In this document: piece by piece, positions 1 through 64,000 of the stretch | Layout: the number at the start of each line of letters is the position of its first letter | How positions within the stretch are numbered: position 1 is the stretch's first letter | Assembly: GCA_963745075.1 (NCBI GenBank) | Contig: CAVUWV010000013.1 | Span: forward strand, 161,585 to 225,584 | Source: Candidatus Hydrogenedentota bacterium | GTDB taxonomy: Bacteria; Hydrogenedentota; Hydrogenedentia; Hydrogenedentales; SLHB01 | Direction of reading: 5' to 3' | DNA: 64,000 bases | Notes under the pieces: generated by a model | The model's database searches: none | What the model saw: the letters and a program-made list of their open reading frames with translations, nothing else | Told to the model about the DNA's origin: nothing | Position numbers and translations under genes: made by a program

Positions 1-118
1 CGTCGTCCGCCGTCATCAGGCAGTTGCCCCGGGTCGCGAGACCCAACCGGCACACGCGGCCCAGGTTGGGAAATTCCGCCCGGCGTTCCGGCGGGTTCTT
101 TTCGGTTGGCGTGGACAC
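1..118 (-). CDS. Aldo/keto reductase-like protein, 5' end only (runs off the window)
   Basis: Not in the ORF track. GAGGA RBS then GTG at 118 reads MSTPTEKNPPERRAEFPNLGRVCRLGLATRGNCLMTADD; VCRLGL resembles the first strand of aldo/keto reductases. Confidence 0.5.
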   Translation of the reverse strand, partial: MSTPTEKNPPERRAEFPNLGRVCRLGLATRGNCLMTADD

Positions 119-154
119 GAGAACATGTCCTCACATCATGAAACAGCTTGTGTC

Positions 155-181
155 GTCATTCTGAGCGAAGCGAAGAATCTC
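155..181. repeat. REP-like short palindromic element
   Basis: GTCATTCTGAGCGAAGCGAAGAATCTC, intergenic; recognised as a common interspersed repeat that translates as VILSEAKNL. Confidence 0.6.
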
Positions 182-219
182 ATATTGACGGCGCACAGTG
201 GTTTTGCAATGGCCCTTGG

Positions 220-1266
220 TCATGTTTGTGAGTCCGAATTGCGCGAACTGGTCTTGCCGAGCGCCTCTGCCGCATCTTTCAAGTTGGCTACGGCGTCCGC
301 ATTATCCGAATTCAGTTGGACCGCACGCCTAAAACATTCATAGCCCCGGTCACGGTCACCAATACTCCACAGCAAGACGCCGAAATCGTTGTACGCGAGA
401 TCGGAAATGGGGCACGTCGCGATGGCTTCCGTATACATTCGGATGGCACGCGCGATGTCACCGGCATTTGCGGCTTCGCGCGCTTCAGCCGCCAGACGCG
501 CGGCGATCTGCTCCGCATGAGAGGCGCTGGATTCGGTTAGTCCCCACTTATCGCGAAAGACCGCTGCGTTGCGATCGATTAGGTTATTGTACGTATCGCC
601 CTGAATGCCCATCGCGCGAAAGGTGCGGCTCCCATAGTGAAATACGAAGCAGCCTTCTGCCAGGCTGGTCCGGTAACCGGCCTTGCGCACGCGAATGCAG
701 TAATCGTCGTCCTCAAAATTTCCGATTCCAAAGGTCTCGTCCAGCAAACCCACCTCGCGAAAGGTCTCATCCCGGATCAGCAGGCAGAACCCCACGAGCC
801 GGTCGATTTCGGCGAGCGACGTGCCGTGCGTGTCCCAGCGCCCATCCGCGTATGTGTTGATTGCGTCGATTGAATCGAGTTCGAGCCCATCAATCAACTG
901 CGGTCCTGAGACATGATTGGTCATCGGACCCACCATTCCAATGCGCGCGTTCGATTCGAGCGCCGACATCAACCGGGTAAGCCAACCTCGTGGCACGACG
1001 GTGTCGCTGTTGAGCAGTAGCACGTGACCTTCGGCGTGTGCGAGACCCCGATTAACGCCGCCGGGAAATCCCAGGTTCGCGCCGGTGTGCACTACAGTCG
1101 CGTCCGGGACAGCTTCGAAGTACTCGCCGACGCCGTCGGTTGAACCGTTGTCGATCAGAATGAGCGCGTACGGCCATTCCGTGTGGGCCCGGATCGACTC
1201 GACGCATTCGCGGCAATACTCGACCTGGTTGAAGGCGGGGATGACGATGGATACGCGCGTCCGCAC
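220..1266 (-). CDS. Family 2 glycosyltransferase with C-terminal TPR
   Basis: VSIVIPAFN, IDNGSTDG, LLNSD, GNFEDDDYC motifs; C-terminal helical repeat (AYNDFGVLLWSIGDRDRGYECFRRAVQL). Confidence 0.9.
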   Translation of the reverse strand: MRTRVSIVIPAFNQVEYCRECVESIRAHTEWPYALILIDNGSTDGVGEYFEAVPDATVVHTGANLGFPGGVNRGLAHAEGHVLLLNSDTVVPRGWLTRLMSALESNARIGMVGPMTNHVSGPQLIDGLELDSIDAINTYADGRWDTHGTSLAEIDRLVGFCLLIRDETFREVGLLDETFGIGNFEDDDYCIRVRKAGYRTSLAEGCFVFHYGSRTFRAMGIQGDTYNNLIDRNAAVFRDKWGLTESSASHAEQIAARLAAEAREAANAGDIARAIRMYTEAIATCPISDLAYNDFGVLLWSIGDRDRGYECFRRAVQLNSDNADAVANLKDAAEALGKTSSRNSDSQT

Positions 1267-1269
1267 CCG

Positions 1270-2214
1270 TCACTCGATTCGGTCGCCCACGGTGGGACGC
1301 CGCCAGACGCGAGGCCACACCCAGGGCAAGGGGCGCATGGTGTAGCCGACGACCAGCACGAAAACGCCGTCACTCGTCGCGATCTTGAGGCGCGGGCGCG
1401 ACTCGACAACCGTCCCCGGCACGTTGGGTCGGTCGCTCGGCTCGACTTTCGCGCGCGTCACGATGATGGTACGGCCGCGGTACCGCATGCGGGCAAGCGA
1501 ATAGGGAAAACACCCGCGCACCTTGCGCTCCAAATCGGCCGCCGGCAGATTCCAGTCCAGGTACAGTTCATCGTCGGACAGCTTCTTGTCATACGACGCG
1601 AACGATTCGTCCTGCGGTTCGCCGTGCAGTCCATCTTCCTCGATTTGGTCCAGGAGATCGATCAACACCTCGGTGGAGAGGTCGGAACAGCGGCGCACCA
1701 GCGAGCCGGCCGTGTCGCCGTTGTGGATGCTGATGCGGTGTTGCGCGACGATATCGCCCGTGTCGATGCCTTCATTGATGATGTGAAACGTCACGCCGGT
1801 TTCCGCCTCGTTGTCGATGATGCACGCGCGAAAGGGATTTGGGCCTCGATGGGCCGGCAACAGCGACGAATGACAGTTAAGACAGCCAATGCGGGGAATC
1901 CGTATGATCGACGGCTTGAGAATGATTGAAAACCCGCCGACCAAAATGAGGTCGGGTTTCAGAGCCGCGAGCGGGGCCAGTTCATTCTCCGTCATCTTGT
2001 CGATGAAAATGATGGGGAGACTGTGCGCCTTGGCGATGCCTGTCACCGACCGTGTGCGTGACAAGAGGCCGGACAGTGCGGGAAAGAACCAGCGTTTGAG
2101 TCCCCGGACCTGGCGTCCGTCCTGGATAACGGCACAAAGCGCATGATGGGACTCGACGATGGCACGCGCGAAACCCGTCGCCATGTAGCCGCTGCCGGCG
2201 AGCGCAATCCGCAT
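1270..2214 (-). CDS. Fmt-like formyltransferase (probably not the housekeeping Fmt)
   Basis: LNCHSSLLPAHRGPNP and TFHIINEGIDTGDI motifs plus Fmt C-terminal domain; lacks the FMGTPxF N-terminus. Confidence 0.85.
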   Translation of the reverse strand: MRIALAGSGYMATGFARAIVESHHALCAVIQDGRQVRGLKRWFFPALSGLLSRTRSVTGIAKAHSLPIIFIDKMTENELAPLAALKPDLILVGGFSIILKPSIIRIPRIGCLNCHSSLLPAHRGPNPFRACIIDNEAETGVTFHIINEGIDTGDIVAQHRISIHNGDTAGSLVRRCSDLSTEVLIDLLDQIEEDGLHGEPQDESFASYDKKLSDDELYLDWNLPAADLERKVRGCFPYSLARMRYRGRTIIVTRAKVEPSDRPNVPGTVVESRPRLKIATSDGVFVLVVGYTMRPLPWVWPRVWRRPTVGDRIE

Positions 2215-2217
2215 CGG

Positions 2218-3935
2218 TCAGTGCTCCATGACATTCCGGTACCACGCGAAGAACATCAGCAGCGCCCAGAACTGCCGCCGGCGGTACACGTTGTGGCTGG
2301 CTGACCGCACGATCGTTTCCACGATGTGCCATTGGAACAAGCCGGTGGCGTCCACGCGTTCGGGTGTAATCGTGTGATGCGCAACACTCTCAATCACGCG
2401 GAGCACCCGGCCACTCTGTGGGATCTTGAAGCCACGCCGGGCCCGTTGCCGCACCGAGCCGGGAATGCGGTGCTTCAGCGCCAGCCGTAGCAGCGGCTTG
2501 CTTCGGACCCCGAACTTCACGTCGGCCGGCACGCGCAATACAAAATCGACAAGGTCATCGTCCAGGAAGGGATGATGCAACGTGATGCCGTGGGCCGCAG
2601 CCACACGGTCGCACTTCGTCAACAACAGGTTCGGCAGGCCCACCTGCAAATCCAGGGAGAGGACGTTCCGTGTGAGATCCGGCAGCGTGAACGTATCGCG
2701 AAGGGGGGAGCGATTTCGCCCAGTTCGAACAAGGCAGATTTCATCGCGTGCGTATACAGGTCCTCGCGTTCGCCCCGATCGAACACCGACACCAGCGACA
2801 AATACGATTCCTGGGTATCGCGAATCGCGGCGAGGCTCTGGCTGGCGCGCCGGACAATGGCATTGGGTGGCAGCGCGGGCAACAGATCGCTCACCAATCC
2901 GGCGGGCACGAACCGCTGCGCGCCCCGGGCCTTTTCCAGGTAATGGTACCGGGCGTATCCCCCCAACAGTTCGTCAGCCCCGTGCCCCGTCAGGAAGGTC
3001 TTGCCGGCGTCCGCTGCGGCTTCCGCGATCATCCACAGCGGGAAAACCGATGCCCCGGCAACCGGTTCGTCCAGTTGCCGTACGGCTCGCTGGAACCCGT
3101 CCTCCGTAAGACGCCGCGCCGGGCAAACCGCGATCGGCAACTGCATGCGGCGGGCTGATTCCTTCGCGAGACGCGCTTCATCCTGCCACGAGCGTTCCAG
3201 GCTGACAAAGACCGGGTTGGGAGTGGGGGAAACGGCGGCGAGCGCCGCGCAATCGATGCCCGCAGACCAGAGCAAACCATCGGCCGGCGTACGCCGCACG
3301 GCCTGTTCCAGCAGTACTCCGATCCGTTCCGCGGCAGCTTCTTTGTGAATGCCCGTGGGATGGGTGTCAAACTTCCAGACGTGGAAATCGAGCAGTTCGC
3401 GTCCGTTATACTCAAGCACGTGCCCCGGGAGGACTCGGCGCGCGCCCTGGACCATCGTCTCCGAACCCGGAACGCAACGTAACGTCAAATAGCGGTCGAC
3501 CGACAGGAGATCCAGCCGCCGGGGCACCAATCCCGACGCCAACAGCGCCTTGAGTTCGGACGCGAAGAGGAGGAAATCGTCCCCCTTGAAATAGAAAAGT
3601 GGGCGCTGGCCCAGACGGTCCCGCATCAGCCACCACCGGCCGTCTTCTTTTCGAGACACCACGGCCGAAAAGGCGCCGCGCAGATGAAGCGTTTGCGGGG
3701 TATCGCGATGGCTGCAATCCAATCCCAACGCCGCAGCGGATATGTCTTGGTCAGACGAGTCCCGCGGGCATCCATCGAGCAGGCCTGCGGGGGATTCGAT
3801 GGGATGCGACGCCGCGAGCAGAAACGCGTCGCCGGAGGCCCGATGGGACACCGTCGCCCTATCCGAAAGTGCAGCCGCCATCGCATCGACGGCCGATTTG
3901 TCCTGCTTGCCAAGAATCCCGCAGATTGCGGCCAC
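2218..3935 (-). CDS. Asparagine synthetase B-like protein; one frameshift near 2700
   Basis: RDRLGQRPLFY, FASELKAL, TGHGADELLGGY, then LLTKCDR..HPFLD in the next frame; break at the G-run near 2703-2708. Confidence 0.85.
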
Positions 3936-3938
3936 GGC

Positions 3939-4388
3939 TCAAAACGTCCTTTTGGAATCGATAAGCAACGTTACGGGACCATCGTTGATAAGTTGTACGT
4001 CCATGTGCGCGCCGAATTCACCGGTCTCGACCGTTAGTCCTCGATCGCGCAACGCAGATACAAACAATTCGTATAACGGCACCGCTGTTTCAGGTCTCGC
4101 AGCGCCCGTAAACGAAGGGCGTCGCCCTTTGCGGCAGTCACCGAACAGCGTGAATTGTGAAATCGCCAGAATGCTGCCGCCAATGTCTGCCACTGACCAG
4201 TTGAACTTGCGATCCTCGTCAGCGAAACATCGCAATCCTACCACCTTGTCGGCGACGAGTCTGGCGTCGTCTTCCGTATCGTCCGCGCCGACGCCAAGCA
4301 ACACGAGCAACCCCTTTTTGATTTGCCCGGCGACCCTGCCGTCAATGGATACCGACGCTTCATGAACCCGCTGCACGACGGCCCTCAT
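3939..4388 (-). CDS. dtd: D-aminoacyl-tRNA deacylase
   Basis: [25 protein letters not shown] signature motifs; ATG at 4388. Confidence 0.95.
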
Positions 4389-4500
4389 CCGGTGTAATGA
4401 ACTCCCACGTATCGTCAGTGAATGACGCAATAATGATGACAGGTTGAGTCTATCAAGGGGCTTCCACCAGTTCAAAGGAGGCCGGGATTCAAAGAGCGAT

Positions 4501-4539
4501 AAAGAAACCCACCGCGACTAATGCCGACGGTGGGTCTCG
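4501..4539 (-). terminator. Intrinsic terminator downstream of the 24-aa small ORF
   Basis: Minus strand GAGACCCACCG-loop-CGGTGGGTTTC followed by TTT. Confidence 0.55.
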
Positions 4540-4575
4540 ACCAGCCCGAATAACAGGATGCGGTGCGGTTCAACC

Positions 4576-4650
4576 TTAGTGCTGAACCGCAGGAAGCAAC
4601 AATCCAATCAAGATCTGAATCAATCGAAACAGTAGATCGAAGATGCCCAT
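4576..4650 (-). CDS. 24-aa hydrophobic small protein MGIFDLLFRLIQILIGLLLPAVQH
   Basis: Below the ORF-track cutoff. AGGAGAGGGAGG ends 7 nt before the ATG; TAA at 4576-4578; terminator downstream. Confidence 0.65.
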   Translation of the reverse strand: MGIFDLLFRLIQILIGLLLPAVQH

Positions 4651-5108
4651 GATAAAACCTCCCTCTCCTGGGTACCGCCGGTTCGACACCATCGTTTCGT
4701 GCGGTACCCTGCGTTGTTCCCACTGCCATTGCGACTATATCACCTGGAGACTATACAATCGCACACTGAAAATGTTAACGCAAATCCCCCCGTCGCAGCA
4801 TAGCCGCTACCAAAAAGAACGCGCCTGCAGATGGTGCGAGGCACGAAAGGAACCCTGGGGCAACAATCCCTCCCGACTCGCACACAATGAGGAGATGGCC
4901 GTCCAACGCAATGAAACGGCGTTTCGGACGGCCCTCTCGATATCGCGAATCGTTCGGGATCGGGACTGAATGGCTGGCAGAAGCAAACCGTTCGAGACGC
5001 GAAGGATCCGCAGAATGATTTACTGAATCGCCATGGGGCAACTTCTCTGTTCCTACACTTCCCGTACAGTGCTCATCCCAGCCGAGACTACGTCCGGCTC
5101 TGGTACTG

Positions 5109-5267
5109 TTACGGAATCGGAATGTCCTCGATTTTTGCCGCCTTTGGGCTGTCGGCGCTCACGCACTTGACCTTCCCGGTTGGCGTGTATCTGCCGCAGA
5201 CGGTATCCGACTGCGCGTAACGGGGAATCATGGTGGGACGCTTGGAAATTCGCTTTGTGTGTTTCAT
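5109..5267 (-). CDS. 52-aa small protein with basic N-terminus and two cysteines
   Basis: AGGAGG-N7-ATG; MKHTKRISKRPTMIPRYAQSDTVCGRYTPTGKVKCVSADSPKAAKIEDIPIP. Confidence 0.7.
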   Translation of the reverse strand: MKHTKRISKRPTMIPRYAQSDTVCGRYTPTGKVKCVSADSPKAAKIEDIPIP

Positions 5268-5440
5268 TGCCTTGCCTCCTGTTCTTGAGTATTGACCAAT
5301 TACCTTCACATCACTCTATACTACACCGTTGGAACCGAAACGTTAGAATGTATATTCGCACCGGTGGTAAGTCTTTTGGAACAGCGAAGTTCAGCGAAGT
5401 ATACTGGACTCGTAGCGGTCGGAAACGGGGAGTTTTGACC

Positions 5441-6541
5441 ATGATCGTTGGTGTGCCGAAAGAGGTCAAGCCCGGCGAGAAGCGGGTCGCCATGCTGCCC
5501 TCCGGGGTTGCCGCATTTGCGGCACACGGCCACGAAGTGTTGGTGGAACGCGCCGCGGGCGAGGCCAGCGGCCTGACCGACGCCCAGTACCGGCAGGCGG
5601 GGGCGCGCGTCGTCCAGAAAGTGGAGAGCGTCTGGCGTCGCGCGGAGATGATCGTCAAGGTCAAGGAACCCTTCGGCGAGGAACTCGACCGGATGCGGGA
5701 AGGACAGATCGTCTACACCTATTTCCATCTCGCATCGGGGGAGCAGCTCACCCGGCGTCTGATGAAATACGGCGTTACGGCGGTCGCCTACGAAACTATC
5801 CAGCGCGACGACGGCACGCTGCCCCTCCTGGTGCCCATGAGTGAAGTGGCGGGGCGTCTTGCCGTGCAAAAGGGGGCCTTCTGCCTGGAAGCGGGAAACC
5901 AGGGCAGGGGGATTCTGTTGAGCGGTGTGTCCGGCGTAAAACCCGCCCATGTCGTTATCCTCGGCGCGGGCGTGGCCGGTCAGAACGCGTGTCATATCGC
6001 GGTCGGGATGGGCGCCCACGTTACCATTCTGGACATCGACCCGTCGCGCTTGCGCTACGTGCACGATATCATGGGCGGTCACGTGACCACGCTCATGTCC
6101 AACCGCGCGACCGTCGGCGAAGAAGTGGAAAGCGCCGACCTCGTTATCGGCACCGTATTGATTCCGGGCGCCCGGGCGCCGGTGTTGGTCACGCGAGAGA
6201 TGGTCAAGCGTATGCGGCCGGGGTCCGCTATTGTGGACGTGGCAATCGACCAGGGGGGATGCTGCGCCACGTCCCGGCCGACGACCCACGCCGATCCCAT
6301 TTTCCGTGAATACGGGGTGGTCCACTACTGCGTGACCAATATGCCCGGGGCCGTACCGCGCACCTCCACCTACGCGCTCACGAACGTGACCCTCGGCTAC
6401 GGCCTCGCCCTCGCCGACAAGGGGATTGAACAGGCTATCGCGGAAGATCCGGCTCTTCGACGCGGACTGAACGTCTATCACGGCAAGGTCACCCATCAGG
6501 GTGTCGCCGATGCCTTCGGGCTCACGTGCGCCGAGATCTGA
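5441..6541 (+). CDS. ald: Alanine dehydrogenase
   Basis: MIVGVPKEVK, KVKEP, PMSEVAGR, DVAIDQGG, HYCVTNMPGAVPRTST. Confidence 0.95.
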   Translation: MIVGVPKEVKPGEKRVAMLPSGVAAFAAHGHEVLVERAAGEASGLTDAQYRQAGARVVQKVESVWRRAEMIVKVKEPFGEELDRMREGQIVYTYFHLASGEQLTRRLMKYGVTAVAYETIQRDDGTLPLLVPMSEVAGRLAVQKGAFCLEAGNQGRGILLSGVSGVKPAHVVILGAGVAGQNACHIAVGMGAHVTILDIDPSRLRYVHDIMGGHVTTLMSNRATVGEEVESADLVIGTVLIPGARAPVLVTREMVKRMRPGSAIVDVAIDQGGCCATSRPTTHADPIFREYGVVHYCVTNMPGAVPRTSTYALTNVTLGYGLALADKGIEQAIAEDPALRRGLNVYHGKVTHQGVADAFGLTCAEI

Positions 6542-6542
6542 C

Positions 6543-7697
6543 ATGAACATGGCCCAAATGCGCCGGGATATCGAGTACCTGGCGGGAAATCTCACGCACC
6601 GGGGTGCGAGCACCCAAAGCGAACGGGCCGCGGCGGATTATCTTCACGAACGTTTTGTCACCTATACGCCGGACACCGAAACCGACGAATTCTTTGCCAT
6701 CGAGAGTCCGTGGCTTCTGTTCGCGTCGTACTATGGGGAGTTTCTCGTTATCGCGCTGCTCGCTTTTTTGTGGCCCTGGATCGCGTTCTTTTACGGCCTG
6801 CTGGTGTTTGTGCTCTACATGGCGGAATTCTCCGCCTACCGGGTGCTGACCCATTTGCTTCCCCAGTACGAGACGCAAAACGTCGTCGCGCGCATCCTTG
6901 GCAACGACCCACAGCGGCTGTTTATCGTCACCGCCCACTACGATTCGCCCAAGCACAGCGCGATTACGTCGGCCAAGGCTCAGCCCTGGTTGCGGCTGTT
7001 TCACATCATCCTCGTGATTTGTATGCTCGGGATCTTAGTGAGTTGTGCCGCCGAAGCCTTGGGCCTCTTTGCGGATTCGACCGTTCGTTTGGATCTGATG
7101 CTCCGCTGGAGCGGCGTCACCGCCTTGCTCTGCGGAGCGGCCGCGCTCCTGTCATGCGAGATGTCCGGGGAATTCGTTCGTGGTGCGGCGGACAACGCCT
7201 CCGGCGTTGCGGTCCTGCTCGGGCTCGCCGAACGGTTCACGGAAGAACCCCTGCCCAATGCCAACGTCTGGCTTGTAGCAACCGGGAGCAAAGAGACTTG
7301 GTTGAGCGGCATGCGCCGGTTCATTGCGAGTCACGACTTCGACAAGAAAACGACCTACGTGTTGAACGTCGATCACGTCGGCGCGGGCGATCTCCGGTAC
7401 GTCACCGCCGAAGGCATGCTGCACCTATTTCAAAGCCCCCAGGAGATGGTCGACGCGGCCACCGCCGAGGCCCGCGCCGTCCACGCCGAACCCATGATCT
7501 GGCGCGGCCTCCCGTCGGACGCGTTCCTGCCCCTCGCACGCGGCATGAAAGCGCTCACCATCACCGCGATAGGTGGCCGTGAACTGGAGGAAGAGGAAAG
7601 TGACGATCGCCCCGGCGACATTGACTACGGGACCGTTACGAAAGCCGGCGAGTTTGCCGAGGGGATCCTGCGCCGATTGGCCGAACCGCAAAAGTAA
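6543..7697 (+). CDS. M28-family peptidase-like membrane protein
   Basis: TAHYDS, GAADNASG, LNVDHVG and SD motifs, with hydrophobic hairpins inserted in the domain. Confidence 0.75.
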   Translation: MNMAQMRRDIEYLAGNLTHRGASTQSERAAADYLHERFVTYTPDTETDEFFAIESPWLLFASYYGEFLVIALLAFLWPWIAFFYGLLVFVLYMAEFSAYRVLTHLLPQYETQNVVARILGNDPQRLFIVTAHYDSPKHSAITSAKAQPWLRLFHIILVICMLGILVSCAAEALGLFADSTVRLDLMLRWSGVTALLCGAAALLSCEMSGEFVRGAADNASGVAVLLGLAERFTEEPLPNANVWLVATGSKETWLSGMRRFIASHDFDKKTTYVLNVDHVGAGDLRYVTAEGMLHLFQSPQEMVDAATAEARAVHAEPMIWRGLPSDAFLPLARGMKALTITAIGGRELEEEESDDRPGDIDYGTVTKAGEFAEGILRRLAEPQK

Positions 7698-7727
7698 AAG
7701 CCGGACCGATAGACTTCGGCCCGGCTT
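7690..7727 (-). terminator. Intrinsic terminator of sod
   Basis: Minus strand AAGCCGGGCCGA-loop-TCGGTCCGGCTT then TTACTTTT, between convergent genes. Confidence 0.6.
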
Positions 7728-7755
7728 CCGAGAGTGTGTTTTTAAGTGGTGTGCT

Positions 7756-8364
7756 TTACTTCGTCGCGGCCGTGTAGAGTTCGCCCACCTTTTTCCAGTT
7801 GATGACGTTGAAGAACGCCGCGATGTAGTCGGGGCGCCGGTTCTGGTAGTTCAGGTAATACGCATGTTCCCATACGTCGATGCCAAGAATCGGCGTGATC
7901 CCTTGCATCAGCGGCGAATCCTGGTTGGCCGTGCTTAGCACTTTCAGCTTCCCGCCGTCCACGCAGAGCCAGCCCCAGCCGCTGCCAAACTGTCCGGCAG
8001 CCGCTCCGGAAAACGCTTCCTTGAACTTGTCAAACCCGCCCAAGTCCGACTTGATGGCGTCCGCCACCGGGCCGGAGGGTTCACCGCCCGCGTTCGGTCC
8101 GATCACCTGCCAGAACAACGTATGGTTGGCATGTCCGCCGCCGTGGTTGATAACCGCCTGGCGCTTACCGTCCGGCACGCTCTTGATGTTTGAAAGCACG
8201 GCCTCGATGGGTTTCCCCTCGAATTCAGTCCCTTCCAGCGCGGCGTTGACCTTGTTGATGTACGCCTGATGATGTTTACCGTGGTGGATCTCCATGGTTC
8301 GCGCATCAATGTGCGGTTCCAAGGCGCCCAGGTCGTAAGGGAGGGGGGGGAGCGTGTAAGCCAT
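7756..8364 (-). CDS. sodA: Superoxide dismutase, Mn/Fe family (Mn-like)
   Basis: [54 protein letters not shown]. Confidence 0.93.
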
Positions 8365-8514
8365 GATAGTGGCCTCCTTCCTGTGTTGCTTGATTGGATG
8401 CAGTTCATACTTGACGGCTTGCCGCCCTTGAGGGATTACTTTAGCTATAACAACAGAGGAAGGCCATTTGATTCCAGCCCATGCCCGTGCGGGGTTTGCG
8501 GACGAATCGATCTC

Positions 8515-10101
8515 TGTCAAAGCTCGATTAAAATGTCCCCGGTGTTAACTCGTTAGAAATGTCCCCTGTTTTTTGTTTTCTGCTACAGTAGGTGGACTTG
8601 GCGGGAGGATAGGGCAACGCTGGAGAGCGACCTGAGCGCCCGTCAGGTGGATAGACGGTTCCGGGACAGCCACCCCGGGTGGGGTGGCTGTCCCGGCTTT
8701 TTGTAACCGGAATCCTGCAAAGCGAAAAACTCATTGGTTCTTTCCGATGCCACTGGCCATCATGCCACGCGCCGCTTGCGCCATGGGTGGTCGTGGCGGG
8801 GTTTTGGTTTTGATGGGGGGGTGCTGGCCTTGGGCTTTTTCGCGGCGGGCTTGGCGGGTCTGCACGGCGGTTCGTCGAGTTGTTCATAGTCGAGTTTGTG
8901 ACCGTTGTACACGAGGTGAATGCTTCCATCGAGCCAAGTGCGTACGAGGACCTTGTGCTTCGGTTTGGGCAAGTGCTTCTTGGTTTTGTGTATTTGGAAA
9001 AAGCGGTTTTGGTGACGAACGGTCCAGTCATTGCCCACGGTACGGTACTCTTCAAAGCAGAACACGTCGCGCAGGTCGACGTTCTTGGGGAGCCGACGGT
9101 GGAGGTTATGCGTCTTTTGTGCGGGACGGGCAAACTTTTCGTTGAGGTGGTCGACGAAGCCGTTTTCCAGTAAGGCATTGGTCTGCTCAATGGTGGTGAT
9201 TTGGCGTAAGCGCAGTTCGTGGAACAGGCGGTCTTGATAGACGCCGTGATTGCGTTCCACCCGGCCTTTGGCTTGAGGGCTGTAGGCGGTAATGATCTGA
9301 ATTCCCAGCTTTTTACAGGCTTTTCCGAAGCTGGTCAAGGGTTCTTCGTCCGCCAACTGCTCTTCCACCGTCGGTTCGCGCTCCGTGACATATACGGTCT
9401 TGCGGTCACAATACAGCGCCTTGGGGACGCCGTAACGCTCAATCCACTTCCACAGGGTCCGCATGGCAGCCTCGGTGGTTTCTTGGACATCCATCGTAGC
9501 CAAGGTACGCCCCGTGGCGTCGTCCACCAGATTCATCAGACACGCTCGGGGATAGTCGGGACCGAACCAGGCGTGGTGACTGCCGTCGAACTGGACCAAC
9601 TCTCCGAAGTGCTCCTTACGCGGCCGCCGCGTTCGATGGGGACCCCGTTTGCGGGCTCGTTGCCAAAGCCCCGCCGCAATCAGCCAGCGCCGCAGCGTCT
9701 CGTGGTCCAGCACCAAACCCTCCTCCGCCAGCTTCTCGGCCGCCAACGTCGGACCCATGCCCTTGTAGCGCTCCTCGTAACGCGCCAGCACCTTCTCCCG
9801 CATTTCCGGGGGCTTGGCCCGCGCAGACGACTTCCCGCGCCGCCGGTGAACCAGCCCTACATCTCCTTCCCGGCGATACCGCGCATACACCCGCTTACAC
9901 TGCCGGTAGCTCAACCCCAGCATCTCCGCCGCCTCACGCAGCTTCAACGCACCACTCTTCACACGATCCAACACCGACTTGCGCGTACGCTCCTTGCGAC
10001 TCATCAAAATGTCCCCTTCCACGCAGCCTCCTTTCTAAGGCCGCAACCATGGGGACATTTCTAATGAGTTTTCCAGGGGACATTATCAAAGAGTTTCGAC
10101 A
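8515..10101 (-). mobile_element. Complete insertion sequence, IS1202 family (formerly ISNCY), 1587 bp
   Basis: TGT...ACA ends; imperfect terminal IRs each with two AATGTCCCC repeats; flanked by the direct repeat CGGACGAATCGATCTC at 8499-8514 and 10102-10117. Confidence 0.9.
8760..10022 (-). CDS. DDE transposase (HTH plus integrase core), IS1202/ISNCY type
   Basis: GELVQFDGSHHAWF, ALYCDRKTVY, SPQAKGRVERNHGVYQDRL; AAAGGAGG RBS before the GTG. Confidence 0.93.
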   Translation of the reverse strand: MEGDILMSRKERTRKSVLDRVKSGALKLREAAEMLGLSYRQCKRVYARYRREGDVGLVHRRRGKSSARAKPPEMREKVLARYEERYKGMGPTLAAEKLAEEGLVLDHETLRRWLIAAGLWQRARKRGPHRTRRPRKEHFGELVQFDGSHHAWFGPDYPRACLMNLVDDATGRTLATMDVQETTEAAMRTLWKWIERYGVPKALYCDRKTVYVTEREPTVEEQLADEEPLTSFGKACKKLGIQIITAYSPQAKGRVERNHGVYQDRLFHELRLRQITTIEQTNALLENGFVDHLNEKFARPAQKTHNLHRRLPKNVDLRDVFCFEEYRTVGNDWTVRHQNRFFQIHKTKKHLPKPKHKVLVRTWLDGSIHLVYNGHKLDYEQLDEPPCRPAKPAAKKPKASTPPSKPKPRHDHPWRKRRVA

Positions 10102-10117
10102 CGGACGAATCGATCTC

Positions 10118-10146
10118 TTGACCTAGCACCGGGTCGCCGGTAGACT
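10118..10146 (+). promoter_or_regulatory. Putative sigma70 promoter for the Rieske ferredoxin gene
   Basis: TTGACC-N17-TAGACT, starting immediately after the right target duplication. Confidence 0.5.
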
Positions 10147-10213
10147 TTGCCGCCAAATACGCTTTTTGCCGAAGCGACGAACAGATGCCAATCCAATAGG
10201 AGCGCTTACTAGA

Positions 10214-10519
10214 ATGAGTGAAATTGTCAAGATTGCCGAAGTGAGCGAAATCCCGGACGGCGAGGGGAAAGCCGTAACCCATGGCAACCACCGCATCGCC
10301 GTGTTCAACGTGGGCGGGACCTTCCACGCTATCAGCGATTCCTGTCCCCACGCCGGTGGACCCCTTTCCGACGGCTGGCTGGACGGCACCGAGGTCACGT
10401 GCCCTTGGCACGGTTGGAGTTTCGATATCCAGCATTGTGAAGAGGATCCCAAGGACGGAGTATGCCGGTATAGAGTTCATATGGACGGCGACGACATCAA
10501 GGTGGAACTACCGGAGTGA
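10214..10519 (+). CDS. Rieske [2Fe-2S] ferredoxin
   Basis: CPHAGGPL and CPWHG boxes. Confidence 0.92.
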   Translation: MSEIVKIAEVSEIPDGEGKAVTHGNHRIAVFNVGGTFHAISDSCPHAGGPLSDGWLDGTEVTCPWHGWSFDIQHCEEDPKDGVCRYRVHMDGDDIKVELPE

Positions 10520-10529
10520 CGGACCAAGG

Positions 10530-10636
10530 ACAGCCACGGACGGGCACAGACCTACACGGACACGGCGACCGTCATTGGAAAGTCTTATGGTCCGGGCCCG
10601 TCCGTGTGGGTTCGTGTAGGTCCGTGTAAGTCCATG
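10530..10636. repeat. Inverted cluster of CACGGAC-type short repeats
   Basis: CCACGGAC...CCTACACGGAC mirrored by GTCCGTGTGG...GTCCGTGTAAGTCC, intergenic. Confidence 0.45.
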
Positions 10637-10694
10637 CAATTTCCCGAATGTCCGCTCCACACCGCGTGTTACAATAAGGAAGGAGCCGTTGCGA

Positions 10695-11039
10695 ATGACA
10701 TTTGTCGTCACGGAACCGTGCATTAAGTGCAAATATCTCGACTGCGTCGAGATTTGCCCGGTCATGTGTTTCCACGAAGGCGTGAACTTCGTGGTCATCG
10801 ACCCCGACGAATGTATTGACTGCGGTGCTTGCCTGGACCCCTGTCCGGTGCAGGCGATTTACCCAGATGGCGAGGTCCCGGAAAAGTGGCGCGAGTATAC
10901 GCTGCTAAACAAGCAACTGGCACGCGATTGGCCGGTCATTAGTACCAAGAAGGAGCCGCTGTCCACGGCGAAGGAATTCAAAGACACGGAGAATAAGCGC
11001 GAACTGCTCGACACCGCCCCCGGCGAGGGCGATCCGTAG
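10695..11039 (+). CDS. fdxA: 7Fe-type ferredoxin (FdxA family)
   Basis: [23 protein letters not shown]...[27 protein letters not shown]. Confidence 0.9.
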
Positions 11040-11137
11040 GACGAAGCGCGTTTCACGCGCGCCCCGGCATTCAAACCTGCGAGTATCCCGTGGAGGAGGC
11101 GGAGACGTCTGGCGCGCGCGAGAGGAGGCTGCGCACC

Positions 11138-12253
11138 ATGGCAACCACAACAAGCCTCAAAGAACGCCTCTACGAAACCACCATCCCTGCGGCGCCCGAA
11201 CTCGTGCTTCCCGAGAAAGACGGCGCCCTGCGCTGCGTTGCGTGCGGCCATCGCTGTTTCATTAAGGACGGTCGAGCCGGGATCTGCCGGGTGCGATTCA
11301 ATCAGGGGGGCGAACTCCGCGTGCCCGGCGGGTACGTCGGCGGGCTCCAGGTCGATCCCATCGAGAAGAAGCCCTTCTTCCATGCCTTTCCTGGACGCGA
11401 CGCGCTGTCCTTCGGGATGTTGGGGTGCGATTTTCACTGCGGCTACTGTCAGAATTGGGTGACCAGCCAGGCCCTCCGCGACGACGACGCGGTCGCGTCG
11501 ACCCAGATGTGCACGGCGGATGAACTGGTGAACCACGCCAAACGGCAAGGCGCGCCGGTGGTCGTCAGCACCTACAACGAGCCGCTCATCACCTCCGAGT
11601 GGGCGGTTGACGTGTTCAAAGTCGCCCGGGAGAACGGCCTCACTTGCGGGTACGTCAGCAACGGAAACGGCACCCCCGAAGTGCTCGAATACATCCGGCC
11701 CTACGTCGACCTCTATAAGGTCGATCTCAAGAGTTTCAACGACAAGGCCTACCGGAAGCTCGGCGGCGTGTTGAAGAACGTCCTCGAAACCATTGAACGA
11801 TTGAAAGCCATGGGATTCTGGGTCGAAATCGTCACGCTTATCGTGCCCGGCTTCAACGACGACGAAAACGAACTGCGTGAGATGGCCAAGTTCATTGCCG
11901 GTGTGTCTCCCGACATCCCGTGGCACGTGACCGCCTTTCATCCCGATTACAAAATGGTCGAACCGCCCCGTACGACGAGTAAGAATCTTGACGTTGCGTA
12001 CCAATTAGGCAAGGAACAAGGACTCCATTTCATTTACCCCGGCAACTTGCATGGCGGCGTCGGTGATCGGGAAAACACCTTCTGTCCGAACTGCGACGCG
12101 ACCCTCATCCGCCGTCACGGGTTCTACGTCATCGAAAACCGCATGGTCGCCGGAAACTGTCCCGACTGCGGCTCCGCCATCCCCGGCGTCTGGGAGGAAA
12201 AGGCCCCTCGAACCAGCGACGGCGACGGTTTCCCTCGGGCGCTAAGGGTTTGA
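11138..12253 (+). CDS. amrS: AmmeMemoRadiSam system radical SAM enzyme
   Basis: C..C.H.C N-terminus, DPIEKKPFFH, GCDFHCGYCQNW, TYNEP, WHVTAFHPDY, C-terminal CPNC/CPDC. Confidence 0.9.
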   Translation: MATTTSLKERLYETTIPAAPELVLPEKDGALRCVACGHRCFIKDGRAGICRVRFNQGGELRVPGGYVGGLQVDPIEKKPFFHAFPGRDALSFGMLGCDFHCGYCQNWVTSQALRDDDAVASTQMCTADELVNHAKRQGAPVVVSTYNEPLITSEWAVDVFKVARENGLTCGYVSNGNGTPEVLEYIRPYVDLYKVDLKSFNDKAYRKLGGVLKNVLETIERLKAMGFWVEIVTLIVPGFNDDENELREMAKFIAGVSPDIPWHVTAFHPDYKMVEPPRTTSKNLDVAYQLGKEQGLHFIYPGNLHGGVGDRENTFCPNCDATLIRRHGFYVIENRMVAGNCPDCGSAIPGVWEEKAPRTSDGDGFPRALRV

Positions 12254-12292
12254 AAAGCGAGGCGCAGACGCCGCGGCGAAGTCCAAGCACGT

Positions 12293-12328
12293 AAAACTCG
12301 GGCGGAGCGTTTTTCGCTTCGCCCGAGT
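12293..12328 (-). terminator. Intrinsic terminator between convergent genes
   Basis: ACTCGGGCGGAGCG-TTTTT-CGCTTCGCCCGAGT stem with a short T-tract on the minus strand. Confidence 0.6.
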
Positions 12329-12362
12329 GCTAGTCGTTTCGAATCAGTCTACGGGTCGGCGT

Positions 12363-12680
12363 CTACAGGCCGACATACTTCACGTTGATTCGATGCGCCC
12401 AAAGTACGCCGTCTTCGTCCACGATGCCACATGCGACGACGGTCATGCCGACTTCGAGTGCGTCTAACGCGACAACCTCTTCACCAAGCCAGATGACCGT
12501 GGAGGGTGTGACCTGTACCGTCACTTCACCCACCACGAGCTGTTGAGCATCGATATCGATGCCCGCCACAAGACCTTCCACGCGCGAGGCTTTTGCATTC
12601 GAGCTGGGGCCTGTCGCAACCGCAACCGTAGCGAAGACCAGTATCACAGCCAAGAATACCAACGACAGTCTACTTTTCAT
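12363..12680 (-). CDS. Secreted DUF5666-like small beta-barrel protein
   Basis: Signal peptide; VEGLVAGID..LVVGEVTVQVTPST..LEVGMTV..G....A..I pattern; AGGAGG RBS. Confidence 0.65.
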   Translation of the reverse strand: MKSRLSLVFLAVILVFATVAVATGPSSNAKASRVEGLVAGIDIDAQQLVVGEVTVQVTPSTVIWLGEEVVALDALEVGMTVVACGIVDEDGVLWAHRINVKYVGL

Positions 12681-12955
12681 GGACGGACCTCCTCTTGTTG
12701 ATTGGCTCCCTGCAACAAGGCCCGATGGCTCACACACCGCCATGCCCCCGCGCATGCCCAACCGGACTTACCGCGAACGCTCGCGGACGTTACATACTTA
12801 TTACATGCCGGTTTCTGACTTGCGAAATCTGATAGATTGGCGCAAACCGACATTCACTTTCGCGCGTTATATTGCCGATACTCGTGCCGTTCGATTAGGC
12901 TCTATCTTTGTAAGTTTCACCAACCGGTACGCGAAATGAAAGGTCAACACTCCAC

Positions 12956-14438
12956 GTGGCCAAGAAAAGAAACGTCCTTCTTATCATCGCCGATCAGTTC
13001 CGTTGGGACTGCCTCGGCGCGGCGGGGAACGCGGTCATCCGAACACCGAACCTCGACGCCCTCGCGGCGGATGGTGCCCTGTTTACCAAATGCTTCTGCC
13101 AGACTGCTCCGTGTGGACCGAGCCGGATGTCCATTTTCACGAGCCGGTACCTGTGCTCGACGCGAACCGTGAACAACATGACGCCGCTCGTCGACGCGGA
13201 AGACAACGTGGCATGGTTCGTGAAGCGTGCGGGGTACGCGACGGGGATGTTCGGGTACAACGATTACGCTATTGACCCGCACACGTTGCCCGACGGCGAT
13301 CCACGCAAAACGTCACTCCGGTACGACAACGCCTTTCCCGGTTTCGACTACGTTTACCAGCATGAGTATCACTCACCCGCCTACTTCGAACACCTACGGG
13401 CAAAAGGCTATCCCGAGGAACTGTGCGGCCCGGCGATTTGCACGACCTACAACGTTCCCCGGGAGGGTCCGGGCGATCACTTGCCGTTGCGGTACCCGGC
13501 CCACTATCGCGCCGAGGATAGCGAATGCCAATTCCTGACGAATCAAGTCTGCGACTGGATTCGGGCTAATGGCAGCGGCTGGTTTGCGAACGTGAATTTC
13601 ATCAAACCGCATCCGCCGCGAATCTGTCCCGCCCCGTATCACGAGATGTATGATCCCGCGGACATGCCCGCGCCCAATCGCAGCGAAGATGAACTGATGG
13701 ACCCGCATCCTTACCTTCGTGCCGTGCGACCACGAGCCAGCGCTACGAAGCGAGCGGGATTTGCGCGAGACCCGCGCCTGCTACTACGGCATGATCTCCG
13801 AGATCGACGCCTGCATCGGCCGGCTCATTGCAACCCTGAAGGAAACCAGCCAGTGGGACGACACGCTGATTATTTTCACTTCCGATCACGGCGAGTACCT
13901 GGGCGATCACTTTTTCATGGATAAGGCCCACTTCTACGACGAGACCATGCGCGTGCCGCTCATCATTCGCGATCCCTCGTCCGAGGCGGATGCCACGCGC
14001 GGCCAACGGCTCGAACGCTTTGTCGAATCGATCGACATCGCCCCGACCGTGTTGGAGTACCTGGGCCAAACCCTACCGGATCGTTTGCAGGGAAGAAGCG
14101 TGCTACCGCAGCTGCGCAACGAGGGCGAGGGGACCTCACGAGAAGCGGTGCACTTTGAATACGACTTCCGCGGGCATTTCGGGGGTGAACCCAACGTGGA
14201 CCCCGATGAATGCATCCTGTGGGTACTGCGCGATGACCGGTACAAATACGTGCAATTCGGTTCCGAAGCGTTGCCTCCGCTCCTGTTCGACCTGGAAGGA
14301 GACCCCGGCGAGCACCACAACCTCGCGCTGGATCCTGCGCATGCCGCAACCGTCGCAACCTACGCGCAAAGAATGCTCCGTTGGCGTATGAAACACGAAG
14401 ACCAACGCATGGAACACTGGGCTTCGCAATTCAGATGA
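12956..14438 (+). CDS. Sulfatase-superfamily hydrolase, phosphonate monoester hydrolase-like; one frameshift near 13720
   Basis: NVLLIIADQFR, CGPSR, PHPP, QWDDTLIIFTSDHGE, HFEYDFR, YAQRMLRWR. Confidence 0.85.
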
Positions 14439-14477
14439 TCCGATCACGCGCAGCGGTAACCGATCACCCCAATCGAG

Positions 14478-15252
14478 TCAGTCTTTGCGCTGCGGCAGGG
14501 ATTCGACAATCTCGCGCAAGGTTGCGGCGTCGCGCTCGAACTTCGCCGGGAGATCGTCCTGGACGAACTCGATAAGCGCCGTATGATCGCGCTTGGTCCG
14601 AGCCAGTCTGCCCAGGTAATGCCTCCAATCGTTTTGCCCGTCCGCAAGAGGCAGGCGTCGACCCTTGACCCAATGGAACACGTGCACGTTGCTCACGTAG
14701 TCTATGATTTCATCAAGGCCTTCCAACTGTTCGTCGTGGAGCAAGCGGGGGTCCGGTTGCCAGTAGGTGTACACGTTATCCCGTTCGATCGATTCCATGA
14801 GGCGCCTGCTGCTCTTGCCGGAATCATTCAGGGTGTTTGCCTGGAATTCGAAGGAAAGGGAAAGCCCCGCCGACCGTGCCAAGTCCGCGATTCGCTGGGT
14901 CTCGTCGATGACCTTTCGCACAACATAATCGCGGGCGGACTTGGAACCCGTTTCCCCGGCGAACACCCGTATGACTTTCGCACCGAGCGCGACGGCCGTG
15001 TCCATGACCTTCTGGAACGGCATGGAGGACGCCTCGTAACCGACGCGGTAGTAGGAACCGTATGCGGCGACGATCAGACCCTCGGTCGCGTGTGGTTTTT
15101 CCGACATTATCGGCGGTTTTAATTCTGCCCGCCGGAACGTGAGTATCGCCCGACCATTCAATACCGTCAACGCCTGCTGTTGCCGCAATACGCACAATAT
15201 CGGAGGGAGACATAGTTCGGAATGTAACGGATGTTAGACCGGTTTGAATCAA
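14478..15252 (-). CDS. Sugar phosphate isomerase/epimerase (TIM barrel); frameshift near 15090
   Basis: GLTSVTFR, GIEWSGDTHVP joined to AYGSYY, IRVFAG, YWQP, VHVFHW, LIEFV. Confidence 0.8.
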
Positions 15253-15453
15253 ATCACGGCACCACACTTTTTGGGCGGCCACGGTCTGAAATCCCTAGCC
15301 GCGATCCCCTTAGAAACGTCTCGAAAGCACGGGTCCACGTCGGGAGGGAACGCATCGTACACCCCTCCGACACTATACGCTGTCCAATAATCCCATAAAT
15401 TCCTGCCAAATGCAAGAAATACTGATAAAAAGATTAAACCCAGCCTCGGTTGC

Positions 15454-16680
15454 CTATTGTGCGGAGGGGGTGTCCTGGGTCGGGTCAAACTCGGTGATGG
15501 CGCCTTGGATCTTTACGGAAAGGTCCAGCAAGTCGGGCTGCGACGGGTTCGGTCCCAACAGGTCGTCCAACCCTTCGGTGCTTCCTCCGCCGAGCAGTCC
15601 TTGGCCCAACTGGCCGAGCATCTTCGTTGCGTCACCCAAGACGGAACCGATGTTCATGAGCAGATCTAAATCGATTACGGTATGCACCAGTTCGCCGTTC
15701 GCAACGTCGAAATAGACGGTATTGGTGCCGGTAAGGTCAAACAACGGGAGAGAAAACTGTGTCGCGGGACCCATCGCACCTTCCGGCGAGTCCAGGGTGC
15801 CGTCCGATTGGTTGGCGCCGAAATCCTGCTGAATCACCGCGCAATACCGGTCTCCGACGTACTCGTAGCCGACGAGCGTATTGACGATACGCGTATCGAC
15901 CGCTTGTCCAAACCCCGGCACCGGCATTTGGATGCGCGACTCCCATTTCCCGGAATCGGGGATGCCTTCTTCCGGGAATTCGACGCGCGACAGTGCAGGA
16001 ATCGCTTTCAACATGCCCGCCATACCGGTTTGGCCCCCCACATCAAGGACTTGGCCGTTCGGGGCGACCCGCATGGTGATCGGCTGGTCGAAGAACTTGA
16101 TTTGGGGCACTTCATTGAGCTTGGCGCCCTGGTCCGTATCCAGGGTCTGTTTGCCGTCGTACATGAAGGTTCGCTCGGGCGTATAGCCCATCTCGAAGGG
16201 GCTTCCCAGGAAATTGCCGTTCAATTGGGCATCGTCAAAGACCAGGCGCAAGTCCGCCACCCCGCGGTCGTCCACGTCCTTGGTGTACAAGCTGAAATCC
16301 GAGTCGAAGTCCAGGTACACATCGGAAATTTCCCCGGTGTCCGCCCCCTTACCCGATATCGTGGTATCCAACCGGTAGTGTTTCACCTCCTCCGGCGTGA
16401 ACTGGAAGTGAAACGGTCCCTCCGGGAATTCCGTGGGTTCGGTCGCAGCCTGTTGCCCTGCCAATGGAGCGGAGTTTTCGTCCGTCGGAGCGGCCGTGGC
16501 GGCGGAAGTCGGCAGCGCGCGATCGGGCCGTGCGACCTGTTGCGGTGCGTCGACCGGCACGATCCGGTACCGGCTGGAGAACCAGACCCCAACGCAGAAC
16601 CCCACGACCAGGAGAATCAGAAACAGGACAAACCAAGCGGCGTACCGCCACGGAGATGGATTCTTGGTGGGCGCTGGCAT
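15454..16680 (-). CDS. Hypothetical N-terminally anchored, beta-rich exported protein
   Basis: One TM helix, Pro/Ala linker, beta-strand-like body; AGGAG RBS. Confidence 0.75.
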   Translation of the reverse strand: MPAPTKNPSPWRYAAWFVLFLILLVVGFCVGVWFSSRYRIVPVDAPQQVARPDRALPTSAATAAPTDENSAPLAGQQAATEPTEFPEGPFHFQFTPEEVKHYRLDTTISGKGADTGEISDVYLDFDSDFSLYTKDVDDRGVADLRLVFDDAQLNGNFLGSPFEMGYTPERTFMYDGKQTLDTDQGAKLNEVPQIKFFDQPITMRVAPNGQVLDVGGQTGMAGMLKAIPALSRVEFPEEGIPDSGKWESRIQMPVPGFGQAVDTRIVNTLVGYEYVGDRYCAVIQQDFGANQSDGTLDSPEGAMGPATQFSLPLFDLTGTNTVYFDVANGELVHTVIDLDLLMNIGSVLGDATKMLGQLGQGLLGGGSTEGLDDLLGPNPSQPDLLDLSVKIQGAITEFDPTQDTPSAQ

Positions 16681-16953
16681 ACGTACTCCTTGCTACTTCC
16701 TTAACTGTACCACGTTGAACGCCTTTTCGGCAGCATTCAAGGTATCGAACCGCGTCGCATGAATCTCTTGACAGAACTCTCCGGGGCTGTTCGAACCTTC
16801 CTGCAACACGATGGTGCTCTCATGCGGCTCTTCGGCGCGATGGCCCTGGCGATTCGTGGCGGATTGGGCAAATGCCGCGCGTATGTGTGTATAATACGTG
16901 GAAGAATGCAAGGTTCCCAGACGCGGCGATTCGCCGGAACCAAGAGTGAACGC

Positions 16954-18351
16954 ATGACTACGAATCAAACCGCTGAATCCATCCGTGTAACGCCTGAGTT
17001 GTTGCGTCGTTACGACCGGCCCGGTCCGCGGTATACGAGCTATCCCACGGCCCCGGTTTGGCAGCACGAATTCGGCGATGCCGAGTACCGGAAGGCATTG
17101 GCCGAAGCGGCGTCCCGGCCGGACGACCCGCTATCGATCTACATTCACGTGCCATTCTGCCAGGAACGCTGCGCCTTCTGTGGATGCAACGTTATCATCT
17201 CGAAGAAGGAGGGCGTGGCGGACATCTACCTCGACCACGTGGAAATGGAATTGACCATGGCGGCCGAAGCGCTGGGGGACCGGCGTCACGTTCGTCAGAT
17301 GCATTGGGGCGGCGGCACACCGACCTTCCTTCATCTCGACCAAATCGAGCGGTTATTCAAGGCCGTGAACGATCGGTTCACGATCGCTCCCGACGCGGAA
17401 ATCGCCCTCGAGATGGACCCGCGGGTCACGACGAAAGAGCAGGTCGAATTGCTGCGGCGTCTCGGGTTCAACCGCGCGAGTATGGGCGTGCAGGATCTGG
17501 ACCCCGAAGTTCAATGCGAGATTCATCGCTTCCAGACCGAGGAACAAACGCGCACCCTGTTCCGCGTGTGCCGCGAAGCGGGTTTTGACGGCGTCAACAT
17601 GGACCTGATCTACGGGCTGCCGGGACAGTCGGTCGAAGGGTGGTCCGAGACTGTGGACAAGGTCATCGACATCGGGCCGGATCGACTCGCCGTATACAGC
17701 TACGCCTATCTCCCGGACAAACTGCACAATCAGCGCCACATCGAACGGGAGAAACTTCCCGATGCTGACCGCAAGCTCGAACTCTTTACCATCGCCCGCG
17801 AGAAGTTCACGAAGGCCGGGTACCGGGCCATCGGGATGGACCACTTCGCCAAACCCGGCGACGAACTCTCCATCGCCATGGACGAACGCCGGTTGCGCCG
17901 CAATTTCATGGGCTATACGGTCGTGCCTGCAACCGACATGCTCGGCATCGGCACCTCGGCCATCGGTGAGATCGGCGGATGCTACGCGCAGAACGAGAAG
18001 AAGCTGTCCCGGTACTACCAGGCCCTGGACGCGGGCAAATTCGCGACATCGTGCGGTTTCGCACTAACGAAGGACGATGCGATTCGCAGTTACGCCATTC
18101 GAGAGCTGATGTGCAATTTCTATCTAGACTTTTCGGAACTGGAATCGCGATTTGGAATCTCGTTTGACGAGTATTTCGCGCAGGAGCAACCCGCGCTCGA
18201 ATCCTTGTATGCTGACGAATTCGTCGTCCGCGAAGACGGCGCGCTCTGCGTGCTTCCGCTTGGTCAGATCTTTATCCGCAATGTTGCCATGGTTTTCGAC
18301 GCCCACCTCAAGAAAGCCGAAGCCAAAACCCAATTCTCTCGAACGGTGTGA
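16954..18351 (+). CDS. hemN: Oxygen-independent coproporphyrinogen III oxidase
   Basis: GPRYTSYPTAP, YIHVPFCQERCAFCGC, WGGGTPT, GMDHFA, RNFMGY; TATAAT at 16890. Confidence 0.95.
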   Translation: MTTNQTAESIRVTPELLRRYDRPGPRYTSYPTAPVWQHEFGDAEYRKALAEAASRPDDPLSIYIHVPFCQERCAFCGCNVIISKKEGVADIYLDHVEMELTMAAEALGDRRHVRQMHWGGGTPTFLHLDQIERLFKAVNDRFTIAPDAEIALEMDPRVTTKEQVELLRRLGFNRASMGVQDLDPEVQCEIHRFQTEEQTRTLFRVCREAGFDGVNMDLIYGLPGQSVEGWSETVDKVIDIGPDRLAVYSYAYLPDKLHNQRHIEREKLPDADRKLELFTIAREKFTKAGYRAIGMDHFAKPGDELSIAMDERRLRRNFMGYTVVPATDMLGIGTSAIGEIGGCYAQNEKKLSRYYQALDAGKFATSCGFALTKDDAIRSYAIRELMCNFYLDFSELESRFGISFDEYFAQEQPALESLYADEFVVREDGALCVLPLGQIFIRNVAMVFDAHLKKAEAKTQFSRTV

Positions 18352-19721
18352 TGCATCACGAAACAAAGATTGCCGTGCTTGGCGGCGGAGTGACCGGACT
18401 GTGCACGGCCCACTACCTGGCGAAGGCCTATGGCCGTGATGCGGTATTGCTGCTGGAAGCGTCAGACTACGTCGGCGGTACCACGCGGACCGACGCGGTC
18501 GACGGGTTTCTCCTCGACTGGGGTCCGAACGGGTTCTTGGATCGCGAGCCCCTCACGTTAGAGTGGGTGGAAGAACTGGGGCTGACCGGTCAACTGGTCC
18601 GCGCCGATGAATCGGCCGCGCGCCGCTTCATCATGAAGAACGACAAACTCGTCGAGATCCTGCCCCCGCCGAAATTCTTATTGACGTCGCTGTTGTCGCT
18701 TCCCGGCCGGGCACGACTCATGTGCGAACCGCTGATTCGGGGAAAGAAGGACGATACGCCGGAAACGATCTGGGACTTCGCCGCACGTCGCATCGGCAAG
18801 GAGGCCGCCGATACCCTCGTCGGTCCCATGGTCAGCGGCGTATTCGGCGGTGACGCCAAACAGCTTTCACTGGCGCATTGCTTTCCCCGCATGGCCGCCA
18901 TGGAGCGGGATTACGGCAGTCTACTCAAAGCGCTGATCGCGAAGAAGAAAGAAAACAGCGCCGCCAGTCCCGTCGGGCCCAGCGGCGTGTTGACGTCGTT
19001 TCAAGACGGCATCGGGTACTTGCCGGAACAGGCCGCGGCGCAACTCGGCGATCGTGCCCTGGCGAATATGCGCGCAACGTCGCTCGCGAAGGCGAACGGC
19101 TCGTATCAAATCCGGTGCGAAGACGGCACGACCGTGGATGCGCAGGCCGTGGTCGTGGCGACACCGGCCTTTACAGCATCCGGGATCGTTGCCGACCTCG
19201 ATCCGGCGCTCGCGAAGACGCTCGATGCGGTGGCCTACGCGAACATCGCCGTCGTGTGCACGGCCTTTCCCCGCGACGCGGTGGGGCACGATCTGGACGG
19301 GTTCGGGTTCCTCGTCCCGCGGACGCAGCAAAAGCGTATCCTCGGGTGTCTGTGGACGTCCTCGATCTTCCCCCATCAGGCACCGGAAGGCCACGTGCTG
19401 TTGCGCACCATGATTGGCGGATACACCGATCCCGACGCCATCGATTTGACCGATGGACAATTCATGGATTTGCTGCGGCGCGAGTTATACCCCCTGCTGC
19501 AAATCGAAGGCGAGCCGGAACTCCTGAGCGTCTTCCGGCATCGGCGCGGAATCCCCCAATACCTGCTGCACCACGGCGATTGCCTCGCCAACGTGGAAGC
19601 AGCAGAAGCGGCACACCAAGGGCTTGTTTTCGCGGGCAATGCCTATCGCGGGGTGGGACTCAACGATTGCGTCGTCTCGGCCCAACGGGCCGTCCGTCAG
19701 GTATCCGCCGCCTTGGCTTGA
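18351..19721 (+). CDS. hemY: FAD-dependent protoporphyrinogen/coproporphyrinogen oxidase (HemY type)
   Basis: GGGVTGL FAD motif, DWGPNGF, GFGFLVP, IPQY, GNAYRGVGLNDCV; TGATG overlap with hemN. Confidence 0.92.
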   Translation: MHHETKIAVLGGGVTGLCTAHYLAKAYGRDAVLLLEASDYVGGTTRTDAVDGFLLDWGPNGFLDREPLTLEWVEELGLTGQLVRADESAARRFIMKNDKLVEILPPPKFLLTSLLSLPGRARLMCEPLIRGKKDDTPETIWDFAARRIGKEAADTLVGPMVSGVFGGDAKQLSLAHCFPRMAAMERDYGSLLKALIAKKKENSAASPVGPSGVLTSFQDGIGYLPEQAAAQLGDRALANMRATSLAKANGSYQIRCEDGTTVDAQAVVVATPAFTASGIVADLDPALAKTLDAVAYANIAVVCTAFPRDAVGHDLDGFGFLVPRTQQKRILGCLWTSSIFPHQAPEGHVLLRTMIGGYTDPDAIDLTDGQFMDLLRRELYPLLQIEGEPELLSVFRHRRGIPQYLLHHGDCLANVEAAEAAHQGLVFAGNAYRGVGLNDCVVSAQRAVRQVSAALA

Positions 19722-20185
19722 ACCGGCTCGCCGGGTATTTGGTCTTCCCGAAGACGGCCGTCTCCCAGCAATTGCAGCATGACATCGCCGTCTTCCAGCA
19801 AATCCACCAGCGTGTATCGGTCCAGAACTTCGAAGAAGGCCTTGTTCGCTTCAATCAGAATATCTTTCAGCGAACAGGCCGGCGTAATGGGGCAGGTGTC
19901 GTGTTCGGGATCAAGACATTCCACCAGGTGAAAATTCGGTTCCACCTTGCGCACGACTTCTCCCAAGCCGATTAGTTCCGGAGATTGGGCCAGTTCCAAA
20001 CCGCCGCCTTTTCCCTGCATCGATCTGACGTATCCGAGATGCACGAGATTATTGGCGACCTTGCTGAGATGGTTACGGGATATGCCGAACCGTTCCGCGA
20101 TTTCCGCGATGGTTGCGGCCCGTTGCGAAGCCCCCAGAAAGACCAGGGTTCGCAACGAATAGTCCGTATAAAGTGTCAACTGCAT
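19697..20185 (-). CDS. nsrR: Rrf2-family regulator, NsrR-like
   Basis: MQLTLYTDYSLR, ISRNHLSKV, GKGGG, three Cys in ECLDPEHDTCPITPAC. Confidence 0.85.
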   Translation of the reverse strand: MQLTLYTDYSLRTLVFLGASQRAATIAEIAERFGISRNHLSKVANNLVHLGYVRSMQGKGGGLELAQSPELIGLGEVVRKVEPNFHLVECLDPEHDTCPITPACSLKDILIEANKAFFEVLDRYTLVDLLEDGDVMLQLLGDGRLREDQIPGEPVQAKAADT

Positions 20186-20244
20186 GGTACTGCCCCCCAA
20201 TGCCCGGCTTCGACCGGCATCCCCCAATGGCATTGTATTACGAC

Positions 20245-20292
20245 TTGACAATTCTTCACAACAAATCATAACAGGTATTTTTAATGCATGGT
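20245..20292 (+). promoter_or_regulatory. Putative promoter overlapped by an NsrR-type operator
   Basis: TTGACA (20245) N16 CATAAC; 20270-20292 reverse complement ACCATGCATTAAAAATACCTGTT resembles the 11-1-11 NsrR box. Confidence 0.6.
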
Positions 20293-20469
20293 ATCCTTCG
20301 ACTGATGGCCGGTCCGGGTCGTATGTAGCACGGACTTCACGAAGTTAGTAGGTCAAGGCAAACGACACACGTGCCACGCGAGAAGCCGGCATCTCTGTCT
20401 CCGCCTTGTCGGCGTCAGAGGTTGCGGGAACCGCGATTAGTCTCCTGTGCCGAATGGCCCACTGTTACG

Positions 20470-20868
20470 TCATAGCTCGCCACCCGCCTTCACCGGGATC
20501 GGCCGGGGGATGACGGTGAGCGCGGCGTCGTCGTTGGTGACGGTGAACACGAAGGTGCGCCCGCCGGAGAAGAGGACATTGTCGAATTCATACTGGTCGT
20601 CCGGAGCGGGCCGGTCGACGACGATCAGCACATCGAGCCGCGCAGTTTCGATATCGCCGAAAGCGCGGGACGCCCCAGGCGTGAGATCTTCCGGAAGCCA
20701 GTTCCCGCTCCACACCGGGTCCCCCGTGTACACGACCCGGAGTTCCGTGACGAGGTCGTCGGACTCGTTCACGATCCGCAGCGTATTGTCACGCAACGGA
20801 CACCCCGTACCTCCCAGTAACACAACGACACACATAAACACCATCGCAGCGGCACACAAACCTCGCAT
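20470..20868 (-). CDS. Hypothetical lipoprotein
   Basis: GGGAGG RBS; hydrophobic signal ending GTGC. Confidence 0.7.
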   Translation of the reverse strand: MRGLCAAAMVFMCVVVLLGGTGCPLRDNTLRIVNESDDLVTELRVVYTGDPVWSGNWLPEDLTPGASRAFGDIETARLDVLIVVDRPAPDDQYEFDNVLFSGGRTFVFTVTNDDAALTVIPRPIPVKAGGEL

Positions 20869-21173
20869 GACATACCTCCCGGAACGGACGGACCGCTCCC
20901 GCCAATGGCTACTGGACACACTACGGTTGAATCGAACGAATGGACGGCATCATGGATGGTTCCCCCGAAACCGCGGCTTGAGTCCCCACTTCAAGCACCT
21001 CCGGTAACGCAATAAACCTCACGCAGTACTATTGCGCCGATACCTACCACGGTACCACGATTCGGACGGGCGCGCAATACTGGGTAAAAAGGCGCTCTTC
21101 TCCGTCCCTCTCTTTCCTGTGCCGTGCCAAAACGCATACAATCGTCCCAAACGTCACAACAGGGGAGCGACTC

Positions 21174-23447
21174 ATGAGAACTCTTGGGGGAATCGTAGTC
21201 ACGGCATTCACGTTCGCCAACGCCGGCGTCGCGTATGGAATCACCTTGGCCAGCGACAGCGCATCCGAGTACACCATCGTGGTCGCGGACGGCGCCATCG
21301 TGCCGGAGCGCACGGCGGCGAAAGAACTGCAAGACCATCTCGCCGCGGTCACCGGGGTCACGATACCGGTCGTGGATGAGCGGGACGCGCCGTCCGGGGC
21401 TAAACTGATCATCCTCGGTCCATCGCAACGGTTGAAGACCGCGTTCCCCGACCTGGACCTGGATGCCCTCGGCCACGACGGCATCGTCATGAAGACGGTA
21501 GACGACACACTTTTCCTGGCCGGAGGCCGGCCGCGGGGGACCCTGTACGCGGTCTACACCTTTCTCGAAGACGTCGTCGGTTGCCGGTGGTGGACGTCCG
21601 CCGAGCAGTTCATCCCCTCGAAAGCGGTCCTGGAAATCCCCGTGCTGAACACGGTCTATACGCCCGCATTGCGCTATCGCGAGGCCTTCTACCGGGACGC
21701 GTTGAACGGCATCTTCGCTGCGCGCAGCAAGTGCAACGGCAACCACGACGGCGTACCCGACGAATACGGCGGTCACTACACGATCCTCGGCTGGTGCCAC
21801 ACCTTCTACCAGCTCCTCCCGCCGGACAAGTATTTTAAGGACCACCCCGAGTGGTATAGCGAAATCAACGGGCAACGCGTCGGCGAAGGCGCGCAGCTCT
21901 GCCTGACCAACGACGCCATGCGCGCGGAACTCACGAAGAACGCGTTGGAATGGATTCGCAAGAACCCGACGGCGGGCCTGATCTCCATCACACAGAACGA
22001 CTGCGGCGGAAACTGCCAATGCGCGAACTGTGCGGCCATCGAGCAAGAAGAAGGCGCGCCGTCCGGCCTGCTGGTGCAGTTTGTGAACCAAGTGGCCGAG
22101 GACATCGAAAAGGAATTCCCCGACATGCTGGTGGAGACGCTGGCCTACCAGTACACGCGCAAGGCCCCGTTGCATGTGCGACCCCGCGAGAACGTCGTGA
22201 TTCGGTTGTGCACCATCGAGTGCAGTTTTTCCGAACCGCTCGCCACGGCTCCCCGCAACGCGGACTTCCGCAACGACATCGAAGCCTGGAGCGCAATTGC
22301 CGGCAAGCTGTACGTATGGGACTACGTCACGAATTTCCGCCAATACCTGCTGCCGCACCCGAACATTCAATCGCTCGCGCCGAACATCCGCTTCTTCGTC
22401 GCGAACAACTGCATTGGATTGTTTGAACAGGGCGACACCGGTTCGTCTTGCGGCGAGTTCGTCGAACTGCGGGCCTGGGTGCTGGCGCATCTCATGTGGG
22501 ACCCGTCGCGCGATCCGAACGCGCTCATCGACGAATTCCTCGCCGGATACTACGGACCCGCCGCCTGGCCTTTGCGCCGGTACATCGATCGCATGAGCGA
22601 CGCCGTGTCGCGCGCAGACGTGCATTTCGGCTGCTTTCAGGACACGACGGCCGCGTGGCTCGGCATCGACGATTTGAACGCGGCCGAAGTAGACTTCGAA
22701 GCAGCCGAAGCCGCGGTGAGAGGCGAACGTGTATTGGAAGCACGCGTCCGCCGTGCCCGGTTGCCGCTGACCTACGCGTGGCTGAACCGGTACCAGGCGC
22801 TGAAGCGGTCCGCGCGCCTGCTGAATCGCCCCTTCGACGGCCCCGCCGATCCGGTGGCCGCTACCGAAGAGTTCATTCAAACCTGCGAAACGTTCAACGT
22901 CGGCAGCTACGCGGAAGGCCGACCCTTTTCCCAACTTGCCTCGGTGCTGCGGTCGCGGTTCAGCGCGGTGCAAGCGCCCGTGCCGGAGGTGTGCAAAGGC
23001 CTGCCCGAGAATCGATGGCTCGACATCCAAGACAACGAATTCCGCCTGACCGGCGTCGGCAATTGGGTCACAATTGTCGACGATCCCGCCGCGTCCGACG
23101 GCAAAGCCGCGCGCATGCCCGCGACCCACACGCAGTGGGCCGTCCAGTATCCCATCAGCGCCGACGTAGCGACCCCCGCGCCGCAGCATTGTTACCTTGC
23201 GGTCCGCTGCGACGCGAAAGCCGAGACCGGCGGCGCAATGCAGATCGGCATCTACGACACCTCGAAACCGGGTCCCGTCGCGCAGCAAACCGTGTCCATC
23301 GAGGCCACGGGGGACGGCTATACGCTCGCTGACCTCGGCGTTCACAAATTGACTCCGGACATGTACGTTTGGATCGCGCCGTTGAACGATCCCGATTCCG
23401 TGGACGCTGTATACGTGGATCGCCTCGTTCTTGTCCGCGAAGCATGA
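21174..23447 (+). CDS. DUF4838 domain protein (putative secreted glycoside hydrolase)
   Basis: Signal peptide, RGTLYAVYTFLE, GCRWW, HTFYQLLPP, QLCLTN, TLAYQYT, YVWDY, LMWDP. Confidence 0.85.
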   Translation: MRTLGGIVVTAFTFANAGVAYGITLASDSASEYTIVVADGAIVPERTAAKELQDHLAAVTGVTIPVVDERDAPSGAKLIILGPSQRLKTAFPDLDLDALGHDGIVMKTVDDTLFLAGGRPRGTLYAVYTFLEDVVGCRWWTSAEQFIPSKAVLEIPVLNTVYTPALRYREAFYRDALNGIFAARSKCNGNHDGVPDEYGGHYTILGWCHTFYQLLPPDKYFKDHPEWYSEINGQRVGEGAQLCLTNDAMRAELTKNALEWIRKNPTAGLISITQNDCGGNCQCANCAAIEQEEGAPSGLLVQFVNQVAEDIEKEFPDMLVETLAYQYTRKAPLHVRPRENVVIRLCTIECSFSEPLATAPRNADFRNDIEAWSAIAGKLYVWDYVTNFRQYLLPHPNIQSLAPNIRFFVANNCIGLFEQGDTGSSCGEFVELRAWVLAHLMWDPSRDPNALIDEFLAGYYGPAAWPLRRYIDRMSDAVSRADVHFGCFQDTTAAWLGIDDLNAAEVDFEAAEAAVRGERVLEARVRRARLPLTYAWLNRYQALKRSARLLNRPFDGPADPVAATEEFIQTCETFNVGSYAEGRPFSQLASVLRSRFSAVQAPVPEVCKGLPENRWLDIQDNEFRLTGVGNWVTIVDDPAASDGKAARMPATHTQWAVQYPISADVATPAPQHCYLAVRCDAKAETGGAMQIGIYDTSKPGPVAQQTVSIEATGDGYTLADLGVHKLTPDMYVWIAPLNDPDSVDAVYVDRLVLVREA

Positions 23448-23501
23448 GCGGGAGCGTCGCGCGTCGGCTCGGATTTCGTAGTCTTGCTCGGTGTATCCTT
23501 T

Positions 23502-23587
23502 GCCCCGAAGGGGCGAAACATGACAGCCCAGGGCAACGCCCTGGGAAATGTGTTGCCCATGTATGTAAGCCCTGAAGGGGCGAAACA
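23502..23587. repeat. REP-like element (GCCCYGAAGGGGCG type)
   Basis: Two GCCCYGAAGGGGCGAAACA units around the CCCAGGGCAACGCCCTGGG hairpin. Confidence 0.7.
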
Positions 23588-23716
23588 ACGGACCGCGAAC
23601 CACAGGTATTCAGGCGATTTCTTCCGCATGATTCATGGCGTGTGGCATCGGTCGCTAAACCGGAACACATAAAGAGAGCGAACATGAGACGTAAATGGAG
23701 TCAAGAGGTCAAGCGT

Positions 23717-25918
23717 ATGGTGGTGACGTTAACGTTGCTAAGTCTCGTTGTGCTCGCGGGAATTGAATTCGCATCGGCGGAAACCGCTGACACCGCAGTC
23801 TTGCCCTTCGAAACCTACCTCGCGCGTTGGTGGGGCGCGGAAGGCTCGGAATTGACCCGTCCAACGTACCGCATCGCCAAGATCGACAACGGCATCTTCC
23901 GCTTGCACTACGGCATCGTCCCTGGACGCGACCTGTCCGATTACACGATGCCTTATTGGCCGATTCGCAGCTTTCTCTCGATTGTGAGTGGGGACGCAGA
24001 ACTCGCGGAGCAATTCGACGTCCAGTTCACCGTGAATGGCGAAACCGAGGAGATCGGATTCACACCCCGGAGCGGGGTGGAACTTGCTGCGTTGAACAAC
24101 GTGCAGTTCCTGCGGGTGCGGAATCGCAGCACACAGTTCCCAGAGGACGCGACCATCCCCGAGAGCGTCGACTACGTCGAGACCAACGTCTGTTCCATCG
24201 AACAAACCTTTGCGTTGAAGCGAGACGATCCCACAATCCAGGTGCATTGTGCATTTGCAAACCTCGGGAAAGCGCCGTTTGCGCAGATGAACGCCCGCGT
24301 CAGCTATCAGCAGTCTTTTAACTGGGCGCGGTTCGGTGCCGTCCACAACGGGGCGTACGAAGACATCCAAGCGCCTTCGGAAGGTTCCGCGCCGGGTTTC
24401 TACGCGTGGTCGCCCGGGGTGCAACGCGGATACGAGTTCGTCGCCGGTACCGGGTGCGAGTTGAACTATCGTTTGGACAACGAATTGAATGCGTGGCACG
24501 TTACGCTGCACGCCGCGTCTACCGAGGATTCCCCGACCATGGAGTATTCGGTTCGGGTGATCTCCGAACCGCCGAGTCACTTGGACGTCCCTGTCACTGC
24601 ATTCACCGGCCCGCTGGATTTGCTCCACTTCACGCGCGTTCAACCCACCGAATACCGTTCCGCGCCGGTGAAATCGGACGGTCGCAGGACGATTTCGGAT
24701 ATGTTGCAGAATCTGAACGCGCCCAAAGTGCGCGGACTTAACCCGCGGGGAGGTTTCGCGCAAACGCCGGAAGATCTGAAAACGTTGAAGGAATGGGGAT
24801 GTAACCTCGTAATCCTCGGTCTCGGCGACCCGAACCAAGTGGCCAGACTGACCAAGGCCGCGCACGATTTGGGCATGGAAGTGCTGCTCGCGGGACATGG
24901 GAGTTTCAAAGAAGGCGAGCCGAAATTCGACACGCTTTTCGCGGAACTGCGGCCCCGCGCGCAGTTGCCGGATGCCTATGGACAGGACGAAGACCACTAC
25001 TACTGGTACGCCATTCAGCCTGCGCGCGATTTCGCCGGGCAATTCGGGAAACCCATGGGCGACGCGACACACGCGGAGGTAGTCGCATATTGGGCGGACT
25101 GTTTTGTCGACAAATGGCGTGGCTTGCGCGACGCAGTTACGGCGCATGTCCCTGATGCGGGCATCTGGTTTTACTCACCGTTCCCGAGCGTGGCTCATGT
25201 GGACCCGGTGGACAGCTATACGCCGTTTCTACAAACATTGTCCAAGATCGACGAGCGGCTGACAGTCTTTCCCTTCTACTACGGCATCGACTACAACCAG
25301 GCGGAGTATATGGTGCGGCGTTGGAAGGATGCCGGCGCGCCCCGCGTGGTATTCTTGCCCATGCGCGACTTCTTGACCAAGCCCAGCCAGTTCATTCGCG
25401 TGATTACCGCTGCGCGCCGCGGGCAGGCCGACGGCACCACGGGCTTCAGCTTCTCCGTCGGCGATGCGCCCGACAATGCGTGGCAATGGAAGTCGGTTAT
25501 GCTGGCGGCATGGGCGAATTTCCCCACACCGGACCTGGCTGCGTTTTGTTGTCTGGAAGAACCGGCCGAGTTGGTCGAACAGATCGCAATTTCGATTCTT
25601 AACGTCGAGGCCACCGAAGGCGAAGCTCGGGCACTCGTCGATTCGCTCAAGTCGGCCCGTGGCGATAAGGTGTTCGCCCCGAAGACCGATAATCGTGGCG
25701 GAAATACGTTGAAAGTTGCTCTGGAAGTCGTTCCGTTGGAAGGCATCGGCGGGATTCAAATCGACCGTGATGCGGTACCAGGGCAGAGCCAGGGATTCAT
25801 CCTGCAAGAAGGCGACACGGTTCGACTTATCGGCACAGACGCCACCGGTTTGCGCCGCGCCGCCGACTGGTTTGGCCGGTTCGTGGAACTCGCGGACGTT
25901 GAGCGTGGAACGGAGTGA
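23717..25918 (+). CDS. Large secreted hypothetical protein, possible glycoside hydrolase-like barrel
   Basis: Signal peptide; long uninterrupted ORF; alternating beta/alpha centre (LKEWGCNLVI, AHDLGMEV). Confidence 0.75.
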   Translation: MVVTLTLLSLVVLAGIEFASAETADTAVLPFETYLARWWGAEGSELTRPTYRIAKIDNGIFRLHYGIVPGRDLSDYTMPYWPIRSFLSIVSGDAELAEQFDVQFTVNGETEEIGFTPRSGVELAALNNVQFLRVRNRSTQFPEDATIPESVDYVETNVCSIEQTFALKRDDPTIQVHCAFANLGKAPFAQMNARVSYQQSFNWARFGAVHNGAYEDIQAPSEGSAPGFYAWSPGVQRGYEFVAGTGCELNYRLDNELNAWHVTLHAASTEDSPTMEYSVRVISEPPSHLDVPVTAFTGPLDLLHFTRVQPTEYRSAPVKSDGRRTISDMLQNLNAPKVRGLNPRGGFAQTPEDLKTLKEWGCNLVILGLGDPNQVARLTKAAHDLGMEVLLAGHGSFKEGEPKFDTLFAELRPRAQLPDAYGQDEDHYYWYAIQPARDFAGQFGKPMGDATHAEVVAYWADCFVDKWRGLRDAVTAHVPDAGIWFYSPFPSVAHVDPVDSYTPFLQTLSKIDERLTVFPFYYGIDYNQAEYMVRRWKDAGAPRVVFLPMRDFLTKPSQFIRVITAARRGQADGTTGFSFSVGDAPDNAWQWKSVMLAAWANFPTPDLAAFCCLEEPAELVEQIAISILNVEATEGEARALVDSLKSARGDKVFAPKTDNRGGNTLKVALEVVPLEGIGGIQIDRDAVPGQSQGFILQEGDTVRLIGTDATGLRRAADWFGRFVELADVERGTE

Positions 25919-26017
25919 ATGCTTACGGACAATTGTTCATAAGGAGACGGCCGGTGCTATCATGATGGTAGGCCGTAAATTGGGGGAACACGGTAGAACC
26001 GAGCGGGGGCGCCAGCC

Positions 26018-26890
26018 ATGCGAATCGGTTTCCACACAGACGCGTTTAATTCCTCGTACTGGAATTTTGAAAAGTGCCTGGAATGGGCGGAAAAAAACGA
26101 CGTTCATCTCATCGAATGCGGGCTCATTGACGGCGTAAGTTGGATTCACGGTTTGGGCTATCAACCTCACGTCGCGCTCTACGAAGACCCCTTGCTCCTT
26201 CGCGCGAAAATGGCGGGGTATGGGGTTCGCTTCTCGCAGGTCGATGCGGCGTATCCGTTGTCCGGCGCGGACGGTCCGATGCGCGGTCTGCCGTACGTGC
26301 TCAAGTCGATCCCCTGGGCGAAACATGCGGGTTGCGCGAACGTGGCCACCACGGACGGCCTCCACAAGCCCGAAGGGCTCTCCGATGACGAGGCCATGGA
26401 CCACATGAAGCGCAGCTACGAGCAAATCGTGCATTGCGCCGAGGCCTACGCGATGACCGTCAACATCGAGGTCCACGGCTACTTCACGACCAATCCGGAC
26501 CGCATGGCCGAGATGCTCGCTTTCTGTGACAGTCCCTACCTTCGCATGAACCTCGACACGGGCAACACGTTTATTGCGGGGCAGGATCCCGTGGCGTTCG
26601 CGAAGCGCTTTTTGAAGAAGGTAGCGCACGTGCATGTCAAAGATGTCAGTGAATCGTTGGCCGCCGCGGCGCGTGGCGAGCAGACCGGCATCGCCGTCAG
26701 TCATTGCGCCATCGGCGATGGCGTGAACGCGGATAACATCAAGCAGTGCCTCATGCTGCTGCGCGACCGCGGCTACGACGGTGTCCTCAGCATGGAATGC
26801 GAAGGCCAGGGCGGACCGCTCATCGAGCGTTCGCTGGCGTGGTTACGTAAGACGTTGGACGAATTGGGGATTGAAGAAGAGAAAGCCTGA
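26018..26890 (+). CDS. Sugar phosphate isomerase/epimerase (TIM barrel)
   Basis: NIEVHG, NLDTGN, HVHVKD, YDGVLSMECE. Confidence 0.9.
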   Translation: MRIGFHTDAFNSSYWNFEKCLEWAEKNDVHLIECGLIDGVSWIHGLGYQPHVALYEDPLLLRAKMAGYGVRFSQVDAAYPLSGADGPMRGLPYVLKSIPWAKHAGCANVATTDGLHKPEGLSDDEAMDHMKRSYEQIVHCAEAYAMTVNIEVHGYFTTNPDRMAEMLAFCDSPYLRMNLDTGNTFIAGQDPVAFAKRFLKKVAHVHVKDVSESLAAAARGEQTGIAVSHCAIGDGVNADNIKQCLMLLRDRGYDGVLSMECEGQGGPLIERSLAWLRKTLDELGIEEEKA

Positions 26891-26918
26891 GCGACGCGGG
26901 ATTTCAGGGGGATGCAGA

Positions 26919-28250
26919 ATGAACCATCGAAAAGGCCAATCACACGAAAATACGCGCAGAGATTTTCTGAAGGCCGCAGCCGGAGTCGTCATCGCGCCGA
27001 ACATCATTCCTTCGACAGCGTGGGGAGCGGCTGCGCCCAGCAATCGTTTGAACGTCGCCATCATTGGCTGCGGCGGTCGCGGTCGATCGCATGTCAATGG
27101 GCTGAAGGCCTTCGACAATGCGCGAATCGCCGTCACCTGCAACGTCAATGCCGTCAACCGCAACGTCGCCAAGAACATGGTCGATGAAATCAGCGGGACC
27201 ACGGACTGCGTTGCCATGCGCTACTTCGAGGCCGTTGCCACGCGTGACGATATTGACGCGGTCGTAATCGCGGTCCCGGACCACTGGCACGCCCTCATCG
27301 CCAACACGGTCGCCTATGGCGGCAAACACATCTATCTCGAGAAGCCTTTTTCCTACTCGATTGCAGAAGGACAATCTATTGTCGACGCCGTACGCCGCAA
27401 CGGCGTCGTTTTCCAGCACGGGACTCAGCAGCGGTCCGACCCCAACTATTGGCGCGCCTGCATGCTGGCCCGTAACGGACACCTGGGCAAGATTGAAACG
27501 GTCCGCGTGGGTTCGCCGTTCGGTTTGAAAGGCGGCAGCACGGATATGGTGCCGACGCCGGAGGGCCTCGACTACGACCGCTGGCTGGGTCCGGCGCCGT
27601 TCCAGGTCTACACGCCGCACCGCTGCGACGGCTCGGGCGGCGAGGGGTGGTACCACATTCGCGACTACTCCGGCGGGTGGATTACCGCCTGGGGTTCGCA
27701 CGACGTCGATATCGCGCACTGGGGCATCGGCGCGGATGATAGCGGACCCGTCGAGGTGGCCGGTGAAGCCGAGTTCGCCACGAGTGGCGTCTACGACACC
27801 GCCTGGCGGTGGCATTTCGATATGACCTACGCAGACGGCGCGAAAGTCGTCTACGCCAGCGAAGACGAAAACCCTCACGGCGTGAAGTTCGAGGGTTCGG
27901 AAGGGTCGATCTTCGTCAATCGCCAGAAGCTCGAAGCGGATCCCAAGTCGTTGCTTGAGATTCCGCTCGACGGCGATTCCGTTCAGTTGACCAAGGCCGA
28001 TAATCACATCGCCAGTTTCCTCGAAGCGATTCGGAACGGGACACCGGTCACGGCGCCCCTCGAAACCGCCCATCGCTCGACCACTGCGTGCCATCTCTGC
28101 AACATCGCGGCCGTCCTGAAACGCCCCGTTCGCTGGGACCCGGCGAACGAACAGTTTATCGACGATGCCGAGGCGACCGCGTTGATGTCTCGAACCATGC
28201 GCGAACCGTGGTCGCTGGACGAGCCCTGCCCGAATCCTGCTGCGGTGTAG
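26919..28250 (+). CDS. Tat-exported Gfo/Idh/MocA oxidoreductase
   Basis: TRRDFLK, IIGCGGRG, PDHWHA, YLEKP, GTQQRS, WLGPAP. Confidence 0.92.
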   Translation: MNHRKGQSHENTRRDFLKAAAGVVIAPNIIPSTAWGAAAPSNRLNVAIIGCGGRGRSHVNGLKAFDNARIAVTCNVNAVNRNVAKNMVDEISGTTDCVAMRYFEAVATRDDIDAVVIAVPDHWHALIANTVAYGGKHIYLEKPFSYSIAEGQSIVDAVRRNGVVFQHGTQQRSDPNYWRACMLARNGHLGKIETVRVGSPFGLKGGSTDMVPTPEGLDYDRWLGPAPFQVYTPHRCDGSGGEGWYHIRDYSGGWITAWGSHDVDIAHWGIGADDSGPVEVAGEAEFATSGVYDTAWRWHFDMTYADGAKVVYASEDENPHGVKFEGSEGSIFVNRQKLEADPKSLLEIPLDGDSVQLTKADNHIASFLEAIRNGTPVTAPLETAHRSTTACHLCNIAAVLKRPVRWDPANEQFIDDAEATALMSRTMREPWSLDEPCPNPAAV

Positions 28251-28310
28251 GGCCGTATGGCTTGTCCGCCGGGGTCGAGATCTACGGGTAGAAGTGGGGG
28301 AGTAGTTGCG

Positions 28311-29603
28311 ATGTCAGATGGAATGAAGCGTTTTGAATTCGGAGGCCTCCGTTCGTGGGGTTTCGCTCTGGTGCTGTTGTGCGTCGTGTCCTTCCACGGT
28401 TTGGCGCAGCAGACCGGTTCGGACGGCGCTTCTGAGTTTCCCGGAGCGGCGCGGCTTTCCGCAACGCACCCAAACCTGCCCAATGGGTACACGCTCCTCG
28501 CGAGTCTGGACTGCGGAGCGTCAGAATCGGCGGTGGGCGACAACGATGCCCGTTTAGTTTGTACGCGCGGCGAGGCGCATGCGATTCCCGAGTCGTCGGC
28601 TCCGTTTTCCGGTGAAGCCCGCGACGCGGAGCGCGTCGAATTTAACGTGAATGGTCTCCAATCGGGTATGGACTACGTGCTCGGGTTCACGTGGTTTGAC
28701 GCCGGCGCAGAAGGACGCGTGCAATCCGTGCAGTTCGTGACAGACGAAGGCTCGACCACGGTTATACCGTCGGCGATTCCATTGGCGTTTCACCACGATC
28801 AGCCGACGTGGGCGAGGGTGCTTCTGCCGGTTCCAGACGGGTTTGTCGCGAAAGGCTCGTTTTCCGTGGCCTTTGCACGCGAGGCTGGCGACACTGTTGG
28901 GGTAAACGAGCTCTGGCTGCTGGGTCGCGACCGCAATGACGCGCAGAAAAGCGTCTTGATTGTCACCGGTGACGATTGGACCGGCCATCACTGGCGCGCG
29001 ACGGGTCCGGAGGTGGCAGGGATCCTGCGCGAAGACCCTCGGCTGGAAGTGTCGATTACCGAATCGCCGTACGTGCTGGCCTCGCCATTGCTCGATCAGT
29101 ACGATGCCGTGGTTCTCCACTTTAAGAACTACAACGATCGGCTGCCGCTCGGCGACGCGGTCTGGTCGGGGCTGGAGCGCTATGTGCAATCTGGAAAAGG
29201 ACTTGTGCTGGTTCATTTCGGGTGCGGGGCGTTCCAGGAGTGGGAGGGCTACGTCCACCTCTGCGGCCGGGTCTGGGACCCCGCAAAGCGCGGCCACGAC
29301 CCCTATGGGCCGTTCGAGGTCCGGGTCGTGAATGATACCCACCCCATCACGTGTGCCATGAAGACCTTCGAGACGGCGGACGAGTTGTACACCTGCCTCG
29401 TCGGGACTCCGCCGATTGACGTGTTGTGCGAGGCCACCTCCAAAGTCGACGGCACGAACCACCCCATGGGGTTCGTCGTGCCCGAATCCGGCGGACGCGT
29501 CTTCCACTGCACCCTGGGCCACGACGTGCCGTCGCTCCAGCACCCCGGCACGCGCGAACTCTACCGCCGCGCCGTCGCCTGGGCCGCGGGCCTCGAACCG
29601 TAA
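28311..29603 (+). CDS. Secreted ThuA domain protein
   Basis: VLIVTG..GHHW, GKGLVLVH, HPIT, DELY, GRVFHCTLGH, after an N-terminal beta domain. Confidence 0.85.
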   Translation: MSDGMKRFEFGGLRSWGFALVLLCVVSFHGLAQQTGSDGASEFPGAARLSATHPNLPNGYTLLASLDCGASESAVGDNDARLVCTRGEAHAIPESSAPFSGEARDAERVEFNVNGLQSGMDYVLGFTWFDAGAEGRVQSVQFVTDEGSTTVIPSAIPLAFHHDQPTWARVLLPVPDGFVAKGSFSVAFAREAGDTVGVNELWLLGRDRNDAQKSVLIVTGDDWTGHHWRATGPEVAGILREDPRLEVSITESPYVLASPLLDQYDAVVLHFKNYNDRLPLGDAVWSGLERYVQSGKGLVLVHFGCGAFQEWEGYVHLCGRVWDPAKRGHDPYGPFEVRVVNDTHPITCAMKTFETADELYTCLVGTPPIDVLCEATSKVDGTNHPMGFVVPESGGRVFHCTLGHDVPSLQHPGTRELYRRAVAWAAGLEP

Positions 29604-30209
29604 CGGCAATCGGCCGGTCTGAGAGGAACATCCCCCTTGATCCCCCTTCGAAGGGGGAGCGGCTGGACCGGAGCTATTGGTAGTTTTGCAGGGTTTCGGG
29701 CAAATCTATATTCCTCTCCCGGCGCGCCAATCGAAGCGTCGACTCTTGTCGGTTCCGTCTTCAAAGGGGGAAGGTCGCGGGGAGGCTGGAGTCCGGAGTG
29801 GCGCGGGGTGCACCCCCCTGACTTTTGACGAAACAAGGGGGAGTGGCGATTGCGGTCCCCGTTCGCGAGGATGACATGCGGATTTCGGATCTTGTCGATA
29901 TCTTCTTGACAGCCGCGGACTTGGGACAATCGAGGCAGGGGCGGCTCTGGAGTCCAGAGGTCCGCAGGGGGTGGGGGGTGCACCCATTTCTTTGTGACGA
30001 TTCAAGGGGGGTGATCCGATTGCGGATTGCGGATTCTCGGGTGTTCGGGGCGGGTGCGGTGTCGTGTTTCATGGGCAGAGTTCTCCCTTATAGTTATTGC
30101 GCGGCGGGTTGCAGTGGAAGGCCGGCAGGTAGCGCGGCGCGAATAGTGAAGGACAGAACAATGGAACGCGGATTTGGCGGATGGTGCGAATTGGCGCGGA
30201 TCGTTGGTT

Positions 30210-30252
30210 GGGGAGTTGGGAAGCCAACGGGCGGGACGCCCGTTCCCCATTG
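30210..30252 (+). repeat. 43-bp direct repeat, copy 1
   Basis: GGGGAGTTGGGAAGCCAACGGGCGGGACGCCCGTTCCCCATTG, identical to 33687-33729. Confidence 0.9.
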
Positions 30253-30446
30253 GACCTGCGCTGGAGTGGGAGCCCGCAGCGTGCGGCAACCAAATGCGAA
30301 ATTCGAAGCACGAAATCCGAAACAAATCCCAATGACCGAATATCTAATGATCGAAACACGCTGTCGGACTGGTGGGAAGGAAGGCGAAGAGGATCTCACC
30401 ACGAACTGCACGAAACACACGAAGATGGGAGGGTTGGAGTCTGGAA

Positions 30447-30598
30447 TCACTGGGAGCGCCAGGCACCAGCCTGGCGAATGCGGGGACAGTCTGGCGAAAC
30501 ATCGGAGCGACTCGATCGACGCTGCGCAATCCCTGGTCCTGAACGTATCCGGCAAACCCTTCGAACCCCGCCAGGCTGGTGCCTGGCGCTCCCAGTGA
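30447..30598. repeat. REP doublet (30-bp perfect inverted repeat)
   Basis: TCACTGGGAGCGCCAGGCACCAGCCTGGCG at 30447-30476, reverse complement at 30569-30598. Confidence 0.85.
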
Positions 30599-30748
30599 GA
30601 TCCGCCCATTCGCGCGCTGTGTTGAGAGGGGCTCTAGCTCTCAACGGTTCGGCGATCCCACCAACTCGGGCAGGGAACGCGACCACACAGTGTCAACCCC
30701 ACCGCGATGTCGACGATGTACGTGCACGTGCCTTGGTAATACAGTCCG

Positions 30749-30777
30749 TTGCCTCCGTGCCATGTCTGCGGTATACT
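30749..30777 (+). promoter_or_regulatory. Putative cassette (Pc-like) promoter
   Basis: TTGCCT-N17-TATACT facing the cassette; a second extended -10 (TGaTATGAT) at 30863-30871. Confidence 0.5.
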
Positions 30778-30940
30778 ATGCTGTCATTGGGAGGGGAAGA
30801 ATCTAGGGGAGAACGGGGCGTTGTTCAGAAACCATGCATTCTCCCACGTTCGTTGCAGAGCATGATATGATGCCTTGCCTTTACAGGCTTTAGACCAACA
30901 TTGCCGAAGGGGTTTTGCACCGCAATCGCGCGGCCAAAAG

Positions 30941-30975
30941 GCGTTATGAAGAAACCGTATAACCGCTGTTCGATA
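30941..30975 (+). other. attI-like recombination site
   Basis: GCGTTAT...CCGTATAACCGCTG/TTCGATA; core GTTCGAT matches the downstream attC R''; no attC-type hairpin upstream. Confidence 0.55.
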
Positions 30976-31002
30976 GATACAAGAAACGAGGAATAGCCCA
31001 CG

Positions 31003-31499
31003 ATGGACGCGTACAAAGAGATCGAAGATATGATCGCGGCCGAATATGGCAAGAGCACCACTACCAGAAAAGCTATAGGCGATTTCATGCTACGGATGAC
31101 CATGCGGTAAACGTCAAGAGCAACAACGTAGCCAAGCAGAACTACTCACCCAACATGATTTCGATCCAGAAGATGCACAAATGGGTATTCGAGAGCGCAA
31201 TGAACTAAGCTTCATATTCGTCGATTACAAAGTAGAGGCGGTGGCGAATTGGGAATACTGAGCAGAAGTCCAAACTGATTCCAATTGAGCACATCAGCTG
31301 GGACTGCCTCTCGATAGAAGCTCAGGGCTATGGAGTAATTCAGAAGGTCGGCACCTTGAAGAACGACGCAGAAACAGACAAAGCGGGACTTCTACAAAGG
31401 GTTTCTGGCGGCCTACGAGAAGTACCGGGAAAAGAGCGCAGGAAGCACGAGAACTTCTCCAAACGATTCATCAAGAATACCGACAGCATCGACTGGTGA
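31003..31499 (+). pseudogene. Putative type II restriction endonuclease (~165 aa); several frameshifts, possibly assembly errors
   Basis: GAGG RBS; stitched frames give MDAYKEIEDMIAAEYGKSTTTRKAIGDF..DDHAVNVKSNN..NYSPNMISIQKMHKWVFE..NELSFIFVDY..IPIEHISWDCLSIEAQGYGVIQ..SIDW; PD-(D/E)xK-like; precedes an MTase. Confidence 0.6.
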
Positions 31500-31519
31500 C
31501 ATACGAGGAGCGATAGCCG

Positions 31520-33065
31520 ATGAGCTACCAAGAAAGAATTCGGAGACTTCCAGACTCCGCTTCTGCTGGCGCGGCGCGTCGCGGCACTGATCAAGGAAGA
31601 AGAGAAGCACGTTGGAACAGTCGTCGAGCCAACGTGCGGAGTTGGTACTTTTCTGCAGGCGACTGCCGAACTTTTCGGCGAGTCACCTAACTACTGGGGA
31701 TTTGACGTAAACGCCGACTACGTCAAGCGGCCAGTGCTGCCCTTGCACGGATCGGTCCGCCAGCAACCAATGTCCAGCAGCGCGATTTCTACACGATCAA
31801 CTGGCGGGAATTCCTTTCTAAACAGCCTGGTCCACTGCTTATCATCGGTAACCCACCATGGATCACGAATGCTGGAATGGGGGTTATCGGGGGGGCGAAC
31901 CTCCCTGAGAAGTCAAACTTTCAGGGCCACGGCGGCTTTGCGGCGAAGACCGGCAAAGGCGAATTTCGACATTTCCGAATGGATGCTTATCAGGCTGCTG
32001 GAAGCGCTGCAGGGAACACGGGCTGCCATCGCGATGCTCTGCAAGACGGCAACGGCGCGAAAAGTTCTTCGGCACGCATGGCTCAACGGACTTGAAGCGG
32101 GCCATCTTCACTTCACCTGATAGACGCCGCCGCAGAATTCGGCGTGTCAGTGGACGCATGTTTGTTGTACACCCATACGGGCAACGGGCGGGACCGAGTC
32201 CATGGCAACGGTCTACCGCAGCCTATCCTTTGATGAACCGCTGCAGACCTTCGGTTTGTTCGCCGGAGAGTTGGTCTCAGACATAGATGCCTACCGTGCG
32301 TTGCGCGATCTCGACGGATTGGAGTACCGAAAATGGCGGTCCGGAGTGAAACATGACGCGGCGAAAGGTGATGGAGTTCACGCGAGACAATGGCTCCATT
32401 CGTGAACGGACTTGGGGAGCGGTGCGAACTGGAAGACGACTATATTTTCCCCTCGCTCAAGTCGTCCGATTTAGCGAACGGCAGACTGCGGCCCACACGA
32501 TTCGTGTTACTCACGCAGCGTCGGGTAACCGACCAGACCGACGAAATCCGCAACGTAGTGCGCCAAAGACTTGGCGTTACCTTCTCGACCACGCGAAGCA
32601 ACTCGACAAGAGAGGAAGTTCCATCTACGCGAAACGTGCGCGGTTCTCCGTCTTTGGCGTGGGGGACTACTCGTTCTCGCCTGCGAAAGTCGCCATTTCG
32701 GGGCTCTACAAGAATCTTCAGTTCCAGGCGGTAGGGAGCTCTGGCGGCAAACCGATCATGGTCGACGACACGTGTAACTTCATTCCATGCGACTCTATGT
32801 CAGAGGCCGAGTTCTTTGCCGATCTCCTGAACTCCGAACCGGCCCAGCGATTCATATCGGCTCTTGTGTTCCCGGACGCGAAACGGCCCGTCACTATCGA
32901 CGTCCTCTCAAACGAATTGACCTCAAGAAGCTAGCGGAGCACGAAGGACAGGAGACGAAGGCCATCGAGTACCTTTCTTCGTCATCCCTTGAGTCAAGCA
33001 ATCAACGTCTTCTAGTCTTTCAGGAGAGAAAAATATCGAACCAAGAAATCCACCGTACCCCGTAA
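31520..33065 (+). pseudogene. Amino (N6-adenine type) DNA methyltransferase; several frameshifts, possibly assembly errors
   Basis: EFGDFQTP, VVEPTCGVGTF (motif I), LIIGNPPW (motif IV), NFDISEW, AMLCKT, WRSGVKHD, KVAISGLYK across frames. Confidence 0.85.
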
Positions 33066-33111
33066 GGCGCGCGGACGCGCCTCAAGGGTCCGGTGATTTC
33101 GGTCGTTGCCG
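33035..33111 (+). other. attC site
   Basis: R'' ATCGAAC, 5-nt spacer, L'' AATCCACC (8 nt, one extra C), central hairpin AGGCGCGCGGACGCGCCT, L' GGTGATT (7 nt), 6-nt spacer, R' GTTGCCG. Confidence 0.85.
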
Positions 33112-33686
33112 CGCGCAGAAAGGATGCATGCTAACCTATGGTGCCTCCTGCCCTGTTAACTGATTCGCCCTAAAGAGATTCAGGACTTCAGGTCGCACAC
33201 AAACTACGAAATCCGAAACTAATTCAAATGTCCGAAATCAGAATGACCGAAACGTTGTATCGTGAATTCTTGAGCTCTCTCAGGACCGCACACAGAGCCG
33301 CGCGGTCCTTGTCGGAGATAGAAAGCCGGCTCCCCGCCGCCTTCGTTGGAAGCACGCGCGGATCTCGGCTGCGCGATGTGGCACCGGTGCGGGGTGACGG
33401 GAAGCTGCCCCATCGCTGAAAACGCCCATCCAAAACCTTCTACATCTATAGATTGCGCGGATTTCATGAAGAGAATTTGTCCGCAGGTGGCGCAGATGGT
33501 CGCAGATTAACACGAGAGATTGAGGTTACAAAGATTACCCTGCGCGGCGTAGTCGCAACCCAAACCAAGAGTTTCATCCACAGATTACACACAGATTACA
33601 CCGATTGAAGGGGTAAAAAGAATTTGAGAAGGAATGCCGGCGTTGCGCAGGCTGCCGGAGAAGGGTTGTGGATTGCGATCACGGTG

Positions 33687-33729
33687 GGGGAGTTGGGAAG
33701 CCAACGGGCGGGACGCCCGTTCCCCATTG
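33687..33729 (+). repeat. 43-bp direct repeat, copy 2
   Basis: Identical to 30210-30252. Confidence 0.9.
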
Positions 33730-33752
33730 AGGTTGGGAATTGTGTGTTGGGG

Positions 33753-34798
33753 TTATTCGTAGAACCACGCGGCGGGGATTGCGCGGAGTTGGAGCGACAG
33801 GCCGCCGGTGTAGTTGAAGTAGGTGAGGTAGGCCGTGTCGCCGACCCAGGTGACGGCGGGGTAGGCCCAGGCGTCATCGGGGGCGTCTTCGATGTTTCGG
33901 AGGTGCTCCCATGTTTCGCCTTCCGTTTCAGATAGGGCTGCTGTCAAGGGATTCCTCTTGGATCCACCGGGATTGTGGTTCCAGATGGCCAGCAGGTCGC
34001 CCGTTTTCGGGAATCCGGCTGATGGATACCGGCGCGGCGGTTCCGGTCAATTCGGTTGGGGCCGGCTTCGACCACGTCTCGCCGCCGTCCTCGGAAATGC
34101 TCTGATACTGGCCGCCGAGTTGGGTGCGCATGAGCATCGAGCACGCGGCCGTCCTTCAGCTCGATGCAGGCGGGTTCCCAGGAGCCGGTCTCGGGCTGGA
34201 CCCGCTGCGACTCGCGCCACGTTTCGCCGTCGTCGTCGGAGAGGTAGCAGTAGCTGTCGCCGCCTTCCCAGGCTTCCAGGAGGATTCGGCCGGACTGTGA
34301 GGCGGATAGAGCGGCCGTTGGTCAGGCCGGTGTACTTTCCGTCGGGGCTGAGCTGTTTTGGGGACGCGAAGGTTTTGCCCTCGTCGGAGGAGGTTCGCAT
34401 CATGCACCCGGCAATCGCGTGCTCTCGGTGTTCTTCTGGCAGTAGAACAGCGCGATCCGGTCGTCCTTGAGCCGGAGAAAGTTGACCTCCATCACGTTGC
34501 AGCCGCCGTCGTTTTCGACGAGGGTGTATTTTTCGCCCCAGGTGCGCCCGCCGTCCGTGGAAACCTTGCCTGAGATCCGGGCCGGACCGTGGTCCGCGCC
34601 GCTGCCCGCGTAGAACTCCGTCCAGCCCAAGAGCAGCGAACCGTCCTTGAGCGGAATGATGGCGGCCTCGCTGTTGCGTGGATTCTCGGGGCCCACCGGT
34701 ACGACGGTCAGGTGGAATGCCATATCTGCGGGCTCAGCGGCAAGCGCGCCGGAGACCAAGAGACAAATGCACGTTATGGATGTAAGAAGGAGTTTCAA
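33753..34798 (-). pseudogene. Secreted BNR/Asp-box sialidase-family protein; many frameshifts
   Basis: PRNSEAAIIPLKDG; Asp boxes STDGGRTW, SSDEGKTF, SEDGGETW; AYP; start approximate. Confidence 0.75.
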
Positions 34799-34824
34799 GA
34801 GTGAGATATTGGCCAGGCGTAGCG

Positions 34825-34909
34825 AATGTAGCGCAGTCACGCCGCGGCGCGACTTCAAAGTCTTCGAATGAACCCCAAAGAATGCAGGCGGGGACGTCTG
34901 CGCTACATT
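34825..34909. repeat. Degenerate GTAG-type REP doublet
   Basis: AATGTAGCGCAG...CTGCGCTACATT; same family as 53954-54011. Confidence 0.6.
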
Positions 34910-35187
34910 TGCCGCACGTTTCTTACATCGCGTGGGACCACTTTCGAAGCACACTCTAAGTGATTTCATTTTTCCCTCGTTTCGCCGCCGGTCCGATTCA
35001 AATAACTTTGATCGCGCCCAACGTCAACCGCCACTCAAATGGTAAATGTCAACCGGCCGTGAATCAATGGGACGATACCGGTAAGGCGAGAATGCGGTCA
35101 CAGACTCCCGTCAATTTTTGGGAAAGTCTTCCAGGTCTGTGGTAAACATTGTCAGGGAGCCATCGCATTGGCGAGAGGGAGTTTGGC

Positions 35188-38100
35188 ATGGGCGTTACGG
35201 GTGTAGTGGCCATTATCGGGGTCTGTCTGTCGGCGGCGCAAAACCTGCCGTGGGCGGACCCGTCTGCGGAGGGCCGGTTCGGGCGGGCCTTTGACGCGTC
35301 CCGCGCGGGGGGTGCGGTCGTTGAGGCGGCAGGATTGCCCGCCTATGCGGGGCCTCCGTTGACCGTGGAATGCTGGGCCAAGGTCGACAACGCGGCCGGT
35401 TTCAATATTCTCCTGGCCTACGCGCCGAAAGATAATCCCGCGCACTGGGAGGCGTATACCTACAGCGGCGCGGGCGATTTCAGCGTATATATGCCGGGCG
35501 CGACGCCGAGTGAGATTCGGTCCGGCGTCGGAATTGTCGACGGGAAGTGGCACTATCTCGCGTTCACGATGGATGAAGGTATGATTTGCCTGTACGTTGA
35601 CGGCATGCTTGCGAAGGAGCAGGCGGTTGCTTAAGTGGCGACCGGGCGCCGCAAGAGCCGAAACCGCTTGTCGTGGGCCGCGTGGAAAGTCTGTCCCATC
35701 CCCCGCTGGGATGTGCGGGTGCCGTGGACGAAGTTCGGATTTCCAAGACCGTGCGGCACATCGACGGCGTTCCCGACGTGCCCTTTGAGGCAGACACAGA
35801 TACCATCGGTCTCTGGCATTTTGATATTGATGCGCAGTCCGACACGATCGCGGACGCGTCGGCGTCAAAGAATCCCATGCACGTGACGCGCGTGCTGCGC
35901 CGCTCCATGGATGCAGTGGACCTGCTCGAATACGACCCGGATCCCTCGCCGTTGGATGGGCCTTTTACGCGGATCAAATTGAAGCCGGGCGGGGAGCGAT
36001 ACGAAGCTTCGGCCAGGACCATTGATCTGTCCGGTTCTTGGGAACTGGCCGAAGGCGGGGAGGACGCGGACCGGCTTGGCCGGCAGTGGGACGACGCGAT
36101 TCCGGCGCACGTCCCGGGCAGCGTTCATACTGCGCTCGTGAAAGCGGGGCGCATTCCCGATCCGTATTTCGGTCAGAACGACGCCATCGCCCGTGCGCAG
36201 AGTTTCAAGACCTGGTGGTACAAGAAGACCTTTCCCCGGCCGGAGGGTATGGGCCAGGCGCGACTCGACTTCGACGGCGTTGCCATCCAATGCCACGTCT
36301 GGTTGAACGGCCAATCGCTGGGCAGTCACAACGGCATGTTCGGCGGGCCGGTCTTCGACGTTACGGAGCTGCTGCGACCTCAGAACACGCTCGTCGTCAA
36401 ACTCGATCCCGCGCCCCATACCGAGACGGGCATCGACGGCAACAATCAGGCGTGGCGGACCACGGTCGTGTTCAACAACTGTTGGGGATGGCACTACTCG
36501 AACATTCCCGAGGCCGGTATCTGGCGGGCTGTCCGGGTGGAGGAAATTCCGGCGGTGTACGTCCGGGATCCCTTCATCGCCGCGCGTTCCGCTGTGGACG
36601 GTCTCATGGACTTGCAGGTAACCTTGCACGGGCCGCTGAAAGGATGGAGCGGGAAGCTTGTCGGTTTGATATCAGGCGAAACGTTCGATGGCACCGACCT
36701 GCATTTCACGCGAGAGCTTAAATCAGACGCCGCGATTCAGAGCGAACACTACCGATTCACGATTCCTGAGCCGCGTCTCTGGTGGCCCAACGACTTGGGT
36801 GAGCATCCCCTGTACCGGCTCAACGTCGCGTTCTTGAACGATGAGGGCAAATGCCTCAGCGCGGCCTCGACTACCTTCGGCATCCGCACCGTCCGCATGG
36901 CGCCCTTGCCGCAGGGTCCGGCCTCGAACAAATACAACTGGACCTTCGTGATCAACGGCCGCCCCACCTTCGTGAAGGGCAACGGCTGGTGCACCATGGA
37001 CACGCTCATGGACTTCTCGCGCGACCGCTACGCCCGTTTCGTCGAGTTGGCGGAGAGCCAGCACGTCCAGATGTTCCGCGCGTGGGGCAGCGGGATGCCG
37101 GAGACGGATGACTTCTACGACCTCTGCGACCGGCACGGGATCATGGTCCTGCAGGAATGGCCGACCGCGTGGAACAGCCACACGGAGCAACCCTACGATG
37201 TGCTGGAGGAAACCGTGCGGCTGAATACGGTGCGCCTTCGCAACCACCCGTCGCTTGCCATGTGGGGAGCGGGGAACGAGTCGAGCCAGCCGTTCGGACC
37301 GGCTATCGACATGATGGGACGTTCTCAGCGTCGAACTCGACGGCACGCGGCCCTTTCATCGCGCCGAACCCTGGGGCGGCAGTTTGCATAATTACGACTG
37401 CTACTGGGGACGCGCGCCACTAGACCGCAATCTTAGTCTGACGGCCGATTTCATCGGCGAGTTTGGACTCGCGAATATGCCGTCGCTGGAGAGTGTCTTG
37501 CGTTACCTGCCGGAGGACGAGCGCAATGTGTGGCCGCCACCTGCCGACGGGACCGTTACGCATCACACGCCCATCTTTAACACGGCCCAGGATCTGGAGC
37601 GCTTGACGCAATATTCGGCCTATTTCGCGCCGCAGGATAGTTTGGAGCACTTTATCATCGGTTCTCAGATGTCCCAAGCTACGGGTGTGCGTCATGCGCT
37701 TGAGTTGAACCGCACACGCTGGCCGGACTGCACGGGCGTTCTGTATTACAAGATGAATGACAATTATCCCGCCGCGTCGTGGTCCTGCGCGGACTGGTAC
37801 GGTGTCCCCAAGATTGGGCACTACATCTTCCAGGACAGCTTCGCGCCGCTGCTCGCGTGTGTGCGATTCGATACCCTGAACCCGGCGGGCGCGGATGTGA
37901 AATGGCCCGTGTTTCTGCTCGACGATACGAACCGGTTGAACGGAAAGGACTGGACCGTTCTCGTGCGCGCCTTCGACTCCGGACTTCGGGAGATCAATCG
38001 GATCGAGTTCCAAGGACGTAATAGCATCGAACGTGTGCGACGGTTGGGCGACTTTGTATTGAGCGCGACGGAGACGACGTCGACTCCGCTGTTGGTCGTT

Positions 38101-38418
38101 TCGGACGTGCGGGTCGGCGATACCCTCGCGCAACGCACGTTTTACTGGGCCAATTTTGAAGCGAAACCGGGCTGTCTGTTTTCGTTGCCCTCGACCTCGA
38201 TTCAGTTGACCAACGGAGGTGACTCCTTCATTGTGAAGAATTCAGGCGATTTGCCCGCCGTTGGCGTGCACGTGCAGTGCCCATCGGCGTCCAACTCGTT
38301 GCTGGCGAGTGACGGCTACTTCTGGCTCGATCCGGACGAGGAGCATCGGATCGACGTGAACATAACCGACGGCGTATCCTGTGCCGCGTGGAATGCGGCC
38401 GAAGTGCAATCAGATTGA
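35188..38418 (+). CDS. LamG domain plus GH2 beta-mannosidase-like hydrolase; frameshifts near 35640 and 37325
   Basis: LTVECW, GKWHYLA, GAVDEVRIS (LamG); VPGSVH, LWWPND, FGIRTV, FRAWGSG, RNHPSLAMWGAGNE, GEFG (GH2). Confidence 0.8.
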
Positions 38419-38428
38419 GGAGGGAACT

Positions 38429-40525
38429 GTGATCGATCGGCGAGGATTTCTGGGCGTGTGCACGGGGGCGGGGCTGTCGTTTCTGATTCCGCCGGCCGGA
38501 TTTGCGGAGGGCGAAGCAGGCCTCGGCGAAATGCCTGAAGTGTTTCCGCCGCTACCTGCGCCGAAGAGACTTATTGCGGCCCCGCTCTCTGTTGACTTGC
38601 CGCTGGATGAGCGGCTGGTCCTGACGACGATACAGGGGCTGGTCAACCGGGAGCATCCGCGCATCTACTTCGTTCAGGACGATACGGACGCCCATTGGCT
38701 TGAATACTACGACAAACGATACGGCATCTCGCACGATACGTGGGACACAACGGATCGCATTCTGAAAGAGTTCGCGGATACCGCGGAAGGGTACGTAGTT
38801 TACGACGATGCCATGCTGGACTCGTCGAACGTGGCCATGTCCATGGCGGGCGCGTGGGGCGTGTTGCCGGTGTCCGAGCGCCTTGTGCCGCGCGTGCGGG
38901 AGCTGGGTCTCAAAGAATTCGACAACTTTGTGGGCCGCTGGAAGAACCGGTACGAAGCCTATCGGTGGGCGCTCGAACACGTCTTCCCGCATTGCAGCCC
39001 GAACCTGTTGGGGGCGGTTTGCGTGTGCGCGCCACACTGGCCCAGCGACGCCAACTGGCACTACGACTACCTCGCTGCCCAGCGCATGTTCACCTTCGAC
39101 CTGTCGGCGCGAGCCCGCGACCGCGAGGATGTCGCGCTCTTTCACGAGATCTGCGAACGCAGGTCCGGTCCGGGCTGCGTCATGGGCTGGCACTGTGCGC
39201 GGTGTCCCGAGCACGAATATGTCGCATTGCAGGCCCGGCACAATCTCGGCGTACTGTGTTGCACCTCCACCCGCAACCTGTCCGTTCATGCATCGATCCC
39301 GCGTGCAACGAAGCCCTACAAGCAGAAGCACCACGGGCCATCGGACGTGCGGAAGGTTGAGGACAAGGTCTACCTTGCGTTCGTCAATACGGACGGTGAT
39401 GCGACGTGGAGTATGTTGCAGGGCCATTCCGGCCGAATCAACGATCCTGAATACGGAACCTTACCGTATACCTGGGCCATCCTGCCGTATGCGTGGGACC
39501 TCATGCCCGGCGTGCTTCGGTTCATCTACGACAAGAAGACCCGGAACGACTACTTCGTGGCTGCGTCCGCCGGGGCACTCTACACGTATCCGTATCTCTT
39601 GCCGGACCCCCGGGCTTATCTGCGCCTGACGCGGCATTACATGGACCGGTGCGGCCTCAACATCCCGTACTTTACGAACTGGGACGACGACCACTGGTGG
39701 CAGGAAGTAGACCTGCCGAGTTTTGTGGACCTGGCGCGCAAAGAATTGCCCGACGCCCTCGGTTTCGTGCGGGGAATGGGGGAGTCGGCCTTTGAACGAG
39801 ATTTTCTCGATGGCGGTGCACCGTACATCTATTGCGGCGAGGGTATTCATCGGGACTCCGACGTGTATCAGACGTTGAAGGATTTCATCGATGCTAATCC
39901 GATTCGTCCGCTCTTTATCTGTTGCATCAACAACCACACCGTGAAGCTCGAACGCTACACGGACGCGATAAAGAAACTTCCGTCCGAAGTGAAATTGATT
40001 CATCTCGACGAACTGATGTCCATGATCCGAATCGCCCACGCGGACGGGCGTATTCCCGGCGAGGACCTGTATCCAGACAAGACCGGGTTGCGGAAATTGC
40101 TTCAACGCGAAGCGGAAGCCGGCTGGGAAGGCGTGCGGGATCCAATCCTCGAACATGCCGAACGCGCGCGTCTAAGCGAAACGGGATTTGTCGAGCGCAA
40201 TGAAGATCCACTCGTCGAGTTGATGCTCGAGCGCTCCGCGACGCCGCCGGCCGACATCGTGGCATTCGATGCCGTCTACGACGCCATGTTTCTCACCAAG
40301 GCGGCGCTCAACCTGAAGGGCATCTACGTCAACGACAAGGCCAAAGGCGTAAACGATTTTCTGCGCGAATTCGGCGATTTGCCGGATGCGGGTGTCATTC
40401 GCGAACTCTGGGAGTTGTGGCTGCACTGGAACGACACGCCCATGACCTACGGCCGGGCCTGTTCCTATGCCATACGGGTCGGAGCATTGGCGGAGGCGGT
40501 CAACAAGACAGTAGTTAATACGTAG
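38429..40525 (+). CDS. Tat-exported GxGYxYP-family putative glycoside hydrolase
   Basis: DRRGFLG; TIQGLVNR, GYVVYD, RNLSVH, TDGD, variant motif SAGALYTYP. Confidence 0.75.
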   Translation: MIDRRGFLGVCTGAGLSFLIPPAGFAEGEAGLGEMPEVFPPLPAPKRLIAAPLSVDLPLDERLVLTTIQGLVNREHPRIYFVQDDTDAHWLEYYDKRYGISHDTWDTTDRILKEFADTAEGYVVYDDAMLDSSNVAMSMAGAWGVLPVSERLVPRVRELGLKEFDNFVGRWKNRYEAYRWALEHVFPHCSPNLLGAVCVCAPHWPSDANWHYDYLAAQRMFTFDLSARARDREDVALFHEICERRSGPGCVMGWHCARCPEHEYVALQARHNLGVLCCTSTRNLSVHASIPRATKPYKQKHHGPSDVRKVEDKVYLAFVNTDGDATWSMLQGHSGRINDPEYGTLPYTWAILPYAWDLMPGVLRFIYDKKTRNDYFVAASAGALYTYPYLLPDPRAYLRLTRHYMDRCGLNIPYFTNWDDDHWWQEVDLPSFVDLARKELPDALGFVRGMGESAFERDFLDGGAPYIYCGEGIHRDSDVYQTLKDFIDANPIRPLFICCINNHTVKLERYTDAIKKLPSEVKLIHLDELMSMIRIAHADGRIPGEDLYPDKTGLRKLLQREAEAGWEGVRDPILEHAERARLSETGFVERNEDPLVELMLERSATPPADIVAFDAVYDAMFLTKAALNLKGIYVNDKAKGVNDFLREFGDLPDAGVIRELWELWLHWNDTPMTYGRACSYAIRVGALAEAVNKTVVNT

Positions 40526-40596
40526 CCCGTACCGCGCCGAACCGGAATTGCGAATAGCGATGCGCGAAATTGGGGCTGTGACGCGGGTTTAGATGA

Positions 40597-41340
40597 ATGA
40601 CAAAGAATCCCGGTGAGATTCATATCGGCACGTCCGGGTATCAGTACGATCATTGGCGCGGTGCGTTCTATCCCAAGGACATTCCGAAGAAGGCCTGGTT
40701 CCACTACTACGCCGAACGCTTTCAAACAGTCGAAATCAATAACACCTTTTACAACCTCCCCAAACCGGAAACGTTCGAGGACTGGGCGCACAACGCGCCG
40801 GAGGGATTCCGTTACGCCCTCAAGTTCAGCGGGTACGGGACCCATCAGAAGAAGTTGAAGGATCCGGAGGAGCCGATAGGACGTTTTTTATCACATGCAA
40901 CGCGTCTTGGCGATCATCTGGGTCCGATTCTAGTGCAATTGCCGCCGAATTGGCATCCGGATTTCGAACGGTTGGACCGGTTTCTGACCGTCGCAGCAGG
41001 GAAAGCGGAATGGGTTGTCGAGGTGCGCGAACGCGAGTGGCTATGTGACGAGTTGTACGAGATATTGCGAAATCACCGCGCGGCGCTTTGCATCCACGAC
41101 CTGATCGCGGACCATCCGGAGGTGCTCACGACGTCTTGGACCTACCGGCGGTTTCACGGCGACCATTATCGCGGGAGTTACAGTTCCCAGAAGCTCACAG
41201 CCGTGGCGCAGCGGATTGCGGAGTTACGGCAGGAAGGGTTCGCCGTGTATGCGTATTTCAACAACGACGAAGCGGGGTATGCGGCACAGAACGCGCTGCA
41301 ACTCGTGGAGTACGTTGCGAACGCCGTGGAGAAGGGCTAG
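40597..41340 (+). CDS. DUF72 domain protein
   Basis: IGTSGYQY, VEINNTFY, LVQLPP, YRRFHG, YFNND. Confidence 0.92.
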   Translation: MTKNPGEIHIGTSGYQYDHWRGAFYPKDIPKKAWFHYYAERFQTVEINNTFYNLPKPETFEDWAHNAPEGFRYALKFSGYGTHQKKLKDPEEPIGRFLSHATRLGDHLGPILVQLPPNWHPDFERLDRFLTVAAGKAEWVVEVREREWLCDELYEILRNHRAALCIHDLIADHPEVLTTSWTYRRFHGDHYRGSYSSQKLTAVAQRIAELRQEGFAVYAYFNNDEAGYAAQNALQLVEYVANAVEKG

Positions 41341-41562
41341 CCCGCATGTCGCACCGCCCCGAAATTCGACGTCGTGCCGACTGGTACCCTGGGCGCGGTG
41401 AGAAATGTTTTCGAGAAAAACTGAAGGCTCACTGTTGAGGAAATCTCGCACGCACTCTGGGAACCCAAAAACTCAGACGGACACGCGAAGCTCCAGGGCG
41501 ATTTGGGGTTGCAGATTCGACGTTTGACGCGTGTGAGAATTCCGGGCTAGAAAACCGGTGAC

Positions 41563-44500
41563 TCAGGTCGCCTTTTCGGTCTGCGAGGGAGCAGATGTGT
41601 CGTCCTGCAATACGAATTCTTTCGCCCGGAAATGGGCCGTCCGAAGACAAGCGGGTAATATGATGGTCACGGGCGCGGTTAGGAGCGTGCCAAATCCCAG
41701 CGCGATAGCCATCGGCACGAGGAAACGCGCTTGGGTCGACGTTTCGAATATCATCGGTGCGAGACCGGCGAAGGTTGTCAGCGAAGTCAGGAGGATTGGA
41801 CGAAAGCGCCGCCGGCCCGCCGCCACAACGGCTTCTTCGATGGGAAGTCCCTTATCCACCAACAGATGATTGATTTCCTGATTCAAGACCAGCCCGCCGT
41901 TGACGACCAAACCGGACAACGCGATCATGCCGAAGACGCTGACGATGGAAAGGTCGTAACCGAGAAGAATATGGCCGAGCAGCGCGGCTCCCGCGCCGAA
42001 CGGAACGATGAGCATGATGATAAACGCCTGGACGTAACTGCGGAACAGCGCGGCCAGCAGGGCGAAGATGACGAGCATCGCAATCGCCAGCCCGATCCGA
42101 AGTTCGTCCATGGCGCGGTGTTCTTCGCGCTGCCGTCCGCTGAATTCGTAGGTCAATCCGCGAAACGTATTGGTAAGATCGGGCAATACACTGGCTTCGA
42201 GATTCGCGCGAATATCATTGATGTTCGCAATTTCGGGGATGACGTTGCACGTAACATTGATCACCCGCTGGCCGTCGACTCGTTCGATCTCCGTAAAGGA
42301 ACGGTTGGTATGCAGGCGGGCGGCTTGGGCCAGGGGGACCTCGCCGCCGGTAGGCGTACGGATGATGAGGTCCTCCACATTCGCGAGGGACCGGCGTTCG
42401 TTCTGGGGTAGGCGCACCATTACTTTCATTTCGTGGCGACCGCGTTGGAATCGCAGCGCTTCTGCGCCATAGAAGGCATGACGCACCTGCCGCCCCACTT
42501 CCTCGGGGGTGAGTCCGAGCGAACGGCCTTCCTTGGTCAAATCGACTTCCATCTGCAATTTGCCGGAGCTGTATCCGTCTTTGATGTCCGAAACGCCATT
42601 AAAGGTCGCGAGTAGGTCGGCCAATGTCGCCGCCGCGCGTTCCAGCGTGTCCCGGTTGGAATGCGACAATTCGATGGTCAGTCCGGCGCCGCTTCCCGGT
42701 CCTTCTTCCCACTCATAGTATAGTGATTTCAGGCCGGGAACTTCGCCGACTTCCTTGCGCCACAGCGCCGCGAATTCCGCCTCAGTGAAATCGCGTTCCG
42801 TGACGGGGGTCAGGTAGAAATTCACGTCGGCCCAGTTTTCGCCGCGACGTCCGACGACGTTCATGCGCCCGGTTAACACCTTGTCGCGTCCGCCGAGCTG
42901 ATCCGCCGCGCGTAGACCCGCCTGTTCGACGTGATTGGCGATGCGAACGGTGTCGTCAAAGGCCGAGCCAACGGGAGTCTGAACCTCGGCGTCCACGCGC
43001 AATCCCGTGATGACGGGGGAAAAGTTGTAGTGGATGCGCCCGCTGTAGTACCAGGCGAGAACGATCGCCAGACCCGAGAAGAGAATGCTCATGGTCAGGA
43101 AACGCCGGTGCACGGACCAACGGATGATCGGGACGACGATCCGGTCGGTCAGGGTCTCGAACGCGTTTGAAACGCGGCGCTGACCCTTGCTCAACAGCGC
43201 GGTCAGGCCCCGGCCGGCGCCTGCTTCCTTGCCGTGGCCCAGGTGGGCCGGAAGGATAAACAACGCCTCGACGAGGGACACCATGAACACGGCAATAACG
43301 ACGGCTGGGAGTGGCGCGAAGAAGCGGCCGTTTTCGCCGGGCACGTAAAGGAGGGGAACGAATGCGACGATGTTCGTCAACACCGCAAAGATCACGGGCA
43401 CGATCATTTCCCGGCTACCCGTAATTGCGGCTTGCAGTCGTGGCTGACCGTCCTGGATATTGTGAAAGACGTTTTCCCCCACGATCACGGCATCGTCCAC
43501 CACGATCCCGAGCGTGATGATGAAGGCAAAAAGGGAGATCATGTTGATGCTCGCGCCCATGAACGGCAAAAGCAGGAGGGATCCGGCGATGGTTGTGGGG
43601 ATGCCCATCGCCACCCAGAATGCGAGGCGGGGCTCCAAAAAAAGGCCGAGGACGCACATCACGAGGACCAGGCCCAGCGCCCCGTTCCGAATGAGAAGAT
43701 TCAGGCGGTCCTGGTACTGCTCGGCGCGGTCTCGGAGGATTCGCACGCCGACTCCGGGCGGAAGATCTTTTTTCAGATCCTCCAGATATCCATTCACTTC
43801 TTTCGCGATATCGAGCGGTTTTCCTTCGCCGGTTTCGTACACACTCAAGAAGATACCGTTCCCGCCATTAAACAGATTCTGCGTCTGCCGATCTTCGAAA
43901 CCGTCCGCGATCGTGGCCACGTCCCGAAGACGGACATCCGTGCCTGCGTTGTCGCTGACCAGGACGATGTCGCCGTACTCGCTGGCGAAGTCGCGCCGTT
44001 CGCGGGTACTCAATAGGACTTCGCCCCCGGTGGTGCGCACGCCGCCCGCCGGAACGTCGCGGGCGGATTTGCGGATCGTGTCGGCCACGGCGCCGAGTGT
44101 GAGCCCCAGCGAGCGCAGCGTCGCTTGAGAGACTTCGATCTGGATTTCGGGATCTCGCGATGAGCGAACTTCCACGTGTTTCACGGACGGAAGTGCCAGG
44201 AGGTCTCGCCGCATGCGTTCGGATAGTTCGAAGATCTGCCGTTCGGTCAGCGGCCCGTAAACGACCATCCACATGACGCTGGTCTGTTCCTGCTGCAACC
44301 CCAGCGTGGGACGCTCGGCGTCTTCAGGAAAGAAACTGATCCCATCGACCGCGTTTTTGATTTCCTGCAGCGCGCGATTTGGATCCACGCCTTCCAGCAG
44401 TTCGACTTCAATCTCCGCGCGCCCCTCACTCGCCGTCGAAACGACGCGATCCACGACGTCGAGACCGAGCACTTCTTCTTCGATGGGAAGGATGAGCCCG

Positions 44501-44739
44501 TCTTCCACTTCTTCGGGCGGAGAACCCGGGTACGAGACGGAGACGTCGATGATGTCCAATTGAAAACTGGGGAAAACTTCCTGCTTGATCGAGAGCGTTG
44601 CGGCGAGTCCCCCGAGAAGCAATACCATCATGAGAATATTGGCCGCCACATGGTTGATGGTCAACCAACGAACGAACGCGAACAGCCCGCCACCGCTTTC
44701 CGGGATCGCATGCTCGATCTCGCCGGGCGGCTTTGTCAT
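41563..44739 (-). CDS. RND efflux permease (AcrB/AcrD/AcrF family)
   Basis: LGIVVDDAVIVGEN, RFRPILLTSLTT; 1058 aa. Confidence 0.95.
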   Translation of the reverse strand: MTKPPGEIEHAIPESGGGLFAFVRWLTINHVAANILMMVLLLGGLAATLSIKQEVFPSFQLDIIDVSVSYPGSPPEEVEDGLILPIEEEVLGLDVVDRVVSTASEGRAEIEVELLEGVDPNRALQEIKNAVDGISFFPEDAERPTLGLQQEQTSVMWMVVYGPLTERQIFELSERMRRDLLALPSVKHVEVRSSRDPEIQIEVSQATLRSLGLTLGAVADTIRKSARDVPAGGVRTTGGEVLLSTRERRDFASEYGDIVLVSDNAGTDVRLRDVATIADGFEDRQTQNLFNGGNGIFLSVYETGEGKPLDIAKEVNGYLEDLKKDLPPGVGVRILRDRAEQYQDRLNLLIRNGALGLVLVMCVLGLFLEPRLAFWVAMGIPTTIAGSLLLLPFMGASINMISLFAFIITLGIVVDDAVIVGENVFHNIQDGQPRLQAAITGSREMIVPVIFAVLTNIVAFVPLLYVPGENGRFFAPLPAVVIAVFMVSLVEALFILPAHLGHGKEAGAGRGLTALLSKGQRRVSNAFETLTDRIVVPIIRWSVHRRFLTMSILFSGLAIVLAWYYSGRIHYNFSPVITGLRVDAEVQTPVGSAFDDTVRIANHVEQAGLRAADQLGGRDKVLTGRMNVVGRRGENWADVNFYLTPVTERDFTEAEFAALWRKEVGEVPGLKSLYYEWEEGPGSGAGLTIELSHSNRDTLERAAATLADLLATFNGVSDIKDGYSSGKLQMEVDLTKEGRSLGLTPEEVGRQVRHAFYGAEALRFQRGRHEMKVMVRLPQNERRSLANVEDLIIRTPTGGEVPLAQAARLHTNRSFTEIERVDGQRVINVTCNVIPEIANINDIRANLEASVLPDLTNTFRGLTYEFSGRQREEHRAMDELRIGLAIAMLVIFALLAALFRSYVQAFIIMLIVPFGAGAALLGHILLGYDLSIVSVFGMIALSGLVVNGGLVLNQEINHLLVDKGLPIEEAVVAAGRRRFRPILLTSLTTFAGLAPMIFETSTQARFLVPMAIALGFGTLLTAPVTIILPACLRTAHFRAKEFVLQDDTSAPSQTEKAT

Positions 44740-45953
44740 GATACGGACAGGTCCGGTTCAGGCGCCGTTTCGTTCGGGGTTTGCGTCTGCGATTGGACGG
44801 TCATCCCCGGAACCAGATCTTCCACCGGCGACACGATGATGCTGTCGTCGGCCTCGAACACATCCTCCAATGCGAGAATCTCGGCTTGCCGCCAGAGTAT
44901 ATGGGCGTCGCGGACTTGGACCTTCCCGCCGCCGTCGACGACCCATATCTCATCGTTTTCGCGAAGCCCCCGTCGAGGTATCGTGACGCCGTGTTCCAAG
45001 GGCCCGGCATCCAGGTCCGCACGGACGTAACTGTTCAAGACGAGCGGGGTGTACGAGGGACTCGATTCCTTTCGATGCAACGGGTCCTGCACCTCGAGCA
45101 GCAATTGCGCCATGCGACCCTCGGTAACTTCTCCCAACTGCCGTACCAGACGCGCCGGCACGGCGGTCGCTTCATCGACGCTGTCCACATTGCTGAAGAT
45201 CCGGACCTTGCTATTCTCGGTCTTGGCTGCCTCGAGTAGTGCGCCGAGACGATCCATGGCTACGGAGACTTGCACCCAGAACGTGTTCGCGCCTGCCATC
45301 GTGGCAATGGCCGTCCCCGGCGAAACGTATTGGCCCACGTCGACGGATTCCTTGAGTACCAGCACGTCAAACGGCGCGCGGATAACCGTACGGCGGAGAT
45401 CCAATTCCGCCTGATCCACGACACTTTTTGCCGAGGCGATCTGGGCTTCGGCCTGGCGCAACTGCGGTTCGCGGAGGGCGAGCGATTTACCCAGTTCGGC
45501 ATTTGGCAGATCCTTGCCGAACAAATTCCACTCGCGTTCCGCGACGAGTTGACGGCCCTTCTCAACGTCGAGCGCCGCCTCGGCTTCCGCTAACGCTCCC
45601 TTCGCGCGTGACAGCGCCAGCTCGTATTCCTCGGGGTCGATCCGAATCAGGACTTCGCCCTCCGGGATGATGCCGCCGGGCTCCAGGGATTCGTGAATCT
45701 CGATAATGCGGCCGGCGACCTCCGGGACGAATTCCACCTCCCGCGCCGGGATGACGGTGCCGTAGGCGTGCACCTGTCGCGGAACAGGGCCTCGCTCCAC
45801 CGGCACCACTTCGACCACGGGCGCGATCCGCTCTTCGGGGATGCGCTCGACTCGCGGCGCAGAGGCAAATAACAACAGGACGATACCTGTGCCCCCCGCG
45901 AGTACGGCTACGGGTAGAAGTAAGAAAAAGATTTTCGATAACCACGACTTCAT
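44736..45953 (-). CDS. RND periplasmic adaptor (MFP)
   Basis: N-terminal TM, PEVAGRI, IRAPFD; overlaps the permease start. Confidence 0.92.
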   Translation of the reverse strand: MKSWLSKIFFLLLPVAVLAGGTGIVLLLFASAPRVERIPEERIAPVVEVVPVERGPVPRQVHAYGTVIPAREVEFVPEVAGRIIEIHESLEPGGIIPEGEVLIRIDPEEYELALSRAKGALAEAEAALDVEKGRQLVAEREWNLFGKDLPNAELGKSLALREPQLRQAEAQIASAKSVVDQAELDLRRTVIRAPFDVLVLKESVDVGQYVSPGTAIATMAGANTFWVQVSVAMDRLGALLEAAKTENSKVRIFSNVDSVDEATAVPARLVRQLGEVTEGRMAQLLLEVQDPLHRKESSPSYTPLVLNSYVRADLDAGPLEHGVTIPRRGLRENDEIWVVDGGGKVQVRDAHILWRQAEILALEDVFEADDSIIVSPVEDLVPGMTVQSQTQTPNETAPEPDLSVS

Positions 45954-46035
45954 GTTGAGATTGCCGTTCGTGCGGTGTGCTTGTTAACCCAATGCATCGC
46001 GTATACCCACAGTGGCGCCCCGGCGCCAACTGGTA

Positions 46036-47712
46036 TTAAACACCATTTTTGGTATCAAAGTTCCGAGTTTCCCGTGATTTCGACGTGTTCCGATTGGCGG
46101 CGGGCGCCGGGGGGATCGCTCCGCCCACCGCGCGGTACACCGTAATCCGCTCCGTCACGAGGACGCGGCGTTGACGCAGCAACTCGCGTTGCACGTCTTG
46201 CAGGTCCTGGATGGCGGTCAGAACCGGAAGATAGTCTGTGACGCCCAAACCGTAGCGCACGCGAGTCTCGTTGAGAGTCTGTTGCAAGATGGTTTCCCGT
46301 TCGGAAAGGGCCTGAATGAGATCGCGCTGTCGTGCCTCGCGCCAGAGCGCCGATTCCACTTCCTCGATGGCGAGCAGATACTCCTGCGTGTACGCCAGCA
46401 ACGTCTCCCGAAACTCCGATCGCGCTTGCGTCACGGCGGCTTTTCGCAGGCCCCAGTCCAGCAGCGGCTGAAACAGTCCCGCGGCGCCGGTTCCCGTCAA
46501 CGTCGATGCCAGGGAGGTATCCCCATAGACCAGCGAGCCGTCCAGGGTGAAGCGGGGGAGGCGGTCGGCCATCGCCGTTGCGATGCGGTAGTCGGCGGCC
46601 ACGACGCGGCGGTTAAGCGCGCGCAAGTCCGGCCGGTTCTGCAGTAACAGCACCGGGACGCCGACTTCCGGCATGACGGTCTCGGTCGGCAAGGCGCTGG
46701 CATCATCCGACGTGCGGTCGATTCCATCCGGCGCTACGCCGAGAAGCACATCCAGGCGGTTTTCGTAGATCCGCAACTGCGACTGGACCACCGGAATCTC
46801 GGCGTTGATCTCCGCCAGTTGTCCCTTTTGCTGAAGCATATCGACCGAAGACGCGCTGCCCTGGAGGAACCGGAGTTCGATCAGTTCCAGCAGCGTCTCG
46901 GCGGATTTGCGCTGTTCGAGCAGCAACTCGTACTGTAGACGCTGTTCGACGGCCAGATAGTATGCTTCCGCGACCTGGCTCGTGAGGAAGAGGCGCAAGG
47001 CCTCGTAATCTTCGATAGCGGCCGCATACTCTTCGGCTTGCGCGGCGGTGGCCGACCGGAGCCGGCCCCAGAGGTCGGCTTCCCAACTCATCGCGACGCC
47101 CCCGGTGAACTCGGTTTCGTATTCATGGGTCCAGCCCTTGGGTGGTCCCGTGTTTTCCGGGCGCCGCAAGTCGGGGAAGTTGCCGCCGCCTCCTGGCGAG
47201 CCGTTTCCATTTCCCGAATCGTTTCCGTTCCCGGTGTTGTCCGGGGTGAGCGAAGAACGAAAGCCTTCGACCGAGTCCAAGAAGTCATTTAACGAATTGA
47301 CCGTGTCATCGACCTTGTCAGCCGTGTCGATTCCATCGTCCTTCAGGCGTGTCCGTTTCCATCGGCGCTCAACATCCGAGTTGAGATCGATTTCGGGCCG
47401 TTGAATCGCTTTCGCCTGGCGGAACAAGGCTTGCGCGCGATCCACGCGTTCCAGGGCTTGGGCCACGGTGAAGTTCTGGTCCAGGGCGGACTTTATCAGG
47501 GTATCGAGGGTGGGATCGGAAAACGCGGACCACCACAGGGCGTCGGGCGGGTTGGAGGACTCTACGGCAACGCTGTACATTGTCGGCGTCTCAACCAGCG
47601 GTTCGGGATTCGGATCGACTGGATGGGTGATACACGATGTGCAGACGAACGCAAAGCCAAGCAAACAGATGCCCGGCGTTTGGTGCACGATATTGAGAGG
47701 CCGGAACGTCAA
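46036..47712 (-). CDS. Outer membrane efflux lipoprotein (NodT/OprM type)
   Basis: Lipobox CTSC, WWSAFSDPTL, SWEADLWG, NRPDLRA; TTG start inferred from the GAAGG RBS. Confidence 0.9.
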   Translation of the reverse strand: MTFRPLNIVHQTPGICLLGFAFVCTSCITHPVDPNPEPLVETPTMYSVAVESSNPPDALWWSAFSDPTLDTLIKSALDQNFTVAQALERVDRAQALFRQAKAIQRPEIDLNSDVERRWKRTRLKDDGIDTADKVDDTVNSLNDFLDSVEGFRSSLTPDNTGNGNDSGNGNGSPGGGGNFPDLRRPENTGPPKGWTHEYETEFTGGVAMSWEADLWGRLRSATAAQAEEYAAAIEDYEALRLFLTSQVAEAYYLAVEQRLQYELLLEQRKSAETLLELIELRFLQGSASSVDMLQQKGQLAEINAEIPVVQSQLRIYENRLDVLLGVAPDGIDRTSDDASALPTETVMPEVGVPVLLLQNRPDLRALNRRVVAADYRIATAMADRLPRFTLDGSLVYGDTSLASTLTGTGAAGLFQPLLDWGLRKAAVTQARSEFRETLLAYTQEYLLAIEEVESALWREARQRDLIQALSERETILQQTLNETRVRYGLGVTDYLPVLTAIQDLQDVQRELLRQRRVLVTERITVYRAVGGAIPPAPAANRNTSKSRETRNFDTKNGV

Positions 47713-47880
47713 GGTGAGACCTTCTTCTAAATCGAATGTCACGCCGAAGTGTAACGCGCTTCCCCCCGGAAGCGACTGCTCCATAGAATACGTCGAACCC
47801 CCCTCCGAAATCCAGTGGCTATTTCTGACCGATTCTGTACCCCGACACATATCAATGGCCCTCAGACTCGGTCGAAACGG

Positions 47881-47919
47881 TCCGAAGTAGACGCGGCTTC
47901 CAGCCGCGTCTACTTCGGA
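47881..47919. repeat. 18-bp perfect hairpin (REP-like or terminator)
   Basis: TCCGAAGTAGACGCGGCT-TCC-AGCCGCGTCTACTTCGGA. Confidence 0.7.
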
Positions 47920-47963
47920 TGCCGAAATGGAAATTCTCTCCCCGTACCTTCAATTGAACCGGA

Positions 47964-49525
47964 CTATTTGTGCCGCCTCGGCGCGCTGCGTCCCGCTTCC
48001 TGGTATTTATGGAGGAGCGCGGTAAACTCGGCGACAATCTCCGGATGTTGCCCGTACTGATTGTTCTCTTCCTTTGGGTCCTGCTGCATGTCATAGAGTT
48101 GTTCCGGCGGGTCGTCCGGTTTGCCTATCCCGCTCCATCCGCCCGATCCACGGCCGAGCACGAGCTTCCACTTGCCACGGCGCACCGCGAACATCCCGTC
48201 GATGGAATGATGCACGACAGCCTCGCGCAGGGGATGGTCTCCACGTGTCTCCTCGAGGGCGGGCAGCAAATCGTAGCTGTCTACCGCGGCTGAATCCGGG
48301 AGGTCGTACCCGGTGATGGCCGCGGCGGTCGCCATCAGGTCTACAAGGCAGATGGTTTCGTCCGAGACGGCGCCCGCGCGGATATGTTCCGGCCAACGGG
48401 CGAGGAAGGGCACGCGGTGGCCACCGTCCCAGATGTCGGCCTTGATGCCGCGGTAAATGTAGCTGGGATTGTGCCCGTATTGCCGGATGGAATTCGGCGC
48501 GCCGTTCATGTTCTCGCCCGACCGGCCGGGGGACCCATTGTCGCTGGTGAAAACAACGAGCGTGTTGTCGGCCTGCCCCGTGCGCTCGAGGGCATCCATC
48601 ACCTCGCCTACCGCCCAGTCGACTTCGACGACGTAGTCGCCGTAGCGGTAGGCATCGCTCTTTCCGATGAATTCTTTGGCGGGTGCAATCGGGGTGTGTG
48701 GCGCGGTCAAAGGAAAGTACAGGAAGAACGGCGCGTTTTCGGTCTTGTTGAATGGAGACGTGCCGGCCTCGGCTTCAATGTAGTCGACTGCGTGTTTGGT
48801 GATGGCGGGCATGACGTCTTCGAGACGCCATCCCTCCATCATGGGGCCCGGCGTGCCAAACATGTTGTCGGGCTTTTGCGCCGTGGGTATGCCCAGCGTA
48901 TGGTCGTTCTCGATGAAACAGTAGGGCGCGAAGTTGGGGATGTCGTCGCCAAAATAGTAGTCGAATCCACGCGTGGTCGGTCCGTTCTTGATGGGTTTCG
49001 TGAAGTCCATCTTCGCGCCGAAAGGATCGCGTACTTTCGGATTCCATTCGCCTTGGGGGATGAGGTCGTTAACCGAGGACCCATCCTTCGTAGGCCAATC
49101 CCACCCCAAATGCCATTTGCCGATGCACGCGGTAGAGTAGCCTTCCTTTTTCAGCATGCCGGCTATCGTCAATTGGTCTTCGCGGATCAGGGGACCGTCC
49201 CACGGCCAGAGGACCGATGTCTTGAGAGGGGATCGCCAGCAGTAGTCCCCGGTGAGAATGCCGTAACGGGTCGGCGAACAGACCGCGCTCGGCGAGTGGG
49301 CGTCGGTAAAGCGCATAGCTCTGCGTTGCGAGCCGGTCGAGGTTCGGCGTCGGGATCTTCGATTCCGGATTCTGGCACGCCAGATCGCCGTAACCCATGT
49401 CGTCCGCCAGAATGATAACGATGTTCGGTGGCGATGCGGTCGGTTGCTCCGCTCCGTAGGACCGCGTGGCGCGTTCCGGCCAATGCCATGGCGCCGACCG
49501 TTTGCAGAAAATCTCTCCGTCTCAT
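47964..49525 (-). CDS. Tat-exported arylsulfatase; frameshifts near 49440 and 49320
   Basis: [41 protein letters not shown]. Confidence 0.88.
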
Positions 49526-49570
49526 TCGCTCCATCGTATCTTCCCTCGGTTGAACCGTATTCAGTGCATC

Positions 49571-51959
49571 TTAATCCGCCAAATCGGACTCGCTCGCCAA
49601 CTTCCAGGATGTTCCGCGATCAGGTGACATCATCAGGGCTCGACGGGTGCCGCGATGATCGTTCCGGTAGAACCAGAACGTGGACCAGTAATCATAAGAC
49701 AGATACGGGTTCCCGTGCCGGTCGATGGTAAGCCGGTGGTAAAACACGCTGTACTCCGAAAACGGCGAGACGATCAGCGGCTGCGGTTCGGACCACGGTT
49801 CGCCGCGTTTCTTGTACATGTATGCGAGGCAGGCGTAGTTGCTCGCCGGGAAGTAGGTCGTATCGTCTTGCCAAAGCCGGAACACGGCATGCAGCGTGTC
49901 TTTTTCGTCGCAGACGAGACCGATGTAGGTTTGGCGCAGCCCTGGACCCAGGTCTTTGGCTTCCGTAAATCCGCCGCTCGCGTCGTTTGGTTTCAGGGAA
50001 CGGGCGTAGCGGAACGTCCGGCCGTGGGTGCCGATCAGGACGTGCAAATACCCCTCGCTGTCCATGGTGATCGACGGCGTGTTGTGGATATCGTTGGCCG
50101 GAGGGCCGTACCCCACCAGCGCTGGCTGGCTGATCGTTTTGCTCGCGCGATCGTAGGTGGCGACAAACGTGGGCACGCCCGGCACGTCTTTGTCCGGGTC
50201 CGTGGCCTCCGCCCACACGACGTGCACTTTGTCCCCGCGCGAAACGATGGTCGAGGGAATCCCGGAATGGGCCGACAAGCCGATGCACAACCGGGACACA
50301 CGAATTGGTTCTCCGATCTCGATGCTTCCGTCCGCTGTTTTGGACGGGAGAAACAGGTCCAGGTCATTGACGCGCCGCCAGAATACCTTCGGATCCTTTT
50401 TCGTGAGGGTGAAGCGCGCGACGGGCGGCGGCCCCGCCGGGAGGTTGTGTCCCGAGAACTGTTCGATGTCGAATGATGCCGTGCCCCGGAATGGGGAACG
50501 ACGTGTAGTGCTCGCCTCGGTCCGACGAATGGAGCAGCACGGGCTTTCCGCCCTGAGTCGCGAGTGCGTAGTAATCGTTATCGGCATCGAAGGCTACTTT
50601 CGTGGAGACCACTTGGAACGGGGCCGAATCGTGACCTTCTGGCGCGGCCTGCGTGGTCTCGTGCCACGTACCGTTTCGTAAAACCGAAATACCTGAACTG
50701 GACGTAATGACCGGACGGTTCTCCATGTCGAAATACGGCTGATTCGTGAGCGGATAGGTCGGTAGATACCCGAACTGGGCATTCTCGTGCTGGTAGGGGT
50801 GGAGAACGAGCGGCAGGTCCAGCGGTTTCGTCGCCGGTGCGATGCCCGGTCGCACGTGGACGGACGAATACGTGCTGATATCCGAGCCATCCGACGGCGT
50901 CACACGCATATAGAACATCTTCTCGGCATCCTTCGGGACGGTGAATTGCACGTGAACCGGAATTGATTGTCCCGGTTTTAACGATATTTCGTGAGCCGAT
51001 AGCGTGGCGTCTTCCGATTCACCCTCCAGTTCCAGCGCGATCGTTTTTGTCTTGAGATCGTTGTTGTATACCTCAAACTGTAACGATTGAGACGATCCCG
51101 GTTCACCGTAGACGGTGCGGTGATAGGGTGTGAGCAACCAGCGATTCTCGGGAAATTCAAACCACGATTTTACATCCGGCGTCCACAGGGAGAGATTGGG
51201 GAAGTCGTCGTCGGTGGACCACCGGGTTACGCCGTCGATCTGCAGCGTGCCTTTGAACTCTTGGAATTGGAGTCGCCATGGTACCTTCGCCCGTGTATTG
51301 TCCGCGGGGATCTCCTGCTTCGCTGAGCCATCGGTAACGGGGATAGTCGTAATCGTAGCACCGGTAGCGTCGCACAAGGTCAACGCATCGACACCGGCCG
51401 GAATGCCCGACGCCTCGATGCTGAACGCGCCGCGCCGTGGCTGAAAGCAGACTTCGGCCGACGCCTCTTCACTGGCAAGAACGATGGGCTCTTCGTGGGG
51501 CGCATCGCGATGGCCGCGCGACGTTTCGATGAGATACTTGGGGCAGTTCGTGCGAATCCCGCACACGAACTCGTCACCGTAGCGGTCCTCCGTCACGGTG
51601 ATGTTCAGCGCGTAGATGCCCTTGCGCGGCACATGGGTCGACAGGCGCACCCGCTGGACGGGTCCGGGGCCCTTTTCCACGCCGTCGTCCGGGATAAACT
51701 GCTCGTCGATCACGCTGCGGTCCGGGCCGACCAGGATCGCCCGCAGGTAGGTCGTTCGGCCGCGCCGGTTCAGGTCCTGCTTCTCGACCTCGACCCAGAA
51801 TTCGCCGGGTTCCGCGAGAAAGTACACGCCACCGATGCCCTGCGTCTGAACCTTGGAATGCCACTCTGATGCTTCCTCGGCGTGCAAAGGCAGAATTGGA
51901 AGTACGAGTAAACATACGATCATCAGATGCCGAAGCGAGCGGCAATCTAAACCACTCAA
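49571..51959 (-). CDS. Secreted BNR-4-type beta-propeller protein with N-terminal beta domains; frameshift near 50480
   Basis: NDIHNTPSITMDSEGYLHV, YHRLTID, SPDRGTSW; TTG start after GAAGGAG. Confidence 0.75.
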
Positions 51960-51978
51960 GACAGATTCTCCTTCGAAA

Positions 51979-53853
51979 TTATTCCGCGGGACGGAACACG
52001 TGTTCGGAAACAAACGAGACAAGCGGCGGGATGCCTTCGATCTTCACGCCCGCGTCTTCCAGGGTGCCTTCATCCGCCTTGACCAGTGCAAACGACCAAA
52101 CACTTCCGGTCTTCGCGCCGGGTTCAATCGACAACGTTGCCCGCGACTCAGTGGGTGTCGTCTGCGCGGTACCGGCCAAGGCACGGTCGGGGTCGTACAC
52201 GTTGAGCCGCGCCGTTTCCGCGCCGGAACCTTTCACTTGAACAGTAAATTGGCTGGTGTCCTCCGGCACATAGATGTAAAGACGCTCAACGCCGTGGACG
52301 GTGCCCATGAATTCACCCGCGTGCACCGCGAGGGGCACGTTCGTGCTGGTCACCGTGTAAGTACAGCCTCCCGACGACAATCCGAGAAAATACGCGCCGT
52401 CAGACTCGGGCACAAAGTGCACGGTGCCGTTGCCCTTGTGCTCGATGATGCCGCTGTCAATCTTTTCGAAATGGGGCGTGCGCAGTTCCCAGGTCAAGGG
52501 ATCGGTATAGTTGCCGAGGGGGACGTCCTGAAGCCCGATGTCCACCGCAACCCCGGACTTGCATGCGGCCAGAAGGAGATTGGAGCCCCGCAGCGTGCAC
52601 GGCGGAAGGTCAACAGGCTTTCCGATGGCCGCGGCATTGGCCAGGCCGATGGTGTCAACGCGTTTTAACAAATCGAGCACGAACCCTTCGTCCGTCTGCC
52701 GTGGTTCATGTTGTGCGTCGAAATTCCCTTCAGCGATCGCGTGGTTCGCCCACGTGAACCATTTCCAATAGTCTTTGTGCGTGGTCGTGTACTCGGGTCC
52801 CTCGTAGAAAATCCAGTATCCGTCCGTGACCTCCGAAATCATGACCGCGTTCTTTCCGCAGAACTCGGCGTCGGCGCCGCGCACAACGGGGTCGATGCCA
52901 CCCGCGTAGAGATAAGGGACACCCATCGACTTCGGGATCTCCATGTACTTCTCGAGTTTGGCGCGGTTGGCGTCGAGGGCCGCCTGCTCGGGCAGGAACG
53001 TGGATGACCGCCCATACGTCGTCTGGTCCGCGATCACCATCGGCGCGGCTTGGGTCGTCCACTCGTAGTACGCCGCCTTCTGGAGGAACAGCGTACCGGG
53101 AACGGGATATAGCCAGAACTGAAATGCCGGATCGTGTGCGTCCACGGCTTCGCGCAACGTACGGCAGCGTTTCCGCCATTCCTCGATCTGAAACGCCTCG
53201 AAGCGGTCGTGCAGATTCTGTTCGCGCAACCACGGTGCGCGATCGGCCGGCGCCAGATCCGGGATGTCGACACCTTCCGCGGCGGCGAATTTGTCCAGGA
53301 TCTCCTGGTCATAGGAAAGCGAATAGAGATTACCCTGCTTGTTGGGGGCGTAATTCTCGTAATCGAGAAAGACACCGAGCAGATGCTCGTTGTTCGCACT
53401 CATCTCGGCGTATGCGACGATGTACTTCGTCATCCACAGCCACAACTCATCCGAGTTCGGACTCCACAACGGCTGCTCGACCCCGTTCTCCCATACCACC
53501 CGTTTGCCGTCGGCCTTCGGATCGTCCAGGGGAACGCCAAGCGTGCCCCGCATCCACGGCAGATGAAAGATGCCGTACTTCTCGCACCACGTCGTGACGT
53601 TTTGCACGGCTTCGAGATTGTCAAACCCTGTGCGCGGCGAGTAGATGTTGAACCCGGCCTCGGCTGCCTCCCGAATCATCCACTCCTCGGTAACCCATCC
53701 CTTGTGCGCCTGCATAACCTTGTCCACCACGCAGGTGAACTTTACGGTGCGGCCAAGATCTTCTCTCCGCAGCGTTTTGGCAGGCGCGGATTCCTGGGCG
53801 AACGCGGCGGTGGATAACGCGAGAATCACGGCGAGTCGGACGGCTGAAAACAT
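51979..53853 (-). CDS. Secreted hypothetical protein, possible glycoside hydrolase-like barrel
   Basis: Signal peptide AAFAQ; AEAGFNI, GVFLDYENY; AGAGGAG RBS. Confidence 0.75.
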   Translation of the reverse strand: MFSAVRLAVILALSTAAFAQESAPAKTLRREDLGRTVKFTCVVDKVMQAHKGWVTEEWMIREAAEAGFNIYSPRTGFDNLEAVQNVTTWCEKYGIFHLPWMRGTLGVPLDDPKADGKRVVWENGVEQPLWSPNSDELWLWMTKYIVAYAEMSANNEHLLGVFLDYENYAPNKQGNLYSLSYDQEILDKFAAAEGVDIPDLAPADRAPWLREQNLHDRFEAFQIEEWRKRCRTLREAVDAHDPAFQFWLYPVPGTLFLQKAAYYEWTTQAAPMVIADQTTYGRSSTFLPEQAALDANRAKLEKYMEIPKSMGVPYLYAGGIDPVVRGADAEFCGKNAVMISEVTDGYWIFYEGPEYTTTHKDYWKWFTWANHAIAEGNFDAQHEPRQTDEGFVLDLLKRVDTIGLANAAAIGKPVDLPPCTLRGSNLLLAACKSGVAVDIGLQDVPLGNYTDPLTWELRTPHFEKIDSGIIEHKGNGTVHFVPESDGAYFLGLSSGGCTYTVTSTNVPLAVHAGEFMGTVHGVERLYIYVPEDTSQFTVQVKGSGAETARLNVYDPDRALAGTAQTTPTESRATLSIEPGAKTGSVWSFALVKADEGTLEDAGVKIEGIPPLVSFVSEHVFRPAE

Positions 53854-53953
53854 GATGCTAATGCTCCTCTTTGGCCGGTGTGCGTCAGGCAAACCCCTCG
53901 GCGGTGATTCGACGGTACCGCTCAGATTGACGGCGGTCAAGTTCGCGAAGGTT

Positions 53954-54011
53954 TGTAGCGCAGGCGTCTCGCCTGCCACTATGGAGATGCAGGCGAGACG
54001 CCTGCGCTACA
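53954..54011. repeat. GTAG-type REP doublet (23-bp perfect inverted repeat)
   Basis: TGTAGCGCAGGCGTCTCGCCTGC...GCAGGCGAGACGCCTGCGCTACA. Confidence 0.85.
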
Positions 54012-54092
54012 TGTGGTTCCGTTATTCAGGCTTTTTAGAGTTGAATGTGACTAAGCTTGGCCACACCTGAATACAAATGTGGGGATCGAAGT

Positions 54093-56224
54093 GTGATACG
54101 TGTTAGCGGATTTGTATTTATTGTGGTTTGGACCGTGGCCGTTTCGTGCCTCAGTGCCTTTGCGGAGGAACCGGCCAAGTTCTATGTCGCCGTTGATGGT
54201 GACGACGCCGCACCGGGCGACCTCGAACATCCGTTCGCCACGTTGGAACGGGCTCGGGATGCGGTTCGAGAAGCTTTGAAATCCAACTCGCAAGCCAACG
54301 ACATCGTGGTGATGCTCCGCGGCGGAACCTATTATCTCGACGAGACCGTACGCTTCACTCCAGAAGATTCCGGGCGCGACGGGCACCGTGTAATATACAC
54401 CAATTATCCTGGGGAGATGCCGGTGCTCGTCGGAGGCCGCCGCGTTACGGGATGGGAGGAAGCGGGCGACGGCGTATATCGCACCCACCTCGACGCCGAT
54501 TGGCAGTTTGACCAGCTCTTCGAAAACGGGGTGCGGCAAACCAAGGCTCGGTACCCTGACGAAGGCTATCTGATTGCGGAAAGCGCGCCCAAAGACTCCC
54601 GGACCCAGTTCGTGTTTGCCAAAGGCGACGTGCCAAACTGGGACAACCTCAGCGGTGGGCAGGTGTATATCTGGGCCGGCGCCGACTGGTTCAGCAACCT
54701 GCTGCCCATCCAGAGCATCGATTATGCGACCCGCACGATTACGTTGACACGACCCACGCTTCAAGAGATCGGACGCCGTAACCAACGACGCTATTTCATC
54801 CAAGGGATCAAGGCCGCATTGAATCGTCCCGGCGAGTTCTGGCGCGACCCGGATACGGGCGATTTGTTGTATATCCCCGTGACCACGCCCATCGAAGACC
54901 AGGTGATCGTGGCGCCGACGGTGACGCGTATCGTGTCCCTGGAAGGAGTATCGTCAGAATCGCCGGTTCGCAACATCGTCTTCCGCGGCATCCATTTTGA
55001 CGTGAGCAAGTTTACGGACGCCTTCATGGAGATCGACGGGACCCACGGCCAGACGCCGTGGAACGAACCCGCCAATAAGGAGGCGGCGGTCTATCTCGAA
55101 CATACGGACGGTTGCGCCGTCGAAAACTGCCGTATCACGAACGCCGGCTACAGCGGTGTCGCGGTCGTTTGGTCCGGCCAGCACAACCGCATTACCGGGA
55201 ACGAAATCGCCGCGTGCGGATTTCACGGCGTGTTGTTGTCCGGGTACCGCTCCAGTTTCGGTCGCGACATGGATCTCAACAAGTTCAATGAGGTGTCCAA
55301 CAACTGGATCCACCATTGCGGACGTCTCGTCGGCCACGGCGCCGGGGTGTTCCTGTGGGCCAGCGGGCACAACGCCATCGAGCATAACCGGATTCACGAC
55401 ATGCCGCGTTACGGCATCTGCATGAAGGGGGAGCGGTGGGGGACCGGATACACCGACGCGATGGCCGCGCGGGGGCTGACCAAGGAGACGCACTACGACT
55501 TCCTCTACAGTCGCGAGAACCGCTTCGCCTATAACCATATTTTTAATGTGAGCCTGGATACCGAAGACAACGGTTTCATTTCGTTCTGGGGAACCGGCAA
55601 AGGCAACGTCGTCGATCACAACCTGCTTCACGGATGTCCGCGCACCTTGGGCGGACTGGGCATCGGCATTTACCTCGACGATGCCGCCGACTATTTCACC
55701 GTGTCGAACAACGTCATCTACGACATCGTCGCGGGCGACCGGTTAATCCTCATCTTCGCCAAGGGCGTGCATAACGTCATCGAAAACAACGTGCTGGTGT
55801 GCAGTCCGAGGACCGAATCCGGTATTCGTTCCTTCGAAATGGCCAACGAAGCCGTCGCCCATCACACGTATCGGCACAACGTGATGTACCTGGATGGGGA
55901 CGCGGTCTTCTACTACTTCCAGAATTGGGCCGACGACCGCGTCGATGAATCGGATTACAATCTGTTCTACCACTCGGAAGGCAAGTATCGCGTCAAGGGC
56001 GCACCGGGCGGTGAGGACTGGGATTCCTGGCGCGCGATTTTCAATGGCAAATTCGACGCTCACTCCAAGCGTGCCGACCCCAGTTTGTTGCGCCGGAAGC
56101 ACAGGATTTCCGATTGAAGCCCAAGTCTCCGGCGTTTGACCTGGGGTTCCAGGAGATCGACACAGAAGACATCGGGCTGTTGCCGGATCATCCGTATTAC
56201 CGAAGGTCAAAATCGGGAGCGTAG
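54093..56224 (+). CDS. Right-handed parallel beta-helix protein; frameshift near 56080
   Basis: FYVAVDGDD..PFATLERARDAVR, LRGGTY, Asn-ladder repeats, GIYLDD; tail DFRLKPKSPAFDLGF in the shifted frame. Confidence 0.85.
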
Positions 56225-56286
56225 ACCGGAAGCAAAAACCTGGGCTAGTTTTTCGACAGTCTTCGTACCATAAAAGTATCGCTCTC

Positions 56287-56382
56287 GGGCGCTGGAGGCG
56301 CCACGCAACCCTAGCCAGGGGCAAAGCGAAGCGACGCCCCTGGAAACTGGCCCGCCCCAGACGTGAGCCCTGTAAGGGCGAC
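56287..56382. repeat. REP-like element related to 23502-23587
   Basis: CCAGGGGC...GCCCCTGG hairpin and GCCCTGTAAGGGCG, between convergent genes. Confidence 0.55.
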
Positions 56383-56386
56383 GTCC

Positions 56387-58321
56387 TCAGCCTTTGCCAA
56401 ATTGCCAATCCTTCACCACTCGCGGTTCGTCACCGGCGGTGAGGATCTCAATCCAGGCGATTTCGATCTTCCCCGGTGCCGTCGACGGGTCGAAGCGTAC
56501 GGCCCGCAGTGGCGATTGCGCGGTGAACGGTACCTCGTAGTCGTGCCAATTCCCGTCGTGTTGCGTCGCGAAATCCAGCCGTTGTTTGGGGCCGAGTCTT
56601 GGCATCTTCTCGGTCGTCCAGAAGAACTGGCCGCCGCCCTTGCTGGTTGACTTCATCCGGAACCGCGCGACCAAGTCGCCGGAGGCCGGTTCGACCGCAT
56701 TGGTCAGGACGAACGGATCGCCGCCGGTGCAATGCATCACGAGCCCGGCGTCCGATTGTTCCAGCCAACAATCGCCGCTCGGATGCCATCCGGCAATGTC
56801 GCGGGCGGCGTTCGGGATTGTAATTCGGGTTCTTCTTTGGCACGAGGGCCCGGTTTCTTGAAGTTGCTGGTCGAGCATCCGTTCCATTCGCGCCGCACGT
56901 TCCGGATAGACCGCTGCCAGGTTCCTCAACTCACCGATATCGTCGGCGAGGTTGTACAACTCCAGGCGGTTGGGGAACGCCTCGTCCGTCTCATAGAACC
57001 GGATCAGTTTCCAGTCGCCGTCCCGCACCCAACTCGCAGGCCGGCAGGGCACGGCCGGGACGTAGTGCGGAAAGTGGCCGTACAGGGTGTGACGCTTTAG
57101 CTTGTTCCCGTGCAGCGCCGGCACAATCGAAATCCCGTCCATGACTTGGTCCGGATTCTGGTGAAACGCCGACCATATCGAGGATGGTGGGGTAATAGTC
57201 GATGCTGCACACCATGGCGTCGCATACGGACTCCTCCTCCACCACCCCCGGCCAATACACCATCGTCGGCACGCGAATCCCGCCCTCGTACACGGAACCT
57301 TTCCCACCGCGGAGGGGTGCGTTATTCGTCGGCGTGCGCCCTTCCGGCGCCCAGGCCCCGAGGTTCGTGCCGTCGCGCGCGGTCCGGTCGTACATGTTTC
57401 CGCCGTTGTCCGAGGAGAAGATGATGATCGTGTTGTCCATCAACCGCGAGTTCTTCCAGCGTGTCCATGACGCGCCCCAGGCTTTCGTCCATACTTTTGA
57501 TCATGGCGGCCATGACGGCATTGTCCTGTGCGCCTCGCGGATCCTTCTTCTGCTCGAAGTACGTGCGGTAGTCTTCCTTGCACTGATACGGCGCGTGCAC
57601 GGCGTACTGCCAGAAGTTGAGGTAGAACGGTTCGTCCTTCGCATCGCGTAGGAATTTAATGGCCTCGTCCGTCAGACGATCCGCGATGTATTCGCCCTCC
57701 GGACCGTCCGGCAGGTTGTCGATGTGGTAGGGCGAAAAGTAGCTCGGCGGACCCGGCCAACGTCCACCTGCCGACGTTCAGGTCGAACCCCTGATTTTCC
57801 GGCCAATATTTTTCGTCATGGCCCAAATGCCATTTCCCGACAAATGCCGTGCGATACCCGGCGTCATGAAGCGCCTCGCCGAGCGTGTATTCTTCCAGCG
57901 GCAGATACCGTTGGTCGCGCGGCAACAGCATCTCTTGCGTCGGCGGACCCGTCTCCGGCATCAGTGGCGTGTCCAGCATCGGAAGATGACCGCCCGCCGA
58001 AGTGATGTGCGTTCGCGCCGGGTATTTCCCCGTCATGATGCTCGCCCGCGTCGCCGAACACAGCGGCGCCGCGGAATAGGCGTTGGTGAACCGCATCGAT
58101 CGCGCGGCCAGCCGTTCCACATTCGGCGTCTCGTAATACCGGCTCCCGTACACCGTGGAATCCATCCACCCCATGTCGTCGACGAGAAAGAGCACCACGT
58201 TCGGACGGCGAGCCGCCGCCCGCGCCGCGCCACCCAGCAAGCTTAGCGCACCCGCGGTTGCGACGCCGGCCAGAAACTCCCGGCGACTGACGGCATCAAG
58301 TTGTCCTCGGCTACTGCCCAT
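56387..58321 (-). pseudogene. Tat-exported sulfatase with extra C-terminal domain; several frameshifts, possibly assembly errors
   Basis: SRREFLA, DDMGW, CSATRASIMTG, GKWHLG, SSDNGG, YEGGIRVP, GDWKLI. Confidence 0.85.
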
Positions 58322-58477
58322 GATCGTCCCCCGCGTTTTGCCAAGCCTTCTGAATCGCACGATTCACTGCATGTACCCTCGGAATCGCGTCACTGCAACG
58401 CAATGTGACTTGCGCCCACAGTGTGTTAGACTCAAAATGCGAACGGCAACCCTTGTCATCATAAGGAAGGAGCGAGC

Positions 58478-59965
58478 ATGTCGAAGAAGCCAATTCCACG
58501 CCGGGATTTCTTGAAGACCACAACGGGCCTGTGCGCCGCGGCATTGGGTGCGCCGTTCTTGAATGCGTTGGCGCAGGCGCCGAGCAAGCCCAATATCCTG
58601 TTCATCCTCGCCGACGACTTGGGGTGGAGCGACCTCGGCTGCTACGGCAATACGTATCACGAGACGCCCAATATCGATAAGCTCGCGTCGCAAGGAATGC
58701 GTTTTACCGATGCCTATGCGGCGTGCCCCGTGTGTTCGCCGACGCGCGCGAGCCTTATGTCCGGCCAATACCCCGCGCACGTCGGCGTGACGGATTTTAT
58801 CACCGGGCATTGGCGTCCCTACGAAAAGGTGCTGGCCACGACCAATCGGACACAGTATCTGCCGAACGAAGTTGTGACCTTCGCAGAGGCGTTAAAACCC
58901 GCGGGCTACGTGTCCGGTTCCTTTGGCAAGTGGCATCTGGGCGGTCGCGAACATTTCCCTGATAAGCAAGGATTCGACGAGTACGTCGTTACCGGCGGAT
59001 GGGCCCATTTCGGCAATTCATCGCAACCGGATATTCACATTACGAAGGATCAGCACTTGACGGAAGTCCTCGCCGACAAAGGCATCGAATTCATGCGGGC
59101 GCATCGGGATCAGCCGTTCTGTCTGTACCTCTCTCATTTTGCGGTGCATATTCCCCTGGAAGCGCGGCAGGAGGCCATCCTGAAGTACGCCAATAAGCCC
59201 GAACAGAGTGAAGAGGTCTGCAATCCCGTCTATGCCGCCATGCTCGAGCATCTCGACACGAGCGTGGGACGCGTGCTGGACGAACTCGATGCGCTGGGGA
59301 TCGCCGACAACACCATCGTCTTCTTCTACTCCGACAACGGCGGGCTTCATCAGATGTACACGGGCCAAGGTCCTATCGTCACCAGCAACGCGCCGTTGCG
59401 CGGCGAAAAGGGGATGCTGTACGAAGGCGGTATCCGCGAACCGCTCATCGTGCGCTGGCCGGGCCACATTGCACCCGGCACTGAATGCCATGAGCTGGTA
59501 TCCACGCCCGACTTTTATCCCACCTTCCTCGACGCGGCGGGCGTGGACAGCCCCGCCGGCGAGGCACTGGACGGCGAGAACATCATGCCTTTGCTTACCC
59601 AGTCGGGCGGGCTGAAACGGGACGCGATTTACTGGCACTATCCCCATTACCACCATTCGTCGCCGGCTGGCGCGATTCGTGAGGGTGACTGGAAACTGAT
59701 CGAGTTCTATGAAGACGGCCACCTGGAGCTGTACAACCTGCGGCAAGATATCGGCGAAAAGGTGAATGTGGCGCCTCAGTTTCCGGAACGTGCCGAGGCG
59801 CTACGCACGAAACTCGCCGCGTGGCGTGAGTCCGTCGATGCGGAGATGCCGGTTCCAAACCCGGACTACGATCCCGCCCGCGCGAAAGAGTGGGGGAAAC
59901 ACCCAGCCGCGGGTAGGGACGCCATTTGGCAATTGATAGGCGTGGCGTTACAATCGCTCGCATAG
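58478..59965 (+). CDS. Tat-exported sulfatase
   Basis: RRDFLK, ADDLGW, CSPTRASLMSG, GKWHLG, SDNGG, YWHYPHY; intact. Confidence 0.93.
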   Translation: MSKKPIPRRDFLKTTTGLCAAALGAPFLNALAQAPSKPNILFILADDLGWSDLGCYGNTYHETPNIDKLASQGMRFTDAYAACPVCSPTRASLMSGQYPAHVGVTDFITGHWRPYEKVLATTNRTQYLPNEVVTFAEALKPAGYVSGSFGKWHLGGREHFPDKQGFDEYVVTGGWAHFGNSSQPDIHITKDQHLTEVLADKGIEFMRAHRDQPFCLYLSHFAVHIPLEARQEAILKYANKPEQSEEVCNPVYAAMLEHLDTSVGRVLDELDALGIADNTIVFFYSDNGGLHQMYTGQGPIVTSNAPLRGEKGMLYEGGIREPLIVRWPGHIAPGTECHELVSTPDFYPTFLDAAGVDSPAGEALDGENIMPLLTQSGGLKRDAIYWHYPHYHHSSPAGAIREGDWKLIEFYEDGHLELYNLRQDIGEKVNVAPQFPERAEALRTKLAAWRESVDAEMPVPNPDYDPARAKEWGKHPAAGRDAIWQLIGVALQSLA

Positions 59966-60116
59966 TCTTGCGACCATTTTCCGCCGCTATGCGGTGACGG
60001 TTGGTCGTCGAATTCGGGCTTTCCCACGCCCGTATGAGAGGAGGGCTTCGTAATGATGTCCGTGAACAACCTGCAACCCGCCGCACTCAGTCAAATCATG
60101 GAGGGGGCCGCAGACG

Positions 60117-60695
60117 ATGCCGTCTACTAGCCTGTTGGCCGATATAAAGAGCGACAATGACGACGTACGTACTGCGGCATGGCTGCGTGCATCGGATGTG
60201 GGCATTGCAGCAGTCGGGCCACTGGCCGTGCTCGTCGCAGAACAACCCATGGAAATCTCGCGGGCCGCGAAACGTGGAATTGGCAGATCGTTCGCCAAAG
60301 CGGGCGTCCCGGAGCGGACGCCGAACGTGCGGCAGTCACGGCGGCGTTGGTCGATCTCCTCAATGATTCGCAACCTCTCGAACTTCGTCGCGACGTTCTG
60401 TGGATGCTATCGGAGGTCGGGGGAGACGACTGCGTTGAGCCCGTCGCGGCGCTGATGCCCGATAACGACCTTCGCGAAGACGCGCGCATGACGCTCGAAC
60501 GGATTCCCGGTGATGCGTCGCTCGCCGCGCTGAAGTCCGCCCTCGATACCGTGCCGGATGAGTTCAAAATCAATATCGCGCAATCGCTTGCGACAGCGCG
60601 GCGTGGAGGTCCCCGGACTTCCCTGCCAGAAGATGGTTCCGACAAAATCGACGAACGTTACGCCCGTCACGAGCGAACAAGCGCAACAAGGGTAA
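60117..60695 (+). CDS. HEAT-repeat protein; frameshifts near 60280 and 60600
   Basis: DDVRTAAW, VLWMLSEVGGDDCVEPVAALM, AALKSAL; GGAGG RBS. Confidence 0.6.
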
Positions 60696-60707
60696 GCGAG
60701 GTATTCC

Positions 60708-62058
60708 ATGAAGAAATCAACGAATCAACGAAACGCGCTTACCCGGCGCGCGTTTCTTGCGGCCGCCGGCGCTGCGGCCAGTCTCCCGGCAATCCTTCCG
60801 TCCCGTGTACTCGCCGCGGAGGGCAAGCCCGGCGCGAACGATCGATTGACCATTGCCCATATCGGTGTCGGCGGCATGGGTGGTTATCACCTCAACGACA
60901 TAAAGCGGTTTGTCGAGTCGGGCGACGTGAGCATTGCCGCCGTGTGCGACGCGACGAAAACCGTCTGGCCGCTGCCGTCGAGAAGGCCGGGCCCGGTGTC
61001 GTGACCGTACCGTGATTACCGGTACATTCTCGATCGCAAGGACATCGACGCCGTCATCATCGCGACGCCCGACCATTGGCACGCCGTACAGATGGTCCAC
61101 GCCTGCGAGAGCGGGCAAGCACGTCTACGTCGAAAAACCTGCGTGCTGTACCGTCGAGGAAGGCACGGCGATGATGAAGGCCGCGCACGATAATCACGTC
61201 GCGGTGCAGGTCGGTTCCCAAGGCCGTTCACAGCCCGAGGCGTACTTGGCGCATCGTTATCTTGCCAACGGCGTTATCGGCCACATCGATCGGGTCGATT
61301 GCTTTCACTATGCGAGCCCGACCGACGAAAACCCGGTTCCGGACAGCGATCCGCCGCCCGAGTTGGACTGGGACTTGTGGCTGGGACCCCTCCATTGGCG
61401 TCCCTACAACCAGCGCTATTGCCCCGGCATCTTCCGCTGGCCATGGAATCCGGCGGCGGTCAGATCCGCGACCGCGGCGCCCATGTCATGAGCTGCGCCA
61501 TGTACTGGATGGAAGCCGACGGCACGGGGCCGGTAACGGTCGAAGCCACCGGCACTCCGCCGAAGAAGGGGCTGTGGGACGCGTGCGTCGACTCAATGTG
61601 ACGTATACGTTCAAGGATCCCGATTGGGTGCTGACCTGGAATCAGCCCGGCGAATCCGGTGCCGAAGGAAGAGCGGGGCCCCGAATGAAGGTCGCATCAC
61701 CCGTCCGGGTTACGGCGCCGTGTATCACGGCGACAAGGGTACTTCCACTCACTGGGGCGGCGACGGCGGCACCTGGGCCGAGCGAAAGGCCGCGAATGGC
61801 AACCCCCGCCCGGCGCAAAGAACGTCTACAAGAGTCCCGGCCACATAGGAGGACTGGTTCATCGGCATTCGGACCGGCAAGAAGACGATCATGAACGTCG
61901 ACGCGGCCGTCGGCGTGGCCGACCTCTGCGTCCTCGGCAACCTGTCGTACCAACTCGGACGAAAACTGAATTGGGACGGCAAGAACCGCCGCGTCATCAA
62001 CGACGAAGCTGCCAATCGCGTGCTGGGGCGTCCCCAACGGCACCCGTATCATTTGTAA
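60708..62058 (+). pseudogene. Tat-exported Gfo/Idh/MocA oxidoreductase; many frameshifts
   Basis: TRRAFLA, HIGVGGMG, TPDHWHA, YVEKP, QVGSQGRS, DLWLGP, GGQIRDRGAH across frames. Confidence 0.85.
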
Positions 62059-62281
62059 AGGGAGACAGTCCCTTCCGATGGCTGGGATTAAGGATATTCG
62101 ATTAAATGGTGGCGAATGAGAACGAATCAGAATCTACTGAAGCGGATGGCGGCGTATCTTGCCGGTAAGCTGCGGTGCGAGCCCGCCCTGCTGCAAACTC
62201 TCCGGCCTGCATCTGGTGTCGAATCAGTCGAATGAGCCGGATGTACCGCTTCGAATTGCGCTGTCTCCGCGGTGCACGATC

Positions 62282-62842
62282 ATGGTGATTCCGGACGGTG
62301 AGTTCGAACGGCTGGAACCAAAGTTTTGTACGCTACGCGATTTGCACTTTATCACCATATCCGACATCCTCAATCTCCTTCTTCCCAGCGTTACTAAACT
62401 GGGCTATCGACTTCGTCACGGAGTGTTCACCGGTGCCGGCCTGCCTCCCGCCTTGTCGGCCGCGGTGCGCCATCTGACTCCGGCCGATTCCTCATCGCTC
62501 GATGATCTCCGCCAGATGTCACACCCCTTGGAATGGAGCCACAGCGGCATTGAAAGAGGATCGGAGAACGCTTATGGGTATTTTGCCGACGAACGGCTGG
62601 TTGCATTCGCCCACTACACCGTAGACGGTGACGTCGCCGAATTGGGGGTCCTTTGTCACCCCGAGTTCCGAGGTCGTGGCTACACCGCGGCGGCTACCAC
62701 AGCCGTCATTCGGGAGACCCTGGAAAAGGGGCTGCTTCCGGTTTATCAGACCCTCTCCGAGAACCGGCCTTCCGTACGAATGGCCTCGAAACTGGGGTGT
62801 GTGTTTTTCACGGAAACATTCAAGGTGCATCTTACGGAATGA
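62282..62842 (+). CDS. GNAT family N-acetyltransferase (start uncertain)
   Basis: LGVLCHPEFRGRGY and ENRPSVRMASKLG motifs. Confidence 0.75.
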   Translation: MVIPDGEFERLEPKFCTLRDLHFITISDILNLLLPSVTKLGYRLRHGVFTGAGLPPALSAAVRHLTPADSSSLDDLRQMSHPLEWSHSGIERGSENAYGYFADERLVAFAHYTVDGDVAELGVLCHPEFRGRGYTAAATTAVIRETLEKGLLPVYQTLSENRPSVRMASKLGCVFFTETFKVHLTE

Positions 62843-62883
62843 TGCTGGATGCGCGTGCGGGCGCAATCGAATGCGAGTCGTGT

Positions 62884-62977
62884 AAGATGGATTCCCGCTT
62901 TCGCGGGAATGACGGTCTCGGGCTTCGCGACATATTTCACCTGCATCGTCATTCCCGCGAAAGCGGGAATCCATCTT
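62884..62977. repeat. ATTCCC-N8-GGGAAT (dRS3-like) repeat doublet, 31-bp perfect inverted repeat
   Basis: AAGATGGATTCCCGCTTTCGCGGGAATGACG and its reverse complement at 62947-62977. Confidence 0.85.
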
Positions 62978-63038
62978 CACAGGTATGTCGTGAGAATGAT
63001 CAGCAGCAGCCTTCAAGACAAGTCGGAGGAGTGATCGA

Positions 63039-64000
63039 ATGCCGGGTTCGATTTTCTTCAACAGTTTACTTTGCACTACGGTTCTTGCGGCCGTCCTTGG
63101 CGCAGGCCAATCACGCGCACAAGACCCGTGGGTAATCTACAAGGGCGCCGATGGTCCCGGTATGGGCAAGCACATCGTCCTGGTTTCCGGCGACGAGGAG
63201 TACCGCTCCGAAGAAGCGCTCCCGCAACTCGGCAAGATCCTTGCCCAGCGTCACGGCTTCACATGCACCGTTCTCTTTGCCATCAATCCCGAACCGGAGC
63301 CATCGATCCGGATTACAACAAGAACATCCCCGGTCTGGATGCCCTCGATGACGCGGACCTCATGATCATCTTCACCCGATTCCGTGACCTGCCGGACGAC
63401 CAGATGGAACACATCGACCGCTACCTCAAGTCCGGCAAACCGGTCATCGGCATGCGGACAGCGACCCATGCCTTCAAGACCGCGCCCGAATCCAAGTGGG
63501 TCTACTACAGCAACGGTTACAGAGGCGACCGCGCCGAATGGAAGGACGGGTTTGGGCGGCTCGTACTGGGCGAGAAATGGGTCACTCATCACGGCAAGCA
63601 CAAGTACGAAAGCACGCGCGGCGTCATCGCACCCGGCGCGCAGGACAACCCGATCTCCGTGGTATCGAGGACGGCGATATCTGGGCCCCGACCGACGTCT
63701 ACGGCGTGCGTCTCCCGCTGCCCGGCGACAGCACGCCGCTCGTGCTTGGCCAGGTGTTGGCGCACGGCGACGTGTTCGATGAGCACGACCTCTTCTACGG
63801 CATGCGCCCCGAAACCGGCGCGCCGGTGGAAGGCGAGAAGAACGATCCCATGATGCCCGTCGCCTGGTCCAAGTCCTACCAACTCCCGGGCGGCGCGAAA
63901 GGCAAAGCCTTCACCACCACCATGGGCGCATCGACGGACCTCCTTTCCGAAGGCGTGCGTCGCCTCCTCGTCAATGCCGTTTACTGGTGCCTCGACCTGA
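63039..64000 (+). CDS. Secreted ThuA-like protein; frameshifted, runs off the window
   Basis: HIVLVSGDEEYRSEE, FTRFR, GMRTATHAF, MMPVAW, FTTTMGAS, RLLVNAVYW. Confidence 0.8.

Follow-up and report, generated by a model that had tools for sequence, protein, structure and literature searches.

The window analyzed in this study, a stretch of 64,000 nucleotides from the Candidatus Hydrogenedentota genome designated G000, contained an integron-like element on its plus strand, comprising a promoter-like site, an attI site, one gene cassette with a predicted restriction-modification (R-M) gene pair, an attC site, and a conserved non-coding 3' flank. The attC site (33035..33111) was identified based on its fold, a covariance model, and the boundaries of homologues, with the recombinogenic hairpin on the bottom strand and the crossover between G33105 and T33106. 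One arm consists of R'' (33035-33041), a 5-nt spacer, and L'' (33047-33054), the latter with one extra base (C33050, at the fourth position), and the other arm of L' (33092-33098), a 6-nt spacer, and R' (33105-33111). The L boxes pair at 7 of 7 positions with C33050 skipped, and the bottom-strand fold has an energy of -23.7 kcal/mol (z -4.8), which was equalled by none of 200 shuffles. These positions agree with the 7-5-8/7-6-7 spacing and the single unpaired C in L'' described in the first-pass annotation of this DNA.

Additionally, an attC covariance model was trained on 16 sites from unrelated loci (98% of cells paired; two of 18 sites, one doubtful and one very long, were left out before alignment). 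This independently built model also recovered the annotated site, with 33035-33107 ranking first of nine matches in the window (25.9 bits, E 5e-4, all 10 pairs formed; runner-up, 15.4 bits). In the genome-wide run, where 150 of 5,835 candidates were scored, one site on contig C33 was returned and the window attC was not among the output. At the other end of the cassette, GTTCGATA (30968), located 35 nt before the ATG at 31003, is the reverse complement of TATCGAAC (33034), exactly where the annotation had placed the 8-nt complement of R''.

The integrated cassette is 2,137 bp long (30969..33105, plus strand), and its boundaries were shared by homologues, as had been anticipated for 30969/33105. 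Locus L080 aligned with the window at 83.7% identity over 30968-33107 with different neighbours on both sides, and five attC homologues aligned as far as GTT and diverged beyond. A search with the first gene yielded 29 metagenomic loci, of which 25 were listed and 24 counted (one had too little flank; four partial matches were excluded). The core site was present 32-36 nt before the ATG in 12 of these 24 homologues, against a background of 4% of random windows, and was missing in the other 12. The relative G012 has a decayed copy with 72% identity and an extent equal to that of the window cassette. In L055 (G012:C126), the R-M cassette genes are intact and the att ends decayed, and this locus is a cassette on its way to a fixed chromosomal locus. 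A search of plasmids revealed none carrying the cassette. The canonical attC with an extrahelical base, the 5' core complementary to R'', and the shared homologue boundaries confirm that 30969-33105 is a genuine integron gene cassette and, by its boundaries, a mobile unit. A single attC was found in the window, and a CALIN by definition has two or more of them with no intI.

The cassette contained two genes on the plus strand, both frameshifted in the assembly. The second gene (31520..33096; 523 aa in homologues) encodes an N6-adenine DNA methyltransferase, based on a match to PADLOC MTase_II (E 4e-152) and on motif I and the NPPW/NPPY motif found in the intact homologue L055 and the window fragments, with NPPW in the window. 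The last ~20 methyltransferase residues are encoded across the attC hairpin (33034-33096), and likewise in L080, L075, and L055. The first gene (31003..31499; 164 aa in intact homologues) matched no Pfam, PADLOC, or NCBIfam family. A structure model of its L080 homologue (pLDDT 88.9) has the PD-(D/E)xK fold and resembled HincII (Foldseek E 5e-6) and R.SwaI (VIA Z 12.7, rmsd 2.7 over 154 residues), and weak HincII-family matches were found in 5 of 18 distant relatives. Asp27 and Lys39 are invariant in all 20 members compared. The family also has an invariant Asn37, which aligns with the HincII Asp preceding the catalytic Lys, a residue that we take to be the second catalytic Asp; cutting is not assured because Asn replaces it. 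By fold and profile, the gene pair is predicted to be a type II R-M system, in line with the defence-type pair that had been annotated.

The window copy of the cassette contained about 15 frameshifts in 2.05 kb, a density far higher than that of most flanking genes (0-2 indels per 1-3 kb). These frameshifts would be expected if the R-M cassette were a true pseudogene and the whole unit a dead relic. However, the comparison with L080, which covered 570 codons clear of gaps, identified no nonsense change, the differences (judged from raw codon counts) were mainly at third positions as in intact controls, and many indels lie in short runs or dinucleotide repeats, which are slip-prone contexts. 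The sequence comparisons make assembly errors a likely source of the cassette frameshifts, ahead of decay, and we regard a dead relic as rather unlikely. The conserved gene adjoining the cassette also has three frameshifts. Relative to G003, a conserved gene with BNR repeats and a gene resembling glycoside hydrolases have frameshifts (33754-34721, 35634, and 37323), and these are probably assembly errors.

Upstream of the cassette, the attI core (30940..30974, plus strand) has its crossover between G30968 and T30969, and the region around 30968 does not fold (z 0.43). The annotation had called this site attI-like without an attC hairpin and had suggested comparing 30941-30975 with an attI linked to intI. 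Such a counterpart, absent from the assembly of the window, was found on an IMG/VR contig (L113), whose attI is identical to the window core at 27 of 31 bases. L113 encodes a full IntI (TIGR02249, 487 bits) that ends 165 bp upstream of attI in the same orientation, and it was the sole intact element with a window-type attI found. The L113/L163 integron carries an SMR-family cassette, and its two neighbours, a P-type ATPase gene and a phage tape-measure gene, are both truncated.

In the window, homology to L113 begins at a TAG (30804..30806, plus strand), 27 bp past the promoter motif, and the alignment with the intact element and truncated copies places the former intI stop codon there. The stop codon lies 162 bp from the crossover, compared with 165 bp in L113, and the conserved spacer between them (30807..30939, plus strand) has two attI-core-like repeats and is 59% identical to that of L113. 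The stop codon alone remains of intI. At related loci, intI fragments on the same strand stop about 170 bp upstream of the crossover; these loci keep 3' tips of intI or internal deletions of many lengths, with endpoints that vary from locus to locus, and the mutual homology of the attI copies ends at the crossover. The co-oriented layout, with intI transcribed towards attI and the cassettes, was observed in L113, L014, L021, L038, and others, and in the window via the stop-codon remnant. This homology identifies the upstream site as a true attI that belongs to a family of co-oriented ('reverse') integrons. Because homology to L113 starts at the TAG, intI has been deleted down to its stop codon, and the reading of the window as an integron with intI deleted is strongly supported by the alignments. 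Unlike a complete integron, the window has attI with no adjacent intI. A plasmid search for the attI region returned intI fragments only.

The same homology bears on the origin of the cassette as a lone cassette (SALIN) inserted off target at a genomic attG beside a host promoter. One attC with no intI nearby matches the SALIN definition in the available part of its description. Against this, the 165 bp that served as the target derive from an integron, are homologous to a true attI, and are absent from the orthologous site of congeners. The homology to the intact integron L113 refutes an attG origin, and we consider this explanation extremely improbable.

The annotated TTGCCT-N17-TATACT motif is located at 30749..30777 (plus strand), where it forms a sigma70-type promoter-like site 191 bp from the crossover. 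On its own, this motif is at chance level (2 found, 1.6 expected). It is conserved at related loci, with the window promoter motif at five loci in 4 of 135 genomes and at none with a reversed control, and four of the five loci then carry a window-type attI at differing distances. In less deleted copies, the promoter lies directly before the intI start. Promoter-like sites 100-520 bp upstream of attI were found on the sense strand at 11 of 22 loci and on the antisense strand at 3 of 22. No intact intI was found behind the promoter motif of the window at the related loci or in their genomes. By analogy with the less deleted copies, 30749-30777 is likely the former intI promoter, retained after the deletion, and this surviving promoter is predicted, as a likely consequence, to transcribe the cassette.

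On the other side, a conserved non-coding flank of about 95 bp (33106..33198, plus strand) follows the crossover of the last attC in the window, on C24 of the same genome, and in G014, G019, G020, and G001. This segment does not fit the canonical attC spacing; it represents either the original right end of the platform or an ancient cassette lacking an ORF. A search for the flank directly attached to an empty attI found no case, the six pattern matches being preceded by an attC, by a degenerate attC, or by a cassette gene.

No tyrosine recombinase was found on the contig of the window, which extends to the whole contig what the annotation had reported for the window. The G000 genome encodes four tyrosine recombinases (XerD, XerC, and two phage-type), and none of them exceeded the integron-integrase cut-off. 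This assembly is 89.7% complete, so intI could be missing from it. The first-pass annotation had offered two readings, an integron with intI deleted or a satellite served in trans; homology to L113 from the stop codon onward upholds the deletion, and service in trans found no source within the assembly. A satellite platform still in use, with a solo attI on which an IntI encoded at another place in the cell or by a visiting element acts, would agree with the nearly intact attI core, with the occurrence of an intact element on a viral contig (L113), and with the description of CALINs as mobilisable in trans in the literature available in part. A visiting IntI acting on the site is possible. However, G000 has no intI in its assembly, a full IntI was found in only 2 of 34 attI-positive genomes, in both adjoining a different attI subtype, and no pair of loci had the same deletion with different cassettes. 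We consider it unlikely that the platform is still served in trans, and favor the deleted integron.

The search for further copies of the upstream region, as suggested in the annotation, identified six solo attI sites in G000, with between one and three cassette-like genes downstream of each. Five belong to the window family (the window, two on C24, and one each on C31 and C33), and the sixth, on C31, is a second subtype. At G000:C31:46381-47712 (minus strand), two tandem units have a common 121-bp promoter-like segment (83% identical) and different attI subtypes, and the second unit retains an intI 3' tip. At G000:C24:309069-310700, two attI-plus-cassette units (a glyoxalase and a 23S-IVP four-helix protein) lie just upstream of tpiA, and these units are absent at the tpiA site in five congeners. 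G000:C33:10040-12200 has a solo attI with three cassettes (cupin, DUF4304, and radical SAM). The window site is empty in the congeners G003, G004, and G005, where the flanking genes are 221-274 bp apart compared with 4.1 kb, and the site on C33 is likewise empty in G002. No attI was found at the orthologous stretches checked in congeners.

Homologues of the upstream site of the window were present in 8 of 60 relatives. The exact attI pattern was found at 24 loci among 185,579 genomes, with titles that include Hydrogenedentota, Planctomycetota, Desulfobacterota-type, and Synergistota; at least three phyla besides Hydrogenedentota are represented. Of these loci, 21 had at least 1.3 kb upstream and none had a full intI there (highest coverage, 68%); the 17 genomes behind the pattern loci contained 31 attI copies and no full-length IntI. 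Within the phylum, the attI sequence model detected 63 copies in 34 of 135 genomes, and a full IntI was found in six of the 135 when the best 15 or fewer candidates per genome were scored. The sites used to build model R1, the window site among them, had been selected by pattern, and their own matches are by construction. None of the 63 copies had a full-length intI beside it, in genomes that are mostly fragmented MAGs and kin that are not independent.

Several attI-type platforms carry defence-like genes, including a ParA-like ATPase plus SIR2 and reverse transcriptases (L210:6398-8262, L207:4143-6239, downstream of L026, and L111). In G005, a putative NurA/HerA-like pair lies behind a window-type promoter without attI.

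The number of sites raises the alternative that promoter, attI, and 3' flank spread as a non-autonomous mobile platform after the loss of intI. In addition to the six attI sites in G000 and the empty window and C33 sites in congeners, the attI-region tree (49 rows; matches of <110 bases and duplicates left out) agrees with this, since 11 copies from five genomes of the host's family group together with moderate support (86/88), and this group is limited to that family and includes copies sharing the promoter or the 3' flank. In contrast, the other copies in G000 are 53-69% identical to the attI region of the window and copies in other genera are 74-79% identical, which speaks for repeated acquisitions rather than recent duplication inside the genome. 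Moreover, the deletion endpoints differ at every locus, and an all-against-all comparison of the copies found no terminal repeats (inverted repeats included), target duplications, or vehicle. Spread as a mobile unit is accordingly improbable, and we retain the deletion of intI from an acquired integron as the preferred reading. Dense dispersed intergenic repeats flank the element at 29620-30600 and 33200-33730, one family of which has 215 pattern hits in the genome. A 47-bp direct repeat (30206 and 33683) was considered as a target duplication and rejected as a dispersed repeat with 7 close and 40 looser copies.

Taken together, it is highly probable that the window holds an integron with its intI deleted, comprising attI and one R-M cassette, with a surviving upstream promoter that likely transcribes the cassette. 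As the genome search detected no integrase (assembly 89.7% complete), the array is likely static. The ancestral element would have had the order promoter, intI, about 165 bp, attI, and cassettes, with intI pointing towards attI as in L113. Horizontal transfer would have brought it into this intergenic region rich in repeats, as suggested by the empty site in three congeners. The boundaries suggest that, before the deletion, IntI brought the cassette in through recombination of attC with attI, and the homology shows that the deletion then removed intI between the promoter and the stop codon. With intI gone, shuffling would have ceased and the promoter would have come to lie beside the cassette, whose predicted role is restriction of incoming DNA as a conventional type II R-M system. 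A clean internal deletion in a co-oriented integron that stops recombination and keeps the cassette expressed may explain why such deletions are common here.

More tentatively, and on balance doubtfully, these sites could represent a cross-phylum family that lands at many sites, captures one to three cassettes (often for defence), deletes intI while retaining promoter and attI, and thereby leaves several pads per genome that are ready for expression and reloadable by a visiting IntI. If this is true, cryptic integrons recognizable with an attI model, and not off-target insertions, would account for many of the SALINs and small CALINs of these phyla. For the origin of integrase-less cassettes, Loot et al. 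propose off-target insertion in the available part of their report. Integrase-less attI sites would explain the source of some 'orphan' gene cassettes, and a family recognizable by sequence across phyla allows a direct test of where such cassettes come from. In addition, L113 provides a cognate IntI-attI pair from understudied anaerobes, and the window cassette a compact R-M system for testing.

The window resembles CALINs and SALINs, as far as these are described in the available parts of the literature, in having an attC-bounded cassette without intI nearby, and differs from them in retaining a true attI, a promoter-like site, and an intI stop codon. Loss of intI is among the listed origins of CALINs (PMC4889954; PMC8618304), and SALINs are defined by the lack of any further att site, with attG sites as their proposed place of origin (Loot et al., bioRxiv 10.1101/2022.09.11.507474). 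Pseudogenes of intI were found near only 15 of 279 CALINs, 95% being without a recognizable one (Cury et al. 2016, PMC4889954); remnants as short as that of the window would escape a protein search.

The window family is similar in layout to the integrons of Treponema, where intI of the co-oriented ('inverted integrase') type is transcribed towards attI and loss with remnants is described in T. phagedenis (PMC3607928), and of Archaea, where attI lies downstream of intI and is semi-conserved across phyla (bioRxiv 10.1101/2022.02.06.479319). Unlike these integrons, which in the available descriptions have one platform per locus, the window family has up to six sites per genome with one to three cassettes each and almost never a full intI. 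In Xanthomonas, intI was lost by deletions, frameshifts, or stops and the arrays are static (bioRxiv 10.1101/2025.06.18.660453). A survey of integrase inactivation predicted 43-46% of integrases to be inactive (PMC3108266), and inactivation is viewed as a response to unregulated expression (PMC3108266; 10.1101/2025.06.18.660453). The loss of intI and, probably, the frozen arrays are common to Xanthomonas and the window family; the described Xanthomonas integron occupies one ancestral locus (ilvD), whereas the window family has many lineage-specific sites and near-total loss of intI.

Compact type II R-M systems are prevalent in chromosomal-integron cassettes (bioRxiv 10.1101/2024.07.02.601686, as available in part). 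The window pair resembles the HincII/SwaI/EcoRV class in combining a small endonuclease with an N6-adenine methyltransferase, and differs in its endonuclease of 164 aa (13-22% identical to solved relatives), in having Asn where the second catalytic Asp would be expected, and in a methyltransferase frame that overlaps attC. Our literature search, with subscription papers and bioRxiv supplements (e.g., the archaeal attI alignment) outside its scope, found no published account of the window attI family, of dispersed solo attI platforms, or of Hydrogenedentota integrons. The loss of IntI, co-oriented integrons, and R-M cassettes are already in print in the sources available in part, and the dispersed, almost always integrase-less attI family did not appear in this literature search.
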